Below are positions 1 through 64,000 of a stretch of 64,000 bases of DNA, in pieces; within the stretch, counting starts at the first letter, position 1, and each line of letters starts with the position of its first letter. The position numbers and the translations under genes are program-made. The stretch is from Desulfobacterales bacterium (GTDB lineage: Bacteria > Desulfobacterota > Desulfobacteria > Desulfobacterales > UBA5852). The notes beneath the pieces were generated by a model. That model made no database searches, had not been told where the DNA came from, and saw only the letters and a program-made list of their open reading frames with translations. The stretch covers positions 2,080,001 through 2,144,000 of the forward strand of contig CAXXVS010000002.1 in assembly GCA_963674755.2 (NCBI GenBank). The letters are read 5' to 3'.

Positions 1-91
1 CGATCCAAACCACCGAGATCGTGCGGCGTTGTTTGATAACCGGTGTTGCCGCTTCGGGAATCTGAGGGGACGTGTCAGTCTTCTCGGTCAT
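1..91 (-). CDS. pqiB: PqiB/MlaD (MCE) family protein, N-terminus only (runs off the window)
   Basis: ATG at 91 with GGAGGT SD; reads MTEKTDTSPQIPEAATPVIKQRRTISVVWI, a typical PqiB start; overlaps the end of pqiA. Confidence 0.75.
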   Translation of the reverse strand, partial: MTEKTDTSPQIPEAATPVIKQRRTISVVWI

Positions 92-734
92 TGGGGACCT
101 CCATTCCGTCCCAGATGAGTCGGGGGTCAAAAGCTTCAGCCGCGAACATGGTCACCACCACGACGGCGGCAAAAAATAGCGCACCGGGTCCGGCCTCGAT
201 GGTGGCCAGCGCGCCTAAATGAACCAGGGCTACCAGGATCGTGACCACGAAGACGTCCAGCATGGACCAGCGTCCGATAGCTTCGGTGAGACGATAAAGG
301 CGGGTGCGATCCACCGGGCGCCATTGCCAGCGCCGCTGCACCGATATGAGCAGAAAGGATAAAATGATCAATTTGAGAATCGGTACAAAAATACTGGCGA
401 CGAAAATGACCAGAGCGATGGGCCAACTACCGGAATGGATGAAATAGATCACCCCGCTCATGATGGTATCCGACTGCACCATTCCCAGCGATGTCGTTAT
501 CGTGACAGGGAAAACGTTGGCCGGTATATAGAATACCGCAGCGGCCAGCACCAGGGCCCAGGTCCGGGCAATGCTGTTGGGTTTGCGGCTGTGCAGGGGC
601 GCGCCGCACCGCGGGCAGTGGGCCGGTCCGCCCGCCTGTCGGCACAACAGGTGGCAGCGATGACAGGCCACCAGACCAAGCGCCCGGGCCGTCAGTGATG
701 CGCCTCGGAAGATTGGTGCTCGAAAGTTTGCCAT
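75..734 (-). CDS. pqiA: Paraquat-inducible protein A domain protein (second PqiA subunit)
   Basis: CxxC...CPRCG zinc motif, YIPANVFP, IGRWSMLDVFVV, FDPRLIWD. Confidence 0.92.
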   Translation of the reverse strand: MANFRAPIFRGASLTARALGLVACHRCHLLCRQAGGPAHCPRCGAPLHSRKPNSIARTWALVLAAAVFYIPANVFPVTITTSLGMVQSDTIMSGVIYFIHSGSWPIALVIFVASIFVPILKLIILSFLLISVQRRWQWRPVDRTRLYRLTEAIGRWSMLDVFVVTILVALVHLGALATIEAGPGALFFAAVVVVTMFAAEAFDPRLIWDGMEVPNDRED

Positions 735-1312
735 ATTTGATGTTCATCCAGGGTAGCGGACATGGCGGCCAGTACAAAAATCAACGCTAAAAAAGCGAAT
801 AGCGCCAGTCCGGGAATAATGGTCGCCATCTTCCCCAGTTTGGCCACCGATACCAGGATCCCCAGCATGAAAATTTCCATCATACCCCAAGGCTTGAGGA
901 GCAGATACACTCTGAAAACACGGGTCAGGTGACGGGGCACCTGATTCATTTTTAGTGGCACCAGGATATAGAGCAAGCTCAATAGATGGATCGCCGGCAC
1001 GATTACCACGGTGATCAGCACCAGGGTGGCGATGATGACCATACCCTGCTGATAGAGCTGGTAAATCCCGGTGGCCAGAATTGTCTCACGGAGCTGGGCA
1101 CCGATACGAAAGCCGAGAAACGGATTGAGGTTGGCCACCAGGTAAAGTGTGATACCGGTTATGGTCAAGGCCAGGGTACGGTTAATGCTGTCGCGCTTCG
1201 GGCGGTTCAGGGGAGCGCCGCAACGGGCGCAACGGGCAGAGCCCCCGAGCGGTATCTCACCCAGATGGTGGACCAGGTCGCAATCGTGGCAGGCGATGGG
1301 ATGGACGGTCAT
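692..1312 (-). CDS. pqiA: Paraquat-inducible protein A domain protein (first PqiA subunit)
   Basis: CHDCD...CARCG, PWGMMEIFMLGILVS motif. Confidence 0.9.
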   Translation of the reverse strand: MTVHPIACHDCDLVHHLGEIPLGGSARCARCGAPLNRPKRDSINRTLALTITGITLYLVANLNPFLGFRIGAQLRETILATGIYQLYQQGMVIIATLVLITVVIVPAIHLLSLLYILVPLKMNQVPRHLTRVFRVYLLLKPWGMMEIFMLGILVSVAKLGKMATIIPGLALFAFLALIFVLAAMSATLDEHQIWQTFEHQSSEAHH

Positions 1313-2036
1313 CTCCGGTATCCTTATCCAATCAGGTGAACTCTATGACCATACCAGAACTTTCGGAAAATACAACTCATTCGCGTCCGAAGCGCCGACC
1401 GGTATTTTCATCCCTCTTAAATCCTCTGGCAGGCGCCGCCCTCATATCGCACTGATTGTTTTCCTGATTTTGGCTTAAGTGGGACAAGTAGAACTAAACC
1501 GCGACAATGGGGTGTGTCAAGGGCACCGGCACCTCCGCCGGTTGCCCGAAAACATGCGACGAAGGGTGCGTTTGGTTTGTGGGAAGCCGATCCTGGATTA
1601 CAAGCTTGCATCTGGCAGGGTGTTGATTGGAAAAACACCACTGCCTTGATTGGGTACCTGCCCGCTGTTCAGCAGGTGATTTCCTCTGCTCTGTGAGCCT
1701 GAATGGCAGGGTCGGCAGCTTTGGGGCTGCCACCCTTATCACCTCGCGACTGGATGTAATAAACCCTCCACGGATCTCCCCGGCTCGGAATCCTTGGGGG
1801 TGTCCCCTCTTCCGTTTCATCCCCCTTGCTTTCGGAGTTGGCTGGTGGTATCAGACGCTGCTTTATGCATCGATATCCCTTAATGTTTTCAGAAAGATAG
1901 AATGATGTGTTATGCAATATGGTGTTGGTGTCGAGGTATGTTTATAGCCGCCCGGCTGGGCTTGCTGAAGGGGGCAGGGGAGAGAAGATAGATTATTCGT
2001 ATTCTCCCGCCCTCACCACAGAGGGGTGGGAGGGGG

Positions 2037-2453
2037 ATGGACATTAATATGAAGGAAAGTGCATCTGATATGGGAACCATCAAAACGACATACGAGCTTG
2101 ATAAGGGTCTGACTGTCATCACAGCAACGGGTAGGATGACTGCACAGGACTTCGATGAATGGAGGCAGAATTACTATTCTGACAAAGTTACAGCGAACAT
2201 CCTTTGGAACATCGTTGATGCCGACCTATCAGAAATTGAGTCCGAAGATGTTGCTACACATGCCCAACGTATTAGTGCCGATGCGAATGTACGTAAAGGC
2301 GGCAGATCTGCCATCGTTGTTGGTGGAAACACACTGGCATTAGGTTTAAGCAGGATGCGTGGAATTTATGGTGAGCTTGCGGATTCGCCCATTGCGGTAG
2401 AAATATTCACCAACATGGACGAAGCCAGAGAATGGCTTGGTGTAAAGGAATGA
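2037..2453 (+). CDS. STAS/SEC14 (SpoIIAA-like) small protein 1; true start may be ATG 2069
   Basis: N-terminal strand plus G, ILWNIVDAD, RSAIVV, C-terminal F..MDEAREWL signature. Confidence 0.7.
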   Translation: MDINMKESASDMGTIKTTYELDKGLTVITATGRMTAQDFDEWRQNYYSDKVTANILWNIVDADLSEIESEDVATHAQRISADANVRKGGRSAIVVGGNTLALGLSRMRGIYGELADSPIAVEIFTNMDEAREWLGVKE

Positions 2454-2824
2454 TGGTATTGGATATCAAGATTGACAACGAAAAGAAGATCATCCAGCGA
2501 ACCGTAACCGGTGATCTCTATACCGGGCGCTCACTCAAACTGGTCCGTGAACTTGCGATGTCTGTCAATACTCACAAGGGTTACAATGTCCTGATGGATA
2601 TGCGAGAGACAGAAACCAAGCCCGACATGCTCGACCTGATGCAGATCGCATCGGCTTGCACGAAGCTTCGGTCTAATTTCGATAGCAAGATTGCCTTTCT
2701 TATCCCAGATACCGAAGAGCGCATCCGATTCGCCCAGCTTTTCAAAGCCTGTATGGGAGCCCAAGGCTTTGAGTTCCGGCAGTTTTTCGATCGGGAAGCA
2801 GCTCTGGAATGGCTCGGAGTTTGA
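2450..2824 (+). CDS. STAS/SEC14 (SpoIIAA-like) small protein 2
   Basis: ATGA overlap with the upstream gene; NVLMDMRE, KIAFLIP, FFDREAALEWL. Confidence 0.72.
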   Translation: MMVLDIKIDNEKKIIQRTVTGDLYTGRSLKLVRELAMSVNTHKGYNVLMDMRETETKPDMLDLMQIASACTKLRSNFDSKIAFLIPDTEERIRFAQLFKACMGAQGFEFRQFFDREAALEWLGV

Positions 2825-2969
2825 GCCATCGTTCCCAGCCCGATACCGGCAATTACGGTTGACACGCTCCCTAAAAACATAGTAGCGATTTCAGTCAATT
2901 ACATTGGAAACGGATCGAATAAACAAGTCCGCCCGTCGCTCCGGCAATCATTAGTACTTGGAGACACTC

Positions 2970-3338
2970 ATGCCTGACAGGATTAAGCTCTATCATATAA
3001 GGGACTTCATCAGAATGACAGAATCCGGTGAGCTTGATCGTGACAGGTCGATTAGACTTGTTCGTGAACTTGCGACCTCAGCTGACTTCCATAAAGATCA
3101 CAATGTCATGCTGGACTTGAGAGAGACTCATGGACAAGCAAGTATGAGCGATCTAATTGAGATCTCAACTGAGTTTGCATCCTACCACAAAGTCTTCAGA
3201 AACAAGATTGCCGTGCTCATTCCAAACACCGAAGAACGGCTTCAACTCGCCAACCGATTTAAAACGTGCATGGATATGCAGGGCTTCCTATTCGAACAGT
3301 TTACCGACTTTGAAGAGGCAATAGAGTGGCTCTCATAG
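2970..3338 (+). CDS. STAS/SEC14 (SpoIIAA-like) small protein 3, paralog of protein 2
   Basis: GGAG SD; NVMLDLRE, KIAVLIPNTEER, FTDFEEAIEWL; shares RS..LVRELA.S and IP.TEER with protein 2. Confidence 0.72.
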   Translation: MPDRIKLYHIRDFIRMTESGELDRDRSIRLVRELATSADFHKDHNVMLDLRETHGQASMSDLIEISTEFASYHKVFRNKIAVLIPNTEERLQLANRFKTCMDMQGFLFEQFTDFEEAIEWLS

Positions 3339-3515
3339 GTTCCTTGCCATAGCAAGAGCACAGTCAGGACCGCATTCATCAATCCAGCTAAGGATCATAC
3401 CTTTTATTGTCTTGTACTCGACGGTCCCCGGCACCAAGGTGCCGGAGGGATCAATCAGTGTCAGCGCTTTGGTGATCGTTTCGACTTCGGTTTCTCGTTC
3501 CAGTTTCTTAGCCAA
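3333..3515 (-). CDS. IDPxGxLxPGT-family small protein, subtype B copy 1 (60 aa, C-terminally shortened)
   Basis: TTG start with GAGGGG SD; 35/47 aa identical to 6671-6877; ends MARNL instead of MARKGAKHLDTWLK. Confidence 0.65.
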   Translation of the reverse strand: MAKKLERETEVETITKALTLIDPSGTLVPGTVEYKTIKGMILSWIDECGPDCALAMARNL

Positions 3516-3718
3516 GAGTGCCCCTCGATATTGAGAAGGTGCCGACTGTCGTGAGACATTCGCAGCACCTCGTCCGGTTCCATTTCCGCCATCCAAGATA
3601 GGATCATTTCCGTAACCCAATTGTGCTCGTGCGTACCTGGCATCAACACGCCCTTCGGGTCGATGATTGCCAGAGCGTTCGAGAGCGTCTGGTATCTGAC
3701 ATTGGTGGGTTTTGCCAT
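3461..3718 (-). CDS. IDPxGxLxPGT-family small protein, subtype C (85 aa; start could be 3733)
   Basis: TLSNALAIIDPKGVLMPGTHEHNWVTEMILSWM...EVLRM aligns with the other four paralogs; overlaps the start of B1. Confidence 0.65.
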   Translation of the reverse strand: MAKPTNVRYQTLSNALAIIDPKGVLMPGTHEHNWVTEMILSWMAEMEPDEVLRMSHDSRHLLNIEGHSWLRNWNEKPKSKRSPKR

Positions 3719-3913
3719 TAGCGACTTTCCCATTGTTGGCAACCACGGTCTGAAATTGGAATTCGGAATTGGCAATCTATCTTGAGCCATAACGATGGCA
3801 GGATCGCTAATCAGGTTGGGTGAAGATGACCCTTAGCACAATGATAGGTTTAAGTTCTACTCAAAAAATGATCTTATCCATAGCTGGTTAAATGGACTGG
3901 CAAGGCAAACGCA

Positions 3914-3949
3914 GGTGGGATTGATACCGGGGGCGGAACGCCCCCATGG
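3914..3949. repeat. Conserved GC hairpin element, copy 1
   Basis: GGTGGGATTGATACCGGGGGCG-GAA-CGCCCCCATGG, 34/36 identical to 6597-6632. Confidence 0.9.
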
Positions 3950-3966
3950 AAGCATGATTCGGCGAT

Positions 3967-4167
3967 CTATCTCACAGCACCTTCCACCCACACCTTCAGG
4001 TGCTTGGCGCTGTACCGAGCCATCTCAAGCACCTCGTCCCGGCTGTGCCGCCTCAACCAGATATAGATCATCTCGCTGATCCGATCGTACTGGCGAGTGC
4101 CCGGTATGAGCATCCCTTCGGGATCGATTAGCTTCAGGGCTTCTTTTATGGTGCCATCGGGGTCCAT
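3967..4167 (-). CDS. IDPxGxLxPGT-family small protein, subtype A copy 1 (66 aa)
   Basis: ATG at 4167; 44/60 aa identical to 7100-7294; a 1-nt indel near the end gives WVEGAVR where A2 has WWKVL. Confidence 0.8.
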   Translation of the reverse strand: MDPDGTIKEALKLIDPEGMLIPGTRQYDRISEMIYIWLRRHSRDEVLEMARYSAKHLKVWVEGAVR

Positions 4168-4172
4168 GCCAC

Positions 4173-4224
4173 ATTCTAAAACAAAAAGGGGAGGTGCCAC
4201 CAAAGCAGCAGTCGGATCCGCTAA
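4173..4224 (-). promoter_or_regulatory. Conserved upstream element / putative leaderless sigma70 promoter, copy 1
   Basis: GTGGCA-16-TAGAAT-5 nt-ATG, no SD; CGGATCCG palindrome at 4213-4220; nearly identical to 7300-7352. Confidence 0.65.
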
Positions 4225-4340
4225 CAATAGTTGCCTAAAACAATGGAGCGGCGCCATAGAGGAGTGTAATACTCTGGTGGGTATTTACCTTCCGGGACTT
4301 CGTTGAAGCTTCTTAGAATTGATTTTACTTTGGTGATCAT
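4221..4340 (-). pseudogene. 39 aa ORF, probably the 5' remnant of a gene cut at the module boundary
   Basis: AGGGGT SD plus ATG (MITKVKSILRSFNEVPEGKYPPEYYTPLW...); its TAG lies in the first bases of the duplicated element. Confidence 0.35.
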
Positions 4341-4413
4341 GGCTTACCCCTGTTTTCTTTTTAGGGGTTATCAACACCATAAGGATCACTGCATTCCGAG
4401 CCGCACAATTATT

Positions 4414-4713
4414 TCAAGATTTCTTCCGCTTCTCCCGCCGCCATTCCCATGGCGGCGTAGGATCCTTATTAGCCCATAACCCGATACCAGCCTTCCTGGC
4501 TACCTCCTCAGCATCGGCATAATCCTGCCGCTTCGAGTACCGCTTATAATGCCACGCAAACCCAGCCTTCAGGATCTCCAAATTCAGCTCCTTGCCGCTT
4601 TCAAGATAAACCCTATCCACGGTCCGACCGTACCGGTCGATATCCACCTCCCGGTAATGGATGGTCTTGCCAAAGCACTGATCTGAAACAAACTGCTTAG
4701 CTTTCTTCCCGTA
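4414..4713 (-). pseudogene. Thermonuclease (SNase-like), C-terminal fragment
   Basis: YGKKAKQF...DIDRYGRTV...LNLEILKAGFAWHY...ARKAGIGLW...PPWEWR; the N-terminal DGDT/RL.GID.PE region and start codon are missing. Confidence 0.85.
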
Positions 4714-4798
4714 ACCCGCCGTAAGGGATCTTGAGCCGGATGGCTACGTCAAGGGCGGCTTGTTCGGCGCCGGAGGATATGATCTTGGTGATGGTCAT
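4697..4798 (-). pseudogene. N-terminal fragment of a putative molybdenum-carrier (SLOG superfamily) protein
   Basis: MTITKIISSGAEQAALDVAIRLKIPYGG resembles the family start KIISGGQTGAD.AALD.AI..GIPHGGW, with the GQT residues lost. Confidence 0.6.
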
Positions 4799-4802
4799 AC
4801 GA

Positions 4803-5465
4803 CTAATTGTCAGGCATATCATGCATTGTAAGGGATTCCACTACTGACTCGAATGCTGGGCGGTTACTTTCAAATTTTTCACTCACAGAAAAAAGTATCA
4901 CTGCCGTTTGACAAAAATTCGTTTTGTGGCATGGGCAAATAAACCAGTCTAAACCAGCTGTTACGTCATTTAAGGAATGCTCCATATCGACCTCAATCTC
5001 GTACAGCGCTTCAGGTTTATACGATCTGGCATTAGCAATATAATTGCGGTGCGTTGTTGAAAGACTTTCAACATTGACCTGGCTCTCAAATCGCGAGACC
5101 TTGGTGTCTGTTTCGATCTTTTCTTTCATCATTGGCAGGATCTCACGAATTTTTCTTTCCGGCGTATCAAGCAAGTCCTGAAAGCTGTGTCTTCTTTTAT
5201 CGTTTGCAATGGTAATTATTCCTCCCGAGCTTTTATTGATCATTACCAACGTCACCATTTTTTTGAAGGACTGAGGAATCGTTTTCTCAATGTCCTTTGG
5301 GAATTTTTCGTAAACATCCCAACCTTGGGGGATGTCAACGCTGTACTGATATTTGAAATTGGTAGCCTTGTCGGGGAGAATAATCGGGGGAGGAAAAGTT
5401 GCACAACCAACGAGTCCAACTACCGCAGCCATAATAAGCAGATTACTCCAGGTCAGGCGTTGCAT
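4803..5465 (-). CDS. Hypothetical lipoprotein
   Basis: GGAGG SD before ATG 5465; signal peptide with LVGC lipobox. Confidence 0.7.
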   Translation of the reverse strand: MQRLTWSNLLIMAAVVGLVGCATFPPPIILPDKATNFKYQYSVDIPQGWDVYEKFPKDIEKTIPQSFKKMVTLVMINKSSGGIITIANDKRRHSFQDLLDTPERKIREILPMMKEKIETDTKVSRFESQVNVESLSTTHRNYIANARSYKPEALYEIEVDMEHSLNDVTAGLDWFICPCHKTNFCQTAVILFSVSEKFESNRPAFESVVESLTMHDMPDN

Positions 5466-5506
5466 ACTGTATATCCTCCATTTATTTGGTATTCGGATAG
5501 GCGTCA

Positions 5507-5971
5507 CTATCCCGCGACGCTTAGTTCATATCCAAAGGTTACTTTGTCAAATCCTTCATCCGAATGATACTCGATGCGAAAAGGCATTCGCTTCTGGAGA
5601 TCGCCGAATACCGTATGGGGGCGAAAACTTACATTATCAACTATCCGATCCACTCTGCCTACAAGCATAAAGAACTTTGAAGGTCCATCCATAAGCCTGT
5701 AAAAGCTTATGTTCCCGTTGGAGGCATCAACAAAGCCCTCGATAACATAGTCTCCTTCAGCCACTCCCTTTTTTATGATAAAATCGAAAACCATGTGGGG
5801 GGTTGTGAGAACACACTGTTTGCCTTCACCAAAGGCTGGATAGTAGCCAGAATGATAATCACACCATCCCTCTGAAGGGTATTCTATCTCTTGCCCAACA
5901 TACTTCTTACCGCAAGAAACAAGAACAAGAGCACAAAGAACGAGAATCACTGCTACCGAAATTCGCCTCAT
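5507..5971 (-). CDS. Hypothetical lipoprotein
   Basis: GAGGGG SD; MRR, a hydrophobic stretch and an LVSC lipobox. Confidence 0.72.
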   Translation of the reverse strand: MRRISVAVILVLCALVLVSCGKKYVGQEIEYPSEGWCDYHSGYYPAFGEGKQCVLTTPHMVFDFIIKKGVAEGDYVIEGFVDASNGNISFYRLMDGPSKFFMLVGRVDRIVDNVSFRPHTVFGDLQKRMPFRIEYHSDEGFDKVTFGYELSVAG

Positions 5972-6001
5972 GTCATTCCCCTCTCATATTGAGTTCCAAG
6001 T

Positions 6002-6547
6002 TTATCTCGTCAGGTACTCCGTATCCCCTTTCGCCCAGCCCAGATATAGTACCAGACCATCAAAGGGCTGGGCGGGGTATATCATGTTCATCTCAGTCTC
6101 TATTCCAAACAGTGCTGCAAATTTGCTGTACTGGTCGAACCACATGTTCTGCGGACTGAACGAATGCACCAGCATGAGTGCTATCCCCGCTTGAAACTGC
6201 CGAGCTAAAAGCTTAGCGGACACAGTCCGGTGTAGCAGCTGGTACGGGATTTCCATGACGGCATCCACAGGCAGGTTAAGCTCCGAACACAGGAACTCCA
6301 ACCGCTTCACCTTTCCGGCAGAGGGGTTCTGGTACCATTCCGATACAGGCTTATCGAACGGTTCGTCCACCTTGCCTTCCACGGCAATGGTGACAAGCTG
6401 ATCGGCTGACTTAGCCAGGACGAATATGTCATTCTGAGAGGCGGCTCTGCCGCCGGGGAGGTCCACCTTGTGCTCGGGGATAATCAGGAGGGGGGCGATG
6501 TGCTTGACCTGATTAGCAAACGAATAGTAGATCCTGAACTGGACCAC
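6002..6547 (-). pseudogene. DUF6946-like PD-(D/E)XK-fold protein, probably 5'-truncated
   Basis: PEHKV.LPGG..SQNDIF, AVEGKVDEPF, YQLLHRT, MLVHSFS motifs recalled for this family; no SD, and the expected N-terminal segment appears absent. Confidence 0.55.
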
Positions 6548-6550
6548 ATC

Positions 6551-6581
6551 GGCAGAGCCTCTTTGAGGCTCTGCCTTTTTT
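6551..6581 (+). terminator. Intrinsic terminator-like hairpin
   Basis: Perfect 11-bp stem GGCAGAGCCTC-TTT-GAGGCTCTGCC followed by T6. Confidence 0.7.
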
Positions 6582-6596
6582 GTGCCTTGAGTATTG

Positions 6597-6632
6597 GGTG
6601 GGATTAATACCGGGGGCGGAACGCCCCCGTGG
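6597..6632. repeat. Conserved GC hairpin element, copy 2
   Basis: GGTGGGATTAATACCGGGGGCG-GAA-CGCCCCCGTGG. Confidence 0.9.
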
Positions 6633-6670
6633 GGGTGGTACGCCGGGTTGACGGCTGCCTCAACGACACT

Positions 6671-6877
6671 TCACTTCAACCATGTGTCCAAGTGCTTTGC
6701 GCCCTTCCTTGCCATATCAAGAGCGTAATCAGGACAGCCTTCATCAATCCAGCCAAGGATCATATCTTTTATCGTATTGTATTCGACGGTCCCCGGCACC
6801 AAGATTCCGGAAGGATCAATCAGTGCCATTGCTTTAGATACGGTTTCGTCATCTTGATCGGTTCGTTCTGGTTGCAT
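6671..6877 (-). CDS. IDPxGxLxPGT-family small protein, subtype B copy 2 (68 aa, intact)
   Basis: GGAGG SD; ETVSKAMALIDPSGILVPGTVEYNTIKDMILGWIDE...MARKGAKHLDTWLK. Confidence 0.8.
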   Translation of the reverse strand: MQPERTDQDDETVSKAMALIDPSGILVPGTVEYNTIKDMILGWIDEGCPDYALDMARKGAKHLDTWLK

Positions 6878-7039
6878 TGCAATCCCTCCCTGGTGGCATA
6901 TTGAGCAGCCGTGTTTCTCAGGAGCAAGATCAGAAATTGGAACGCTGATGTGAATGGCTTTGTCAAAAAGGTTATAGCGGCACTAAAAAATGTCAAACGC
7001 AGCTGCCGGGGGAACTGGTATTGGGGAACCAGAAACGGG

Positions 7040-7075
7040 AGGAGTCGATACCGGGGGCGCAGAGCGCCCCCGGCT
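7040..7075. repeat. Conserved GC hairpin element, copy 3 (variant)
   Basis: GGAGTCGATA-CCGGGGGCGC-AGA-GCGCCCCCGG; same ATACC leader, longer stem. Confidence 0.8.
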
Positions 7076-7099
7076 ATGGGCGGGATTTCAGAGCCTATC

Positions 7100-7294
7100 T
7101 TACAGCACCTTCCACCAAACCTTCAGGTACTTAGCGCTGTATCGAGCCATCTCAAGGGTCTTTTCAGCACCGTGCTGCCGTAACCAGATTTCGAGCATTT
7201 CCCAGATCCTGCCGTATTGACGTGTACCGGGAATGAGCATCCCCTCGGGGTCGATGCGCTTGATAGCTTCGGATATTGTTTCATTCGGGTCCAT
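7100..7294 (-). CDS. IDPxGxLxPGT-family small protein, subtype A copy 2 (64 aa)
   Basis: MDPNETISEAIKRIDPEGMLIPGTRQY...LEMARYSAKYLKVWWKVL; differences from A1 are synonymous-biased. Confidence 0.8.
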   Translation of the reverse strand: MDPNETISEAIKRIDPEGMLIPGTRQYGRIWEMLEIWLRQHGAEKTLEMARYSAKYLKVWWKVL

Positions 7295-7299
7295 GACAT

Positions 7300-7352
7300 A
7301 TCATAAAACAAAAAAGGGGAGGTGCCACCGAATCAGCAGTCGGATCCGCTAA
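7300..7352 (-). promoter_or_regulatory. Conserved upstream element / putative leaderless sigma70 promoter, copy 2
   Basis: GTGGCA-17-TATGAT-5 nt-ATG, no SD; CGGATCCG at 7341-7348. Confidence 0.65.
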
Positions 7353-7560
7353 TCCGAATCGAGACTAAGAAGCGGGCTTGACGTACCATCATTGGTACGG
7401 GTGCCATTCTGGGACTAAAAACCCTCTGGGGCTATATCACTGTAAGGGTTGCCCAATAGGGCGAGAACAGAGCGAGAATGAGGGAATGCCTATGGGCATC
7501 CTCCTTTTTTATGGGGAAAGTGGTGAGAACAGAATGAGAATAAGTCTTCCCAGAAGCAAC

Positions 7561-7594
7561 TCAGGGGGTCAGGCTTTGTTGCCTAACCCCCTGA
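7561..7594 (-). terminator. Inverted repeat just downstream of tRNA-Leu (terminator/att-flank type)
   Basis: TCAGGGGGTCAGGC-TTTGTT-GCCTAACCCCCTGA. Confidence 0.55.
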
Positions 7595-7601
7595 TTTTAT
7601 T

Positions 7602-7689
7602 TGGTGCCGGAGGGGAGAATCGAACTCCCACGAGCGCAAGGCTCACCAGATTTTGAGTCTGGCGCGTCTACCAATTTCACCACTCCGGC
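7602..7689 (-). tRNA. tRNA-Leu(CAA)
   Basis: GCCGGAG acceptor stem, CCAGA-CTCAAAA-TCTGG anticodon arm, long variable arm, GTTCGATTC, encoded CCA. Confidence 0.97.
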
Positions 7690-7820
7690 CGAAATGAGTG
7701 CTATTCCATAGACAACCTGCCGGTGATTGTCAACCCAAACTCCACCCGTCGGGGCAAAACGTCGTTGCTGGTGTAGGTTGAGCAGCAGGGCGGTGGAAAC
7801 CGTCCTGAGGACGACGCCGC

Positions 7821-8471
7821 TTACGGTCCCGCAACAGGGCCATCGATAATAGTGCGAATGGCGTCCACCTTCACGGCCCCTTCGCGCAGAATCCGCACCA
7901 CATCGGGTTGCACATCGACCACGGTGGACCCGATGCCCGGCAGCAGCGGGCCGGCATCCAGAACCAGATCCGCGGCAGCCAGAATGGCCGGCTGGAGGTC
8001 TTCGATACGGCGACATCCCGGATGACCCGATAGATTGGCGCTGCTGGCAGTGATCGGTCTTCCCAGGGCGCGAACGAGGTGGCGGCTCACAGGATGCGCG
8101 ACAAGACGGATGCCGATACGGCCCGTGCCACCCATGAGGGCTTCCGGTAAAAGCGGTCCGGCCGGCAAGACGATCGTCAGCTTGCCGGGCCAGAAGGCAT
8201 GCATCAGGGCCGTCGCCCGGGCATCGATCCCCCGGGCATAGATCCCTGCCTCCGCGGGCGATGCCACCAGAATCAACAGGGGCTGCTGCCTCGGACGCTG
8301 TTTGGCCGTAAAGACACGCTCGACGGCCCGGGGGTTGAGAGCATCCACGCCCAGGCCGTAAAGATGCCGCGTGGGGAGAACCACCATACCGCCCCGGTCA
8401 AGACGATGAATCGCCTCTCGAATCAGGACGGGATCCGGACCAAGCGGATCGATGAAACGGATTTTACTCAA
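7821..8471 (-). CDS. tsaC: L-threonylcarbamoyladenylate synthase (Sua5/YrdC)
   Basis: PT..YGLG, KQRP, FWPGKLT, SSANLSG, STVVD. Confidence 0.92.
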   Translation of the reverse strand: MSKIRFIDPLGPDPVLIREAIHRLDRGGMVVLPTRHLYGLGVDALNPRAVERVFTAKQRPRQQPLLILVASPAEAGIYARGIDARATALMHAFWPGKLTIVLPAGPLLPEALMGGTGRIGIRLVAHPVSRHLVRALGRPITASSANLSGHPGCRRIEDLQPAILAAADLVLDAGPLLPGIGSTVVDVQPDVVRILREGAVKVDAIRTIIDGPVAGP

Positions 8472-10236
8472 CCCGCTGAAGCGCTTGAGCCTTGCGTTCG
8501 ACCTGACGGGCCATCTCCGCCCGGTGGACCGTCAATCGCGCTGCCAGGTCGGGATCGGAAAGGGCCAGGATCTGAACCGCCAGCAGGCCGGCATTTTTGG
8601 CGCCCGGCTTGCCCACCGCCATGGTGGCCACCGGAATCCCCGGCGGCATCTGGACCGTCGACAGCAGCGCATCCAACCCCTGCAGGCAGGAGGAATCGAT
8701 AGGCACGCCGATGACGGGCAGGGTCGACTGGGCCGCCATGGCCCCGGCCAGATGGGCGGCGTGCCCCGCACCCGCGATGATAACCTTGATCCCTTTGTCC
8801 GGTGCGCTGCGGGCCCATGCTGCGGCCCGCTCGGGCGTCCGGTGGGCCGAGGCGACGGTGATCTCATAGGGTACGTGGAATTTCTTGAGCATGGCCACGG
8901 CCCCGTTCATCACGGCCAGATCGGAATCGCTGCCCATCACGATGCCCACGGCCGGCTGCTGCTGAAAACGCCGTAGCGCCTTCTGTCCGATATCCGTGCG
9001 GTAGTGAACCTTTCGCCATGTGATCTTCTCCACCGCCTGGTAGGCCCTGTGGATGGCTTTCTCGACGGTGTCTCCCAAAGCGGTAACGCCCAGAACGCGC
9101 CCGCCATTGGCCACGACCTTCTTGTCCTTGGTTCCGGTGCCTGCATGGAAAACCATCACATCCCTCATGCGCCGGACGGCATCAAGGCCGCTGATGGGAA
9201 AGCCCTTGCCATATTTGCCTGGGTACCCGCCGGAGGCCATGACCACGCAAACCGTGGCCCGGGAATCGATCTCCATCCGGCACTGGTCCAGCCGTCCCTC
9301 GATGATGGCCAGCATAAGGGGCACGATATCGCTCTTGACGCGCATCAGCAGCGGCTGTGCTTCAGGATCCCCCAGGCGGGCGTTGAACTCCAGGACCCCG
9401 ATCTTGTCGCCGTCGATCATCAAACCCGCATACAGGAAACCTTTATAGGGCCGACCCTCCGCCGCCATGCCCTTGACGGTGGGAATCATGACTTCCTTCA
9501 TGATGCGTTCGTGCAGATAGCGGTCCACGATGGGCGCCGGCGAGTAGGCCCCCATGCCCCCGGTATTGGGCCCTTTATCCCCGTCGAAAACCGCCTTGTG
9601 ATCCTGCGAAGAGGGCAGCGGCAAAACGGTTTTGCCGTCCGTAAAGGCAATGAAGGACGCTTCCTCGCCCACCAGGCATTCTTCGACCACCGCTTTGTTA
9701 CCGGCCACCCCGAACTCTTTTTTCACCATGACCCGATCCAAGGCCTCCAGGGCCTCCTTTTCGGTCTGGCAGACAATCACCCCTTTGCCGGCCGCCAGGC
9801 CGTCGGCTTTGACGACGACCGGCGCTCCCATTTTCTTGATATAGGAGCGCGCCGCCTGAACACGTGTAAAGGTCTCTCCCTTGGCGGTGGGAACCCCGTA
9901 TTTCTCCATAATGTATTTGGAAAAGGATTTGCTGGCTTCCAGTTCCGCGGCTTTCTGCGAGGCCCCAAAAATTTTAAGGCCCTCGGCCTCGAAGATGTCG
10001 ACCACCCCCTTGGCCAGCGGCGCCTCGGGTCCGCAAATGGTCAGGTCGATGTCCTCGCTTTGGGCAAAGGCCAGCAGAGCCGGTACATCTTCGGCATCGA
10101 TGGGCACGCAGGTTGCTATGGTTGCGATACCGGCATTGCCGGGGGCACAGAATACTTTCTTGACCAGGGGACTTTGAGCAACTTTCCACACATAAGCATG
10201 CTCCCTGCCGCCGCTGCCGATCACCAGCACTTTCAT
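8464..10236 (-). CDS. purD-purE: Fused phosphoribosylamine-glycine ligase / N5-CAIR mutase
   Basis: GSGGREHA, KADGLAAGKGV, NTGGMGAYSP, then in-frame MGSDSDL, SAHRTP, VQMPPGIPVAT. Confidence 0.96.
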   Translation of the reverse strand: MKVLVIGSGGREHAYVWKVAQSPLVKKVFCAPGNAGIATIATCVPIDAEDVPALLAFAQSEDIDLTICGPEAPLAKGVVDIFEAEGLKIFGASQKAAELEASKSFSKYIMEKYGVPTAKGETFTRVQAARSYIKKMGAPVVVKADGLAAGKGVIVCQTEKEALEALDRVMVKKEFGVAGNKAVVEECLVGEEASFIAFTDGKTVLPLPSSQDHKAVFDGDKGPNTGGMGAYSPAPIVDRYLHERIMKEVMIPTVKGMAAEGRPYKGFLYAGLMIDGDKIGVLEFNARLGDPEAQPLLMRVKSDIVPLMLAIIEGRLDQCRMEIDSRATVCVVMASGGYPGKYGKGFPISGLDAVRRMRDVMVFHAGTGTKDKKVVANGGRVLGVTALGDTVEKAIHRAYQAVEKITWRKVHYRTDIGQKALRRFQQQPAVGIVMGSDSDLAVMNGAVAMLKKFHVPYEITVASAHRTPERAAAWARSAPDKGIKVIIAGAGHAAHLAGAMAAQSTLPVIGVPIDSSCLQGLDALLSTVQMPPGIPVATMAVGKPGAKNAGLLAVQILALSDPDLAARLTVHRAEMARQVERKAQALQRVE

Positions 10237-10305
10237 ATAAACCTCCCCTCGCTCGTCGCTATTGGTTGCAATTAACCGCTCGCCCCCAAGGGCGGACGAC
10301 CCGCC

Positions 10306-11262
10306 TCAGGCGGCCCCTCCCCGCTTGGAGCGCCCTTCCAGACTGAGCGCAATCAACCGGTCCAGCAATCGGGTAAAATCCATCCCCGCTTTGGCCGCCG
10401 CCTGAGGAAACAGGCTGGTGGCAGTCATGCCGGGAATGGTATTGGTTTCCAGGACATAGATCTCATCCTGTTGAATAATCATGTCCGTGCGACTGTAACC
10501 GCGGCAAAAAAGCGCCTCATGGGCTTGGATGGCGCATCGCTGGGCCTTTTCCGTAAGGATGTCATTGATGCGTGCCGGGCAGATTTCTTCAGTTTCACCG
10601 GCCGAATATTTGGCCTGGTAGTTAAAAAAAGCATGCCCCATGCCGGGGATGATTTCAATCAACGGCAGGGCCTCCGGATCGTCGTTGCCCAGTACGCCGC
10701 CGGTTACTTCGGTCCCTTCCATATACTGCTCCAAAAGCACCTCGCGGTCGAACTTAAAGGCCTCTTCAACGGCTTCCCGGAGTTCCTTTTCCGAATGGGC
10801 GATCGCCATGCCGATGCTGGAACCTCCGGCCACAGGCTTAACGACGATGGGCAGCCCCAGATGTTGGACGCAGCCCCCCAGCTCCGGCAGGGGACCGCGG
10901 CGGACAAGGCAATAAGGCGGCACTTTGAGCCCGGCATGTTCATAGAGGCGCTTGGCGACCAGCTTGTTCATCGCGACGGCGCTGCCCAGCACGCCGGCCC
11001 CCTGGTATGGGATGTCGAGCAGATCCAGCAGGCCCTGGATCGTGCCGTCCTCTCCGAAGGGGCCGTGCAGGATCACCAGTGCGGCATCAATGTTGTCGGC
11101 ATGGGCCACCAGGTCGGGCAAGTCGGTTTGCGGGTCGTAGCGCTTAATATCGTAGCGCGTCTTGTCGAGGGCCTCATAGACTTGCTGACCGCTGTTGAGT
11201 GAGACGTCTCTCTCCGAGGAAATTCCTCCTGACAGCAAAGCAATCTTGAGTTTTTTCATCAC
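10306..11262 (-). CDS. ddl: D-alanine--D-alanine ligase
   Basis: GGISSER.VSL.SG, LHGPFGEDG, GSSIG, ETNTIPGMT. Confidence 0.96.
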   Translation of the reverse strand: MMKKLKIALLSGGISSERDVSLNSGQQVYEALDKTRYDIKRYDPQTDLPDLVAHADNIDAALVILHGPFGEDGTIQGLLDLLDIPYQGAGVLGSAVAMNKLVAKRLYEHAGLKVPPYCLVRRGPLPELGGCVQHLGLPIVVKPVAGGSSIGMAIAHSEKELREAVEEAFKFDREVLLEQYMEGTEVTGGVLGNDDPEALPLIEIIPGMGHAFFNYQAKYSAGETEEICPARINDILTEKAQRCAIQAHEALFCRGYSRTDMIIQQDEIYVLETNTIPGMTATSLFPQAAAKAGMDFTRLLDRLIALSLEGRSKRGGAA

Positions 11263-11320
11263 ACGGATTCCTTTGGGCTTGGCGGTGGGTGATCGGCTGC
11301 CATCCTGTCGGCAGCGGCTA

Positions 11321-11806
11321 TCAGGACCGGAAGATTTTTTGCTTGGCTTTTTCGTATTCGTCGGGCGTGATCAAGCCGCTTTGCAGTAGCCGCGCCAGTT
11401 CCGTAAGTTCCTGAACCTGTGGATCGCCCGTCCACTCCAATTGCTGGGAATCTTCCGAACGGGGGTGATCCAGCAGAGGAGGACCATTCGACTGGCCCAC
11501 GCGAAATTGCGCCAATCCGCCCAGCAGCGATATTTCGACGGTTTTGTTTCTGAAAAAGGGGGAATTCAGCGTATCCCGCAAACTGCGCCCCTCGGTCTTC
11601 AGACGCCGAAAAAACCAGAAGCCGGACGCCAGAATGGCCAGGCCTCCGAAAAGGACGATCCATATCATGTACTGGACGATGCCGCGGAAGAAAAATACCA
11701 GAAATCCCAAACCGACCAGTAAAATGACATGCAGAATTAAAATTAGGTAGGCCATCATGACGCTCTTCATGACGCCGTCACCATCGTTTTTTTTAAACAT
11801 GGGCAT
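11321..11806 (-). CDS. Two-TM membrane protein with C-terminal SHOCT domain
   Basis: Two hydrophobic helices; ELTELARLLQSGLITPDEYEKAKQKI. Confidence 0.8.
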   Translation of the reverse strand: MPMFKKNDGDGVMKSVMMAYLILILHVILLVGLGFLVFFFRGIVQYMIWIVLFGGLAILASGFWFFRRLKTEGRSLRDTLNSPFFRNKTVEISLLGGLAQFRVGQSNGPPLLDHPRSEDSQQLEWTGDPQVQELTELARLLQSGLITPDEYEKAKQKIFRS

Positions 11807-11954
11807 GTGGCTCTAAATCATCTCGCACGGCAGCGTCCCCTGAGGGGGGAGCACCGTTGGAGAGTGGAATATCTTGAAAAATAAAGGTGAAGCACGCGCT
11901 GGGTCGCGGATTGGCGTGATGTCCGGTCAAGATGGGGCGACGGTTCCGAAGCGC

Positions 11955-12341
11955 CTATTTGGGAGCATCCTTTTCCAACCTTCCCAGCAGTTGGTCGGCG
12001 TAGTACTGGGGCACCTCCAAGGCGGCCGACCCCCTTCGCATGGTGTTCAATTTCAGGATGAGATAGTTGAGTTTCTGCATCGTCCGATAGCGCTCGGCCG
12101 TATCCTTCATGCCGGCCAGCAGGTCTTCGGTGCGGCGAATTTCCTTTTTCACTTCTATCTCGGGGGGCAGGCAATCCGCATTTTTGAGGATGCGGTAGGA
12201 CAGTCGCAAATCCTCGGCAACCGAGTCGCCGATCACATCTTTGGGCAGAGGCTTTCCGGCACCGGCCAAATTATCGAACAGGCCGCGCCTCTGCGCTTTG
12301 CGGATGCGCTCCTCAACAACCTTTTCAAATCCGGTAAACAT
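11955..12341 (-). CDS. DUF1992 (DnaJ-associated) domain protein
   Basis: EERIRKAQ.RG.FDNL.G.GKPL, YRILKNA.CLPPE. Confidence 0.88.
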   Translation of the reverse strand: MFTGFEKVVEERIRKAQRRGLFDNLAGAGKPLPKDVIGDSVAEDLRLSYRILKNADCLPPEIEVKKEIRRTEDLLAGMKDTAERYRTMQKLNYLILKLNTMRRGSAALEVPQYYADQLLGRLEKDAPK

Positions 12342-12698
12342 GGAGCCCTTCCATATATAATATTAGACGTGGTTGATCATCCACGATCCTGCCACCGGCC
12401 GTGGCCAATTAATATAATACATGGTCCGGCGGATGATCAAGATCTAAAGCCGCCGCTACACAAGGGCGGCAATGAAATGCCTGGGAGGACAGCGGCTGGG
12501 TTTCCGGACTGATTGTGGAGGGATTGAGACGCAAGAAGGATGCGCACCTGCCAACGCGAATACGATCGCTTTTCTTATTTCCGATCTCTTTAATATGACG
12601 TGCCCCACTATTTTTTTTAAATTGGGGGATCTATGGCGGGATGTCAATCGATTCCGAGGCGTTTCGGCAATCAATGGTCCAACGGAGATCGACAACAA

Positions 12699-12730
12699 GA
12701 AAGGCTGCAATCCTAAAGAATTGCAGCCTG
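12699..12730 (-). terminator. Terminator after tRNA-Met
   Basis: AGGCTGCAAT...ATTGCAGCCT inverted repeat with a T-rich tail on the minus strand. Confidence 0.6.
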
Positions 12731-12741
12731 TTCCGATCTAG

Positions 12742-12818
12742 TGGTGGCGATGCAGGGACTTGAACCCCGGACACTGCGGATATGAGCCGCATGCTCTGAC
12801 CAGCTGAGCTACATCGCC
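12742..12818 (-). tRNA. tRNA-CAT, most likely elongator tRNA-Met
   Basis: GGCGATG acceptor stem fully paired (not initiator), TGCGG-CTCATAT-CCGCA anticodon arm, GTTCAAGTC, CCA; Ile2 not fully excluded. Confidence 0.93.
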
Positions 12819-12869
12819 GTGAAAAAGCAGCCTATTAGCAAGTCCGTCCCCCGAAGTCAAGCGCAAAGA

Positions 12870-15743
12870 TTATTTGGCGACCACCGGCAGGGAACCGGAA
12901 ATTTCCACGGCAAACTCCTGCAGTTCGATATCGGGTGGCAGGTCACCGAATACGACCATGAAAGGGACTTCCTGTCCGGGGGCCACGTTGACGTTCGTGT
13001 TGTCCAAGCCCATACGATTGTTCAATTTCTGCTGAATGTCGGCCAGGGGCAGGCTGGCCAGCTCGTCGGTCGGAACGATATTCCCGCAATAGGCCTTGGC
13101 CGCACGCTGAAACTTGCGGCCGTTGGCATAAACGCGGCCGGTCACCCGTATGTAGCTGCGGGAGCTCTTGTAGTCGTTTTTCACGCGTCCTTGAATAATG
13201 TAAAGGCGGCCGACCTGCTGATTCTGAACCCATTCCCCTTTAAGGGAGCTCTCTACCGGCAGAATCGCTTGATTGGACGGGCTGCCGAGATATTGTCCGA
13301 TGAAGGGTATTCCGGAGAGATCCGGCATTTTGATTTCTGGCAGTTTAATACCTGTATACTTCGGCAGGAGATAACCCGCCCCTCCAAGCAGAACTAAAAT
13401 AAAGAGAAGTACCAGGCCTTTGCTCGATTTCTTCTTCCGCTTCATGGGCGGCGCTGGTTTGATTGGCTTCGTCTCCATTGGCGGTGCGGCCATGGTCTGG
13501 GTGTCGGCCGCCGCCATTTCATCCATGAGTTCCTGTGTCAGATCCCGGTCATGCGGACGGCCTGGTTGGCCGGCAGCCACGGCAATCGGTTCCGAAAGGG
13601 TGTCCGCCGAAATATCTTCGGCATCGAGATCAAGGTCGACCTCCTCCACGGCAAGGTCGTCATCCATGATCTCAAAATCGAGGTCGCCCTCAATATCCTT
13701 GGCATCTGCCTCCCCTCCGCCACTGCCCGTAAGGTCAAGACCGAGGTCCTCCGACTCGGAGGTATCGAACAACGCCGAAGCTTGGGCCGGTTCCTCATCC
13801 AACATGTCGAATTCGAGATCCAGATCGTCGCTTTCCTCGGTCGACGGCTGAAGTTCGAAGTCGAGATCCAGATCGTCCATATCGTCATCGGCAGCCGTAG
13901 GGGAATCGGTGGTATCTTCCACATCCAGCATCTTTTCAAGTTCGGAAAGATCCAGAGCGGCATCTGCGTCGGTGGTCTCTTCGTCTGTTTCCTCGGCCTC
14001 CTCTGCGGGCGACGCCACGCTGCCCATATCCAAATCGAGGTCGAGGTCGAGGTCTTCGGATGGTGAGGCTTCCTCGGCCGTATCTTCGCCGACCCCGTCC
14101 ATCTCCAGAATTTTCTCGATGTCATTCAGATCGAGTTCGCGCGTGGCGTCATCCATATCATCGTCGCCACCCTCATCCAGGCTGTCGAGATCGATGTCGA
14201 GCTCCAGGCTGTCGGAGGGCAGATCATCTCCCTCTCCGGAGCTATCTTCCATTCCTTCAAGCAGGGATTCCAGCTCATCGACTTCCAGCTCGCGGGTTTC
14301 TTCGGCAATATCCTCTGTCGATCGAGAGGCTTCCGGGCTATCCGCCAACGCGTCGTCCTCCAGGAAAAGATCGAGTTCATCGGCCCCGTCCTTTCCGGTG
14401 TCATCAAGATCCATCTCCAGCTTGAGTTCGGGCGCTTCGGCTTCCTCGACAGCATCGGCCGCCTTGTCGGGGCTTTCGTCAAGGGCTTGGCTCAAATCGG
14501 AAAAATCGAGTTCCGGCAGTGCCTCTTCATCGGAAGGCATCGCGGTAGCGTCATCCTCCTCCAAGGACAACGCCAGGTCGCCTAAATCATCCGGCTCACC
14601 CTGCTGCCCTTCCGGGGTAGCCTCTTCCAAATCAAGATCAAGTTCGAGTTCTTGATCCTCTTCGTCGGGCTCATCGTCTTCGTCGGGCTCATCGTCACTC
14701 GACGCAAAATCGGCTTCGAGCTCGGAGAAATCCAGCTCCTCGGTTTCCTCAAGCGGCACGTCCCCAGCGTCATCTTCATCGAAAATGCCGTCAAGTCCGG
14801 GGGCCAACTCGAAATCCAGATCCAAGTCATCACCGGCATCACCTGCGGCCGACCCTTCCTCAGCCTCCGGGGCATCACTGATTTCGGACACCCCGATTTC
14901 CTCGGTTTCTTCGAGAAGGGGCTCCCGGCCGTCGTCTTTCAAAAGATCTTCCAGGTTGGAATCCAGATCCAGATTGATTTCATCCGCAACGGGAGAGGCC
15001 TCCTCCTGCGCCCCGACCCCGGCCTCTGGCTCAATCCCGCCGATCGACTCTTCCACGGCAGCGATTTCATCACCCAGTCCGGTATCCTCCTCCAGGAGAT
15101 GCTCAAGATCTTCCAGATCGAGATCCAGCTCTTCAATGACGCTGTCTTCCTCCTCGATCGCTCCGATTCCGGCATCATCCGGTAGGCTTTCCCCGAAATC
15201 GAGCTCTTCGGAATCCACCGCCTCACGGCCCTGTTGCGCCCCGGGTGAGTCACCTTCGGCGTCGAGCATTTTTTCGAGATCAGCCAGATTGAGCTCTTCT
15301 GTCTTGAAATCCTCTTCGGGCGACGGGCGCGACGACGGGCTCTCGTCCTCGCTCAGCAACTGGTCCAGCTCATCGAGATTGATCTCATCGGTCACCAGGT
15401 CGTCATCTTCGGACAGCGCTTCCCCGATTTCTTCATCCGCAAAGAATTTGAGCTCCGGCGGCGCCGCTTCTGGGAGGTCTGTTTCTTGGGCGCCATCTTC
15501 CGCCAAACCCGCTGCAACCGCCCCCAAAACAGCACCTGTTGCTGCAAGACCTGCCGCTCCCGCCGCCGTGCCATCGTCGTCAGGCTCAAGGCGTCCCCTG
15601 GTCGAAGTCTCCGGAGGAAACGCCACCCAAATATTCTGACACAGGGAGCAGCGCACCTTTGAGCCGGTCCCTTTCAGTAACGTTTCATCCAAATTGAAAC
15701 TGGTACTGCATTTCTGGCAGGTAAGAATCATGACACACCCCAA
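12870..15743 (-). CDS. MJ0042-type zinc-ribbon / DUF3426 bitopic membrane protein with a very long acidic linker
   Basis: CQKC...KVRCSLC N-terminus, about 700 aa D/E-rich repeats, basic patch plus TM helix, C-terminal PGQEVPFMVVF domain. Confidence 0.85.
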   Translation of the reverse strand: MGCVMILTCQKCSTSFNLDETLLKGTGSKVRCSLCQNIWVAFPPETSTRGRLEPDDDGTAAGAAGLAATGAVLGAVAAGLAEDGAQETDLPEAAPPELKFFADEEIGEALSEDDDLVTDEINLDELDQLLSEDESPSSRPSPEEDFKTEELNLADLEKMLDAEGDSPGAQQGREAVDSEELDFGESLPDDAGIGAIEEEDSVIEELDLDLEDLEHLLEEDTGLGDEIAAVEESIGGIEPEAGVGAQEEASPVADEINLDLDSNLEDLLKDDGREPLLEETEEIGVSEISDAPEAEEGSAAGDAGDDLDLDFELAPGLDGIFDEDDAGDVPLEETEELDFSELEADFASSDDEPDEDDEPDEEDQELELDLDLEEATPEGQQGEPDDLGDLALSLEEDDATAMPSDEEALPELDFSDLSQALDESPDKAADAVEEAEAPELKLEMDLDDTGKDGADELDLFLEDDALADSPEASRSTEDIAEETRELEVDELESLLEGMEDSSGEGDDLPSDSLELDIDLDSLDEGGDDDMDDATRELDLNDIEKILEMDGVGEDTAEEASPSEDLDLDLDLDMGSVASPAEEAEETDEETTDADAALDLSELEKMLDVEDTTDSPTAADDDMDDLDLDFELQPSTEESDDLDLEFDMLDEEPAQASALFDTSESEDLGLDLTGSGGGEADAKDIEGDLDFEIMDDDLAVEEVDLDLDAEDISADTLSEPIAVAAGQPGRPHDRDLTQELMDEMAAADTQTMAAPPMETKPIKPAPPMKRKKKSSKGLVLLFILVLLGGAGYLLPKYTGIKLPEIKMPDLSGIPFIGQYLGSPSNQAILPVESSLKGEWVQNQQVGRLYIIQGRVKNDYKSSRSYIRVTGRVYANGRKFQRAAKAYCGNIVPTDELASLPLADIQQKLNNRMGLDNTNVNVAPGQEVPFMVVFGDLPPDIELQEFAVEISGSLPVVAK

Positions 15744-15746
15744 CGG

Positions 15747-16265
15747 TTATAATTTCAAGTGATAGACTTCCGGCAGGTTGCGATAAAACTCGGCATAATC
15801 AAGCCCGTAACCCACGAGAAACCCTTTATCAACCGTATGGCAGGCATAGTCCACGGTCACGTCAGCCTCCCGTCTTTCCCGTTTGTCAATCAAGGCACAG
15901 ATGCGGACCGAAGCCGCCCCGGAAGATTTCAGGTAGTCCACCAGATAGGAAAGGGTCAGTCCCGTATCCACGATATCTTCGACAATCAGCACATCTTTGT
16001 TGTTTATATCGATTTCCACGTCTTTGGACAATTTAATCCGCCCGGAAGATGCTGTTTGGTCCCCATAGCTCGAGGCACACATGAAATCGACTTTCACAGG
16101 GATGGATAACTGGCGGATCAGATCGGACAGGAAAATAAAGGCGCCCTTTAAAATGCCGATGAGGATCAATTCACGGTCCTTATAATCGGCTGAGATGACT
16201 TGGGCGATACGACGAACCTGGATCTCAATCTCTTCTTTCGTGAGTACCGGAATAAATTCAGACAT
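15747..16265 (-). CDS. hpt: Hypoxanthine phosphoribosyltransferase
   Basis: ILKGAFIF, SSYG, VLIVEDIVDTGLTL, FLVGYGLDY. Confidence 0.96.
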   Translation of the reverse strand: MSEFIPVLTKEEIEIQVRRIAQVISADYKDRELILIGILKGAFIFLSDLIRQLSIPVKVDFMCASSYGDQTASSGRIKLSKDVEIDINNKDVLIVEDIVDTGLTLSYLVDYLKSSGAASVRICALIDKRERREADVTVDYACHTVDKGFLVGYGLDYAEFYRNLPEVYHLKL

Positions 16266-16606
16266 AATAATTTTATCGACACGGCGCTCAAACACGTGCC
16301 AGCATACCCCTCCACCCCGCCATCATTCCGGTCGCGTGCAATGGACTCTGGCAGCGAGACTCCGGTCAATCAATGAATCCACCGATCGGACGCCATGGGT
16401 TCATCTGCGTTGTGCTGATCCACGGTTTACCGGAAGCGCCAACGCTTACAGCTCGCCCAACGTGAAAAATGATGTCGCCATGCCGCAGCCGTTCACAACC
16501 ACGATGCGGCCCAAACCGCCTATCAAACGATTTTTTGCATTAAAACAAACAGTTTACTTCGTTATTCGTATTCGAAAATATTGGAGTTGTCAATGAATTT
16601 GATTGG

Positions 16607-17521
16607 TTACAGGCCTGTGGCGGCCAACTTTTCAAACAATTGCTGCTGCTCGGGGGATAATTGCTGCGGCAGTTTCACCTGCACGACAACGAACAGATCA
16701 CCGCGCCGTTCCTTGCGCATGTATGGCAGGCCGTGGCCGGCAAGTCGCATACGGGTTCCATGCCGCGTTCCCGGAGGGATCTTGACGTTCATGGCCTTGC
16801 CCTCCAGCGTCGGAACGGACAGCGTGGTGCCCAGGACCGCTTCCGTCAATTTGACATCACGGTAGACAAACACGTCATGCCCTTCCGCATTAAATCGACT
16901 GTCCGGCAGCACACGGGATCGTATATACAAATCGCCGGGCGCACCGCCCATCGGGCTGGGTGCCCCTTTGCCGGCCAAACGCAATTTCTTCCCGGCAATC
17001 ATGCCTTTGGGAATTTTGACGGTTAAACGTTCGGATTGCCCTTCATGCTGAAAATCCAGCGTCTTGCTGGTTCCCGTGGCAACTTCCTGGAGTGTCAGGG
17101 CCAGCTCGTATTCGAGGTCGTTGCCCTTGACAGGACGGCGCCCGCCGCCGCCGAAATCGAAAGGCGCCTCCCCCCGTCCGAAAGAAAAGCGCACCCCCCC
17201 CTGCTGTCCGGTCTTAAAGCCGCCGCCAAAACCGAACTCGCGGAAAATGTCGCCGAAATCGAAGTTGCGGAAGATATCCTCCTGGGAATACTGCTGGTGA
17301 AACCCTTCCGATCCGAAACGGTCATACTGGCGGCGTTTCTCCTTGTCGCTGAGAACCGCATAAGCTTCGCTGATCTGTTTAAATTTGTCCTCCGCCTGGT
17401 GATCCCCCTTGGCATGGTCCGGGTGATATTTCATGGCCATGCGGCGGTAGGCCTTCTTGATCTCTTCATCAGATGCGGTTTTCTCAACACCTAAAACCGC
17501 GTAGTAATCCTTCTCAGCCAT
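16607..17521 (-). CDS. Class II DnaJ (CbpA-like) co-chaperone
   Basis: J domain with HPD, G/F-rich region, C-terminal domain, no zinc finger. Confidence 0.92.
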
Positions 17522-17834
17522 TGGCTTCCTTTCCCCTCCGGATGAATTGATGGGGACTGCCGGCAGTCGCGTTGTTCACCGGTCGCTGGGCACCTTTTTT
17601 GCCGCCGCTCACGCGCCGGATGCGGATGCCCCCGGCGGCCGGCCGGTATAATCGAGCGGTCGCAGACTGCCCCCCGATTAAAAAATGGATATCATTTTAT
17701 AACTGCTTAAAATATTACAATATTTGCCCATGTCAATGGCTTTTCGCATCATGGAGGAATAAGCTGCATACAGGCGGCCGGGGTGCTTGGTCCGGCCTAG
17801 GCTCATATGCTTCCGGAGGAGGCCCGGAAAGTGT

Positions 17835-19733
17835 TCACCGGGAGGGTGCCCGGGGTCGCGACGTTTGGGCCGAAGCCCGCAGGGTCACCATCAGGGCCGT
17901 CAGGGCGGCCGGGGTCATCCCTTCGATGCGGGAGGCCTGACCGATGGTCGTCGGGCGAACAGCGGCCAGTTTATCTTTTAGCTCGTTGGACAATCCATGC
18001 ACCTTCTGAAAATCGAAGCTGTCCGGAATGCGAACTTTTTCCATATCCTTAAGCTTTTCAGCTTCCTTTATCTGGCGTTGGATATAGCCCTCGTATTTGA
18101 CTTCGATCTCTACCTGGCGCTTGACCGGTGCGGGCAGGGGCTCCGGCGGTGGGGCCAGCGCGTCGACGGCGTCGTAAGCCAATTCGGCGCGCTTCAGCAA
18201 TTGGTCCAGGGCGACTCCGCTGCCCAAAGGCCGGGTTCCCTTTGCTTCGAGATAGGCATTGACGGCCGGGAGGGGTTTGACCACGGTCCGTTTCAGACGG
18301 CGGATTTCTTCCCGGATGGCCCGGCGTCGCGCGACAACGCCCTTGGCCGTATCCTGGTCGATCAAACCGAGTTCGTGACCGACTTCCATCAGCCGCAGGT
18401 CGGCGTTGTCTTCGCGCAGGATGAGGCGATATTCGGCGCGGGAAGTAAACATGCGATAAGGTTCTCTGGTGCCGCGAGTCACCAGATCATCCACCAGCAC
18501 GGCCATGTAGGCCTGGGAGCGATCCAGCACGAAGGGCGGCCGCCCCTGAAGGCGGCAGGCCGCATTGACACCGGCCCACAGCCCCTGGGCGGCGGCTTCC
18601 TCATAACCGGAGGTGCCGTTGATCTGACCGGCCATGTAAAGTCCGGCGATGCGCTTGGTTTCCAAGGTCGGCTTGAGTTGCAAAGGGTTGATGTAGTCAT
18701 ATTCGATAGCATAGGCCGGGCGCATGATCTCGGCCTCTTCCAGACCTTCCACGGCGTGCACAAAGGCCAGTTGAATCTCAAGGGGCAGGCTGTTTCCCAG
18801 GCCGCTGGCATAGATTTCCTCAGTATCCAACCCCTCGGGTTCCAGAATGATCTGGTGGCGGTCCTTATCCGGAAACCGCACGATCTTATCTTCGAAGGAC
18901 GGGCAGTAGCGGGCCGGAATCCCCTTGATGACACCGCTGTATAAAGCGGAAAGGTTCAGGTTCTGCCGAACGACGTCATGGGCCCGCAAGGAGGTGTAGC
19001 CGATATAACTGGGTTGTTGGGGCAAAGGGATATGATCGGTAAAAAAGGAAAAGGGATGCCGCTCGGCTTGCAATTCCTGGCATTCAAACCGTGAGAAATC
19101 GATCGTGGCCCGGTGCAGACGCGGTGGCGTGCCGGTTTTCATGCGGCCCATGGTAAAGCCGAGTTCCCGCAGGTTGGCGGGCAGGGCATAACTGGCAAAT
19201 TCCCCGGCGCGACCGGCCTTGATGGAACGATCGCCGATGTGGACCAAACCGCTGAAAAACGTTCCGGTGGCCAGGATGACCGCCCGACAGCCATGGCTGA
19301 AGCCGGTATGATCGACCACCCCCACGACGCGGCCGTCCTCCACCACCAGCTCTTCGATCAGGGCCTGTTTGAGGTCCAGTCCGGGGGTGTTCTCCAGCAC
19401 CTGTTTCATGGCCGTGTGGTAGCGTAACTTGTCGTTTTGGGTGCGGGTGGAGTGGACCGCCGGTCCCTTTTTGGTGTTCAGGGTGCGGTATTGGATGGCC
19501 GTCTGGTCGGTGATGCGGGCCATCTGACCGCCCAGGGCATCGATCTCCTTGACCAGCTGCCCCTTGGCCATGCCGCCGATGGAGGGACTGCAAGGCATGG
19601 CCGCCACCTTGTCCAGATCGATGACCGCCAAGAGCACCCGGCATCCCATGCGCACCGCCGCCAGGGCCGCTTCGCAACCGGCATGCCCGGCCCCGATGAC
19701 GACGATATCATACGTTCGCAGGAAGGATTTCAT
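17835..19733 (-). CDS. mnmG: tRNA uridine 5-carboxymethylaminomethyl modification enzyme
   Basis: [53 protein letters not shown]. Confidence 0.98.
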
Positions 19734-19891
19734 AGCATTTCAGCGTTCCGCCAAGGATTTTCTTTTGATATAATGCGCTTCACAGGTTATGGCACGACAT
19801 CGTGCCGCCGCGTGAACACCGTCCGGGGTGTGATACGTGGCAGTGATATAGTATCGCCAAGCCGACCGGGTCAAGAACGGGCCGCTAATCC

Positions 19892-20812
19892 ATGGAAACC
19901 CCTTATCGTGATCTCAACCGCTATTTTCGGAAACGCTTCGGCCAGCGGGTCCACAAGCTTACGGTGGATGCGGGCCTGACCTGCCCCAACCGGGATGGAA
20001 CCCTTTCCACACGCGGCTGTATCTATTGCAATGCACAGGGCTCCGGAACGGGTGCCTTTAGCAAAGGGCTTTCCATCCGCGAGCAGCTGGAGCAGAGTAA
20101 AAGCGCTGTGGCCCGACGGTTCAAGGCGCACAAATTTATCGCCTATTTTCAATCTTTCAGCAACACCCACGGCCCGGTCGCAAAACTGGCGCGCCTCTAT
20201 GAGGAGGCCCTCGCCGTCGAGGATGTGGTGGGACTGTCCATTGGCACCCGCCCGGATTGTGTCGGCGATGACGTCCTGGACCTGCTGGCGGGCTATCGCC
20301 GGCAGTATCTAATCTGGCTGGAATACGGCCTGCAGTCTGCCTGCGACCGGACCCTGCGTCAGATCAACCGCGGCCACGACGCGGCCTGTTTCAGCGACGC
20401 CCTGCGTCGCACCCGCCAAAGGGGGCTGCCGGTCTGCGCCCACGTCATCCTGGGACTGCCCGGTGAAAGCCGCCAGGATATGCTGGCCACCGCCCGGTTT
20501 CTGGCCGAACGACGCATTGAGGGGGTCAAACTCCATCTGCTGTATGTTATCCGGGGCACGCCTTTGGAAAAGCGCTATCGGCAAGGCCGGGTCCAGTGCC
20601 TCCAACCGGAGGAATATGCCGGCCTGGTGTGTGATTTCATCGAACGTCTCCCGCCGGAAACCGTCATCCAGCGCGTTACCGGCGACCCCCACCCCGATGA
20701 GCTGGTGGCGCCCAGCTGGGCGCTGCGCAAACGTGAGACCCTGGAGCGCATCCAGCGTCTCTTCCGACAGCGCGGCAGCCGTCAGGGGGATCGTTTCCGT
20801 TCTGCTTCCTGA
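19892..20812 (+). CDS. TIGR01212 / YhcC-family radical SAM protein
   Basis: TCPNRDG...GCIYC, YFQSFSNT, IGTRPDC, INRGH. Confidence 0.92.
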   Translation: METPYRDLNRYFRKRFGQRVHKLTVDAGLTCPNRDGTLSTRGCIYCNAQGSGTGAFSKGLSIREQLEQSKSAVARRFKAHKFIAYFQSFSNTHGPVAKLARLYEEALAVEDVVGLSIGTRPDCVGDDVLDLLAGYRRQYLIWLEYGLQSACDRTLRQINRGHDAACFSDALRRTRQRGLPVCAHVILGLPGESRQDMLATARFLAERRIEGVKLHLLYVIRGTPLEKRYRQGRVQCLQPEEYAGLVCDFIERLPPETVIQRVTGDPHPDELVAPSWALRKRETLERIQRLFRQRGSRQGDRFRSAS

Positions 20813-20992
20813 CGCTTGGCGCGGGCTGCCTTAGTTCCCCCGCCAAACGATAGCCTGATCCCAACACCCCAGGGGGGTCTCTTGTGGGATCCCTTCGAAT
20901 CGGGTATACAAGCCCCCGCAAGCATGTCGGTCTGGAGCGGGCAGACCTTCGCCCCTTGCCGCTTTTGTTTGACGATCACCGGAACCAAAACC

Positions 20993-23900
20993 ATGACGCA
21001 TTCGCCCTTTCGTGCCCACCACCAACGGGATGTCTTTGACCTGTCGTTTAAAGTCTTCCACGAGCTGATGGCGCGCAAGGTCAACCATATCCTGCTGGTG
21101 TCCAGCCCCTATGAGGCCTTTATCATGGAGGAGGAGGGACGCCTGGCCCAGCGCATCATCCAGGAATACCGCGGCCTCAACCTGTCGCGGCCGCCCCACC
21201 TGACCTGGGTTTCCACCGCCCGGCAGGCTCTGGAGGAATTGTCCCGCAAATCCTTTGACATGGTCATCACCATGCCGCGCATCGGTGATCTCCCGGCTCA
21301 CGAACTCGGGCGCCGGATCAAAAAAGACCACCGCCGGATCCCCGTCTTCCTGCTGACCCCCGACCCCAACTGGATGCGTCTCGACCCCCAGTGCTTCAAC
21401 GAGGACTGCATCAACCGCGTTTTCATCTGGAGCGGCAATGCCGATCTTCTCCTGGCCATTATCAAAAGCGTTGAAGACGCCATGAACGTGGCCTACGATA
21501 CGGAACGGGCCCGGGTGCGCGTCATCATCCTGGTGGAGGATTCGCCGCTCTATTTTTCGGCCTTGCTGCCCCTGCTGTATAAGGAAATCGTCTCCCAAAC
21601 CCAGGCGGTCATGGAAGAATCCCTCAACGAAGAGCATCGCTTTTTTCGGATGCGGGCCCGCCCCAAGATTCTCATGGCCAGCACCTACGAAGAGGCACTC
21701 AAGCTTTACCGCACCTTCCAGCCCTATCTGCTGGGGGTTCTTTCGGATGTACGGTTTCCGCGTCAAGGCCGGCTCGATCCGGATGCCGGCTACGCCCTGC
21801 TGCGGTTGATCAAAGACGAAACACCCGATGTGCCCCTCTTGAATTTCAGCTCCGAGGAGTCCAACCGTGAAAGGGCTTCCCACATTCCGGCCGTTTTTCT
21901 GAATAAGAACTCGCCGATTCTGCACGAGGGGATCCGGCGTTTTTTTCAGGAGCACCTGGGGTTCGGTGATTTCGTATTCCGCCTGCCGGACGGCTGCGAG
22001 GTCGGACGGGCCGCCAATCTTCGGCAGCTGGAAGCCATTCTGCCCGACATTCCCCAGGAATCGATTCTCTACCATGCCCGCCGCAATCATTTTTCCGGCT
22101 GGCTCATGGCGCGCTCGGAAATTCTGCTGGCCTACCGTCTGCGCCCGGTCAAAGTATCGGATTTCGCCACCACCGAAGAATTAAAGGAATATTTGGTGGA
22201 TTGCCTGAAGGAGCGTCGCCGGGGGCGGCAGCGTGGTGTCGTCACAGATTTCGATCCCGACAATTACGATCCTGAAGCCGATTTCGTCAAAGTCGGGCGG
22301 GGGTCCCTGGGGGGCAAGGCGCGCGGGCTGGCCTTCATGGCCAGTCAAATTCGCGCCCTGGGACATCTGGACGAACGCTACCCCGAGGTGACCATCGAGG
22401 TGCCCAAAACGATCGTGATCTCCACGGAAGCGTTCGACACCTTCATCCATCAGAACCAGTTGCGGGACATGGCCTCAAGCGATCAGGAGGATGCCCGGAT
22501 CATCGATGTCTTTCTGAAAAGCCACCTGCCCGACAGCCTCGAAAACGCCATCAGCCTCTTTATCGAACAGGCCCAGCACCCCCTGGCCGTACGCTCATCC
22601 AGCCTGCTGGAGGATGCCCAGCACCAACCCTTCAGTGGTCTTTACCAGACCCTCATCCTGCCGAACTGCCATCCTGACATCGAAGTACGCCGCCGTCAGA
22701 TGGTGCGCGCCGTAAAGCTGGTTTACGCATCAACTTACCTCAAACGCGCCCGCACCTACGCCCGCAGCACCGGGCATCGCCTGGAACAGGAGCAGATGGC
22801 GGTGCTGGTCCAAAAGCTGACCGGTGCCGAGCATAACGGCCTGTTCTACCCGGCCATTACCGGGCAGGCCAGTTCCTTCAATTTTTATCCGGTGGCACGC
22901 ATGAAGGCCGAGGAAGGCATCGCCCTGATCTGTCTCGGCTTCTCTTCCTCGGAGGAGATCAAACGCCGGGCCCTGCGATTTTGTCCGTCCCACCCGGAGC
23001 TGTTGCCCCAGTTCTCCACCGTCGAGGATATCCTTAAAAACGCCCAGCGGTCTTTTTTTGCCATCGACATGCCGACCGCCCGTCGTCTGGTGGATGCGGA
23101 TACACGCGCCGTTCTCGTGCGCCGTGATATTGACGACTGCCGCAACGACGCGCCCATCGAAGCCATGTGCAGCACCTATATCCCCGCCGAAAACCGTATA
23201 CGGGATTCCCTGACGCCCCGGGGATATCCGGTACTCACCTTTGCCCCGCTTCTCAAACACCGCCGCTTTCCCTTGGCGGACATTCTGGCCGACCTCCTGG
23301 CCGCCTGCCAGGAGGGCATGGGCGGGCCGGTTGAAATCGAATTCAGTGTCAATCTGACCGGCGCGGCCGATACACCGAATGAATTTCACCTGCTGCAAGT
23401 TCGCCCCATGCCCCAATTCGATTTGCAGGCCCGCCCGATGCTATCCGATTCCCAGAAGGCCCACGCCGTCTGCTATTCACGTCTGGCCTTAGGCAACGGC
23501 CACTATGACGACATGGCGGACATCGTTCTGGTGGATCCGGAAACCTTCGATCCCGCCCGCACGATCGATATTGCCGCTGAGATCGGCCGTCTCAATGCCG
23601 AATTGCAGCAGGCCCAAAAACGCTATCTCCTGATCGGTCCGGGGCGCTGGGGATCAGCCGACCGCTGGCTGGGCATACCGGTCGCCTGGCAGGATATATC
23701 GGGGGTCGGCGCCATCATCGAAACGTCACACCCGGCATTGCAGGCCGATTCCTCCCAGGGATCCCACTTTTTTCAGAATCTGACGTCCTCCGGCATCTGC
23801 TATCTGACCCTCCAGAACAGTTCCGACGGGTTCTTGCGCTGGGACTGGCTGGCGCGGCAGACCCCCCGGGCGCATACCGCCTATTTGAAGCACATCCGAC

Positions 23901-24004
23901 TCGCCTATCCAGTGCAGCTCTATGTGGATGGCAAATCTTCGGAGGGCTTCGTTTTGGATCCCCAGGAAAGCCGGCCGGAGGCTGAAGGCTCGGCCGCCCC
24001 ATAG
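20993..24004 (+). CDS. Receiver-like domains fused to a PEP synthase/PPDK N-terminal (ATP-grasp) domain
   Basis: ILLVSS.Y / ILVEDSP receiver-like segments, GSLGGKARGLAF, AVRSSSLLED, LLQVRP, GPGRWGS, SQGSHFFQN. Confidence 0.85.
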   Translation: MTHSPFRAHHQRDVFDLSFKVFHELMARKVNHILLVSSPYEAFIMEEEGRLAQRIIQEYRGLNLSRPPHLTWVSTARQALEELSRKSFDMVITMPRIGDLPAHELGRRIKKDHRRIPVFLLTPDPNWMRLDPQCFNEDCINRVFIWSGNADLLLAIIKSVEDAMNVAYDTERARVRVIILVEDSPLYFSALLPLLYKEIVSQTQAVMEESLNEEHRFFRMRARPKILMASTYEEALKLYRTFQPYLLGVLSDVRFPRQGRLDPDAGYALLRLIKDETPDVPLLNFSSEESNRERASHIPAVFLNKNSPILHEGIRRFFQEHLGFGDFVFRLPDGCEVGRAANLRQLEAILPDIPQESILYHARRNHFSGWLMARSEILLAYRLRPVKVSDFATTEELKEYLVDCLKERRRGRQRGVVTDFDPDNYDPEADFVKVGRGSLGGKARGLAFMASQIRALGHLDERYPEVTIEVPKTIVISTEAFDTFIHQNQLRDMASSDQEDARIIDVFLKSHLPDSLENAISLFIEQAQHPLAVRSSSLLEDAQHQPFSGLYQTLILPNCHPDIEVRRRQMVRAVKLVYASTYLKRARTYARSTGHRLEQEQMAVLVQKLTGAEHNGLFYPAITGQASSFNFYPVARMKAEEGIALICLGFSSSEEIKRRALRFCPSHPELLPQFSTVEDILKNAQRSFFAIDMPTARRLVDADTRAVLVRRDIDDCRNDAPIEAMCSTYIPAENRIRDSLTPRGYPVLTFAPLLKHRRFPLADILADLLAACQEGMGGPVEIEFSVNLTGAADTPNEFHLLQVRPMPQFDLQARPMLSDSQKAHAVCYSRLALGNGHYDDMADIVLVDPETFDPARTIDIAAEIGRLNAELQQAQKRYLLIGPGRWGSADRWLGIPVAWQDISGVGAIIETSHPALQADSSQGSHFFQNLTSSGICYLTLQNSSDGFLRWDWLARQTPRAHTAYLKHIRLAYPVQLYVDGKSSEGFVLDPQESRPEAEGSAAP

Positions 24005-24041
24005 GCCGCCCACTTCCCTGCCGGAAAGGAATCGCGCCCTC

Positions 24042-24950
24042 ATGGCCGTCGTTTCACGCCCTCGTCTTCCCTCCCTTGCCAAGCTGCTGATCAGCGTCAT
24101 GGCGCTGGGCCTGATCTTTGGTCTGTATCGCCTGATCCTCCATCAAAACGTCGCCCGGCATGTGCAACTTCTGGCCCGATCCATACCCAACTGCACCGGA
24201 ATACGCTACGGCAGGCTCAAGATCCCTTTCTTTTCATTTCAGGCTCACCTCCACAGGGTTCGACTCGATTTTGCGAACGGCATCGCGCCCATCACCATCG
24301 ATGCGATTCATATCCGCCGTTTCCGCCCCGGCGACCGGCTGCCCCGGATACTGGACGTTGCTGTGGAGGGGGTCGTCGCCCCCTCCGGGCATCCCCTGGT
24401 GCCCTTTGGACACAGGCTGCGGGAGTTGGGCTATCCCGTGGTGCGCGGCGATCTGCATATCCAATGGACGCGCCGCGGAACGACCCTGGACGCCTGGGAT
24501 CTGGATCTGGCGTTCAAGATGGCCGAAGCCGGCGACATGGCCCTGGCCTTGAACCTTGCCAAAGTGAATCTAGAGGGGGTCTTTCTGGCCCTGCAAAAAC
24601 CGGTCAACTGGCTGATGGTCTTGCCCTCTATGGAATTGATGGCGTTCCGCGGCAGTTATCGGGATAGGGGGGTGTTCGAACGGGCTGTCAGGGTGGCCGC
24701 CCGTGACCGGGGCCAAACGCCCCAAGCCTTGCGTGCGGCATTGCAGCATCAATTGCAGATAGAGGAGCAAAACGAAAAAGATCCCCACCTGCGGTCGGTC
24801 TGGCAGGCGCTGGACGCCTTTGTCCGCCATCCCGGCCGTATCCGTCTGCGCACGAACCTGGCAGGCCCCATCCCCCTGGGGCAGTTGTGGTGGCTGCGCC
24901 GGCCGCGGGACGTTATCCAGCGGCTGGGTCTTGAATGTCGCGTGGGATAA
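24042..24950 (+). CDS. Hypothetical membrane-anchored protein
   Basis: AAGGA SD, N-terminal TM helix, long ORF following the previous gene. Confidence 0.65.
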   Translation: MAVVSRPRLPSLAKLLISVMALGLIFGLYRLILHQNVARHVQLLARSIPNCTGIRYGRLKIPFFSFQAHLHRVRLDFANGIAPITIDAIHIRRFRPGDRLPRILDVAVEGVVAPSGHPLVPFGHRLRELGYPVVRGDLHIQWTRRGTTLDAWDLDLAFKMAEAGDMALALNLAKVNLEGVFLALQKPVNWLMVLPSMELMAFRGSYRDRGVFERAVRVAARDRGQTPQALRAALQHQLQIEEQNEKDPHLRSVWQALDAFVRHPGRIRLRTNLAGPIPLGQLWWLRRPRDVIQRLGLECRVG

Positions 24951-25007
24951 TGGCGGCCGCGGCCGCTCTGCACCGCGGCGCCTAGTCTGCTTGCCCGGGG
25001 CGGGGGC

Positions 25008-27002
25008 TCAATTCCAGTCCACCCCCGCGTGCTTCAGATAGTCCCGGGCGTCTTTATTTCCCAGAAAACCGGCTTCCATGAAATCTTTCATGGCCAACGC
25101 TTCTTCGCCGGCCAGGAGGTAAACCCGCCCCCGCCCGTAAAAATAGGCGCCGTTGGTGGGATCCCGATCAATGGCCTGGGAAATCGCCTTGACGGCCGCC
25201 TCAAACCGCCCCATTTCGCCATAGGCCACCCCGAGCTGGAAGTAAGCCTCGGCCCTCTCCGGCGCCAGATCGATGGCTTTTTGATAGCAGCGTGCCGCTG
25301 CCTTGTAATTGCCGTAAGCGGCCAACAGACCGCCGCGGTCCATCCAATAGGCTGGCGTGTTTTTGATGTCCGGCGAGGGTTTCTCAGTATGAGGCGGTTC
25401 GGATACCGTTCGAGGGTTCATCTCTCCGGCCATTGTTTTGGCCTGGGTCTCTGTCATGCGGCTTGAAAGGGCGGCCATAAGACCGATCATCTGCTGAAGG
25501 TCCTGCACCCCAACCTGGGTGCGGGTGGTCAGGGTACCGCTCTGCATCTCGGCCTGCATGGTCAAGGTTCCGATGTCCGCCGGAATGGCGACAGTCTGCC
25601 CCGCATCCGGCATGAAACTCTGCAGGCCGCGCAGGTAGGCCCCCAAATCCATGGAGAATTCGCCCAGGGGCCCCTGGGCGGGACCCTTTTGCAAACCGGT
25701 GACTTGAGAAATCATCTTGGTTATCGTCGCATCGCTGGAGGCCATCAGAATCAGGCCGTCCACCGTGGTCATGCGCGTCTGGTAGTCCTGCAGAGCGCCC
25801 ATGGCCGGCATCTGAGCGCCGGCAGGATTCATGGCGGGAAAACGCGTCCGGACCCCGATGACCTTGTGGCCGGCAATGGTGGTGTCCGGCATCCGTTCGT
25901 ACAGGGGCGTTACCGTTTGACCGGTCTGTTTCTCCATCATGGCGGCCATGCGTTGATTGTATTTTTCGAACCAGGGCAGGTAAACCCGGTCCAGATAGTC
26001 GTTCGCGTCCACCGTATCATGCAGGGCGTAAATCATCTCGAAGCGCATCTGGCCCTGATCCATGTCCAGGCCGCCGACCATCTCGCCGGTCAACCCCTTG
26101 GCAATCTGGGCCAACTCGTCGAAATCAAATCCCATTTTTCGATAAAATTGTCCGAAGGTGGCCCCCAGCATCTGCATGGCCCCGGCCACATTGTAGGATC
26201 GCGCACGAAAATGCATGGGATAATCCGGACGATAGCCGTCCAGACGCTCATCCGCCTGCTGGTCGGTCAATACCCCTGCCAGATAAGACTCCGGCATGGC
26301 CTGCACGTCCAACAGCAACAGCAGGTTCCGTGGGTCGAGATTCAGGCCGAAACGCAGGGTTTGCACCTGTTTGAACGTCGCGACGAGATCGCGCACCAAC
26401 CGTTGGGTTTCTTCCTGTGTCAGGGGAGCTTCCCCACTGCCAGGGGTACCGGCAGCCATGTTCTGGAGGGCCGCCTCGATTTGCGCTTCGGATTGCAGCA
26501 AAACATCGTGTGCTGCCAACTCGACAACGATATTGGCCTCTGATCCGCGTTGGGATACCGCGCGCAAATGCTCACCCAATGCATCCGGCAGAGGCGCATC
26601 CGGCGCCGGCGGAAAGCGCAGCAGGTAGTAATCCTCTCCAGCTATGGCGCCATAGGTTTCCTGGAAGGCGTCATTCGGTTTCTGGAAAGGCAAAAAGACC
26701 AGCCAGGATGACATCTGGCCGTCATAGACCATGCCTGCCACCACCGGGCGCGCGGGATCGATCCAATCCGTGCCCTGCAACAGGCCCTTGATCATCGCGG
26801 TCTGGGAAGATGGATTGGCCTCCGTATTGGCCGGCATCAAAGATTCCAGATCTTGCAGCAGACGGTCAATATCGCGGATCTTGATCGTCACGACCGGCGC
26901 GGCGGCGGCAATCGTCTGCCCCTGAACCGGCAGCGCCGCCGCCACAATAAACACCATCATCCATATACCGAGCGCCAATGCCATGCATCGTCTGGTCCAC
27001 AT
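25008..27002 (-). CDS. Exported protein with C-terminal TPR repeats
   Basis: Signal peptide; TPR consensus AYFQLGVAY, YFYGRGRVY. Confidence 0.8.
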   Translation of the reverse strand: MWTRRCMALALGIWMMVFIVAAALPVQGQTIAAAAPVVTIKIRDIDRLLQDLESLMPANTEANPSSQTAMIKGLLQGTDWIDPARPVVAGMVYDGQMSSWLVFLPFQKPNDAFQETYGAIAGEDYYLLRFPPAPDAPLPDALGEHLRAVSQRGSEANIVVELAAHDVLLQSEAQIEAALQNMAAGTPGSGEAPLTQEETQRLVRDLVATFKQVQTLRFGLNLDPRNLLLLLDVQAMPESYLAGVLTDQQADERLDGYRPDYPMHFRARSYNVAGAMQMLGATFGQFYRKMGFDFDELAQIAKGLTGEMVGGLDMDQGQMRFEMIYALHDTVDANDYLDRVYLPWFEKYNQRMAAMMEKQTGQTVTPLYERMPDTTIAGHKVIGVRTRFPAMNPAGAQMPAMGALQDYQTRMTTVDGLILMASSDATITKMISQVTGLQKGPAQGPLGEFSMDLGAYLRGLQSFMPDAGQTVAIPADIGTLTMQAEMQSGTLTTRTQVGVQDLQQMIGLMAALSSRMTETQAKTMAGEMNPRTVSEPPHTEKPSPDIKNTPAYWMDRGGLLAAYGNYKAAARCYQKAIDLAPERAEAYFQLGVAYGEMGRFEAAVKAISQAIDRDPTNGAYFYGRGRVYLLAGEEALAMKDFMEAGFLGNKDARDYLKHAGVDWN

Positions 27003-27295
27003 AAGGATCGATCTCCCATGAGCTGAAATTGAAATAAAGTCCGCGCCTTCGCCTTGGCATTGATCCATCGCTGCCGTTGGCGAACATCCTTATAGATGAA
27101 CGTGATTATATCATCATCCCCACGGCATAGGCAAACCGCGTGGGTCCCGCCCGGGAAAGACCCGGCACCGCTCGTCGCAGGTACAGGACTTGATCATTTC
27201 AGGGGAATTCATTATCTATAGGCGCATTGTGACGATCGCGTTTGGGACTTTGGGGAAAAGCTGTTCGTTAGAACATTATGAAAGGGGGACCGCCC

Positions 27296-27628
27296 ATGGC
27301 GGTTGAAAACGATCTCGTTCTCATTCATCACGAAGACCAGCCCGTGATATTTGCACGCATCGAGGAAATTTTGCCGGATGCCAAGCCGGACTGGTATCAT
27401 GTCAAACTGCTGCTGCTGCAAGTTCCGCCCCAGGTGGTCACCTGGATTCTGCGGGATATTTATATCGACGGCCAGGAGTTCACCATGAACGGCCAGCGCA
27501 TGCGCCTGGAGAAGGTGATCTCTCCGGTGGAAAGCGTCAAGACGCCGGAAACTGACGCGCCACCGTCTTCGCCGCCACCGTCGGGGAGCGGCCGGGTCAT
27601 CTCCCTCTCAGATTTGAAAAAGAAATAG
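27296..27628 (+). CDS. Conserved hypothetical protein
   Basis: GGGGG SD; FARIEEI.PD.KPDWY..KLLLLQVP...WILR; compact globular ORF. Confidence 0.75.
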   Translation: MAVENDLVLIHHEDQPVIFARIEEILPDAKPDWYHVKLLLLQVPPQVVTWILRDIYIDGQEFTMNGQRMRLEKVISPVESVKTPETDAPPSSPPPSGSGRVISLSDLKKK

Positions 27629-27652
27629 AATGCCGCGGGATCATCCGGCGTC

Positions 27653-28561
27653 ATGACAGATACCCCCACCACCAAAACGATCCTGTCGGCCTCGCGACGT
27701 ACCGATATCCCGGCCTTCTATATGGAATGGTTCATGGCGGGCATCACCAGGGGTGTTTTCGAGGTTCTCAATCCTTACAACCAGCATCGTCGTCAGGTCC
27801 CGGCACAGCCCCACCAGGTCCACAGCATCGTCTTCTGGTCCAAAAACTTCGGTCCCTTTCTGCATGACGGCTTCGATCGAAGGCTGCAGCGCAAGGGCTA
27901 CCATTTATTTTTCAATTTCACCATCAACACCGCCAGCCCGGTTTTGGAGCCCCATGTCCCGCCCCTGGAGGAGCGCCTCCGTCAGATGGCCGTACTGGCC
28001 GAGCGCCACGATCCCCGGGCCATCACCTGGCGTTTCGACCCCATCTGCTTTTTCCGCACCGCGCCGCATGAAGCCCTCCGCCATAATCTTGACGACCTGG
28101 AAACCATCGCCGACGCCGCGGCCCGTTTGGGCATCCGTCGCTGTGTTACTAGCTTCGTGGATCTCTATCGCAAAGTCCTCATCCGTCTCCCGTCCAAGGG
28201 ATTGGAATTGGTCGATCCACCACTGGATGTCAAAAGTGAGATCCTGGTCAACATCGCGGAAAAATTGCGCGAACGGGAAATTGCCCTGGGGGTTTGCTGT
28301 GAGCAGGTGGTTCTGGAAGCCTTGCCGCCCAGTACCGGCATCCACCCGGCCGCATGTATCCCAGGTCCCTTGTTGGCCCGTCTCTTCGGTTCCGATATGC
28401 TTTTGAAAAAAGACCCGGGGCAGCGCCGCACCGCAGGGTGCACATGCAATGCCACCGTGGACATCGGCTCCTACCGCTGGCATCCGTGCCACCACAATTG
28501 TCTCTTCTGTTATGCCAATCCACGCCCGCCCCGGCCGTCCCCGGCAGAAAAGCGACACTGA
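27653..28561 (+). CDS. DUF1848 domain protein
   Basis: SASRRTDIPAFY, FWSKN, WRFDPI, C-terminal DIG.Y..C.H.C..CYAN. Confidence 0.92.
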   Translation: MTDTPTTKTILSASRRTDIPAFYMEWFMAGITRGVFEVLNPYNQHRRQVPAQPHQVHSIVFWSKNFGPFLHDGFDRRLQRKGYHLFFNFTINTASPVLEPHVPPLEERLRQMAVLAERHDPRAITWRFDPICFFRTAPHEALRHNLDDLETIADAAARLGIRRCVTSFVDLYRKVLIRLPSKGLELVDPPLDVKSEILVNIAEKLREREIALGVCCEQVVLEALPPSTGIHPAACIPGPLLARLFGSDMLLKKDPGQRRTAGCTCNATVDIGSYRWHPCHHNCLFCYANPRPPRPSPAEKRH

Positions 28562-28564
28562 CCC

Positions 28565-29554
28565 ATGCAGATCGGCACCCTGGCCCTGGCCAATAATCTC
28601 GTTTTCGCGCCGCTGGCCGGCATTTCCAATCTTCCCCTGCGGCTTTTGGCCAAAGAAGCGGGCTGCGGTCTGGTCTGTTCCGAAATGGTCAGTGCCAACG
28701 GGCTGGTCTATGGATCGCACAAAACCGCACAGCTGCTGCACACCGTTCCGGAAGAATATCCCCTGGCGGTCCAGCTATTCGGGAGCGACCCGGCCCTAAC
28801 GGCCGAAGCCGCCCGCATGGCCGTGGCCTCCGGCGCCGCCCTGATCGATATCAACTTCGGCTGCGCCGTCAAAAAAATCGTCCGGACCGGTGCCGGGGTG
28901 GCCCTGATGCGCACACCGGACCGGGCCCAGGCGCTCCTGAAAGCCGTGCGCCAAGCCATCGCGGTGCCCCTGACCATTAAGATCCGCAGCGGATGGGATA
29001 CCTCCGGCCGTCAAGCGCTCAGACTGGCACGCCAGGCAGAGGACTGCGGTGTGGACGCCCTGACCATCCACCCGCGTAGCGCCTCTCAGGGCTTCCGGGG
29101 CCATTCGGACTGGACGCTGATTGCCGCCGTCAAAAACAGCCTGCAAATTCCCGTCATCGGCAATGGGGATATTGGGACGGCGGAGGACGCGCTGCGCATG
29201 CTTTCCGAAACGGGATGTGATGGCGTTATGGTGGGGCGGGCCGCGATCGGGAACCCTTTTATTTTTGCGGCCATCCAGGCGCGCCTGGAAGGCCGACAAC
29301 CCCAGGCGCCTACCCTGGGTCAGCACTTCCGGGTCATGAAACGCTATCTCAGGGATTCCGTGGCCTACCTGGGGGAGCGCCAGGCCTGTCTCATGATGCG
29401 CAGTCGCTTGGGCTGGTTTGTCAAAGGCCTGCATGCCAGCAGCCAGTTTCGGAAGACGATCGCCCTGGTAGGCACCATGGATGAGGCCCTGGCAGCCATC
29501 GAGGCGTATGAGCGGATGCTCGCGGATCAGCAAGCGGTTTCCCCCGGAGGATAA
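28565..29554 (+). CDS. dusB: tRNA-dihydrouridine synthase B
   Basis: APLAG, DINFGC, KIRSGW, IGNGDI, MVGRAA.GNP. Confidence 0.92.
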   Translation: MQIGTLALANNLVFAPLAGISNLPLRLLAKEAGCGLVCSEMVSANGLVYGSHKTAQLLHTVPEEYPLAVQLFGSDPALTAEAARMAVASGAALIDINFGCAVKKIVRTGAGVALMRTPDRAQALLKAVRQAIAVPLTIKIRSGWDTSGRQALRLARQAEDCGVDALTIHPRSASQGFRGHSDWTLIAAVKNSLQIPVIGNGDIGTAEDALRMLSETGCDGVMVGRAAIGNPFIFAAIQARLEGRQPQAPTLGQHFRVMKRYLRDSVAYLGERQACLMMRSRLGWFVKGLHASSQFRKTIALVGTMDEALAAIEAYERMLADQQAVSPGG

Positions 29555-29651
29555 AACAACCTCATCCTCCACCGCCCATCGGGTCGTTACCCCGTAAAAA
29601 GACGTCCGGGAACAGGCTATCGCCGGTGGACGTTATTCTGCGTCGAGGCCG

Positions 29652-31934
29652 TCATTCTTCCGGCAATACGACGCTGTAGTCCTGCAGATGGCCTCCTTCA
29701 ACCAGGTGTGCTTCGCTGTGGTCGGGGTACACGTGGGTGATCTGCAAGCGCCCGACGCGCTCCCCGGTAAGGAAAAACTGCTGGTTGTTGAGGCCCTCGA
29801 TAATTTGGCTGTTGTAAACGGCCAAGATGTTCCCGGGTACAAGACCGGTATCCGCACCGGCGGAAAGGGTGATGCGGGATCCGTCGATGCCGGTGACATA
29901 ACCCCGCCAGGGCTGGTCTTCAAGAACGTTGCAGACCATTTCACTCATTTCGGCGGCAATCTTCCCCAGAGCGGTCCGCAATTTGGCCATATCTTCTTCC
30001 CGCAAACGGCCGTCGCTGCCGGGTTCCAACTCGTCCACATTCATCTTGTGAGTCAGGGTTTTATCGAGCAGTTTGGTGCCGGTTTCCGCATCGTAGATCT
30101 CCACCAGGATCGCCACGCGCAGATTTCCTTCAGGCGCTTTGTACCACAGGACACCACTAATTTCGTTGGACAGGCGAACGTCGATGATGGATCCCGTCAC
30201 AACGGCATTGATGCCGCTATAACGGGCCAGGGTCGTCATGGCGAAGCTGTTCAAACGTCCGAACTGGTCGCGGGGCAACTGGGTCAAACTCTCGGGAAAG
30301 CGCGCATCTCCCTGCCGGAGCAAATGGACGTTGCGGCTGCACTCATCCAGCAAATCAGGCCACAAGCGGCCTTCAAAGGCCGCTTTAACGCCCGGGCTAA
30401 CAGTGGCCTTCTGGCTGACAAACCCGAGGAACGCCACCTGTTTTTTGAGCTTGCTTCTGGAAACGTCGACCTCTTCGAGCTGAGCCGGCGCCGGCGCTTC
30501 GGACGGCATCGATTTCCGGCTGTCGGAGATACTGGCCATTTCCAGCGGCACGGGGCGTTCTTCCCCTGCGGGCGCCGAGCCGTCCTGGGCCGCAGGTGCT
30601 GCTGGTGCTGGGGCAAGCGATTCTGTCGAAGAACGCAGATCGTCTTTTGCCGCCGGCGGTGTTGTCTCCCGGCCGGCGCCATGATCGTCGCTCGGCATCC
30701 CGCTATCTTCAGCGGCAACGCCAGCGGCAGAGGCTTCCACCAAGTCCTCTTCCTGAATTTTCGCGGTTTGGGGCGTCCCTTCACCATCCACAGCCGGTTC
30801 GGGTTGGCTAGACGACGAAACCGCTTTGGGAGCATCGCCGGCAGTTGTCGACGTCTCTCCAGCAGGAGGCGTGGTGGCTTCCTGAAGCAAGCCCTCATTT
30901 TCCGCCATGACAGGCGCGGGCGCATCAGCGCTTTGTACCGGCACGTCCTTGGCAAGTGGTGTTTCAGCCACCGGCGGGGGGACTGTCGCCGGCATTGCCG
31001 CGGATGCTGCTGCGGTAGGCGATGCTTGATTTTCCGTCGCAGGGCGCGCACTTTGATCCGCACTGGGCGCAGCCTCACCCGCCGCGGCAAGCGGCTCAAC
31101 CGGTGCAGCTTCAACGGCCGCCTTGGAGGGTGTCGACTCGGCTTCCCCTACCGCCGTGGTTGCACTGTCAGGCCCCTCGGCCAGGGCTTCCGTCGAGGTA
31201 TCGGCGACCGCCGCCTCGGCGGCTGCATCCGTGAGCTGGGGCTCATCCGGGGCCTTCGCGGATGGCGTTTCCGCCGACGTGCCGGTCTCCTGATCGGCGG
31301 TGGCCGTCTGCCCCGCTTCGGTCACCGGCGCGGTCGTTTCAGCCCCGTCGGATCTAAACATGAAATAAGTGCCGGCCACCGGAATATATAGGGTCTTCAA
31401 AACATCGTGGACCAGGTAAACAGGCGTTTTCATGACCGCGGCAATCCCGGCATTGTAAGCCACGCTGCTGGCATAGGAGCCGGAAGGAGGCGGGTGGGTC
31501 CCATCTTCTTGATCGGATACGGCGGTGGCGTTGCGGTAGGGGATGATGACGTCCACAAGACCGGCATCGACGGCGTTGAAATTGAAGGTTTCGCGCCCCT
31601 CCTCCACCATTTCACAGGCGTAGGCCGCCTGGCCGCCTTGGCCGGACAGGGTCGTCGCGGTACTGCGTTCAGGGTAGTGGATGCCCCCCTGGGGCTGGTA
31701 GAGGACCTCTAACGTCCGGAAATGCAGGTAATAGGGATGACGTTCGCCAAGAATGCGGTCAGCGTAAGGATCACAGCGCTTTTCACCTAAGGCGCCGGCC
31801 ATTCCGGGTTCCCCGAAATACCAGCTCTTGAAATCCTTTTCCTGACTGAGGTTGAAAAAACATCCGGAAAGGCCAAGCGCCAGTCCCAATACGATACCCC
31901 AGTATAAAAAACGTTTCCCGGAACCTCTGGTCAT
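29652..31934 (-). CDS. Lipoprotein with Ala/Pro/Glu-rich linker and C-terminal CsgG/FlgT-like domains
   Basis: LSGC lipobox; about 300 aa low-complexity linker; EIYDAETG and W.G.V...ITLSAG...GL..G patterns. Confidence 0.65.
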
Positions 31935-32204
31935 TGTTGTCTGTTCCCCGGCGCGGTTCCAAATCCAGCGCATACCCATGCGATGCTGTTTGAGGGGGTG
32001 GAGCGCCAATCGCGCCTTTTTGCCGGCTTCGTGGGTAAAATTCGCGGTAGTTCTATACCGGAGCCACTAAAATTTCAATGATTTTAATCAAGAAGGCGGA
32101 AAGTCAGAGGGTTGCGGGGGAAGGCGATGTCTGTCTTGACAGCGGGTCGACGTTCATGGTTTAGGACTTAATCTCATAGACACCGAACGGGAGGGAATGC
32201 CGAT

Positions 32205-32381
32205 ATGGCCTCCATTGATGAACAGATTCTGCGGGCCGCCAAGGAAGTGGTTGTGAAATTCATCGAGGCCGGGCGCGTTTCGCCCGCCGGATTTCCGGAA
32301 ACCTTTCGCACGGTGTACACCACCATTGATCAAACCGTACGCCAAACGAACGGCGCGGAAGCCGCCGATAACACCGATTAG
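32205..32381 (+). CDS. 58 aa conserved small protein (below the ORF-track cutoff)
   Basis: GGGAGG SD; MASIDEQILRAAKEVVVKFIEAGRVSPAGFPETFRTVY. Confidence 0.75.
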   Translation: MASIDEQILRAAKEVVVKFIEAGRVSPAGFPETFRTVYTTIDQTVRQTNGAEAADNTD

Positions 32382-32425
32382 ACCCCGCCACCGGATGCCC
32401 CCTATCATCCAATCCGGAACGAAAC

Positions 32426-32475
32426 AAAAATTGGCGATAGGGAGCGCTGCTCTAACGCCTTCCCCTATCGCCATT
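32426..32475 (-). terminator. Terminator between the converging thiolase and small gene
   Basis: TGGCGATAGGG...CCCTATCGCCA inverted repeat with an adjacent A-run. Confidence 0.55.
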
Positions 32476-32531
32476 GATGGTTGTCGCCGGGCAAGGTCCG
32501 CTGCCCGGCGATATCACTTAGATCAATTGAA

Positions 32532-33716
32532 TCATTCACACAGCTCAAACAGGGCGGCCGCACCCATCCCGCCGCCGATACACATGGATTCCACACCGTA
32601 TTTCGCGCCGCGCTCCTTCATGTTGCGCAGCAAAGTCGCGCAAAGCTTGGCGCCGGTGCATCCCAGCGGATGGCCGAGGGCAATCGCCCCGCCGTTGACA
32701 TTGATCTTGTCCATGTCGTTCTCCAGTCCCAGCTGCCGGATGCAGTAAAGGGCCTGGGAGGCAAAGGCCTCATTGATCTCAAAAAGATCGATGTCTTTGA
32801 CCTCCATGCCGGCCAGTTTGAGCAGTTTCGGGATGGCGTAGGCCGGCCCTACTCCCATTTCGTCGGCCGCGCAGCCTACCGTGGTGTAGTACTTCAGCTT
32901 GGCAATCGGCTTTAAACCGAGTTCCTTGACTTTTTCCGCACTCATGATGACGGCGGCGGCCGCGCCGTCCGTGGTCTGGGAGGAATTCCCGGCCGTGACG
33001 GAACCATTGACGGCGAAAACAGGCCGCAGCTTGGCAAGGCCTTCCACCGTCGTGGTGGCACGGACACCGTCGTCAAAGTCCTGCAGGAAGGTTTCTTTGC
33101 GGTAGGTGCCCTTGTCGGTCAGGACAAATTTGGCCGCCGGCGTAGGCACGATTTCGGTAAAAAGTCCCTTTTTCTGGGCTTCCGCCGCCTTCATCTGGGA
33201 CTGATAAGCAAAGGCGTCCTGGTCTTCGCGGGAGACATCGTAGCGGTTGGCCACGTTTTCCGCGGTAATGCCCATGGAGGCATAGAGGTCGGCCTGCTGG
33301 CGGGTATATTCAGGATGAGGGCGCGGCAGGTTGCCGCCCATGGGGACATAGGTCATGGATTCCACGCCGCCACCGATGGTGATGTCGGACCAGCCCGCCA
33401 TGACACGCAGGGAGGCCTGGGCGATGGCTTCCAGACCGGAAGAGCAGAAACGGTTGACCGTGGCGCCGGAGACGCTCTCCGGAAAACCGGCGATCTGGCC
33501 GGCAATGCGACCAATGTTCAAACCCTGCTCCGCCTCGGGGAATGAGCAGCCGATCATCAGATCTTCCACCTGGTCCGGTGTCAGATTGGCGGTTTTCTCG
33601 ACAGCCGATTTCAGGATGAAGGACAACAGGTCATCGGGTCGGGTATCTTTAAACGCCCCCTTGCCTCTGCGGCAACCAGGGGTTCGCACGGATGTAACGA
33701 TATAGGCATCTCTCAT
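32532..33716 (-). CDS. fadA: Acetyl-CoA C-acyltransferase (thiolase)
   Basis: NRFCSSG, NEAFA, GHPLGCTG, CIGGGMG. Confidence 0.94.
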   Translation of the reverse strand: MRDAYIVTSVRTPGCRRGKGAFKDTRPDDLLSFILKSAVEKTANLTPDQVEDLMIGCSFPEAEQGLNIGRIAGQIAGFPESVSGATVNRFCSSGLEAIAQASLRVMAGWSDITIGGGVESMTYVPMGGNLPRPHPEYTRQQADLYASMGITAENVANRYDVSREDQDAFAYQSQMKAAEAQKKGLFTEIVPTPAAKFVLTDKGTYRKETFLQDFDDGVRATTTVEGLAKLRPVFAVNGSVTAGNSSQTTDGAAAAVIMSAEKVKELGLKPIAKLKYYTTVGCAADEMGVGPAYAIPKLLKLAGMEVKDIDLFEINEAFASQALYCIRQLGLENDMDKINVNGGAIALGHPLGCTGAKLCATLLRNMKERGAKYGVESMCIGGGMGAAALFELCE

Positions 33717-33755
33717 GGTTGATTCCTCCTTGGATGATACGTCCGGGTTGCCGGA

Positions 33756-36161
33756 TTAGTTGCGCAAGGGTTTGCCTGTTTTGAGCATGTGCTCGATGCG
33801 GGCCAGGGTCTTTTCCTGTTTCAGGAAGTCGATGAACGCTTCGCGCTCGAGGTTGAGGATCACGTCTTCGTCCACTTCGCTGTTGGTCCGTACATCGCCG
33901 CCCGCCACCACGGTGGCAATCCGCCGCGCCAGAAAGGCGTCATATTCGCTGACATAGCCGGCGCTTTGCATGTTAAAAATCTCGCCGTTGACCATGCCTT
34001 CCGCAGCGGCGCCCAGAACTTTCACCTTTTTCTTGGCCGGCGGCGCATAGCCGGCATCCGCCATACGCAGCACTTCCTTCTTGGCTTCACCGATCAGCAG
34101 ATCACGGTTGAATACGATACGATCCTGGGGTCCCAGGAATCCGTTGGCCCGGGCCTGGGCCGCGGACATGGACACCTTGGCCGTCGCAATGTTCATAAAG
34201 GTCGGGATGAAGAATTTGGAAAGGTCGACATCCTTGACGTTGGCCGGAATGGACGTGACCGCTTTTTTCCAGAGGTTTTTACACCCCCCCCCGCCGGGCA
34301 GGAGCCCGACCCCGATTTCCACCAGGCCCATATAGAGCTCGGCATGGGCTACGATACGGTCGGCCGCCAGGCAGACCTCGCAACCGCCGCCCAGAGCCAG
34401 TCCGTATGGGGCGGCCACAACGGGAAACGGGCTGAAGGTCTCCTTTTGAACGACGGCGTGCAGGGCCTTGATCATCTCTTCGACGTCACCCAGGCGATTG
34501 GTTTTGACGGCCTCGCCCACCTGGACCAGATCAGCGCCGGCCGAGAAGGCGCCGGGCATGCCGCCGGCCTGGTTGCCGATCACCAGACCCACGCCGTTTT
34601 CATCGACATAGTCCAGGGCTTCGTCCATGAATTGGATAATTTCGGCGTTCAGGGCGTTCATTTTGGTGTGGAATTCACAGCAGAAAACACCGTCGCCCAA
34701 ATCGACCAGGGAGGCGGAAGCACAGCTTTTGACCAACTTGCCGGCGCCCTTGAGGGCCGCCAGGGAAATGTTGCTTTCACTGACCACGACGTCCTTGTAG
34801 GTCTTGGCAGTGAAATCGTAGAAAGACACCTTGCCGTCGGCGGTCTTGTAGAAAGATTCGACGCCGGCGGCCAGCATATCTTTAACCTTGCCCGGCACCG
34901 CCATGCCGTCGGCTTCCATCTTGGCCACGGATTCCCTGACCCCGATGGCGTCCCAGGTCTCAAAGGGGCCCATCTCAAAATTGTAGCCCCACTTCATGGC
35001 GTTATCGATTTCGACGATGGTGTCCGAAATTTCCGGGATGCGGTTGGCGGAATAAATCAGTTGGCTGGCCACAGCCTTCCAGGCAAAACGGGCGCCTTTG
35101 TCATCGCCGTAAACGATGGCCCGCATTTTTTCCGGCAGGGTTTTCGCTTTTTTGGCTTCGGCCAGGCAGGGCAGATCAACTTTCTGCCAGTCTTCGTATT
35201 CCAGAGTTTCCGGATTGATGACCTTGCGGACTTTCTTCCACTCGGGGGTCAAGTCGGTCTTGTAGAAACCGGCCTGGGTTTTCTTGCCCAGGAGTTTCTT
35301 TGCGATCATCTGATTGACGAAGTCCGGGATGACGAAGTCTTTTTTTTCCTCTTCATCCGCGATCAACTCGTAGCTGTTGCGGGCCACATGTCCCATGGTG
35401 TCCAGGCCCACCAGGTCCGAAGTCTTGAACATGGCTGTCTTGGGCCGGCCCATGGCCGGTCCGAACAGGGCATCCACTTCCTGGATGGTCAACCCTTCTT
35501 CCACCATCAGTTGCATGGATTTGACCATGCCCTGGACCCCGATACGGTTGCCCACGAAATTGGGTGTATCCTTGGCCCAGACAATGCCCTTGCCGAGAAT
35601 GCGTTCGCCGAAATCCGCGATGAAGGCCAGAATGTCTTGATCGGTTTCCTCGCCCGGAATAATTTCCAGCAAATGCATATAGCGCACAGGGTTGAAAAAG
35701 TGGGTCCCCAGAAAATGCTTGCGGAAATCATCGCTCAGTCCTTCGGACATGGCCTTGAGGGGAATGCCGGATGTATTGGAGGAAACGATGGCGCCGGGCT
35801 TGCGCACGCCGTCGATACGTTTGAAGAGATCCTGTTTGACTTTCAGATTCTCAACGACCACCTCGACGATCCAGTCGCAGCCGGCCAACTTGTCGAAATC
35901 ATCCTCCAAATTGCCGATCGAAATCCGCTGAATATCTTTTTTCTGCATCAGCAACGCCGGCTGGATGGTCAGCAAGTTGTCATAGCCGGTTTTGACCATA
36001 CGGTTGCGCGCCTTGGGATCCTTTTTTTCCTCCTCGCTCAAATCGAAGGGAACGATGTCCAGCATCAACGTCTCGACGCCCGCGCTGGCCAGGAGCGCCG
36101 CAATGCCGCCACCCATGACACCGGAGCCGATAACCGCGGCCTTTCTGATTTTTCGCACCAT
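33756..36161 (-). CDS. 3-hydroxyacyl-CoA dehydrogenase / enoyl-CoA hydratase (FadN-type)
   Basis: GSGVMG, SNTSG, HFFNP, FSAGADL, GGGCE, GKPLRN C-terminus; GGAGGT SD. Confidence 0.93.
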   Translation of the reverse strand: MVRKIRKAAVIGSGVMGGGIAALLASAGVETLMLDIVPFDLSEEEKKDPKARNRMVKTGYDNLLTIQPALLMQKKDIQRISIGNLEDDFDKLAGCDWIVEVVVENLKVKQDLFKRIDGVRKPGAIVSSNTSGIPLKAMSEGLSDDFRKHFLGTHFFNPVRYMHLLEIIPGEETDQDILAFIADFGERILGKGIVWAKDTPNFVGNRIGVQGMVKSMQLMVEEGLTIQEVDALFGPAMGRPKTAMFKTSDLVGLDTMGHVARNSYELIADEEEKKDFVIPDFVNQMIAKKLLGKKTQAGFYKTDLTPEWKKVRKVINPETLEYEDWQKVDLPCLAEAKKAKTLPEKMRAIVYGDDKGARFAWKAVASQLIYSANRIPEISDTIVEIDNAMKWGYNFEMGPFETWDAIGVRESVAKMEADGMAVPGKVKDMLAAGVESFYKTADGKVSFYDFTAKTYKDVVVSESNISLAALKGAGKLVKSCASASLVDLGDGVFCCEFHTKMNALNAEIIQFMDEALDYVDENGVGLVIGNQAGGMPGAFSAGADLVQVGEAVKTNRLGDVEEMIKALHAVVQKETFSPFPVVAAPYGLALGGGCEVCLAADRIVAHAELYMGLVEIGVGLLPGGGGCKNLWKKAVTSIPANVKDVDLSKFFIPTFMNIATAKVSMSAAQARANGFLGPQDRIVFNRDLLIGEAKKEVLRMADAGYAPPAKKKVKVLGAAAEGMVNGEIFNMQSAGYVSEYDAFLARRIATVVAGGDVRTNSEVDEDVILNLEREAFIDFLKQEKTLARIEHMLKTGKPLRN

Positions 36162-36196
36162 GTTTACCTCCATAGATGAATTAAGGGAATACATTA

Positions 36197-36509
36197 TGAA
36201 TGGGTATTCACTAAAATAATCTGTCTTATTCACATCTGTCAAGACAAAAAAACGTTCTTGCCCTGCTGTCAAGCGATGCCACTTGATTATATTTTATCAA
36301 ATATTTTCTATCAGTTCTAAATTTTGTCGGTTCCGTTTGGAGCCATTTCACGATCCTGGGCCAGAGACCTTCAAGGGAATGAATAATTATTCACTTCTAA
36401 ATTTAGCTTCAAATTAAAGCCAAAAAAATTATAACTATTTAATTTTTTAGTTTTTTTTAACATATATTATCTTTTTGCACTCTTGTTCAGCAATATGAAT
36501 AATCATGCA
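36197..36509. promoter_or_regulatory. Three TGAAT-N4-AT(T/G)CA operator-like palindromes and a putative fad promoter
   Basis: Boxes at 36197-36210, 36380-36393 and 36496-36509; minus-strand TTGACA at 36237-36242. Confidence 0.65.
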
Positions 36510-36712
36510 CTCGAATAGGAAAATGGGGACGCTCACTGCCATAGCAAGCGGTACAATAGGGACGGAAGCTTGGAATACGTGCAAAAGAAACGGCGTGGGT
36601 CTGGAATGGAGGCCGAAACAGCCGGTGCTTCGCGCAATCCGTTACACGGAATCAATCGCTGCGGCGCCACGCCGGATGACGGCAGACAGGTTATTCTAAA
36701 AGGGACCCTCCT

Positions 36713-37699
36713 TCATATATCCTCCAAACGATGGCAGGCGGCCTGGTGTTTTCCGTCGGGTGTGTCGGGTACCGGCCGCAGTCTTGGGATCTCATCACGG
36801 CACCGTTCAATTGCGTATGGACAACGGGTCCGGAAGTGACAACCGCTGGGGGGATTGATAGGGGATGGCACATCGCCCGTCAGCACTTGTTGGTCCTTAC
36901 GACTATCCGGATCCGGGATGGGGATGGCCGAAATAAGGGCGCGGGTGTAAGGATGCCCGGGAACGCGGTACAGGGTATCCGCATCGGCGTATTCGACGAT
37001 ACGCCCCAAATACATCACGGCGATGCAATCGGAAATATGCTTCACCACCGACAGGTCGTGGGCGATAAAAAGATAGGTCAATCCCATATCGCGCTGCAAT
37101 TCGAGCAAGAGATTGATAATCTGCGATTGAATGGAAACATCCAGGGCTGACACCGGCTCGTCGCAAACCACCAGCCGGGGCTCCAGGGCGATCGCCCGTG
37201 CGATGCCGATCCGCTGACGCTGCCCACCGCTGAATTCGTGCGGAAACCGCCCCAGGGTTTTGGGCGAAAGCCCGACGCGTTCCACCAGGCGGCCGATGCG
37301 TTCCCGGCGCTCGGCGGGTGTGCCGATGCGGTGGATGCGAAACGGCTCTTCCAGGATCTCCTGGATCGTATGGCGGGCATTGAGGGATTCGAAAGGGTCC
37401 TGGAAAATAATCTGCATATCCCGCCGGACCGCTTGCAGGCGGCGGCGATCCAGGGCCATGAGGTTGCGGCCATCAAATAAGAGTTGACCTGCAGTGGGCT
37501 GGTAAAGCCGCAGGATCGTGCGCCCCACCGTGGTTTTGCCGCAGCCGGACTCGCCCACGAGCCCCAGCGTTTCCCCGCTATTGATCGCGAAAGAGACGCC
37601 GTCGACCGCATAAACCTGGGCCACGCGGCGGCGCATCACACCGCCGTAAACCGGGAAATACATTTTGAGATCTGCCACCGTCAGCAACGGTTGGGTCAT
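36713..37699 (-). CDS. Oligopeptide ABC transporter ATPase (OppF/DppF-like)
   Basis: [34 protein letters not shown]. Confidence 0.93.
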
Positions 37700-37739
37700 G
37701 TTCTTCTCTCTGTTTCCATTGACATGCGCGAACGCCTCG

Positions 37740-38762
37740 TCATCGTCCCTCTGGGTTCCGCCCGGCAAGGCTTTCCCAGGGATCCAGTTTGTCGGCAAAA
37801 TAACACGCCGCTTTGTGATCCGGGCCGACATCCTTCAGGGGCGGCGACGCCGTGGCGCAAACGGCACGGGCATAAGGGCAGCGGTTCCCGAATCGGCAGC
37901 CGGGGGGCAGGTCGTCCAGGGACGGCACAACGCCGGTGATAACGTTCAAAGGCTGCTTATGGGGCGAATCCAGGGTGGGAATGGCCTTGAGGAGCCCCCG
38001 GGTGTAAGGGTGGCGTGGATTATAAAACAGCTCCCGAATGGGCGCCGTCTCCGCCACCTGGCCGGCATACATCACCACCACGTCCTGGCAGAGCTCGGCG
38101 ATGACGCCCAGGTCGTGGGTGATAAAAATCACCGACATGCCCGTTTCCGCCTGGAGTTGACGAATCAAGCTCAGAATCTGGGCCTGAATGGTCACATCTA
38201 GGGCGGTGGTGGGTTCATCGGCAATCAGGATGTCCGGCTTGCAGGCCAGTGCCATGGCAATCATGACCCGCTGCCGCATACCGCCTGAAATCTGATGGGG
38301 ATATTCGCCCATACGTCTGGCCGGTTCGGGGATCCCCACCTTCTGGAGCATCTCCAGCACCGCTGCGCGGATGGCCCGGTCGCTCATTTCCGTATAATGC
38401 AGGCGAAAAACCTCACCCACCTGGCGCCCGATGGTATGCACCGGATTGAGGGCCGTCATGGGCTCCTGAAAAATCATGCCGATCTGGTTGCCCCGCAAGG
38501 CATGCATGTCGCCGGGCGGCAAGGTCACGATATCGGTGCCCTTGAACAGGATTCGTCCCTCAAGAATTTTGCCGGCCGGTTTGGGCAGCAGCCGCATAAT
38601 CGAAAGGGCGGTGACACTCTTGCCGCAGCCCGATTCCCCCACGATGCCCAGGTTGCTTCCCCGGCGCAGGCAGAAACTCACATCGTCCACGGCCTTCACC
38701 CGTCCGCTTTCCCCGTCAAAGGCCGCGGTCAGGTGCTCCACGCTTAAGATGGTATCTTTCAA
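37740..38762 (-). CDS. Oligopeptide ABC transporter ATPase (OppD/DppD-like)
   Basis: [25 protein letters not shown]. Confidence 0.93.
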
Positions 38763-38815
38763 AACGGTGTGTTCATCTCCCCCAAAGAGCTGCTGGTCAT
38801 TAGAGCGCTACCGCT

Positions 38816-40702
38816 TCAGGAACCTTGTTTATAGGTTTCATTCCGCCGGGTGACCGGTTCGAAGGTCCGGCCCCGGCGCATGGCCTCACGGGTTTCCTGG
38901 TAGCGATTTTGGTCAAACCAGAACAAGCCGCCGGTACCACTGCTGAAAGGGTCGAAAAGACTGTCCGAAACCCGGGTGGCCGGAGGATTCGGAAACCGCC
39001 ACCAGCGCCAGTAGGCTTCGCGGAAATAGGGCACCATGAAGGACGGCACGAAGGCCCCGATCTCGTGCACCTTGGTCTCGATTTCCAGAGCCAGCGCAAT
39101 GCGTTCCTGTTCGTCCAGGGAATTGCGGTAACGGTGGATCAGGGCATCGAGCGCGGGATTGGCGGTGTTGGTGATGTTGTTGGTCTGGGGCCGATGGGCA
39201 TTGGCCGAATCCCAGAATTCCCAGAAATGGGGGCGCATGCCGGTGCTCCAGCCCAACCAGCCCACATCGTGGCGCTTCTCCATGATTTTTTTATACTGGG
39301 CCGCGGGATCGAGCCGTTGCAAGCGAAGCTCGATGCCGGCCTTGAGGGCCTCTTCCTTGAGCACCACCAGCCGGGGCGTATGCTCCTCGCTGCTGTAAGT
39401 GACCTCCACCGAATAGCGCTGGCCGTCGCGCTGCCAGATGCCGTCCGGTCCCCGCTGCCAGCCGGCCGCCTGCATGAGCTGATCCACCTTGTGCAGGTCG
39501 AAGCGCCGGGCCCTGATGGTATTGTTGGAATAGCGCCCATAGCCCACATAGGCGCCTTCCAGACGGAAGTAGTCGTTGTAGAGAACCGCTTCGATCACCC
39601 GCTGGATGTTCAGGGCATGGGCAAAGGCATAACGCAGGCGTTGATCTTTGAAAATCTCCCGGTCCTGATTGAGCCAGGCCCCCTGGGCCGAGCGGGGGGT
39701 GTCGTTGAAGAACCACATGCGCTCGATGTAGCCCTGCGCCACAGCCGGCATCTGGCTTTTGAAATGCCAGTATTTGGGCATGGTCAGGGAGAAACTGTCC
39801 AGTTTGGCCTTCTTGAAATACTCCCACTGGAGGTTTAAGTCCCGGATAACGGTGTAGCGCACTTTGTCCACGTTATAGCGGTGCTTGAAATAGCGACGCT
39901 TGCGGGCCCACCACTCCGGTTTGCGCTCGAAGAGAATATAGCGCCCCTTTTTAAATTCCGTCATCTGGTAAGGCCCCGTATTGGGGGCGATCTTCCAGTT
40001 GTAACGCTGCACGAAATCCTGGCCCAGTTGACAATAGAAATGGCGGGGGGTCGGACTGATGGGAATGCGGAGATAGAGATCCGGTTGGGCCTTGGTGCCC
40101 ACCACGGCCAGGGTGTGGTCGTCGTAGACGATGACGCGATCGATCTCTTTGGTGTAGTAGTCGTTGTACCAGGGCGCTACGATGTCCTTGGAGCGCATGA
40201 ACTCCAGCGTATAGACGAAATCATCCGCCGTGACAGGCTGCCCGTCGGACCAGCGGGCTTCCGGATCCAGTTTGAAGTACATGGTCTTGCGATCCGGATC
40301 AAAGGCCCAGTGGGTAGCCAGTTCGGGAATGATGTTTTCTGTGTTGGGATGAATGCCGATCAAGCTCAATTGGTTGCCGAGGATGGCCCCCCGGAAGCTG
40401 GAGTTGGAATCCGGCCCCACCACCCGGAAGGTCAGCGGAAACGAGAGCAGAGCCTCATGCAGGATGCCCCCCGGGACCGCCTCCGGTGAGGCGAACACCG
40501 GATCGCTATCATTGGTCAGCCATTCGATCCCTGCCGGAAGCGTCTCGCGGGCGTAGGACGGGATCGTCTCACAGGATTGCGTGTCCACGGACTGGTCCGC
40601 TAGACGCTCCACCCCGCTGTCGCATCCGATGAAAAGAAGGGCTAGGCCAAGTCCCCCTGCCATCAGCAGTCTTCCCAAACGATGGATTGCCGAATCCTTC
40701 AT
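38816..40702 (-). CDS. ABC transporter family 5 substrate-binding lipoprotein (YejA-like)
   Basis: FIGC lipobox, ARWSDGQPVTADD, TGPY. Confidence 0.88.
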   Translation of the reverse strand: MKDSAIHRLGRLLMAGGLGLALLFIGCDSGVERLADQSVDTQSCETIPSYARETLPAGIEWLTNDSDPVFASPEAVPGGILHEALLSFPLTFRVVGPDSNSSFRGAILGNQLSLIGIHPNTENIIPELATHWAFDPDRKTMYFKLDPEARWSDGQPVTADDFVYTLEFMRSKDIVAPWYNDYYTKEIDRVIVYDDHTLAVVGTKAQPDLYLRIPISPTPRHFYCQLGQDFVQRYNWKIAPNTGPYQMTEFKKGRYILFERKPEWWARKRRYFKHRYNVDKVRYTVIRDLNLQWEYFKKAKLDSFSLTMPKYWHFKSQMPAVAQGYIERMWFFNDTPRSAQGAWLNQDREIFKDQRLRYAFAHALNIQRVIEAVLYNDYFRLEGAYVGYGRYSNNTIRARRFDLHKVDQLMQAAGWQRGPDGIWQRDGQRYSVEVTYSSEEHTPRLVVLKEEALKAGIELRLQRLDPAAQYKKIMEKRHDVGWLGWSTGMRPHFWEFWDSANAHRPQTNNITNTANPALDALIHRYRNSLDEQERIALALEIETKVHEIGAFVPSFMVPYFREAYWRWWRFPNPPATRVSDSLFDPFSSGTGGLFWFDQNRYQETREAMRRGRTFEPVTRRNETYKQGS

Positions 40703-40772
40703 AAGGATGAATTCATTCCCACCAAGTTAGACGCTATGGGGCGGATGACGGCATCCCGCGGCGCCTAACAGG

Positions 40773-41822
40773 TTATTCGTAAATAGTATGCAGCTTCGGA
40801 TCCAGGGCTTCCCGCACGGCCTCGCCGATAAACGTCACCAGCACCAGGGTCAGCACCATGGCCGTCACCACCGATCCCGAAAGCCACCAGGCACTCAGGT
40901 TGGCCCACCCCTGCTGGAGCAACTCCCCCCAACTGGGTTCGGGCGGCGGCAGACCGAAACCCAAAAAATCAAGCGAGGCCAGCGCCACGATGCCGCCCGC
41001 CACCTGAAAAGGCACATAGGACACGATGACACTCACCGTGTTCGGCAAAATATGGCGGAAAATAATGCGGGCATGCGATGCCCCCAGGGCCCGCGCCGCC
41101 AGGACATAATCCCGGGCCCGCTCCTTGTAGACCACGGTGCGCATGGTCCAGGTGGTGCCCATCCAGCCGAAGGCCCACAGAATGAACAGTAGAATCCAGA
41201 AGTTGGGAATCACCACCGACGCAATGATAATAATGATGTATAAGCTGGGCACGGAGGACCAGATTTCGATCAGACGCTGGAAGATTAGATCGAAGGGGCC
41301 GCCGAAATATCCCATGGCGCTGCCGATGCTGATCCCGGTCACAAAAGTGGCCACCAGCAGAATCAGGGAGAAGAAAATCGCCAGCCGGAACCCATAGACC
41401 AGACGCGCCAGAACGTCCCGTCCGGAAGCGTCCGTCCCGCACAGATGGCGCTCCCGCCATGAGGGCGGCGTCGGCGGCGGGGCGTTGCCCCGCAGGTCGT
41501 TTTCATAGGGGTTATAGGGCACCGGGGGCATCAGGATCCAGTTGTCCCCGCCCTGCCTGGCAAACCGCCGGGCAAGCTCCCGATAGTCGGTTTCGTGCTG
41601 ATAATCCAGACCGAAGGTGGTACCGGGGATGGGATTGCCGTAGGTCGGCCAGTAAAAGGCGCCGTTATAATGCACCACCAACGCCCGGCTGTTCACGAGC
41701 AGCTCGGCGCCCAGCGACAGCAGGATCATGAGAAGCATCAGCAGCAGCGAGACATAACCGCGCCGGATCGATTGAAACCGACGGAATTTCTTCACGGTGA
41801 GCGGGTTGAGTCGCAATCGCAT
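40773..41822 (-). CDS. ABC transporter permease (YejE/OppC-like)
   Basis: GTD..GRDVLARL.YG, YVLAARALGA, HILPN, IGEAVREALDP. Confidence 0.92.
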   Translation of the reverse strand: MRLRLNPLTVKKFRRFQSIRRGYVSLLLMLLMILLSLGAELLVNSRALVVHYNGAFYWPTYGNPIPGTTFGLDYQHETDYRELARRFARQGGDNWILMPPVPYNPYENDLRGNAPPPTPPSWRERHLCGTDASGRDVLARLVYGFRLAIFFSLILLVATFVTGISIGSAMGYFGGPFDLIFQRLIEIWSSVPSLYIIIIIASVVIPNFWILLFILWAFGWMGTTWTMRTVVYKERARDYVLAARALGASHARIIFRHILPNTVSVIVSYVPFQVAGGIVALASLDFLGFGLPPPEPSWGELLQQGWANLSAWWLSGSVVTAMVLTLVLVTFIGEAVREALDPKLHTIYE

Positions 41823-41862
41823 GGTGTCTTCTCTAAATGCCCAGAGTGCGTTGAGGCCGTCT

Positions 41863-42891
41863 TTATTCGAACTGGATTCTAGGATCCACCAGGGCCACAC
41901 AGATATCCGAGAGGATATTGCCGATCAGAAAAAGCAGGGATGATATCACCAGGACCCCCAGCACCACCGGGTAATCACGTTCCAGCAGGGATTCGTAGCC
42001 CAGAAGCCCCATACCGTCGATGTTAAATACTTTTTCAATCAGGAAGGAACCCGTCAAAAAAATGGAAATCGTATGGCCGAACGAGGTGGCGATAGGGATC
42101 AGGCTGTTGCGCAGGGCATGTCCGAAAACCGCCCGACGAAAGGGCAGTCCCTTGGCAATGGCGGTGCGCACGTAGTCGGCCGCCAGGTTGTCCATGAGGG
42201 TATTTTTCATCAGGAAGGTCATGGCCGCAAAGGCGCTGATCACGTAGGCAATCACCGGCAGCACGGAATGCCAGGCCAGATCGACGATTTTTCCCCATAG
42301 CGACAAGTCGTAAAAATTTTCGCTCACCAGGTTGCCCAGCGGGAACACATCCCACCATCCGGCCAGCCATACCAGGAGATAAATCCCGATCACCCATCCG
42401 GGAATGGCGTAACCGATAAAAACGATGATGGAGGAGATGTTGTCGAAGGTCGACTTGTGGCGGATCGCCTTGACGATCCCCAGGGGGATGCACACGCCGT
42501 ATGTCAACACCAGGGTAATCACCCCGAAATAGAGCGAAATCGGAACCCGGGAGCGGATCATCTCCCAGACCGGATCCTGGTAGCGGGTGGACGTGCCGAG
42601 ATCGCCCCGGACGACCTTGGCCAGCCAGGCCAAATAGCTCGTGAGCAGAGGTTTATCGAAGCCGTAATACTTCCTCAGGATTTCGATCTGTTCATCGGAA
42701 AGGGGCTGGCGCTGCACGCCAGCCTCGCTCCCGCCGCCATGGCCGCCTTCCAGCTGCATGCGCTGGGCCTCGGCGATCATGCGCTCGATGGGTCCGCCGG
42801 GCACAAAACGTGTGATGGCGAATACCAGTAGGGTAATACCGATAAAAGTGGGGATAATGAGAAGCGTGCGGCGGATGAAATAGGCTGTCAT
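41863..42891 (-). CDS. ABC transporter permease (YejB/OppB-like)
   Basis: PGGPIE, YVRTAIAKGL, HALRNSLIP, DPRI. Confidence 0.92.
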   Translation of the reverse strand: MTAYFIRRTLLIIPTFIGITLLVFAITRFVPGGPIERMIAEAQRMQLEGGHGGGSEAGVQRQPLSDEQIEILRKYYGFDKPLLTSYLAWLAKVVRGDLGTSTRYQDPVWEMIRSRVPISLYFGVITLVLTYGVCIPLGIVKAIRHKSTFDNISSIIVFIGYAIPGWVIGIYLLVWLAGWWDVFPLGNLVSENFYDLSLWGKIVDLAWHSVLPVIAYVISAFAAMTFLMKNTLMDNLAADYVRTAIAKGLPFRRAVFGHALRNSLIPIATSFGHTISIFLTGSFLIEKVFNIDGMGLLGYESLLERDYPVVLGVLVISSLLFLIGNILSDICVALVDPRIQFE

Positions 42892-43053
42892 GACGTGTCC
42901 CGCTTTTGCCTTTCCGGCAGATGAACGGTGTCGCCTAAATCGGTAAGATGAATGTCAAAAACCTCACGAAGATCGGGCTCGTCGTCAGCCAACAGCAAGC
43001 GTGTGTTCCATTATGCCCGGCCTTGAGGGAAATCACATTTGGATCGGCAATAC

Positions 43054-43080
43054 AAAAAGGGGGGTGTGGCCACCCCCCAT
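43054..43080 (-). terminator. Terminator after rpsI
   Basis: GGGGGGTG...CACCCCCC stem with a T-run on the minus strand. Confidence 0.65.
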
Positions 43081-43103
43081 CATAAGCACGCTGCAGAAAG
43101 GGT

Positions 43104-43493
43104 TTAGCGCTTGGAGAACTGGAAACGGGCGCGGGCGCCGCGTTGGCCGTATTTTTTGCGCTCTTTGACGCGGGGATCCCGCTTGACAAAGCCGGCCTTT
43201 TTAAGAGGGCCGCGAAATTCAGGATTGGCCAGAATGAGAGCCCGCGTAATGCCGTGCCGAATCGCACCGGCCTGGCCTGAAATGCCGCCGCCCACTACCC
43301 GCACGTGGATATCATAGGCATCCCGGGTGTTGGTGAGAACCAATGGCTGGTAGAGGTCCATCTTGGCAGTCTCCACCTGGAAATAGTCATCAATGGGGCG
43401 GTTGTTGACCGTAATCTGACCGCTTCCGGGCTTCAAGTATGTTCTGGCGATGGCGGACTTGCGCCTTCCCGTGGCATAAAAGATGTTTTCCAT
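43104..43493 (-). CDS. rpsI: 30S ribosomal protein S9
   Basis: [24 protein letters not shown]. Confidence 0.99.
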
Positions 43494-43536
43494 AGTCTCT
43501 TTCTGTCCCTAAATCCGTTTGATCGGCCTCAGGCCA

Positions 43537-43974
43537 TCAGCTCAATGTGAGCGTTTCGGGTTGTTGTGCGGTATGAGGGTGTTCGTCGCCGGCATAGACC
43601 TTAAGCTTCTTGACCAGTTTGCGGCCCAACCGATTTTTGGGCAGCATCCCCTTGACGGCGAAGCGGATCAGGTCTTCGGGGCGCTTTTCCTTAAGCTTCC
43701 GAGCGCTTATCGAGGTCAGGCCGCCGATGTAGCCGCTGTGGCGGTGGTAGAATTTCTGATCCCACTTGCGGCCTGTCAGAGCGACTTTTTCAGCATTGAT
43801 CACCACCACCCAGTCCCCCGTGTCGACATGGGGCGTAAAGGCCGGATTGTGTTTTCCGCGCAGGTGGGTGGCAACCGTTGTGGCAAGCCGCCCAAGGACG
43901 GCGTTTTCAGCATCAATGACGTACCACTTACCTTGGTTATCCGAATTTTTGGCACTTACGGTGTATTTCTTCAC
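43537..43974 (-). CDS. rplM: 50S ribosomal protein L13
   Basis: LGRLA, LRGKH, DTGD, GMLPKN.LGR. Confidence 0.99.
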
Positions 43975-44187
43975 GGCATCAACTCCTGTGGATAAAAGAA
44001 TCTGGGACTATTAATGAATTATGGCGTTTCTGTCAAGTTTTTTTTCCAAGGACGAATGGCCGGCCTTGGTGTCAAGGGGGAGCCCTGTTGCGGGCGGGGC
44101 CCGACCCGTTGGTTTGACACAGTTGGCAAAATCCCCTATAGCGACCTCGTTTGCCCCCTTCTGAGGGGTAAGATCCTAGCCGAAGGT

Positions 44188-44802
44188 ATGGCCATGCTTG
44201 AATGCGAGGTCAAATTTTTTATTGCGCATCCCGCAGGACTCCGCGACCGCCTACGCCAAACGGGGGCCCTTCCCACCGGAAGCGCTTTCGAAACCAATTA
44301 CCGCTACGAACATGCCGACAACCCGTTGCTGGCCCGACAATGCCTGCTTAGACTGCGGCGCGATGGCCGCAACCGGCTGACCTACAAAGAACCGGATCCC
44401 TCCGGCGGCCGGCAGTTCAAAGCCTATGAAGAGCTGGAAATCGAGGTATCCGATTTCGATACCACCGACCTGATTCTCGAAGCGCTCGGGTTCCACCGGG
44501 CTCAGATTTACGAAAAGCACCGCGAAACATATGAATTGGCATCCCTGGAAATCTGCCTGGACCAGCTCCCCTTCGGTCATTTCATCGAGATCGAGGGGGA
44601 TGCGGAAATGCTTCCGTCCGTGGCGGCACGCCTTGGCCTGGCATGGCCGGCACGCATTCTGGCCAACTATCTGCAGATTTTCGAAACAATCCGGGAAGCA
44701 CTGCAGCTCCCCTTCAACGATGTCACGTTCGCCGACTTTAAAACCGTGCGGGCCGATCTGAGCGGGTTGATTCGCCAATTCGAAATCGAACCACCGTCAT
44801 GA
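44188..44802 (+). CDS. CYTH domain (class IV adenylate cyclase-like) protein
   Basis: ExExK (ECEVK), LRLR, LTYK, YEK.RE, FIEIEG. Confidence 0.88.
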   Translation: MAMLECEVKFFIAHPAGLRDRLRQTGALPTGSAFETNYRYEHADNPLLARQCLLRLRRDGRNRLTYKEPDPSGGRQFKAYEELEIEVSDFDTTDLILEALGFHRAQIYEKHRETYELASLEICLDQLPFGHFIEIEGDAEMLPSVAARLGLAWPARILANYLQIFETIREALQLPFNDVTFADFKTVRADLSGLIRQFEIEPPS

Positions 44803-45246
44803 CCGCCCCCAGGCCAACGCGATTTTCCGTCCTGACGCTGAATCTGCGCCACAACCCATCTGGACTTTGACGCAACCGTTCAGATCGCCAGCGCGAACAT
44901 CATCCAGGCCCACATCCTCCCCTGGGCCGTCCACCGGCCGGTTGTTCTGGGCAGAGATTTCAACTGTACACCGCATTCCGCCTGCCACGCGGTGTTCACC
45001 GATTCCCAAACCACTCCCGAACAGGACCGCCTTCGATTCCGTAATGTTCTGGCGCCCCCCTATCCCGGAACATTTCACGGTTTCCAGGGGGGCCAGGGGC
45101 GCGCCTGCATCGACTGGATTCTCTATCGGGGCGATATCGCCCTGCAACAAGCCGGTGTTCTTCAATTCCCCCCAGTGACGTGTTATCCATCGGACCACTA
45201 TCCGGTTACGGCCGCGTTTTCTTGGGAGACGGCCTCCCCCCCCTGA
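44799..45246 (+). pseudogene. Endonuclease/exonuclease/phosphatase (EEP) pseudogene with an internal deletion
   Basis: FSVLTLNLR in one frame, then THLD...RDFN...IDWILY...YPSDHYPV in another. Confidence 0.8.
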
Positions 45247-45283
45247 GCGGGGCCCGCCGGCAGCAGCGTTGATTGCAGGCCTG

Positions 45284-45382
45284 ATGAACTACCCCACCGC
45301 AAAGCAGCGGGGTATCGATAACGGCAATGTAACGCCGCAAGCGGCGGGGAATTAAACCTGCGTCCGCCTCTGGCCGATTAAA
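45284..45382. mobile_element. Miniature palindromic element resembling joined IS200/IS605 ends
   Basis: TGAACTACCCC-hairpin-GGGGTATC, CGCCGCAAGCGGCGGGGAATT, and a third small hairpin ending GATTAA; no ORF. Confidence 0.55.
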
Positions 45383-45530
45383 CCGTAGGGGTTTATTTCC
45401 ACGGTGGTTTTTCCGGCACGCACCAGGAGGGCCGTGGATAACCCCAGCTGTCGATCTTCCAGCATCGGGGTTGCGGGGCAAAAATGGTGCCGAGCCTATG
45501 GCGCGACTTGCCGGTGCCGTCAAAATCTGT

Positions 45531-45917
45531 TTAAAGATCGATGACAGGTTTAGTCGCCGGGGACAATTTCTTCTCGCGATAGGTATCCGGGCGGCTTATC
45601 TGGCTGACATCGGCATTCAGCTGCCCGCCTTCATGCACGACCAGGTTGCGGCACTGGACCCGGCCGTCACACTTTCCGGTGGCGAGAACCACCAATTCCT
45701 CGTCGGCATGAACGTCTCCTTGGAAACGACCGCCGATGGTCATCCGGTGCACCTTCATATCGGCATCCGCCGTCCCCTCTTCGGCAATCGTCACGGTATC
45801 GCCCTTAACCTTGCCGCCCACCCGACCGCGAATCAGGAGCTCTCCACTAAATTCGATGGTCCCCTCAACAGAGAACCCATCGTCGATAATCGACAGGAAC
45901 GCTTTCTTTCGGCTCAA
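45531..45917 (-). CDS. Bactofilin (polymer-forming cytoskeletal protein)
   Basis: SII..G..VEG.I.F.G.L.I.G.V.G beta-helix repeats. Confidence 0.88.
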   Translation of the reverse strand: MSRKKAFLSIIDDGFSVEGTIEFSGELLIRGRVGGKVKGDTVTIAEEGTADADMKVHRMTIGGRFQGDVHADEELVVLATGKCDGRVQCRNLVVHEGGQLNADVSQISRPDTYREKKLSPATKPVIDL

Positions 45918-46897
45918 GGCTGAACTCCTGCAGGTGTTTCAGTTTCGGGCGCCGGCAAGCTTAGCCCCAGCGGTGCCGCCGTCGGCAAGGGTTTCCCGGG
46001 GGCTTCCGGCGGTGCTTCCTTTTCGGGAACAACAAGGTCCACATCGAAAGTTTTGTCAAGCAGAGGATGCCCATCCAGCGTATAGGCGTAAACCACAGCG
46101 CGTACAAAGCGCGTTCCCGGTTCGGCGAAACGCCGCTCCAGCTTCATGGTCATGAAGCGCGAAATAGAAAACCGTCGTCCCCGGTTGCCAATCGGGCGGC
46201 CTTCCTTGAGGGGAACGCTTGGCAGCGCGAAATGCAGTTGGGAGCGGCCTTCTTCTGTTTGCAGCACGACAACGGACCGTCCGCCGGCTTGCCCCTGGCC
46301 CGTATTTTTAATCACAAACTGGGCTGCGATGGTTTCAGTTTGGGCCTGGTAGTCCACCTTCAGCCCCACGGCATCCACCTGGGGCTGGTGTTTCTGTCGC
46401 GCTTCGGGCGCCTCGGCTTTCTCATCCGCTTCTGTAGGGGTATCGACTTCTGTAGGGGTGTCGGCGGGTGCGGCCGGCGCCTTGGGCTGTTCCGGCACTG
46501 GCCCCCGTGATACGAGCGTTGTCTGCGGCGGCGTGGCCACGCTCTTGGGCGCGGATGCGGTCAAGGCCTTGTTGGAGGCCGTTGTTTGCCCGGAGGCGGA
46601 CGCCTGGGCTTCCAGACGAACCGCCCGGACTTTCAGCAACTCATTTTGCTGCTGAAGGGCGGCGATGCGGCCTGTCAGACGATCGATCTCGTCGGAAAAT
46701 GTTTTCTGTTGATGAAGCATCCCCCCGTAAAGGATTGCCATGATGCCCGCCAGGGCCAGCGCGCCCGTGCTAAACCCGACCAGCAGCCCCAATTTCCGTC
46801 GGAAATTGCGTATCCGCCGGATGCGGCCCTGACCGTTCACCAGCAGAACGGTCCAGCTTTTATCCATTTTGGATGCGATGGTGTTTTTTTTGGCCAT
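45914..46897 (-). CDS. Hypothetical bitopic membrane protein (TM, coiled coil, Pro/Ala linker, beta domain)
   Basis: Long ORF with a 4-nt overlap with bactofilin. Confidence 0.75.
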   Translation of the reverse strand: MAKKNTIASKMDKSWTVLLVNGQGRIRRIRNFRRKLGLLVGFSTGALALAGIMAILYGGMLHQQKTFSDEIDRLTGRIAALQQQNELLKVRAVRLEAQASASGQTTASNKALTASAPKSVATPPQTTLVSRGPVPEQPKAPAAPADTPTEVDTPTEADEKAEAPEARQKHQPQVDAVGLKVDYQAQTETIAAQFVIKNTGQGQAGGRSVVVLQTEEGRSQLHFALPSVPLKEGRPIGNRGRRFSISRFMTMKLERRFAEPGTRFVRAVVYAYTLDGHPLLDKTFDVDLVVPEKEAPPEAPGKPLPTAAPLGLSLPAPETETPAGVQP

Positions 46898-46902
46898 ATC
46901 GA

Positions 46903-47781
46903 TCAGGACCTCGTCCCGGGCTTTGTGCCCATGGCGCCCCCCGGAACAGGGTCATTTGGATTTTTCTTCCAGGCGACACGAACCCAGGCTCCGGGGGCAA
47001 CCCCCAGGCGGTCGGCGGCACGGCCCTGGTTGACCGCAATCTCAAGTGTATCGCGGCTGCCGATCGTTGCCAGCAATTGTCCAGCAGGAACGGCCCCGTA
47101 AGAAGAAACCAGCGGCATAGGGTGTACCGCACCGGTCTCGACGATTAAAAACTGTTTCAGATCACCTTCGCCGGCCGATGTCAATAGATCGCGGCCAATG
47201 TTCGTGATGATGTTGCCGAACCGGTCGACGCTCACGACCGCTCCCTGAAGGCCGCCCTGCCCATCAGACCGCGACAAGGTGAAATCGAGGCATACCAATT
47301 CGCCGATGGCCCTTTCCGGACCCAGCTTTTCGGGCACACCGCCGGAGGCCAGAAAACCGGCCACCGGGGCCATGATGTCCCGTCCATGAAAAGTGGCACT
47401 GACCTCATCCGCAAAAAGGGTCCGGTTCGTCACACGCCGTGCGGTTTGGAGCACCCCTTGGCGGATCAGTTCGGTCAAAAGGCCGTTGTCGGGGCACAGG
47501 TAATCACATTTCCGGGCGCGGGCCAAGACGATATCGCGTTCGCTTCCCACACCGGGATCGACGACGACGACATGCAGGGTGCCCACTGGGAAATAAGGGA
47601 AAACGGCGGCCAGCATGGCCGCGGCCTGTCGAATGTCATGGGGGGCGATGGCGTGACAGACATCGACGATCACAGCCTGGGGGGCATGACTTAAAATGAC
47701 GCCCTTCAGCACCCCGACGTATTCATCCCGGTTCCCGAAATCGGTCAGAAGGGAAACTATGGGCACGTTAGCATCCGTCAT
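46903..47781 (-). CDS. SAM hydroxide adenosyltransferase / chlorinase-fluorinase family (DUF62)
   Basis: LLTDFG, VVDPGVG, PDNG, STFHGRD-type ATFHGRD, DRFGN. Confidence 0.93.
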   Translation of the reverse strand: MTDANVPIVSLLTDFGNRDEYVGVLKGVILSHAPQAVIVDVCHAIAPHDIRQAAAMLAAVFPYFPVGTLHVVVVDPGVGSERDIVLARARKCDYLCPDNGLLTELIRQGVLQTARRVTNRTLFADEVSATFHGRDIMAPVAGFLASGGVPEKLGPERAIGELVCLDFTLSRSDGQGGLQGAVVSVDRFGNIITNIGRDLLTSAGEGDLKQFLIVETGAVHPMPLVSSYGAVPAGQLLATIGSRDTLEIAVNQGRAADRLGVAPGAWVRVAWKKNPNDPVPGGAMGTKPGTRS

Positions 47782-47784
47782 TGA

Positions 47785-48831
47785 TCATCCGCGGAACAGC
47801 CCCTGCTGGTAAGTGACCCCGAGATGTTTGTAAGCTGCATCCGACGCTTTGCGGCCTGACGAGGTGCGCATGAGAAAGCCCAGTTTGAGCAAATAGGGTT
47901 CCACCACATCCACCAAAGTATCCGCCTCTTCCTGGAGGGTGGCGGCCAGAGCTTCGATACCCACCGGTCCGCCCCGATAGAAATCGATAATCGTCTTGAG
48001 ATAACGCCGGTCCAGTTTCGTCAGCCCCTGGTCGTCAACCCCCTCGAGGGTCAGCGCGGCCGCCACGGTCTCAAGGGTGATCCGCCCGTTGGCACGTACC
48101 TGGCTGAAGTCGCGCACGCGTTTCAGCAGACGATTGGCAATCCGGGGGGTACCGCGGCAACGGCGGGCCAATTCCTGGGCCGCCCCTGCTTCAATGGGCA
48201 CGTGCAGCAGGGCAGCCGAGCGTTGGGTGATTTTCACCAGGTCGTCAAGTCCATAAAAATCCAGGCTGCGCATGATGCCGAAGCGATCCCGAAGCGGTGC
48301 CGAAAGCAACCCCACCCGGGTCGTGGCCCCCACCAGGCAAAACCGGCGCAGACGATAGCGATGACTGCGCGCGTGGACCCCCTTGTCGAAAACAAAGTCG
48401 ATCGCGAAATCCTCCATGGCGGGATAGAGGAGTTCTTCGACCGATTTGGGCGTGCGATGGATTTCGTCGATAAAGAGGATATCCCCGTCTTCCAGGTGCG
48501 TGAGCACCCCGACCAGGTCCCCCCCTTTTTCGAGGGCCGGTCCCGAGGTAACCGTGAGCGTGCCGCCGGTTTCATTGGCGATGATATGCGCCAGGGTCGT
48601 TTTGCCCAGTCCGGGAGGGCCATGGAAGAGAACGTGGTCCGCGGGTTCGCCGCGCAATTTGGCCGCTTCGATGGCAATCCGCAGGGTCTCGACCGTCTGT
48701 TCCTGGCCCACATAATCATCCAGGTTTTCCGGTCGCAGGGAAAGAATCTCGGGCTCCAGATCCTGGGGAGCTTCCCGCTCCGACAAGATGCCCTTGTGAT
48801 CCGACTGGTAGGATAGAACATCGTCACTCAT
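47785..48831 (-). CDS. ruvB: Holliday junction helicase RuvB
   Basis: [35 protein letters not shown]. Confidence 0.98.
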
Positions 48832-49445
48832 GCGAATTCTTCCCCACGATAAATTTCGTCAAATAACTCCTCAGGGCTGGCGATGGCAGGGTTGCGCTCC
48901 AGTGCCGCGGCAATCATCCGCTTGGCATCCGTGCTCTTGTGGCCCAGCTGTCCGGTGAGAACCCCCAGCACCAGCTGGCTGAAATCTTCCGCCGGGGGGG
49001 ACGGCGAGGCCTCACCCTTCCGTATCAACGCAAATTTTTCCATCTTCCCGGAAAGGCTGGCCACGATTTTCTGGGCCGTACGGCTGCCGATCCCTTTCAA
49101 GCGTCGCAAGACGGTCGTGTCCCCGTTTTCAATGGCCCGCGCGATATCACGGACCGGCATATTCATCGCTTTGACAGCCTTCAGCGGGCCGATATCTTCC
49201 ACGGAAATAAAATATTGAAAAAATTCTTTTTCCACCTCCAGATTGAAACCGATTAAAACCGGTTTGGGCTGGCGTTCGGTCTGATGATAGTAGATATAGA
49301 GTTCCAGTGGATCGCCGATGGCTTTGTTCTGAATGGTCTCCATCACGACGGCCGGCAGGAGCACTTCATAGCCCAGCTGGTTGGCCAGGATCAGTACCCG
49401 CTCTTCTTCCTTCTTCAGCAATCGGCCTTCAATATATCCGATCAT
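48828..49445 (-). CDS. ruvA: Holliday junction DNA-binding protein RuvA
   Basis: MIGYIEG, GYEV, IGP..A, KGIG.RTA; lies between ruvC and ruvB. Confidence 0.93.
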
Positions 49446-49467
49446 CGTCGCTTTCGCTCGTCTGCCG

Positions 49468-49965
49468 TCAAATGCCGGGCGCGCGTCGCCCCTGACGGAA
49501 AAGGCCGATCAGCGCCAGTCCCAGTGCGTCGGAAGCATGAAAAGGCCGAATGGGTTCCGTGAGCTTGAGCACGTGGCGCACCGCTTTTTCCAGTTGCCCC
49601 TTGCTGGCATTGCCGTTGCCCGTCAGCACCTGTTTGGCTTCCCGGACCGGGACTTCCTTGATGGGCACGTCGATGTGACAGCCGGCCAGGAGAATGACAC
49701 CGGTTACTTTGCCGAGCAGGATCCCTGATTTGGGGTATTTTTCCAGGGAAAAAACATCTTCGACCACCATTAGATCCGGCCTTTCCTTCTCCAAAACGCC
49801 GCGCAGCTTGGTATAGATGGTCTCCAGCCGCCGTGATTGGGTCCAATCCCGGGAAGTGGTGATGCTGCCGAAGGCGAAACTATCCACACGTAAATCATTT
49901 CCCCGAACGATACCAACGCCCGTTGCCGCTAGCCCGGGATCAATGCCAAGGACTTTCATTGCCAT
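49468..49965 (-). CDS. ruvC: Crossover junction endodeoxyribonuclease RuvC
   Basis: LGIDPG, VEDVF, TGNGNASK, SDAL. Confidence 0.96.
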   Translation of the reverse strand: MAMKVLGIDPGLAATGVGIVRGNDLRVDSFAFGSITTSRDWTQSRRLETIYTKLRGVLEKERPDLMVVEDVFSLEKYPKSGILLGKVTGVILLAGCHIDVPIKEVPVREAKQVLTGNGNASKGQLEKAVRHVLKLTEPIRPFHASDALGLALIGLFRQGRRAPGI

Positions 49966-50004
49966 TTGGCTGACCTATTGTTCCGCCGACAAGCACACCA
50001 CAGC

Positions 50005-50799
50005 CTATTGCCGGAGCTTCTGGGCGGCGATCTTGGCTTCCGTCGATCGTGGAAAGCGATCCATCAGCTCCTTGAAAATCAAACGGGCATTTTCTTTGTC
50101 GCCCAGTTCGGTGAAAGCCATGCCCTGTTTGAGCAGCGCCGCCGGCACCTTATTCCCTTTGGGAAAATTCTCGATGACCTTTTGATACTCGAGAATCGCT
50201 TTTTCGTACCAATTTTCACGATAATAGGTTTCGCCAATCCAGAACTGGGCATTGTCCGCCTCGTCGGATTGTGGAAATTTCTTCAGAAGGGATTCGAAAA
50301 CGTCCCTGGCGCCGCTGTAGTCCTCTTCGTCAAAAAGTTTTTTACCCTTGGCGTAAAGGGCGATATCTTCCGCCGATGCTTTTTCTCCTTCGGTGGCCGG
50401 TGCTCTGCCGGCAGCAGGCTGCTGAACGTCGGGCGATTTTTCGATCTTGGCCAGTCGCTGCTCGAGGGCATCCAGACGCGCCGTCATGTCCTCGATATGG
50501 CGATCGAGGCGGTGGTCGGTCTCGTCCATGCGGCCGCTGAGAAGCTGGAGTTCCCTTTTAAAGCGTTGGAATTCAGCCCGCATCTCAGCTTTATAATCGC
50601 TGAAGGATTGATAGTTTTCATCACGGTCGGTCCCCAGGCTGGAGAGATCTTCGCGGGTCGTGGTAACCTTTTGCTCCAGATCGGCATATTGATTTTCCAG
50701 GCTAACGGTCCGCCTATCAAGCGTTATGACGTCCTGTCGTGTCGCACAACCGGCCATCAACACGATCCCGACCGCTAGGCACAGCAACGATTTATTCAT
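50005..50799 (-). CDS. cpoB: Tol-Pal system protein YbgF/CpoB
   Basis: MAGC lipobox, coiled coil, ADNAQFWIGE TPR; follows pal. Confidence 0.92.
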   Translation of the reverse strand: MNKSLLCLAVGIVLMAGCATRQDVITLDRRTVSLENQYADLEQKVTTTREDLSSLGTDRDENYQSFSDYKAEMRAEFQRFKRELQLLSGRMDETDHRLDRHIEDMTARLDALEQRLAKIEKSPDVQQPAAGRAPATEGEKASAEDIALYAKGKKLFDEEDYSGARDVFESLLKKFPQSDEADNAQFWIGETYYRENWYEKAILEYQKVIENFPKGNKVPAALLKQGMAFTELGDKENARLIFKELMDRFPRSTEAKIAAQKLRQ

Positions 50800-50951
50800 A
50801 ACATTTCCCCGTTTACCAGTGGTTGTTGATAGCGCCGCAAAAAAAACTGCCCGCCGACAAGCAGCGGGCAGGTGAATGACTCTGCGGGAACATTGATCGG
50901 CAGTTTCGCCGGAAACCTTGCAACGCGTGGTTCCCATGCCGTTTTACGGGA

Positions 50952-51488
50952 CTATTTCAGCTGAAACTGATCATTCCGATTCTTGGCCCAGGCCTCTTCA
51001 TTGTTCCGTGGGTCCAGGGGGCGTTCTTCCCCGTAGCTGATGGTGGACAGGCGCGACCCCGAAATGCCCAAATCCACCAGGTAGGCTCGGGCGCTCTCGG
51101 CGCGGCGTTCACCAAGTGCCAGGTTGTATTCGTTGGTGCCACGATCGTCACAATTGCCCGCGATGATCACCATCGCATCGGGATTGGCTTTTAACCAGGC
51201 GGCTTTGCGCTTGAGCGTCTCCTGAGCCATAGGGGACAGCTCGGCACTGTCAAATGAGAAATAGATATGCTCGTTGACGAACTGGTTCCTGGCCTGTTCG
51301 GCCGCACGCATGGCCTCGGCGGCCTGCAATTCCGCTTCGCTGGTCTTTTGGGAAGTGTCTTCCGGCGGCGGTGTCGTCTTCTGGGTGGTGTCGGTTTCCA
51401 CCGCCGACTTTTGCGCACACGATGTCATTAACATCAACCCAGGCACCAACATGACAAGCGCCAGGACCAACCACAATTTTTTCTGCAT
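50952..51488 (-). CDS. pal: Peptidoglycan-associated lipoprotein
   Basis: Lipobox Cys, FSFD, DDRGTNEYNLALGERRA, SYGEERP. Confidence 0.96.
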   Translation of the reverse strand: MQKKLWLVLALVMLVPGLMLMTSCAQKSAVETDTTQKTTPPPEDTSQKTSEAELQAAEAMRAAEQARNQFVNEHIYFSFDSAELSPMAQETLKRKAAWLKANPDAMVIIAGNCDDRGTNEYNLALGERRAESARAYLVDLGISGSRLSTISYGEERPLDPRNNEEAWAKNRNDQFQLK

Positions 51489-51516
51489 TTTTCCTCCTTT
51501 CAACAACCCAACCACA

Positions 51517-52875
51517 TTAGTTAAGGTGCTTATTAGGCGACCATTGGGGATTCATTTGTTCGCCTGGCAACGTCAGCAACTTTCGCTGATCGGTTCCAAA
51601 TGCCGTCATCACATAAATGCGCGAGGCTCCCTCACGGGTAGAACTGAAAACGATCATGCTGCCGTCCGGCGACCAGGATGGTGATTCATTGTTGCCCGTA
51701 TCATGGGTCAACTGAACCGGAGGGCGACCATTGAAACTAATGACATAGATATCGTTTCGGCCGCCTTCCATGCCGGCATAGGCCAACTTGTCACCTTTAG
51801 GCGACCAGTTGGGCTGCGTGTTATAACGCCCTTGGAAGGTCAGGCGGTCAACGCGGCCCGTATCAAGGTCTTTGATGTAGACTTGCGGATTGCCGGATCG
51901 GTTGGAAACAAAAGCGAATTTCTTACCATCCGGTGACCAGGTCGGGGAAACGTCGCTTCCCCAACTTTTGGTCAACCTTTTAATAATTTTCCCTTTTCCA
52001 GTCAACAGATAAATTTCCTGGTCGCCTGCGAAGGAAAGCGTTGCCGCCAGCCGCATATCATCGAGCGAAGACGACGGCTTGGCTTGCGGCATCCAGGCGG
52101 GCGTAATGTTCAGGCCTTTGTTGCCGATCTCATAGCCGCGTTTGTGGTAGCGGTGCTTGACGTACAGGAAGGGACGATTTTTAGGATAGGCCGTGTAAGC
52201 CAGCCACTGGCCGTCCGGGGACCAGGCCGGCGAAAGTGTGATGTCCTTGGTATGGGTGAACTGCACCGGATTGTGGCCGTCGAATTCGGCGATAAAGATT
52301 TCCTTGTTACCGGTGCCGGTCGAGACAAACGCGATTTCACTATTGAAAAAGCCGCGGCTGCCGGTGAGGAAATAAATCACCTCGCTGGCGAATTTGCGGA
52401 CGATCCGTCGGCTGTCCTCCACCCGGCCGCGGTAGCGTTTGCCGATCACCGACTTGCCCTGAAAGGTGTCGAACAGGCGCAGTTCCATTTCCACCGCGTC
52501 GGCGGAACGGTAGACACCACCGGTGATCAGAAGTTCGGCTCCGATCACCGTCCAGTTGCGGTAGTTGATGGCTGCATCGGAAATCCCGGTCTCACGCGGG
52601 TCCTCCAGATAAGCGCCCTTGTCCAGAATGTTGAAATAGCCCGTGAATGAAAGGGTTTCGGCTAAAAGCCGCGCCGCCTGGTCGGCCGCTTCCCGGGCGG
52701 ATTCGCCCTCCGAAAGGGGTTTGAAATCGGGGATGGCCAGGGGGATCTTTTTCAGAAACGGATTGATTTCGATAAATTCGTCCACAGCCCATGCCGGCGT
52801 TGTCGCGCTGGACAACACGATGAGCAGCAACACCGACCATAGGACCGGCCTACGCATTATTGACAACATGAACAT
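51517..52875 (-). CDS. tolB: Tol-Pal beta-propeller protein TolB
   Basis: Repeated P.WSPDG motifs; operon position. Confidence 0.95.
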   Translation of the reverse strand: MFMLSIMRRPVLWSVLLLIVLSSATTPAWAVDEFIEINPFLKKIPLAIPDFKPLSEGESAREAADQAARLLAETLSFTGYFNILDKGAYLEDPRETGISDAAINYRNWTVIGAELLITGGVYRSADAVEMELRLFDTFQGKSVIGKRYRGRVEDSRRIVRKFASEVIYFLTGSRGFFNSEIAFVSTGTGNKEIFIAEFDGHNPVQFTHTKDITLSPAWSPDGQWLAYTAYPKNRPFLYVKHRYHKRGYEIGNKGLNITPAWMPQAKPSSSLDDMRLAATLSFAGDQEIYLLTGKGKIIKRLTKSWGSDVSPTWSPDGKKFAFVSNRSGNPQVYIKDLDTGRVDRLTFQGRYNTQPNWSPKGDKLAYAGMEGGRNDIYVISFNGRPPVQLTHDTGNNESPSWSPDGSMIVFSSTREGASRIYVMTAFGTDQRKLLTLPGEQMNPQWSPNKHLN

Positions 52876-52961
52876 CTCACTTTCATTTCAGCATCAGGCA
52901 AAACCACGCGTCTCCTTTTACATTCGGGACGCAAATTTCGAATACCCTGCGTCATCGATCG

Positions 52962-53867
52962 TTAGCGGAAACCGGCGGGAGTCGCCCTGATGCCCATCTC
53001 GATATAGGGCTGGTTGATCCCCTCGGGAAAGGGCGCAACCGGACTGGCCTTGCGAACCGCCCGATAGGCGGATTCGTCCAGATAACGGTTTCCGGACGGC
53101 TGTACGATTTTAATGTCCGTAATTTCGCCGTTGGGGAGAATCCGGAAGGTGATCCGTGTTTCCAGCTGTCCGTCGGCACCGGCCAACTGCTGGGAAAACG
53201 CCCAATTCTGGGCCACTGCCAGGGCCGCCTCAATCTTATAGTTCTCGATCCGGCTCAACACGGCACTGCCGCCTCCCCCTCCGCCGCCACCGCCCGTACC
53301 GGTGCCGGCCCCTACACCCGCACCTGAAACGGCGCGGGTCTTTTCCTGGGTTTGCACTTTTTGACGCATGGCTTCGATGGCTTTGGAGACATCGCGCGCG
53401 CGTGTCTTTGGGGCGGTTGGCGGCGTCGGCTGCTGGACGGCGGTCTTTGGGACGCTTTCCTTCTTGAGCGTCTTTTTCTTAAGCGATTTAACCACTTTCT
53501 GAATCTTAGGTTTGGGCGCAATGGGAACCGGCTCCGGCTTCGGTGCAGGAAGGGGCACGGCTTCCGAAGCGGGTGGGGGCGCCGCCGCCGGCTCCGGCGC
53601 TATATCCGCTGCAGGCGCCGCCGAAACAGGCGCTGCCGGGGCCGGCGAACCGGAGGGCAGTGAAACCAGATCGACACTGATAGCCCGGGGCGCCAGCCGG
53701 TGGGATGACGAAAAAGACGTCGGCATGACCGTTAGCAGGACAAAAAATACCACATGGCACAGGGCCGAAACCGCAAACATGGTCGCCACGTTGTGCGAAT
53801 CCTGCCCGTTGTCCCACACCATCGTTTGCTGCAAGTCGTCATTCATCACGGGTGGTCCTGCTGGCAC
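52962..53867 (-). CDS. tolA: TolA/TonB-like energy transducer (start may be about 53846)
   Basis: S...H TM motif, Pro/Lys-rich linker, SGN..LDESA.RAV C-domain. Confidence 0.85.
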   Translation of the reverse strand: MPAGPPVMNDDLQQTMVWDNGQDSHNVATMFAVSALCHVVFFVLLTVMPTSFSSSHRLAPRAISVDLVSLPSGSPAPAAPVSAAPAADIAPEPAAAPPPASEAVPLPAPKPEPVPIAPKPKIQKVVKSLKKKTLKKESVPKTAVQQPTPPTAPKTRARDVSKAIEAMRQKVQTQEKTRAVSGAGVGAGTGTGGGGGGGGGSAVLSRIENYKIEAALAVAQNWAFSQQLAGADGQLETRITFRILPNGEITDIKIVQPSGNRYLDESAYRAVRKASPVAPFPEGINQPYIEMGIRATPAGFR

Positions 53868-54292
53868 TATCCCTGGTTCGGGGGGCTTTCCGGGACGGGA
53901 AGGGTCACCATCCCAAGCTTGGCCACTCCCGTACTCCTGATTTCGGACATCACCTGCATGACCACCCCGTAAGGAATGGTCTTGTCCGCTTTGAGATAGA
54001 CGGTGCGGTCCTGGCGTGCCTCCAGAACCTTGCTGAGTTTAGCGGCAAAAATGTCCCGGCTGGTTTTGAAATCGTTGATAAACACCTGCCCCTCTTTGTC
54101 GATGGTCACCACCAGGGGTTCTTTTTCCGATTCCAGCGGCTGGGCGGTGGTTTGCGGCAGGTCCACATTGACGCCTTCCACCATCATGGGAGCTGTCACC
54201 ATGAAAATGATCAGCAGTACCAGCATCACATCCACGAAGGGCGTCACATTGATTTCCCCCATGAACCCTTTGTCGTTTCCGCCGGCCTGCAT
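53867..54292 (-). CDS. tolR: TolR
   Basis: EINVTPFVDVMLVLLIIFMVTAP, LKADK..PYG. Confidence 0.95.
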   Translation of the reverse strand: MQAGGNDKGFMGEINVTPFVDVMLVLLIIFMVTAPMMVEGVNVDLPQTTAQPLESEKEPLVVTIDKEGQVFINDFKTSRDIFAAKLSKVLEARQDRTVYLKADKTIPYGVVMQVMSEIRSTGVAKLGMVTLPVPESPPNQG

Positions 54293-55011
54293 TACGCGCC
54301 TCCTTTTCCCCTGAAGATATCCCGCTCCACCACATTCAGGAAATCCGCCGAAAAGCTGATCAATTCGGATTCCAGGGTACGAACCTTGCTCATAAAATAG
54401 TTGAAGGCAATCACCGCCGGAATGGCGGCCGCCAGCCCGACGGCGGTGGCCACCAAGGCTTCGGAAATGCCGGGTGCCACGACCGCCAGGCTCGCCGACC
54501 CCATCAGGCCGATGCCGTGGAAGGCGTTCATAATACCCCACACCGTACCGAACAGGCCGATAAAAGGCGTGGTGTTGCCCGTCGTGGCCAGAAAGGGCAC
54601 CATCTGGGTCATACGGGTGGTCTCGGTGTTGATGGCCCGCCGCAGGGCGCGTTTGACATTGTCGATACCGCCGGTACGGGCTCCGAGCGAGTTTCCCTCG
54701 GCCGGTGCCCCGTGTTTGCTGAGTTTGCGCAGTTCGAGGTAGGCCACCCGGAAAATGCGGGCCACGGGGCTGCCCTGCAACTGCTTGGATTTGGTAAAGG
54801 CGTCGGTGAGATCCCGGCTTTTCCAGAAGAACTCGATAAAAAGCGCCGATTCGCGAAAGGCCCGTCGCATGTAACGATATTTGACCAGAATAATCGCCCA
54901 TGACGAAATGGAAAAAAACACCAGCAGCAGCAACACCAACTGCACCACCGGCCCGGCGTTCATGACCATGTGAACGATATCTAATTTTGCGGAACCCATT
55001 GATTTCTCCAA
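54292..55011 (-). CDS. tolQ: TolQ
   Basis: PFIGLFGTVWGIM, APGISEALVATA. Confidence 0.95.
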   Translation of the reverse strand: MEKSMGSAKLDIVHMVMNAGPVVQLVLLLLVFFSISSWAIILVKYRYMRRAFRESALFIEFFWKSRDLTDAFTKSKQLQGSPVARIFRVAYLELRKLSKHGAPAEGNSLGARTGGIDNVKRALRRAINTETTRMTQMVPFLATTGNTTPFIGLFGTVWGIMNAFHGIGLMGSASLAVVAPGISEALVATAVGLAAAIPAVIAFNYFMSKVRTLESELISFSADFLNVVERDIFRGKGGA

Positions 55012-55302
55012 ATACCGGTTGTTGAAGGCCGCCGTCAGCCAAGTCGATCTTTAGAACGCATCCCGTATCCGTATAAATTAAGGAACGCTATCCAAATTGC
55101 AGTGGGGTGTCAACTGCTTTGACATCGGACCGCCTCCCCCGATCCGTACCCGCCCGGGCACGGGACCCGCGGTCGTCAACGCCATTCGCATCCCCGGCGG
55201 TTATGCCGGTGGTTGCAATTCGTCGTCCCAATCCGTAAAAGACAGATTTAATATTATCGATTTCATCTTACCAGTTAACACGAATCAGGAGAAGTCCTAT
55301 CC

Positions 55303-55872
55303 ATGGAACGTCTCGCCCAATTGCTGTTTGAAGCCCGCAGTCTGAAGCGTCTGCCGCGCTCCGGCTACCAATTTTTAGGCCCCGGCCGCGAATCGGTGGC
55401 CGAACACAGCTTTACCACCACTTTTATTGCCTACGTTCTCGCGCAGATGGTTCCCGAGGTTGATGAGCACAAGCTGGTGACCATGAGCCTGGTGCATGAT
55501 CTGGCCGAAGCGCGTCTCGGCGACATCAACTATGTACAAAAATTTTACATCCAGGCGGACGAGGGTGCGGCCATGACGGACATGGCCGCCGGCCTGCCTT
55601 TCGGCGAAAATCTGAAAGCCCTCATGGAGGAATTCAATCGCGGGGAGGGCCTGGAAGCCCGTCTGGCCAGGGACGCCGATCAACTGGCCTTTCTGATCGA
55701 ACTCAAAGACCTGGCCGATCAGGGATATGCGCCCCCCTCGACCTGGATGGACAATGTCCGTCAACGGCTTCAAACCCCTATCGGATGCGCCCTGGCCGAC
55801 AGCATTCTGCAAACCCCTGCCGATAAGTGGTGGCGGCAAAAATTTATTGACAGAACGGAGCAGACCCAATAA
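55303..55872 (+). CDS. HD domain hydrolase (5'-deoxynucleotidase-like)
   Basis: LK..PRSG, ESVAEHS, HDLAE..GD, DAD. Confidence 0.9.
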   Translation: MERLAQLLFEARSLKRLPRSGYQFLGPGRESVAEHSFTTTFIAYVLAQMVPEVDEHKLVTMSLVHDLAEARLGDINYVQKFYIQADEGAAMTDMAAGLPFGENLKALMEEFNRGEGLEARLARDADQLAFLIELKDLADQGYAPPSTWMDNVRQRLQTPIGCALADSILQTPADKWWRQKFIDRTEQTQ

Positions 55873-56166
55873 GTGTTGAATCTTGTTTATTTATTAGTCG
55901 TAATTTGGCGGCATCCGTTCCGGAAGCCGGCCGAATCAGACGACGGGCCAGTGATTATGTTCCCAAACCCCATGATACGGTTGGCGGCCTTTCCCCGATC
56001 CGCTCCTTTACGCGCGACATCTTTCAAATCCTTTTTTCAGTCGAATGAGATACATCGAACAGCCTTCTTGCGACGGTGGGCGACCTAGTTTTTCCCTTCA
56101 GGCTTCGGTTTGTCTTGTAGGGGATGTTTTCCATAGAACCCTCAACCTCTGGAGAAAGCACAAACA

Positions 56167-56814
56167 ATGAAATGGTTGACGACAACCCTCGGCACATCCA
56201 TTGGTAAAAAACTGATGATGGCGGCAACCGGGCTGAGTTTCATCGGCTTTTTAGTGGTCCATCTGGCCGGCAATCTGACCCTCTACGGTGGCGCCGACGC
56301 CTTCAACAGCTATGCGGCCCATCTACACGCCTTAGGGCCGCTGCTGGCCGTGGCGGAATTCGTTCTGCTCGGTCTGTTTGCAATCCATGTCCTAAGCGGC
56401 CTGATCCTCTTCTGGCAAAATTTCAAAGCCCGCCCGTCGCGCTATGCCGTCAACCGCAACCCGGGGGGCAAGACCATCGGATCGGCCACCATGCCTTACA
56501 CCGGTCTTTTGATCCTGCTGTTCATCATTTTTCATCTGACCAACTTCAGCCGGTTTTTTATCGATCAAACGGGAACGACGATTTTTCAGATCGTCTCCAC
56601 CGCCTTTCAAAATCCGGTCTATGTCGGACTCTATGTGCTGGCCATGCTAACCGTGGCCCTGCACGTCAGCCATGGGTTCTGGAGCCTGTTTCAAACCTTC
56701 GGTCTGAACCATCCGAAATACATGCCCGCCATTAATGTGGGCGGCTTGATCATCAGCCTGGTGTTCGGTCTGGGGTTCGGATTTTTGCCGATTTACATTT
56801 CGTTCATCGCCTAA
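56167..56814 (+). CDS. sdhC: Succinate dehydrogenase/fumarate reductase cytochrome b subunit
   Basis: SIGKK..MA.TG, HLAGNL, five TM helices with His ligands, H..HGFWS.FQT. Confidence 0.92.
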   Translation: MKWLTTTLGTSIGKKLMMAATGLSFIGFLVVHLAGNLTLYGGADAFNSYAAHLHALGPLLAVAEFVLLGLFAIHVLSGLILFWQNFKARPSRYAVNRNPGGKTIGSATMPYTGLLILLFIIFHLTNFSRFFIDQTGTTIFQIVSTAFQNPVYVGLYVLAMLTVALHVSHGFWSLFQTFGLNHPKYMPAINVGGLIISLVFGLGFGFLPIYISFIA

Positions 56815-56826
56815 GGAGGACTATCA

Positions 56827-58740
56827 ATGCAATTGGATGGAAAAACCCCCAGCGGGCCGCTCCAGAACAAATGGGATAAATATCGCTTTGAAACCAAGCT
56901 GGTCAACCCGGCCAACAAGCGCAAATATTCGATCATCGTCGTGGGAACCGGTCTGGCAGGCAGCTCTGCTTCGGCTTCGCTGGCCGAGTTGGGGTATAAT
57001 GTCAAAACGTTCTGCATCCAAGACAGCCCGCGCCGCGCGCATAGTATCGCCGCCCAGGGCGGTATCAACGCCGCCAAGAACTACCCCAACGACGGCGACA
57101 GCATCTGGCGCCTGTTCTACGACACGGTCAAGGGCGGCGATTTTCGGTCCCGGGAAGCGAATGTCTATCGCCTGGCCCAGGTGAGCAACAATATTATCGA
57201 TCAATGCGTGGCCCAGGGGGTACCCTTCGCCCGCGAGTACGGGGGGATGCTGGCCAATCGCAGCTTTGGTGGCGCCCAGGTATCGCGCACCTTTTATGCC
57301 CGGGGGCAGACCGGTCAGCAGCTTCTGCTGGGGGCTTACAGCGCCCTGTCCCGGCAGATTGCGGCCGGCAAGGTTCAGATGTTCACCCGCCGCGAACTGG
57401 TGGACATCGTCATCGTGGGGGATAAAACCCGGGGCATCATCGTTCGCAATCTCATCTCGGGCGAAATGGAGCGCTATGCCGCGGATGCCGTCATTCTCGC
57501 CACCGGCGGCTACGGCACGGTCTTTTATCTCTCCACCAATGCGGACTCCTGCAACGTCGGCGCGGCTTTCAAGGCTTACAAGCGCGGCGCCCTCTTCGCC
57601 AACCCCTGCTTTACCCAAATCCACCCGACCTGCATCCCCCACACGGGAGACTATCAGGCCAAGCTGACCCTTATGAGCGAAAGCCTGCGCAACGACGGCC
57701 GGGTCTGGGTGCCCAAGGATCCCAGCGACAACCGCCCCCCCAACCAGATTCCGGAAGAAGAGCGCAGCTACTACCTGGAAGAGAAGTATCCCAGCTTCGG
57801 CAATCTGGTGCCACGGGACGTGGCCAGCCGCAATGCCAAGGAGCAATGCGACGCCGGACGGGGGGTCGGGCCTACCCGGTATGCGGTCTACCTCGACTTC
57901 GCCGACGCCATCAAACGCGACGGTAAAGAGGTGATCCGCCGCAAATACGGCAACCTGTTCGATATGTACCAAAACATTACGGACGACAACCCCTACGAGA
58001 CGCCCATGATGATCTATCCGGCCTCCCACTACACCATGGGCGGGCTGTGGGTGGATTACGAATTGCAGACCACCATCCCCGGGCTCTTTTCCCTGGGCGA
58101 AAGCAATTTCTCGGACCACGGCGCCAACCGTTTGGGGGCCAGCGCCCTCATGCAGGGCCTGGCCGACGGCTATTTCGTCATTCCTTACACCATCGGCCCC
58201 TACCTGGCCATCAACGGTGTTTCCGATATCACGGAAGATCATCAGGCTTTCCGCGACACGGCTCAGCAGGCCCAGGAACGCGATCAGAAATTGTTGTCCA
58301 TCGACGGCAAGCAGACCGTGCGGGACATTCACCGGCGGCTGGGCAAGATCATGGTCGAATATGTGGGGATGGCCCGCAATGAGGCCGGCCTTGAAAAAGC
58401 CATCGAGGAAATCCGCAGTTTACGGGAAGAATTTTGGAAGGATGTCAAGGTGCCCGGAACCGCAGCGGATTACAACCTCAGCCTCCAGAAGGCCGGCCGT
58501 GTGGCCGATTTCCTGGAATTTGCCGAAGTCATGGCCCTGGACGCACTGAAACGCGACGAGTCCTGCGGGTGCCATCTCCGGGAGGAGCACCAGACCGAAG
58601 AAAACGAAGCCCAGCGGGACGATGCCAACTTTTGTCACGTGGCGGCCTGGGAATATGATGGCTACGGCAATACGCCGAAGCTTCACAAAGAGCCTCTGGA
58701 ATTTGAGAATGTCGAATTAACGCAAAGGAGCTACAAGTGA
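56827..58740 (+). CDS. sdhA: Succinate dehydrogenase/fumarate reductase flavoprotein
   Basis: [37 protein letters not shown]. Confidence 0.96.
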
Positions 58741-59513
58741 CGACGACGGGAGAACACACCATCAATATAACGCTGAAGGTCTGGCGTCAGAAAGGCCCGC
58801 AGGCTAAGGGACGTTTTGAAACCATTCCGGTCCGGGATGTTGAGACCCACATGTCGTTTCTGGAAATGCTCGATGTGGTCAACGAGAAGCTGACCCTGGA
58901 GGGCAAGGAGCCCATTGCCTTTGACAACGACTGCCGCGAAGGGATCTGCGGGATGTGCGGCTGTGTCGTGGACGGTGTCGCCCACGGGCCTGCGAAAGCC
59001 ATGACCCTCTGCCAGCTGCACATGCGCAAATTCGCCGATGGGGATGTCATCGCCATCGAACCCTGGCGGGCCAGGGCGTTCAAAGTGGTCAAGGACCTGA
59101 TCGTCGATCGGAGCCCGCTGGATAAAATCATCCAGGCGGGGGGGTTCGTTTCGGTCAACACCGGATCACCCCAGGATGCCAATGCCATCCCCGTCCCCAT
59201 GGAAGTGGCGGAAAAAGCCATGGATGCCGCCGCCTGCATTGGCTGCGGCGCCTGTGTCGCGGCCTGCCCGAATGCATCCGCCATGCTGTTTGTGAGTGCC
59301 AAGGTGTCGCAGTTGGCCCTCCTGCCCCAGGGCCGGCCCGAAGCCGCACAACGCGCCATGTCCATGGTCAAAACCATGGATGATCTGCTCTTTGGCAATT
59401 GTTCGAATCACCGGGTATGTGAAGCGGTGTGCCCCAAAGAGATCTCCATCGTCAATATCGCCCGGCTGAACCGCGAATTTATCAAGGCCGGGTTCAGCTC
59501 CGAAGCTGTGTGA
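58737..59513 (+). CDS. sdhB: Succinate dehydrogenase/fumarate reductase Fe-S subunit
   Basis: [22 protein letters not shown].....C...CP. Confidence 0.96.
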
Positions 59514-59679
59514 CATTGTCCCAATACAGTTTGCCGGCCGGCAGGGCCTTTATCCTCCGGTCGGCGGACTTTGTCTTTTGCCCGCCGCGACCCGTAAATA
59601 ACGAATTGCTGAACGGCGTGGAACGCCCCTGTTGCATCTGTCGCAGCGCAGGGGACCCGACAATAGGTAAATCAAAGCC

Positions 59680-60804
59680 ATGGAATTCATCGACCGACTG
59701 CTCCAATGGCTCTCCGCTTTGCCGGGGACTCAGACGGCTTATGGCCTGATTGCCTATAAATCTGCGGCCGCCATACTGGGATTTCTGGTCGTATGGCTCA
59801 TTTTGAAGGTCGTCTTGCACCGGGTAGGACACCGTCTGCAACGCTATCCGTTTTTTGAAGAAAATCAGCACGTCTTCAAAGCCTTCCGCCGTGCATTGCG
59901 TTATGGATTAATCCTCTTCGCCGGCACTTACATTGCACGGCTTCTCGAGCTGGCCCTGCTGGGGAAAATTTTTCAGGGCGTGCTGATCATCATGCTGGCC
60001 TCCCCCGCCAAAGACGTTTTAATCACCGCCTTGACCTATCTGGAAAAGAATGTTGCCGATCGGACCGCCAACAAGGTCGACGACATCATCTTCGATCTTC
60101 TCAACCGTTTTTCCGGCGCGATCCTCTATGTAACGGCTGTAATTCTGGCGTTGGACATCGTGGGCATCAATGTGATGCCGTTTATCGCCGGGGCGGGTGT
60201 GGCCGGCATTGCGATCGGCTTCGCCGCCAAGGACACCCTTTCGAACCTGATTGCCGGTGTCCTGCTGATCATTGACCGCCCGTTTGAAATCGGCGACCGG
60301 ATCGAAGTCTGGAGCGCACCCGCCGGGAGTGCCACCTGGGGTGACGTCGTTGATATCGGGCTGCGGGCCACCAAGATCAAGACCACCGACAACATTGTCA
60401 TTATCATCCCCAATAACGAAATCATGAAACGCGATATCGTCAATTACACGATTATCAGCACGCTGATCCGGGTGCGGGTCAATATCGGGGTTTCCTATGA
60501 AGCCGACATCCGCAAGGCCAAGGATATCATCGTTGATGTCGCCCGACGAATGGAATGGGTATCGGCATCTCCCCCGCCCAAGGTAGTCGTGCGCAAGTTC
60601 GGGGACTCATCCGTGGATCTGCAGCTACGCGTATGGATTCAGGATGCCCGCCGTCGCATGGACACGATTTCCTTTGTGATCGACAACGTCAAGGAAGCCT
60701 TTGATCGGGCCGGCATTGAAATCCCCTACCCCAAGCGGGATATCCAGGTCCGCTATAGCGGTCCCCCTTCCCCCCTGCCAGGGGACCGCCTGCCGCCCGT
60801 ATAA
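59680..60804 (+). CDS. MscS family mechanosensitive channel
   Basis: GIAIGFAAKDTLSNLIAG, RPFEIGD, IGLRAT, IPN, IPYP. Confidence 0.93.
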   Translation: MEFIDRLLQWLSALPGTQTAYGLIAYKSAAAILGFLVVWLILKVVLHRVGHRLQRYPFFEENQHVFKAFRRALRYGLILFAGTYIARLLELALLGKIFQGVLIIMLASPAKDVLITALTYLEKNVADRTANKVDDIIFDLLNRFSGAILYVTAVILALDIVGINVMPFIAGAGVAGIAIGFAAKDTLSNLIAGVLLIIDRPFEIGDRIEVWSAPAGSATWGDVVDIGLRATKIKTTDNIVIIIPNNEIMKRDIVNYTIISTLIRVRVNIGVSYEADIRKAKDIIVDVARRMEWVSASPPPKVVVRKFGDSSVDLQLRVWIQDARRRMDTISFVIDNVKEAFDRAGIEIPYPKRDIQVRYSGPPSPLPGDRLPPV

Positions 60805-61035
60805 CTCCCTTGGCGCGAGGGCCTTGGGGCATGCCCATCTTCTGTCAACGACAATCAATCATTTCCATCTTCGAAAAAAAAGCGCCGGGCCAAATAGGCC
60901 GAAAGGATCGGGCGGACACCTCTCCGACGATGGCCCTCGGTAGGGGCCGTTGACCAAGGGTGAAACATTTGGACTTGATTCCCCGGCCAATAACCACTAT
61001 GGTTCTCGTTTATTTCAACGAGGCCCATTTCTGTC

Positions 61036-61731
61036 ATGCAACTCAGCATCGAAAAAATTGCCCACGCCCTGGCGCTTCCCAAAGGTAAAATCGAACGGTG
61101 GATCCGTCAGGGCCGCATTCCTTTGGTCCGTCAGGACAATGTCTGCACCTTTGATCAACAGGCCCTTGAACGATGGGCATCCCAGAACAACCTTGCCTTT
61201 CGCCCGGATGAGCCCCAGATGCCGCCATGCGTTCCTTCCAATGAGAACAGCTTGACGGCGGCGCTTAAGAACGGAGGGGCTCATTACGATGTGGTCGGCA
61301 CCCAGACCGGGGAAGTCTTTCAATCCGCGGTGGATCGGCTCGATTCTATCCCCCCGGCCAACAAAGCCCTGCTCGTGGAAAAATTGATCGAACGGGAGTC
61401 GCTGGCCTCCACCGGAATCGGGAAAGGCATCGCCATTCCCCATCCCCGCAATCCGGAATCGATCGGCATCTGTAACCCCGCGGTAGCCGCATGCTTCCTG
61501 TCCACACCCATCGAATTTCATGCCCTGGACGGCCGCCCGGTTGCGATCCTGTTCATCCTGCTGTCCCCTTCGGTGCAGACCCACCTGCAGATTCTCTCCA
61601 AACTGTCCTTCTGCCTCCGGCAGGAGGACTTTGTCGCGTTTCTTAAAACGCCTCCCCAGCCGGAGACCCTGATGTCCCGCTTGGGCCAGATGGAACGTCT
61701 CTGCGATACGCGCGACCTGCGGCAGGGGTAG
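61036..61731 (+). CDS. HTH + PTS EIIA (fructose/Ntr type) domain protein
   Basis: N-terminal excisionase-like HTH (RWIRQG.IP); ERE..STGIG.GIAIPH. Confidence 0.88.
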   Translation: MQLSIEKIAHALALPKGKIERWIRQGRIPLVRQDNVCTFDQQALERWASQNNLAFRPDEPQMPPCVPSNENSLTAALKNGGAHYDVVGTQTGEVFQSAVDRLDSIPPANKALLVEKLIERESLASTGIGKGIAIPHPRNPESIGICNPAVAACFLSTPIEFHALDGRPVAILFILLSPSVQTHLQILSKLSFCLRQEDFVAFLKTPPQPETLMSRLGQMERLCDTRDLRQG

Positions 61732-61734
61732 CCC

Positions 61735-63468
61735 ATGCGCATCTTCACGACCTGGCGACGCCCTGCTACGTGGCACGTGTTCCGATCGGACGACCGCCTT
61801 TTGTTGATTATCGCCGGCGCAGCCGTCGGCATCTGCAGCGGCGTGGCGGCCGTGGCGTTGAACCAAGCCCTCGTTACGGTGCTGGGCTGGCTGCATCCTT
61901 ATCGCACGAATGGGTGGGCAATTCTGCTGCCCGCAGCGGGAGCGGCCCTGTCCTCCCTGTTTCTTAATAAGATCATGCGTGAAGGCGCCGGCCATGGCGT
62001 GCCGGAAGTGATCTACAGTGTATCGCGCTACGGCGGATTGATGCGGCTGCGATCCAGCTTCTCCCGGCTGATATCAAGCTGTCTGACCATCGGCAGCGGC
62101 GGCTCGGCCGGACCGGAAGCGCCCATCGTAATGAGCGGTTCGGCCATCGGCTCCAACATCGCCCGCCTGCTCAGCCTCAACGACCGCCAGCGGGTCACCC
62201 TCGTGGGATGCGGGGCGGCCGGCGCCATCTCGGCGATTTTCAACGCGCCCATCAGTGGCGTGATCTTTTCCATGGAAGTCATTCTCGGCGAATGGGCCGC
62301 CTCCCACCTGATCCCGATCGCCATTGCGGCCGTGGCCGGGACCGAAATCAGCTATTTGCTGCAGGGCCGGCAAATTCCTTTTTCCCATCAGCAATTCAAC
62401 ATCGGACTCATCGAAATCCTGGCCTGTATCGGCCTGGCGGTGCTCTCCGCCCTGGCCTCGATCGTATTGACCCGCGCCATTCGGACGGTCCATCACCGCG
62501 CCAATCACATCCGATGGCCGGCCTGGCTGAAAGCTGCCGGCGGCGGGTGTATGGTGGGCCTTATCGGCCTCTACCTCCCAATGGTGCTCGGGGAAGGGTA
62601 TCACACGATCCGTGAAATGATCGAAGGCCATTTTGCACCGGGCATCGGGTTGGTCTTTCTGGCCTGTCTGGCCAAAACTATCGCTACGGCCCTGACCCTC
62701 GGATCGGGAGGGTCGGGCGGCATATTCGCCCCCTGCCTCGTGCTTGGCAGTTTTGTCGGTCTAAGCTACCATCGGATTCTGCTATACCTGTGGCCGGCCT
62801 TCAATTGGGTTCAGGAGGGATGTTTCGTTTTGCTGGGCATGGCCGGTCTTATCAGCGGCATGCTCCAGGCGCCCCTCACCGGCATCTTTTTGATCGTCGA
62901 AATCACCGGCGGCTACGAAGTCATTTTGCCGCTGATCATCGTATCGGCCATATCCACCAGTCTGTGCCACTATTTCGAAACGGCCTCGTTCTATCTCAAG
63001 GACCTGGTGGATAACGGGCAGCTACTGCGCCCCGGCACCGATGCCCGCGTCCTGGCGGACCTCGAAATCCGCGAACTGCTGGAAACGGACTGTATCTCCG
63101 TGCATGCCGATATGCTGCTGCGGGATTTTATCGACATCGTCAAACATTCCCGGCGCAACCTCTTCCCTGTCGAAGACCGCCAGACCGGCCATTTTCTGGG
63201 AATGATCTACATGGACCATGTCCGGCCCTACCTTTTCGACCCCCTCATGTACGACACGGTACTCGTGGGGCAACTCATGGATACCCAGGTCAAGACCGTC
63301 GCCCCGGACGATGATGTTCTGGAAGTGCTGGAGCGGATGGACGCCGATCACTTGTTCAACATGCCGGTAGTCGCCAATCAGCGCTTCATCGGCATGATTT
63401 CTAAATCCACGCTGCTGGACCAATACCGCAAGGAACTGATGGTGCAAACCTACCATCTCAACCGGTAA
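61735..63468 (+). CDS. ClC family chloride channel/antiporter with a CBS pair
   Basis: GHGVP, GGSAGPEAP, FNAP, GGIFAP, C-terminal CBS domains. Confidence 0.93.
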   Translation: MRIFTTWRRPATWHVFRSDDRLLLIIAGAAVGICSGVAAVALNQALVTVLGWLHPYRTNGWAILLPAAGAALSSLFLNKIMREGAGHGVPEVIYSVSRYGGLMRLRSSFSRLISSCLTIGSGGSAGPEAPIVMSGSAIGSNIARLLSLNDRQRVTLVGCGAAGAISAIFNAPISGVIFSMEVILGEWAASHLIPIAIAAVAGTEISYLLQGRQIPFSHQQFNIGLIEILACIGLAVLSALASIVLTRAIRTVHHRANHIRWPAWLKAAGGGCMVGLIGLYLPMVLGEGYHTIREMIEGHFAPGIGLVFLACLAKTIATALTLGSGGSGGIFAPCLVLGSFVGLSYHRILLYLWPAFNWVQEGCFVLLGMAGLISGMLQAPLTGIFLIVEITGGYEVILPLIIVSAISTSLCHYFETASFYLKDLVDNGQLLRPGTDARVLADLEIRELLETDCISVHADMLLRDFIDIVKHSRRNLFPVEDRQTGHFLGMIYMDHVRPYLFDPLMYDTVLVGQLMDTQVKTVAPDDDVLEVLERMDADHLFNMPVVANQRFIGMISKSTLLDQYRKELMVQTYHLNR

Positions 63469-63478
63469 GGAGGCGATT

Positions 63479-64000
63479 ATGCACAGCCAGCTTCTGCACA
63501 TCTTCCGCAACACCCCCCTGGGCCGTGAAAGCTTTATGCAATCGCTCTACTTTTGTAAAAACGTGGGCGCCACCCCGGTCGTTCATATCCCCAAGCATAT
63601 CAAGTTCCTCATGTATTTTGACAACGATGTGGTCCAGGTGGATTTGGACGGATCTTACCTTACCGATTCCGCAACGGCCGAAGCCCACGCCCTGGAACTG
63701 ATCACAAGCTATGATCTGACACCCAAATTCCTGACACCCAAAAATTTTACGGCCTCCACGCTCCCGGACATCCCCACCAATTTCGACTTCATGTGCTGCC
63801 CCCGCAGCATCAGCGACTTGTCATCCAAAATCGGCTTGGGCTATATCGGCCCGCGCGTCAGGCGTATCGTCGCCTCCGCACGATTTCCGGTCCTCATCAC
63901 CAGCCCGGTCTTCAAACCCTGGAAGCGGCTGGCGGTATTTTTCGGCGGGTCGGCCAACGCCTTGAACGCCTTGAAGCTGGGGCTGCGTCTGGCCCGTGAG
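63479..64000 (+). CDS. Universal stress protein family, partial (runs off the window)
   Basis: GGAGG SD; MHSQLLHIFRNTPLGRE...ARFPVLI...VFFGGSANAL. Confidence 0.7.
   Translation, partial: MHSQLLHIFRNTPLGRESFMQSLYFCKNVGATPVVHIPKHIKFLMYFDNDVVQVDLDGSYLTDSATAEAHALELITSYDLTPKFLTPKNFTASTLPDIPTNFDFMCCPRSISDLSSKIGLGYIGPRVRRIVASARFPVLITSPVFKPWKRLAVFFGGSANALNALKLGLRLARE

Follow-up and report, generated by a model that had tools for sequence, protein, structure and literature searches.

Integron attC sites are 57-141 nt long, carry R/L boxes and come with an IntI integrase. CIMEs and decayed tRNA islands are integrase-less cargo left at the 3′ end of a tRNA gene. The PeSL cassettes of T4-type phages, as described in the accessible portions of two reports, are intergenic repeats in which a polyG/polyC stem-loop and a σ70-like promoter precede small unknown ORFs, and they are sited in variable regions reshuffled by recombination (PMC2839356, PMC4122927). 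In the available part of its report, the rAID-1 cluster of Bacteroidales begins with a tyrosine recombinase; the small genes behind it share one orientation, have a lower GC content and are separated by recurring intergenic motifs (10.1101/471110).

We analyzed a 64,000-nucleotide stretch of a Desulfobacterales genome (the window), which contains a decayed, integrase-less island at tRNA-Leu (Table 1). Its flanks (1-1579 and 7564-9000) align with a related genome (G012, locus L037) at 86-90%, the island interior only patchily, and the two-cluster layout is also found at tRNA-Leu in G012. An Rfam scan of 1300-8000 matched the tRNA alone. The SpoIIAA-like genes account for three of the genome's six matches to a local profile; against Pfam PF11964 they stayed below the cut-off (E 4.5e-4 to 0.013). 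Like a CIME, the island is integrase-less cargo at a tRNA 3′ end; it differs in that another att copy derived from the end of tRNA-Leu was not found nearby, so that it is at most a putative mobilisable element. As in PeSL cassettes, a repeated G/C-tract stem-loop is joined to a σ70-like promoter before small ORFs. In contrast to PeSL cassettes, which the accessible text places in hyperplastic regions of T4-type phages, the island array is chromosomal, at a tRNA gene and without a phage match; its genes belong mostly to one paralog family, there is an extra 9-bp box, and some 45 nt separate the hairpin from the −35 downstream of it. Terminator and promoter activity and mini-circles are reported for the phage cassettes; those of the island cassettes are putative.

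Table 1. Features of the island at tRNA-Leu(CAA) in the window.
Feature	Position	Strand	Remarks
tRNA-Leu(CAA)	7602..7689	-	integration hot spot; ARAGORN
Terminator of tRNA-Leu(CAA)	7561-7594		terminator scan
Variable island region without integrase	1580..7563	.	GC 43-54% vs 54-68% in flanks; composition
A2 promoter element	7300..7352	-	box GGTGGCACC (7329-7321) over -35 GTGGCA; -10 TATGAT
Subtype A2	7100..7294	-	64 aa, intact
G-run/C-run hairpin 3′ of A2	7050..7074	-	terminator-like; z -3.7
B2 promoter	6969..6996	-	TTGACA and TAACCT, separated by 16 nt that include the box (6984-6976)
Subtype B2, stand-alone	6671..6877	-	68 aa; strong Shine-Dalgarno; three helices (predicted)
Hairpin 3′ of B2	6612..6630	-	z only -0.5 in window copy
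Intrinsic terminator, faces array	6551..6581	+	terminator scan and comparison with relatives
Cargo between clusters	4414..6547	-	four ORFs, listed separately
Partial DUF6946 ORF	6002-6547	-	family library match
Two lipoprotein-like ORFs	5507-5971, 4803-5507	-	label inferred from visible signal/Cys motif
Thermonuclease, C-terminal half	4414-4647	-	family library match
A1 promoter element	4173..4224	-	box 4201-4193; -10 TAGAAT 5 nt before ATG
Subtype A1	3967..4167	-	66 aa; late +1 frameshift near 3988
Hairpin 3′ of A1	3929..3945	-	
C leader with degenerate promoter/box	3719..3880	-	conserved ~140 nt; blastn to L037-L040, L056-L059, L061-L063; box pattern unmatched in window copy
Subtype C1	3461..3718	-	85 aa; three helices (predicted) and basic tail
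B1 (B′ subtype)	3333..3515	-	60 aa; TTG start; 3′ end truncated; hairpin lost
Three SpoIIAA-like (STAS/SEC14-type) genes	2037..3338	+	co-cargo of such islands

The original prediction described five small minus-strand ORFs as real proteins under purifying selection that belong to no named family, and on these points it stood. All five ORFs are open at the positions in Table 1, and their order, A-C-B in copy 1 and A-B in copy 2, was right. The identities of 44/60 residues (A1/A2) and 35/47 residues (B1/B2) were reproduced exactly, as were the eight synonymous and zero non-synonymous changes between A1 and A2 in a 14-codon core. A profile built from the five matched only these in the 6.7-Mb genome (95-121 bits; next best 12 bits), and a broken family remnant is additionally present at G000:C2:1890159-1890296. 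B1 is a truncated, C-coupled subtype (B′); it overlaps C by 55 nt and is about 11 codons short, cut where it meets the 3′ end of a STAS-like gene. The extra base in A1 alters its last residues and is missing from the contig of a related strain; it is real in the likely source run, which showed 0 differences over 3589-4654. The promoter elements of A1 and A2 share 94% identity over 49 nt. The −10 of A2 ends 5 nt before the ATG with no Shine-Dalgarno sequence, and the A2 transcript is probably leaderless. A weak hint of B2 expression comes from one unstranded contig of one RNA run, spanning 6637-6947.

Searches returned 138 homologs, from which 64 representatives were taken, 63 of them 50-162 aa long; members are typically predicted three-helix proteins of 60-85 aa. 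The distribution is almost confined to two genera of one order (10/12 and 22/27 genomes, with 0-11 matches each). One member, in G282, lies 240 nt behind a SAM riboswitch; a SAM link was rejected, as no riboswitch was present at 16 loci of the second genus and the gene occurs in only 1/20 genomes of the G282 family. In the family tree, the clades of subtypes A, C and E each unite genes from different genomes. Median dN/dS values (A 0.21, B 0.29, C 0.13, E 0.28) support purifying selection. None of the five ORFs, 124 members and five distant members matched Pfam, PHROG, NCBIfam or PADLOC above cut-off; the best library E values were 0.0055 and 0.017, reached by at most three members. Sequence searches of the PDB with two alignments gave no assignment (best E 0.26 and 0.37), the ESM Atlas yielded nothing usable and so speaks neither for nor against a relative, and a weak test for longer proteins carrying the domain found 0 among 8000 scored candidates of 217-2000 aa. 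No account of the family was found among the titles and beginnings of abstracts searched, in part under a guessed genus name; the literature search likewise found nothing joining DUF6538 with an integrase and nothing on phrog_4756. The family is best explained as an unnamed, previously undescribed group of small, predicted three-helix proteins on mobile islands.

AlphaFold2 predicted the same three helices in two models (pLDDT 87 and 80). Foldseek returned nothing at E 1e-3 from the PDB or BFVD, and the best VIA matches (Z 5.7 and 5.3) were common three-helix arrangements. Core and turn positions (A16, D21, P22, L26, P28, G29, W43) make up the columns that are at least 90% conserved across 124 sequences. 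No His, Cys, Lys or Arg was invariant in these sequences, and Lys/Arg reached at most 64% in any column. The helices are predicted to be amphipathic and soluble. A short helix-DPxG stretch recalls EF-hand proteins (myosin light chain and centrin, E 0.26-1.1, not significant); however, none of the 124 members matched an EF-hand Pfam family at E 0.1. The LVPG motif is reminiscent of alpha/beta SASP, but no SASP Pfam match was obtained in the 124 members at E 0.1 either. Based upon these observations, we consider it most likely, at a probability of about 40%, that the family members are non-enzymatic protein-binding modulators kept by the host. A protein-binding role is proposed because catalytic, conserved basic and membrane features were not found in the family.

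Subtypes other than A lie in repeated cassettes. Each consists, in order, of a G/C hairpin, a sigma70-type promoter, a shared palindrome-like 9-bp box (consensus RGTRBYRCY) and a gene, a repeated unit seen in an alignment of 15 hand-picked spacers. The box precedes 23/42 lead genes, leaving 19 without it, versus 0/11 second-in-pair genes (0.013 expected per search window), and the hairpin follows 22/45 last-in-unit ORFs, 0/14 overlapped ORFs and 53/4000 random windows; these counts are circular, not independent, because it was in these related loci that both patterns had been defined. Per-gene promoter scores were mostly not significant against shuffles; only the constant distance of TTGACA-16 before stand-alone B/E/F genes is informative. 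As to attC sites, inspection by eye showed hairpin stems of 8-11 bp whose outer pairing is not conserved, and a REP-like reading was rejected with only three copies in the genome. An SOS regulon was likewise rejected, with no box before lexA or recA. The absence of the box there, its single high-scoring genome site and its overlap with the promoters of five subtypes (A, B, C, E and F), even in the unrelated A context of the window, would suit DNA-binding regulators that act as homo- or heterodimers (C-B′) on the box of their own promoters and thereby control the island. C and B′ are homologous (hhalign 98.8%) and form an overlapping bicistron, seen in 11 scored pairs (11 second-in-pair genes among 53); lone C genes also exist. 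This overlap is a layout expected of a type II toxin-antitoxin pair, a role that, like that of a hetero-oligomer, the original prediction had listed and that the proteins may have. Moderately conserved basic residues on helix 3 also point this way. Nevertheless, we regard this reading as unlikely: there is no HTH or other DNA-binding family match, strongly conserved Arg/Lys residues are absent, B types are net acidic (median -2), and the box is rare in the second genus, being found before only 1/13 genes examined there and in G282.

An antitoxin or orphan-immunity array like rAID-1 is unlikely. The outline is shared: integrase, co-oriented small genes, repeated spacers and lower GC, with the tyrosine recombinase 5′ of co-oriented genes in L047 and L060 and not in the window itself, and small acidic helical binders would suit a protective role. 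In relatives, the equivalent of the terminator that faces the array closes an operon for two peptides, one acidic (44 aa) and one hydrophobic (30 aa). The operon is missing in the window; at about ten loci it runs towards the array. However, this operon also occurs without the family, even in genera lacking it; no cognate toxin adjoins any of the copies examined, and PADLOC and Pfam gave no match. As far as the available part of the rAID-1 report goes, its recombinase is XerD-like, in contrast to the DUF6538 integrase and tRNA att repeats found here, and the island genes are one paralog family without immunity homology, in another phylum, rather than varied immunity genes.

Acr loci are expressed strongly early and then shut off through Acr/Aca logic. 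Similarly, these small, near-neutral to acidic, element-borne proteins, whose arrays combine strong promoters with a box resembling an operator, might be anti-defence proteins, strongly expressed at element entry and then shut off via the shared box. We find this quite doubtful. Neither Cas1 nor a CRISPR array was found in G000 (the array scan gave only a poly-C artefact), phage and plasmid collections gave no family match, and viral contigs just two of 18 residues each; it also counts against this role that the genes are under purifying selection and persist singly on chromosomes.

The original prediction placed the module on an integrative element, which relatives with an integrase, and one intact element with att repeats, support. 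In these relatives, subtype A lies directly behind a tyrosine integrase of the DUF6538/phrog_1 type: its start overlaps the integrase end in L060, and L047 reads tRNA-Met, integrase, D, A. Short integrase-tail remnants before A were seen by eye in L037, L041, L043, L052 and L057. In G004, 21-bp direct repeats 28 kb apart enclose an intact element with an integrase and the kinds of cargo seen in the window; between the repeats lie STAS, thermonuclease, resolvase, SRAP, TIR and type I RM genes. A direct repeat of the tRNA 3′ end with an integrase was found there, and not for the window island. Such coupling might indicate a recombination directionality factor, as had been suggested, or an integrase inhibitor. 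This is very unlikely because the integrase link is broken in both directions and there is no family match: five copies persist in G000 without this integrase, no family gene adjoins the related integrases of G011 and G016, and no winged-helix match was obtained. A DUF6538 profile search of G000 carries no weight, since the profile gave no signal in any control genome. Most copies have their own promoters, and lone family genes are frequent away from integrases, with neighbors that are not conserved. A type I toxin is likewise unlikely, as a membrane helix is absent.

One structural claim, that of a simple duplicated module, was not supported. A1 and A2 are old paralogs, not a recent duplication, with dS of about 1.3 and each grouping with A genes of different genomes. 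Chimeric or broken copies occur in L037, L038, L041, L047, L048, L055 and L063; 17 of 68 matches scored as fragments under a crude criterion, which wrongly flags some divergent but intact genes as well. In the 3.6-kb contig of the related strain, 31/43 differences are concentrated in 412 nt over A1. In run X3, cover of 6743-7224 is low and the contig departs from the window sequence at 6507, which does not prove that this strain lacks copy 2. Together, the chimeric and the broken copies suggest a birth-and-death process driven by recombination, and the many broken copies fit a weak or transient benefit.

Taken together with protein-binding modulators as the preferred reading, tRNA-integrating islands would spread the family, which is kept in most genomes of the two genera. 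The hairpin may end the upstream transcript and the box may let one regulator control all lead genes. Recombination between paralogs or cassettes presumably drives turnover, with arrays gaining, losing and fusing copies. The proteins would act as stoichiometric binders that modulate a host signaling or transcription protein, each subtype perhaps with its own specificity or strength, and the host benefit might suffice for retention after the element decays. A bolder and unlikely proposal is that the array regulates itself and travels with the integrase, and that shuffling of PeSL-like cassettes has turned one new fold into many subtypes. The subtypes (C-B′, A, E, F) would pair combinatorially, either to act on an operator they share or to match the variants of a single target in the host or a competitor; such an array would parallel those of rAID and integrons but consist of paralogs only.

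In conclusion, this is for now one more lineage-restricted island gene family among many. The findings define an unnamed family of conserved small proteins, its fold predicted with confidence, that most genomes in two sediment-dwelling genera retain, and terminator-promoter cassettes of the T4-type-phage kind apparently drive paralog turnover in a bacterial island.

All five ORFs of the original prediction were found on the minus strand of the window, and every count given for them was reproduced. A profile built from them scored the five at 95-121 bits, with the next-best ORF of the source genome at 12 bits; the sixth copy in this genome is a broken remnant 190 kb from the window. Their alignment matched 138 proteins (227 candidates), with 64 representatives at 50% identity, nearly all of 50-125 aa and annotated, where named, as 'hypothetical protein'. 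A weak search found no longer forms among 8000 scored candidates. As had been proposed, the family is unnamed: it had no match in Pfam, PHROGs, NCBIfam, PADLOC, PDB sequences or phage and plasmid collections, and no publication on it was found in a search of mostly open literature (main texts without supplements).

These are conserved, real proteins. When 45 distinct genes were compared in pairs across a 46-codon core (five ORFs without the full core were left out), median dN/dS was 0.21 for subtype A (21/21 pairs) and 0.13 for C (108/120 pairs), which upholds the predicted purifying selection; medians were 0.29 for mixed B (156/171 pairs) and 0.28 for E (3/3 pairs). In a tree of 63 rows and 64 columns, C, E and four A genes formed supported clades spanning genomes, and B-like genes had no resolved grouping. 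AlphaFold2 modelled three helices in both B2 (7-20, 31-46 and 49-67; pLDDT 87) and C (pLDDT 80), and fold searches with these models returned background scores only. The conserved columns hold residues of the hydrophobic core and of helix caps or turns, with no evident set of catalytic residues.

Within the genus, 10 of 12 other genomes matched (0-11 matches per genome), and none of four genomes from other genera of the same taxonomic family did. Across the order, 8/301 genomes matched the first broad profile and 13/401 a profile of distant members; the corresponding phylum samples gave 1/401 and 2/401, the additional match being marginal. Distant members occur in 22 of 27 genomes of a second genus, from a different taxonomic family, at 1-6 matches each, and in 0/34 genomes of its six sister genera.

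The window between 1580 and 7563 is a lower-GC variable region flanked by tRNA-Leu and pqiA genes. ARAGORN located tRNA genes in 7 of the 25 loci fetched, a set with many short sequences. Four of the 16 second-genus loci likewise contain a tRNA, and one of these four has an integrase and two tandem modules; a third module of that type sits on contig C10 of the same genome (G774). The final codons of a tyrosine integrase overlap the start of A at locus L060, L047 reads tRNA-Met, DUF6538 integrase, distant member D and A, and at L041 an integrase N-terminal fragment precedes an A remnant; short integrase-tail remnants, read by eye, lie ahead of A in four further loci. The L047 element (genome G004) is intact, with its tRNA end repeated over 21 bp at a distance of 28 kb. 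Its cargo includes STAS-like, thermonuclease, resolvase, SRAP, TIR and type I RM genes, kinds partly present in the window. Its far end encodes a 594-aa phrog_4756 protein of no known function, and L037 has a fragment of this gene. Since the source genome has no match to the integrase of these elements and no second att copy nearby, the window is a decayed island. Related integrases without a family gene in the vicinity (G011, G016) and lone C genes in unrelated settings (G006, G007, G011, G015) count against an obligate link.

The originally proposed duplicated module was not supported in its simple form: dS between A1 and A2 is about 1.3 and the tRNA-Leu of G012 has the same two-cluster layout, so the clusters are old. 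The 94% likeness of A1 and A2 is limited to a 49-nt promoter piece, and in the tree each pairs with A genes of different loci. Subtype C encodes 85 aa; B1 starts at a TTG within C and is about 11 codons short, cut at the end of the adjoining STAS-like gene. A1 carries one additional base near 3988, confirmed in the likely source sequencing run and absent from a related strain's contig. Family copies turn over in the loci compared, where C/B chimeras and broken copies are common, and recombination would drive this. On the related strain's 3.6-kb contig, 31 of 43 differences cluster in 412 nt around A1, a pattern that would be expected of cassette exchange.

An alignment of 15 hand-picked spacers revealed a common unit of about 110 nt, comprising a G-run/C-run hairpin, GGTATC, a pyrimidine-rich tract and a promoter. 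TTGACA with a 16-nt spacer lies at a fixed distance ahead of stand-alone B, E and F genes, where single promoter scores were mostly not significant. A 9-bp palindrome-like box, RGTRBYRCY, precedes 23/42 lead genes and 0/11 second-in-pair genes (0.013 expected), and the hairpin pattern follows 22/45 last-in-unit ORFs, 0/14 overlapped ORFs and 53/4000 random windows, counts that are circular because both patterns were derived from the same related loci. The element ahead of A1 and A2 is unrelated to the B spacer, yet it has the same box over its -35 hexamer, which may be taken as one partly independent point for the box. Its -10 hexamer lies 5 nt from the ATG with no Shine-Dalgarno; this promoter would be leaderless and was probably acquired once the integrase was lost. 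The box is absent upstream of lexA and recA, and rare in the second genus (1/13 genes). The hairpin would terminate transcription and the lead genes would be co-regulated. One salt-marsh RNA run yielded a 311-nt contig matching 6637-6947, which lies between the predicted B2 start and the B2 hairpin; it is single, unstranded and possibly DNA, with most of the stretch uncovered. According to two reports, PeSLs of T4-type phages combine strong sigma70-like promoters with polyG/polyC stem-loops, which act both in transcription termination and in shuffling (PMC2839356; PMC4122927). The family cassette, as read here from sequence, appears to be built alike, but is not in phage.

Features of the family's surroundings (G, genomes, G000 being the source; C, contigs; L, loci)
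Feature	Location	Remarks
Peptide operon	L039:7583-8023 (+), L037, L041, L047, L051, L061-L063; G000:C3:224858-225225	Ends at terminator facing family array
Intact element	G004:C6:41171-69164	tRNA-Met, DUF6538 integrase
Tandem array	L127 (G774:C34:17500-25636)	Two 3.1-kb modules in tandem, one distant family member per module, with tRNA-Met and integrase
Membrane-peptide gene, 51 aa	L039:8891-9043, also L041, L044, L046, L057, L058, L062; G000:C2:1777600-1777755	Often 5' of hairpin-promoter cassette

The hairpin also occurs 3' of a non-family membrane-peptide gene, whose product had no family match. The peptide operon encodes a hydrophobic peptide of 30 aa together with one or two acidic peptides of 44 aa that have two conserved Cys, neither kind matching Pfam or NCBIfam. 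The 44-aa peptide is present in 13/17 genomes of the taxonomic family in up to 8 copies, and the operon is a separate undescribed multicopy cassette. In one case, at L073:141-694 (G282:C374), a SAM riboswitch and its terminator are found 240 nt 5' of a distant family member. There are two c-di-GMP-I riboswitches (L001:8053-8127 and 2362-2436; G000:C2 near 1890 kb), one of them amid transposase genes and about 50 nt from the broken A remnant, on the opposite strand. A single 590-aa ORF at window 8464-10236 is a purD and purE fusion, as in G009, and G000:C3:1790584-1791288, several hundred nearly pure C bases, is probably an assembly artefact.

Our tentative reading, with a probability of roughly 0.4, is that the family would act as small binders modulating a host protein of signalling or transcription. 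It is favoured by the lone copies that hosts retain under purifying selection and by STAS-like genes as recurrent co-cargo (the window, L037, L042, L044, L055). A sequence-specific DNA-binding protein would account for the box, but conserved basic residues are missing (K/R exceeds 64% in no alignment column of the family), which leaves this role unlikely; median net charge by subtype is -2 to +1. We regard an immunity array as rather improbable; the layout resembles that of rAID-1 (10.1101/471110), but the family has no immunity homology. An anti-defence protein is the least probable of these, as the source genome has neither Cas1 nor a CRISPR array. An enzyme, a membrane toxin and the originally suggested recombination directionality factor are disfavoured, the last given the integrases of G011 and G016 that lack a family gene. 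Binding of a host protein thus remains the putative function of this family, which is real and undescribed; its setting is of a known kind and its cassette design is interesting.
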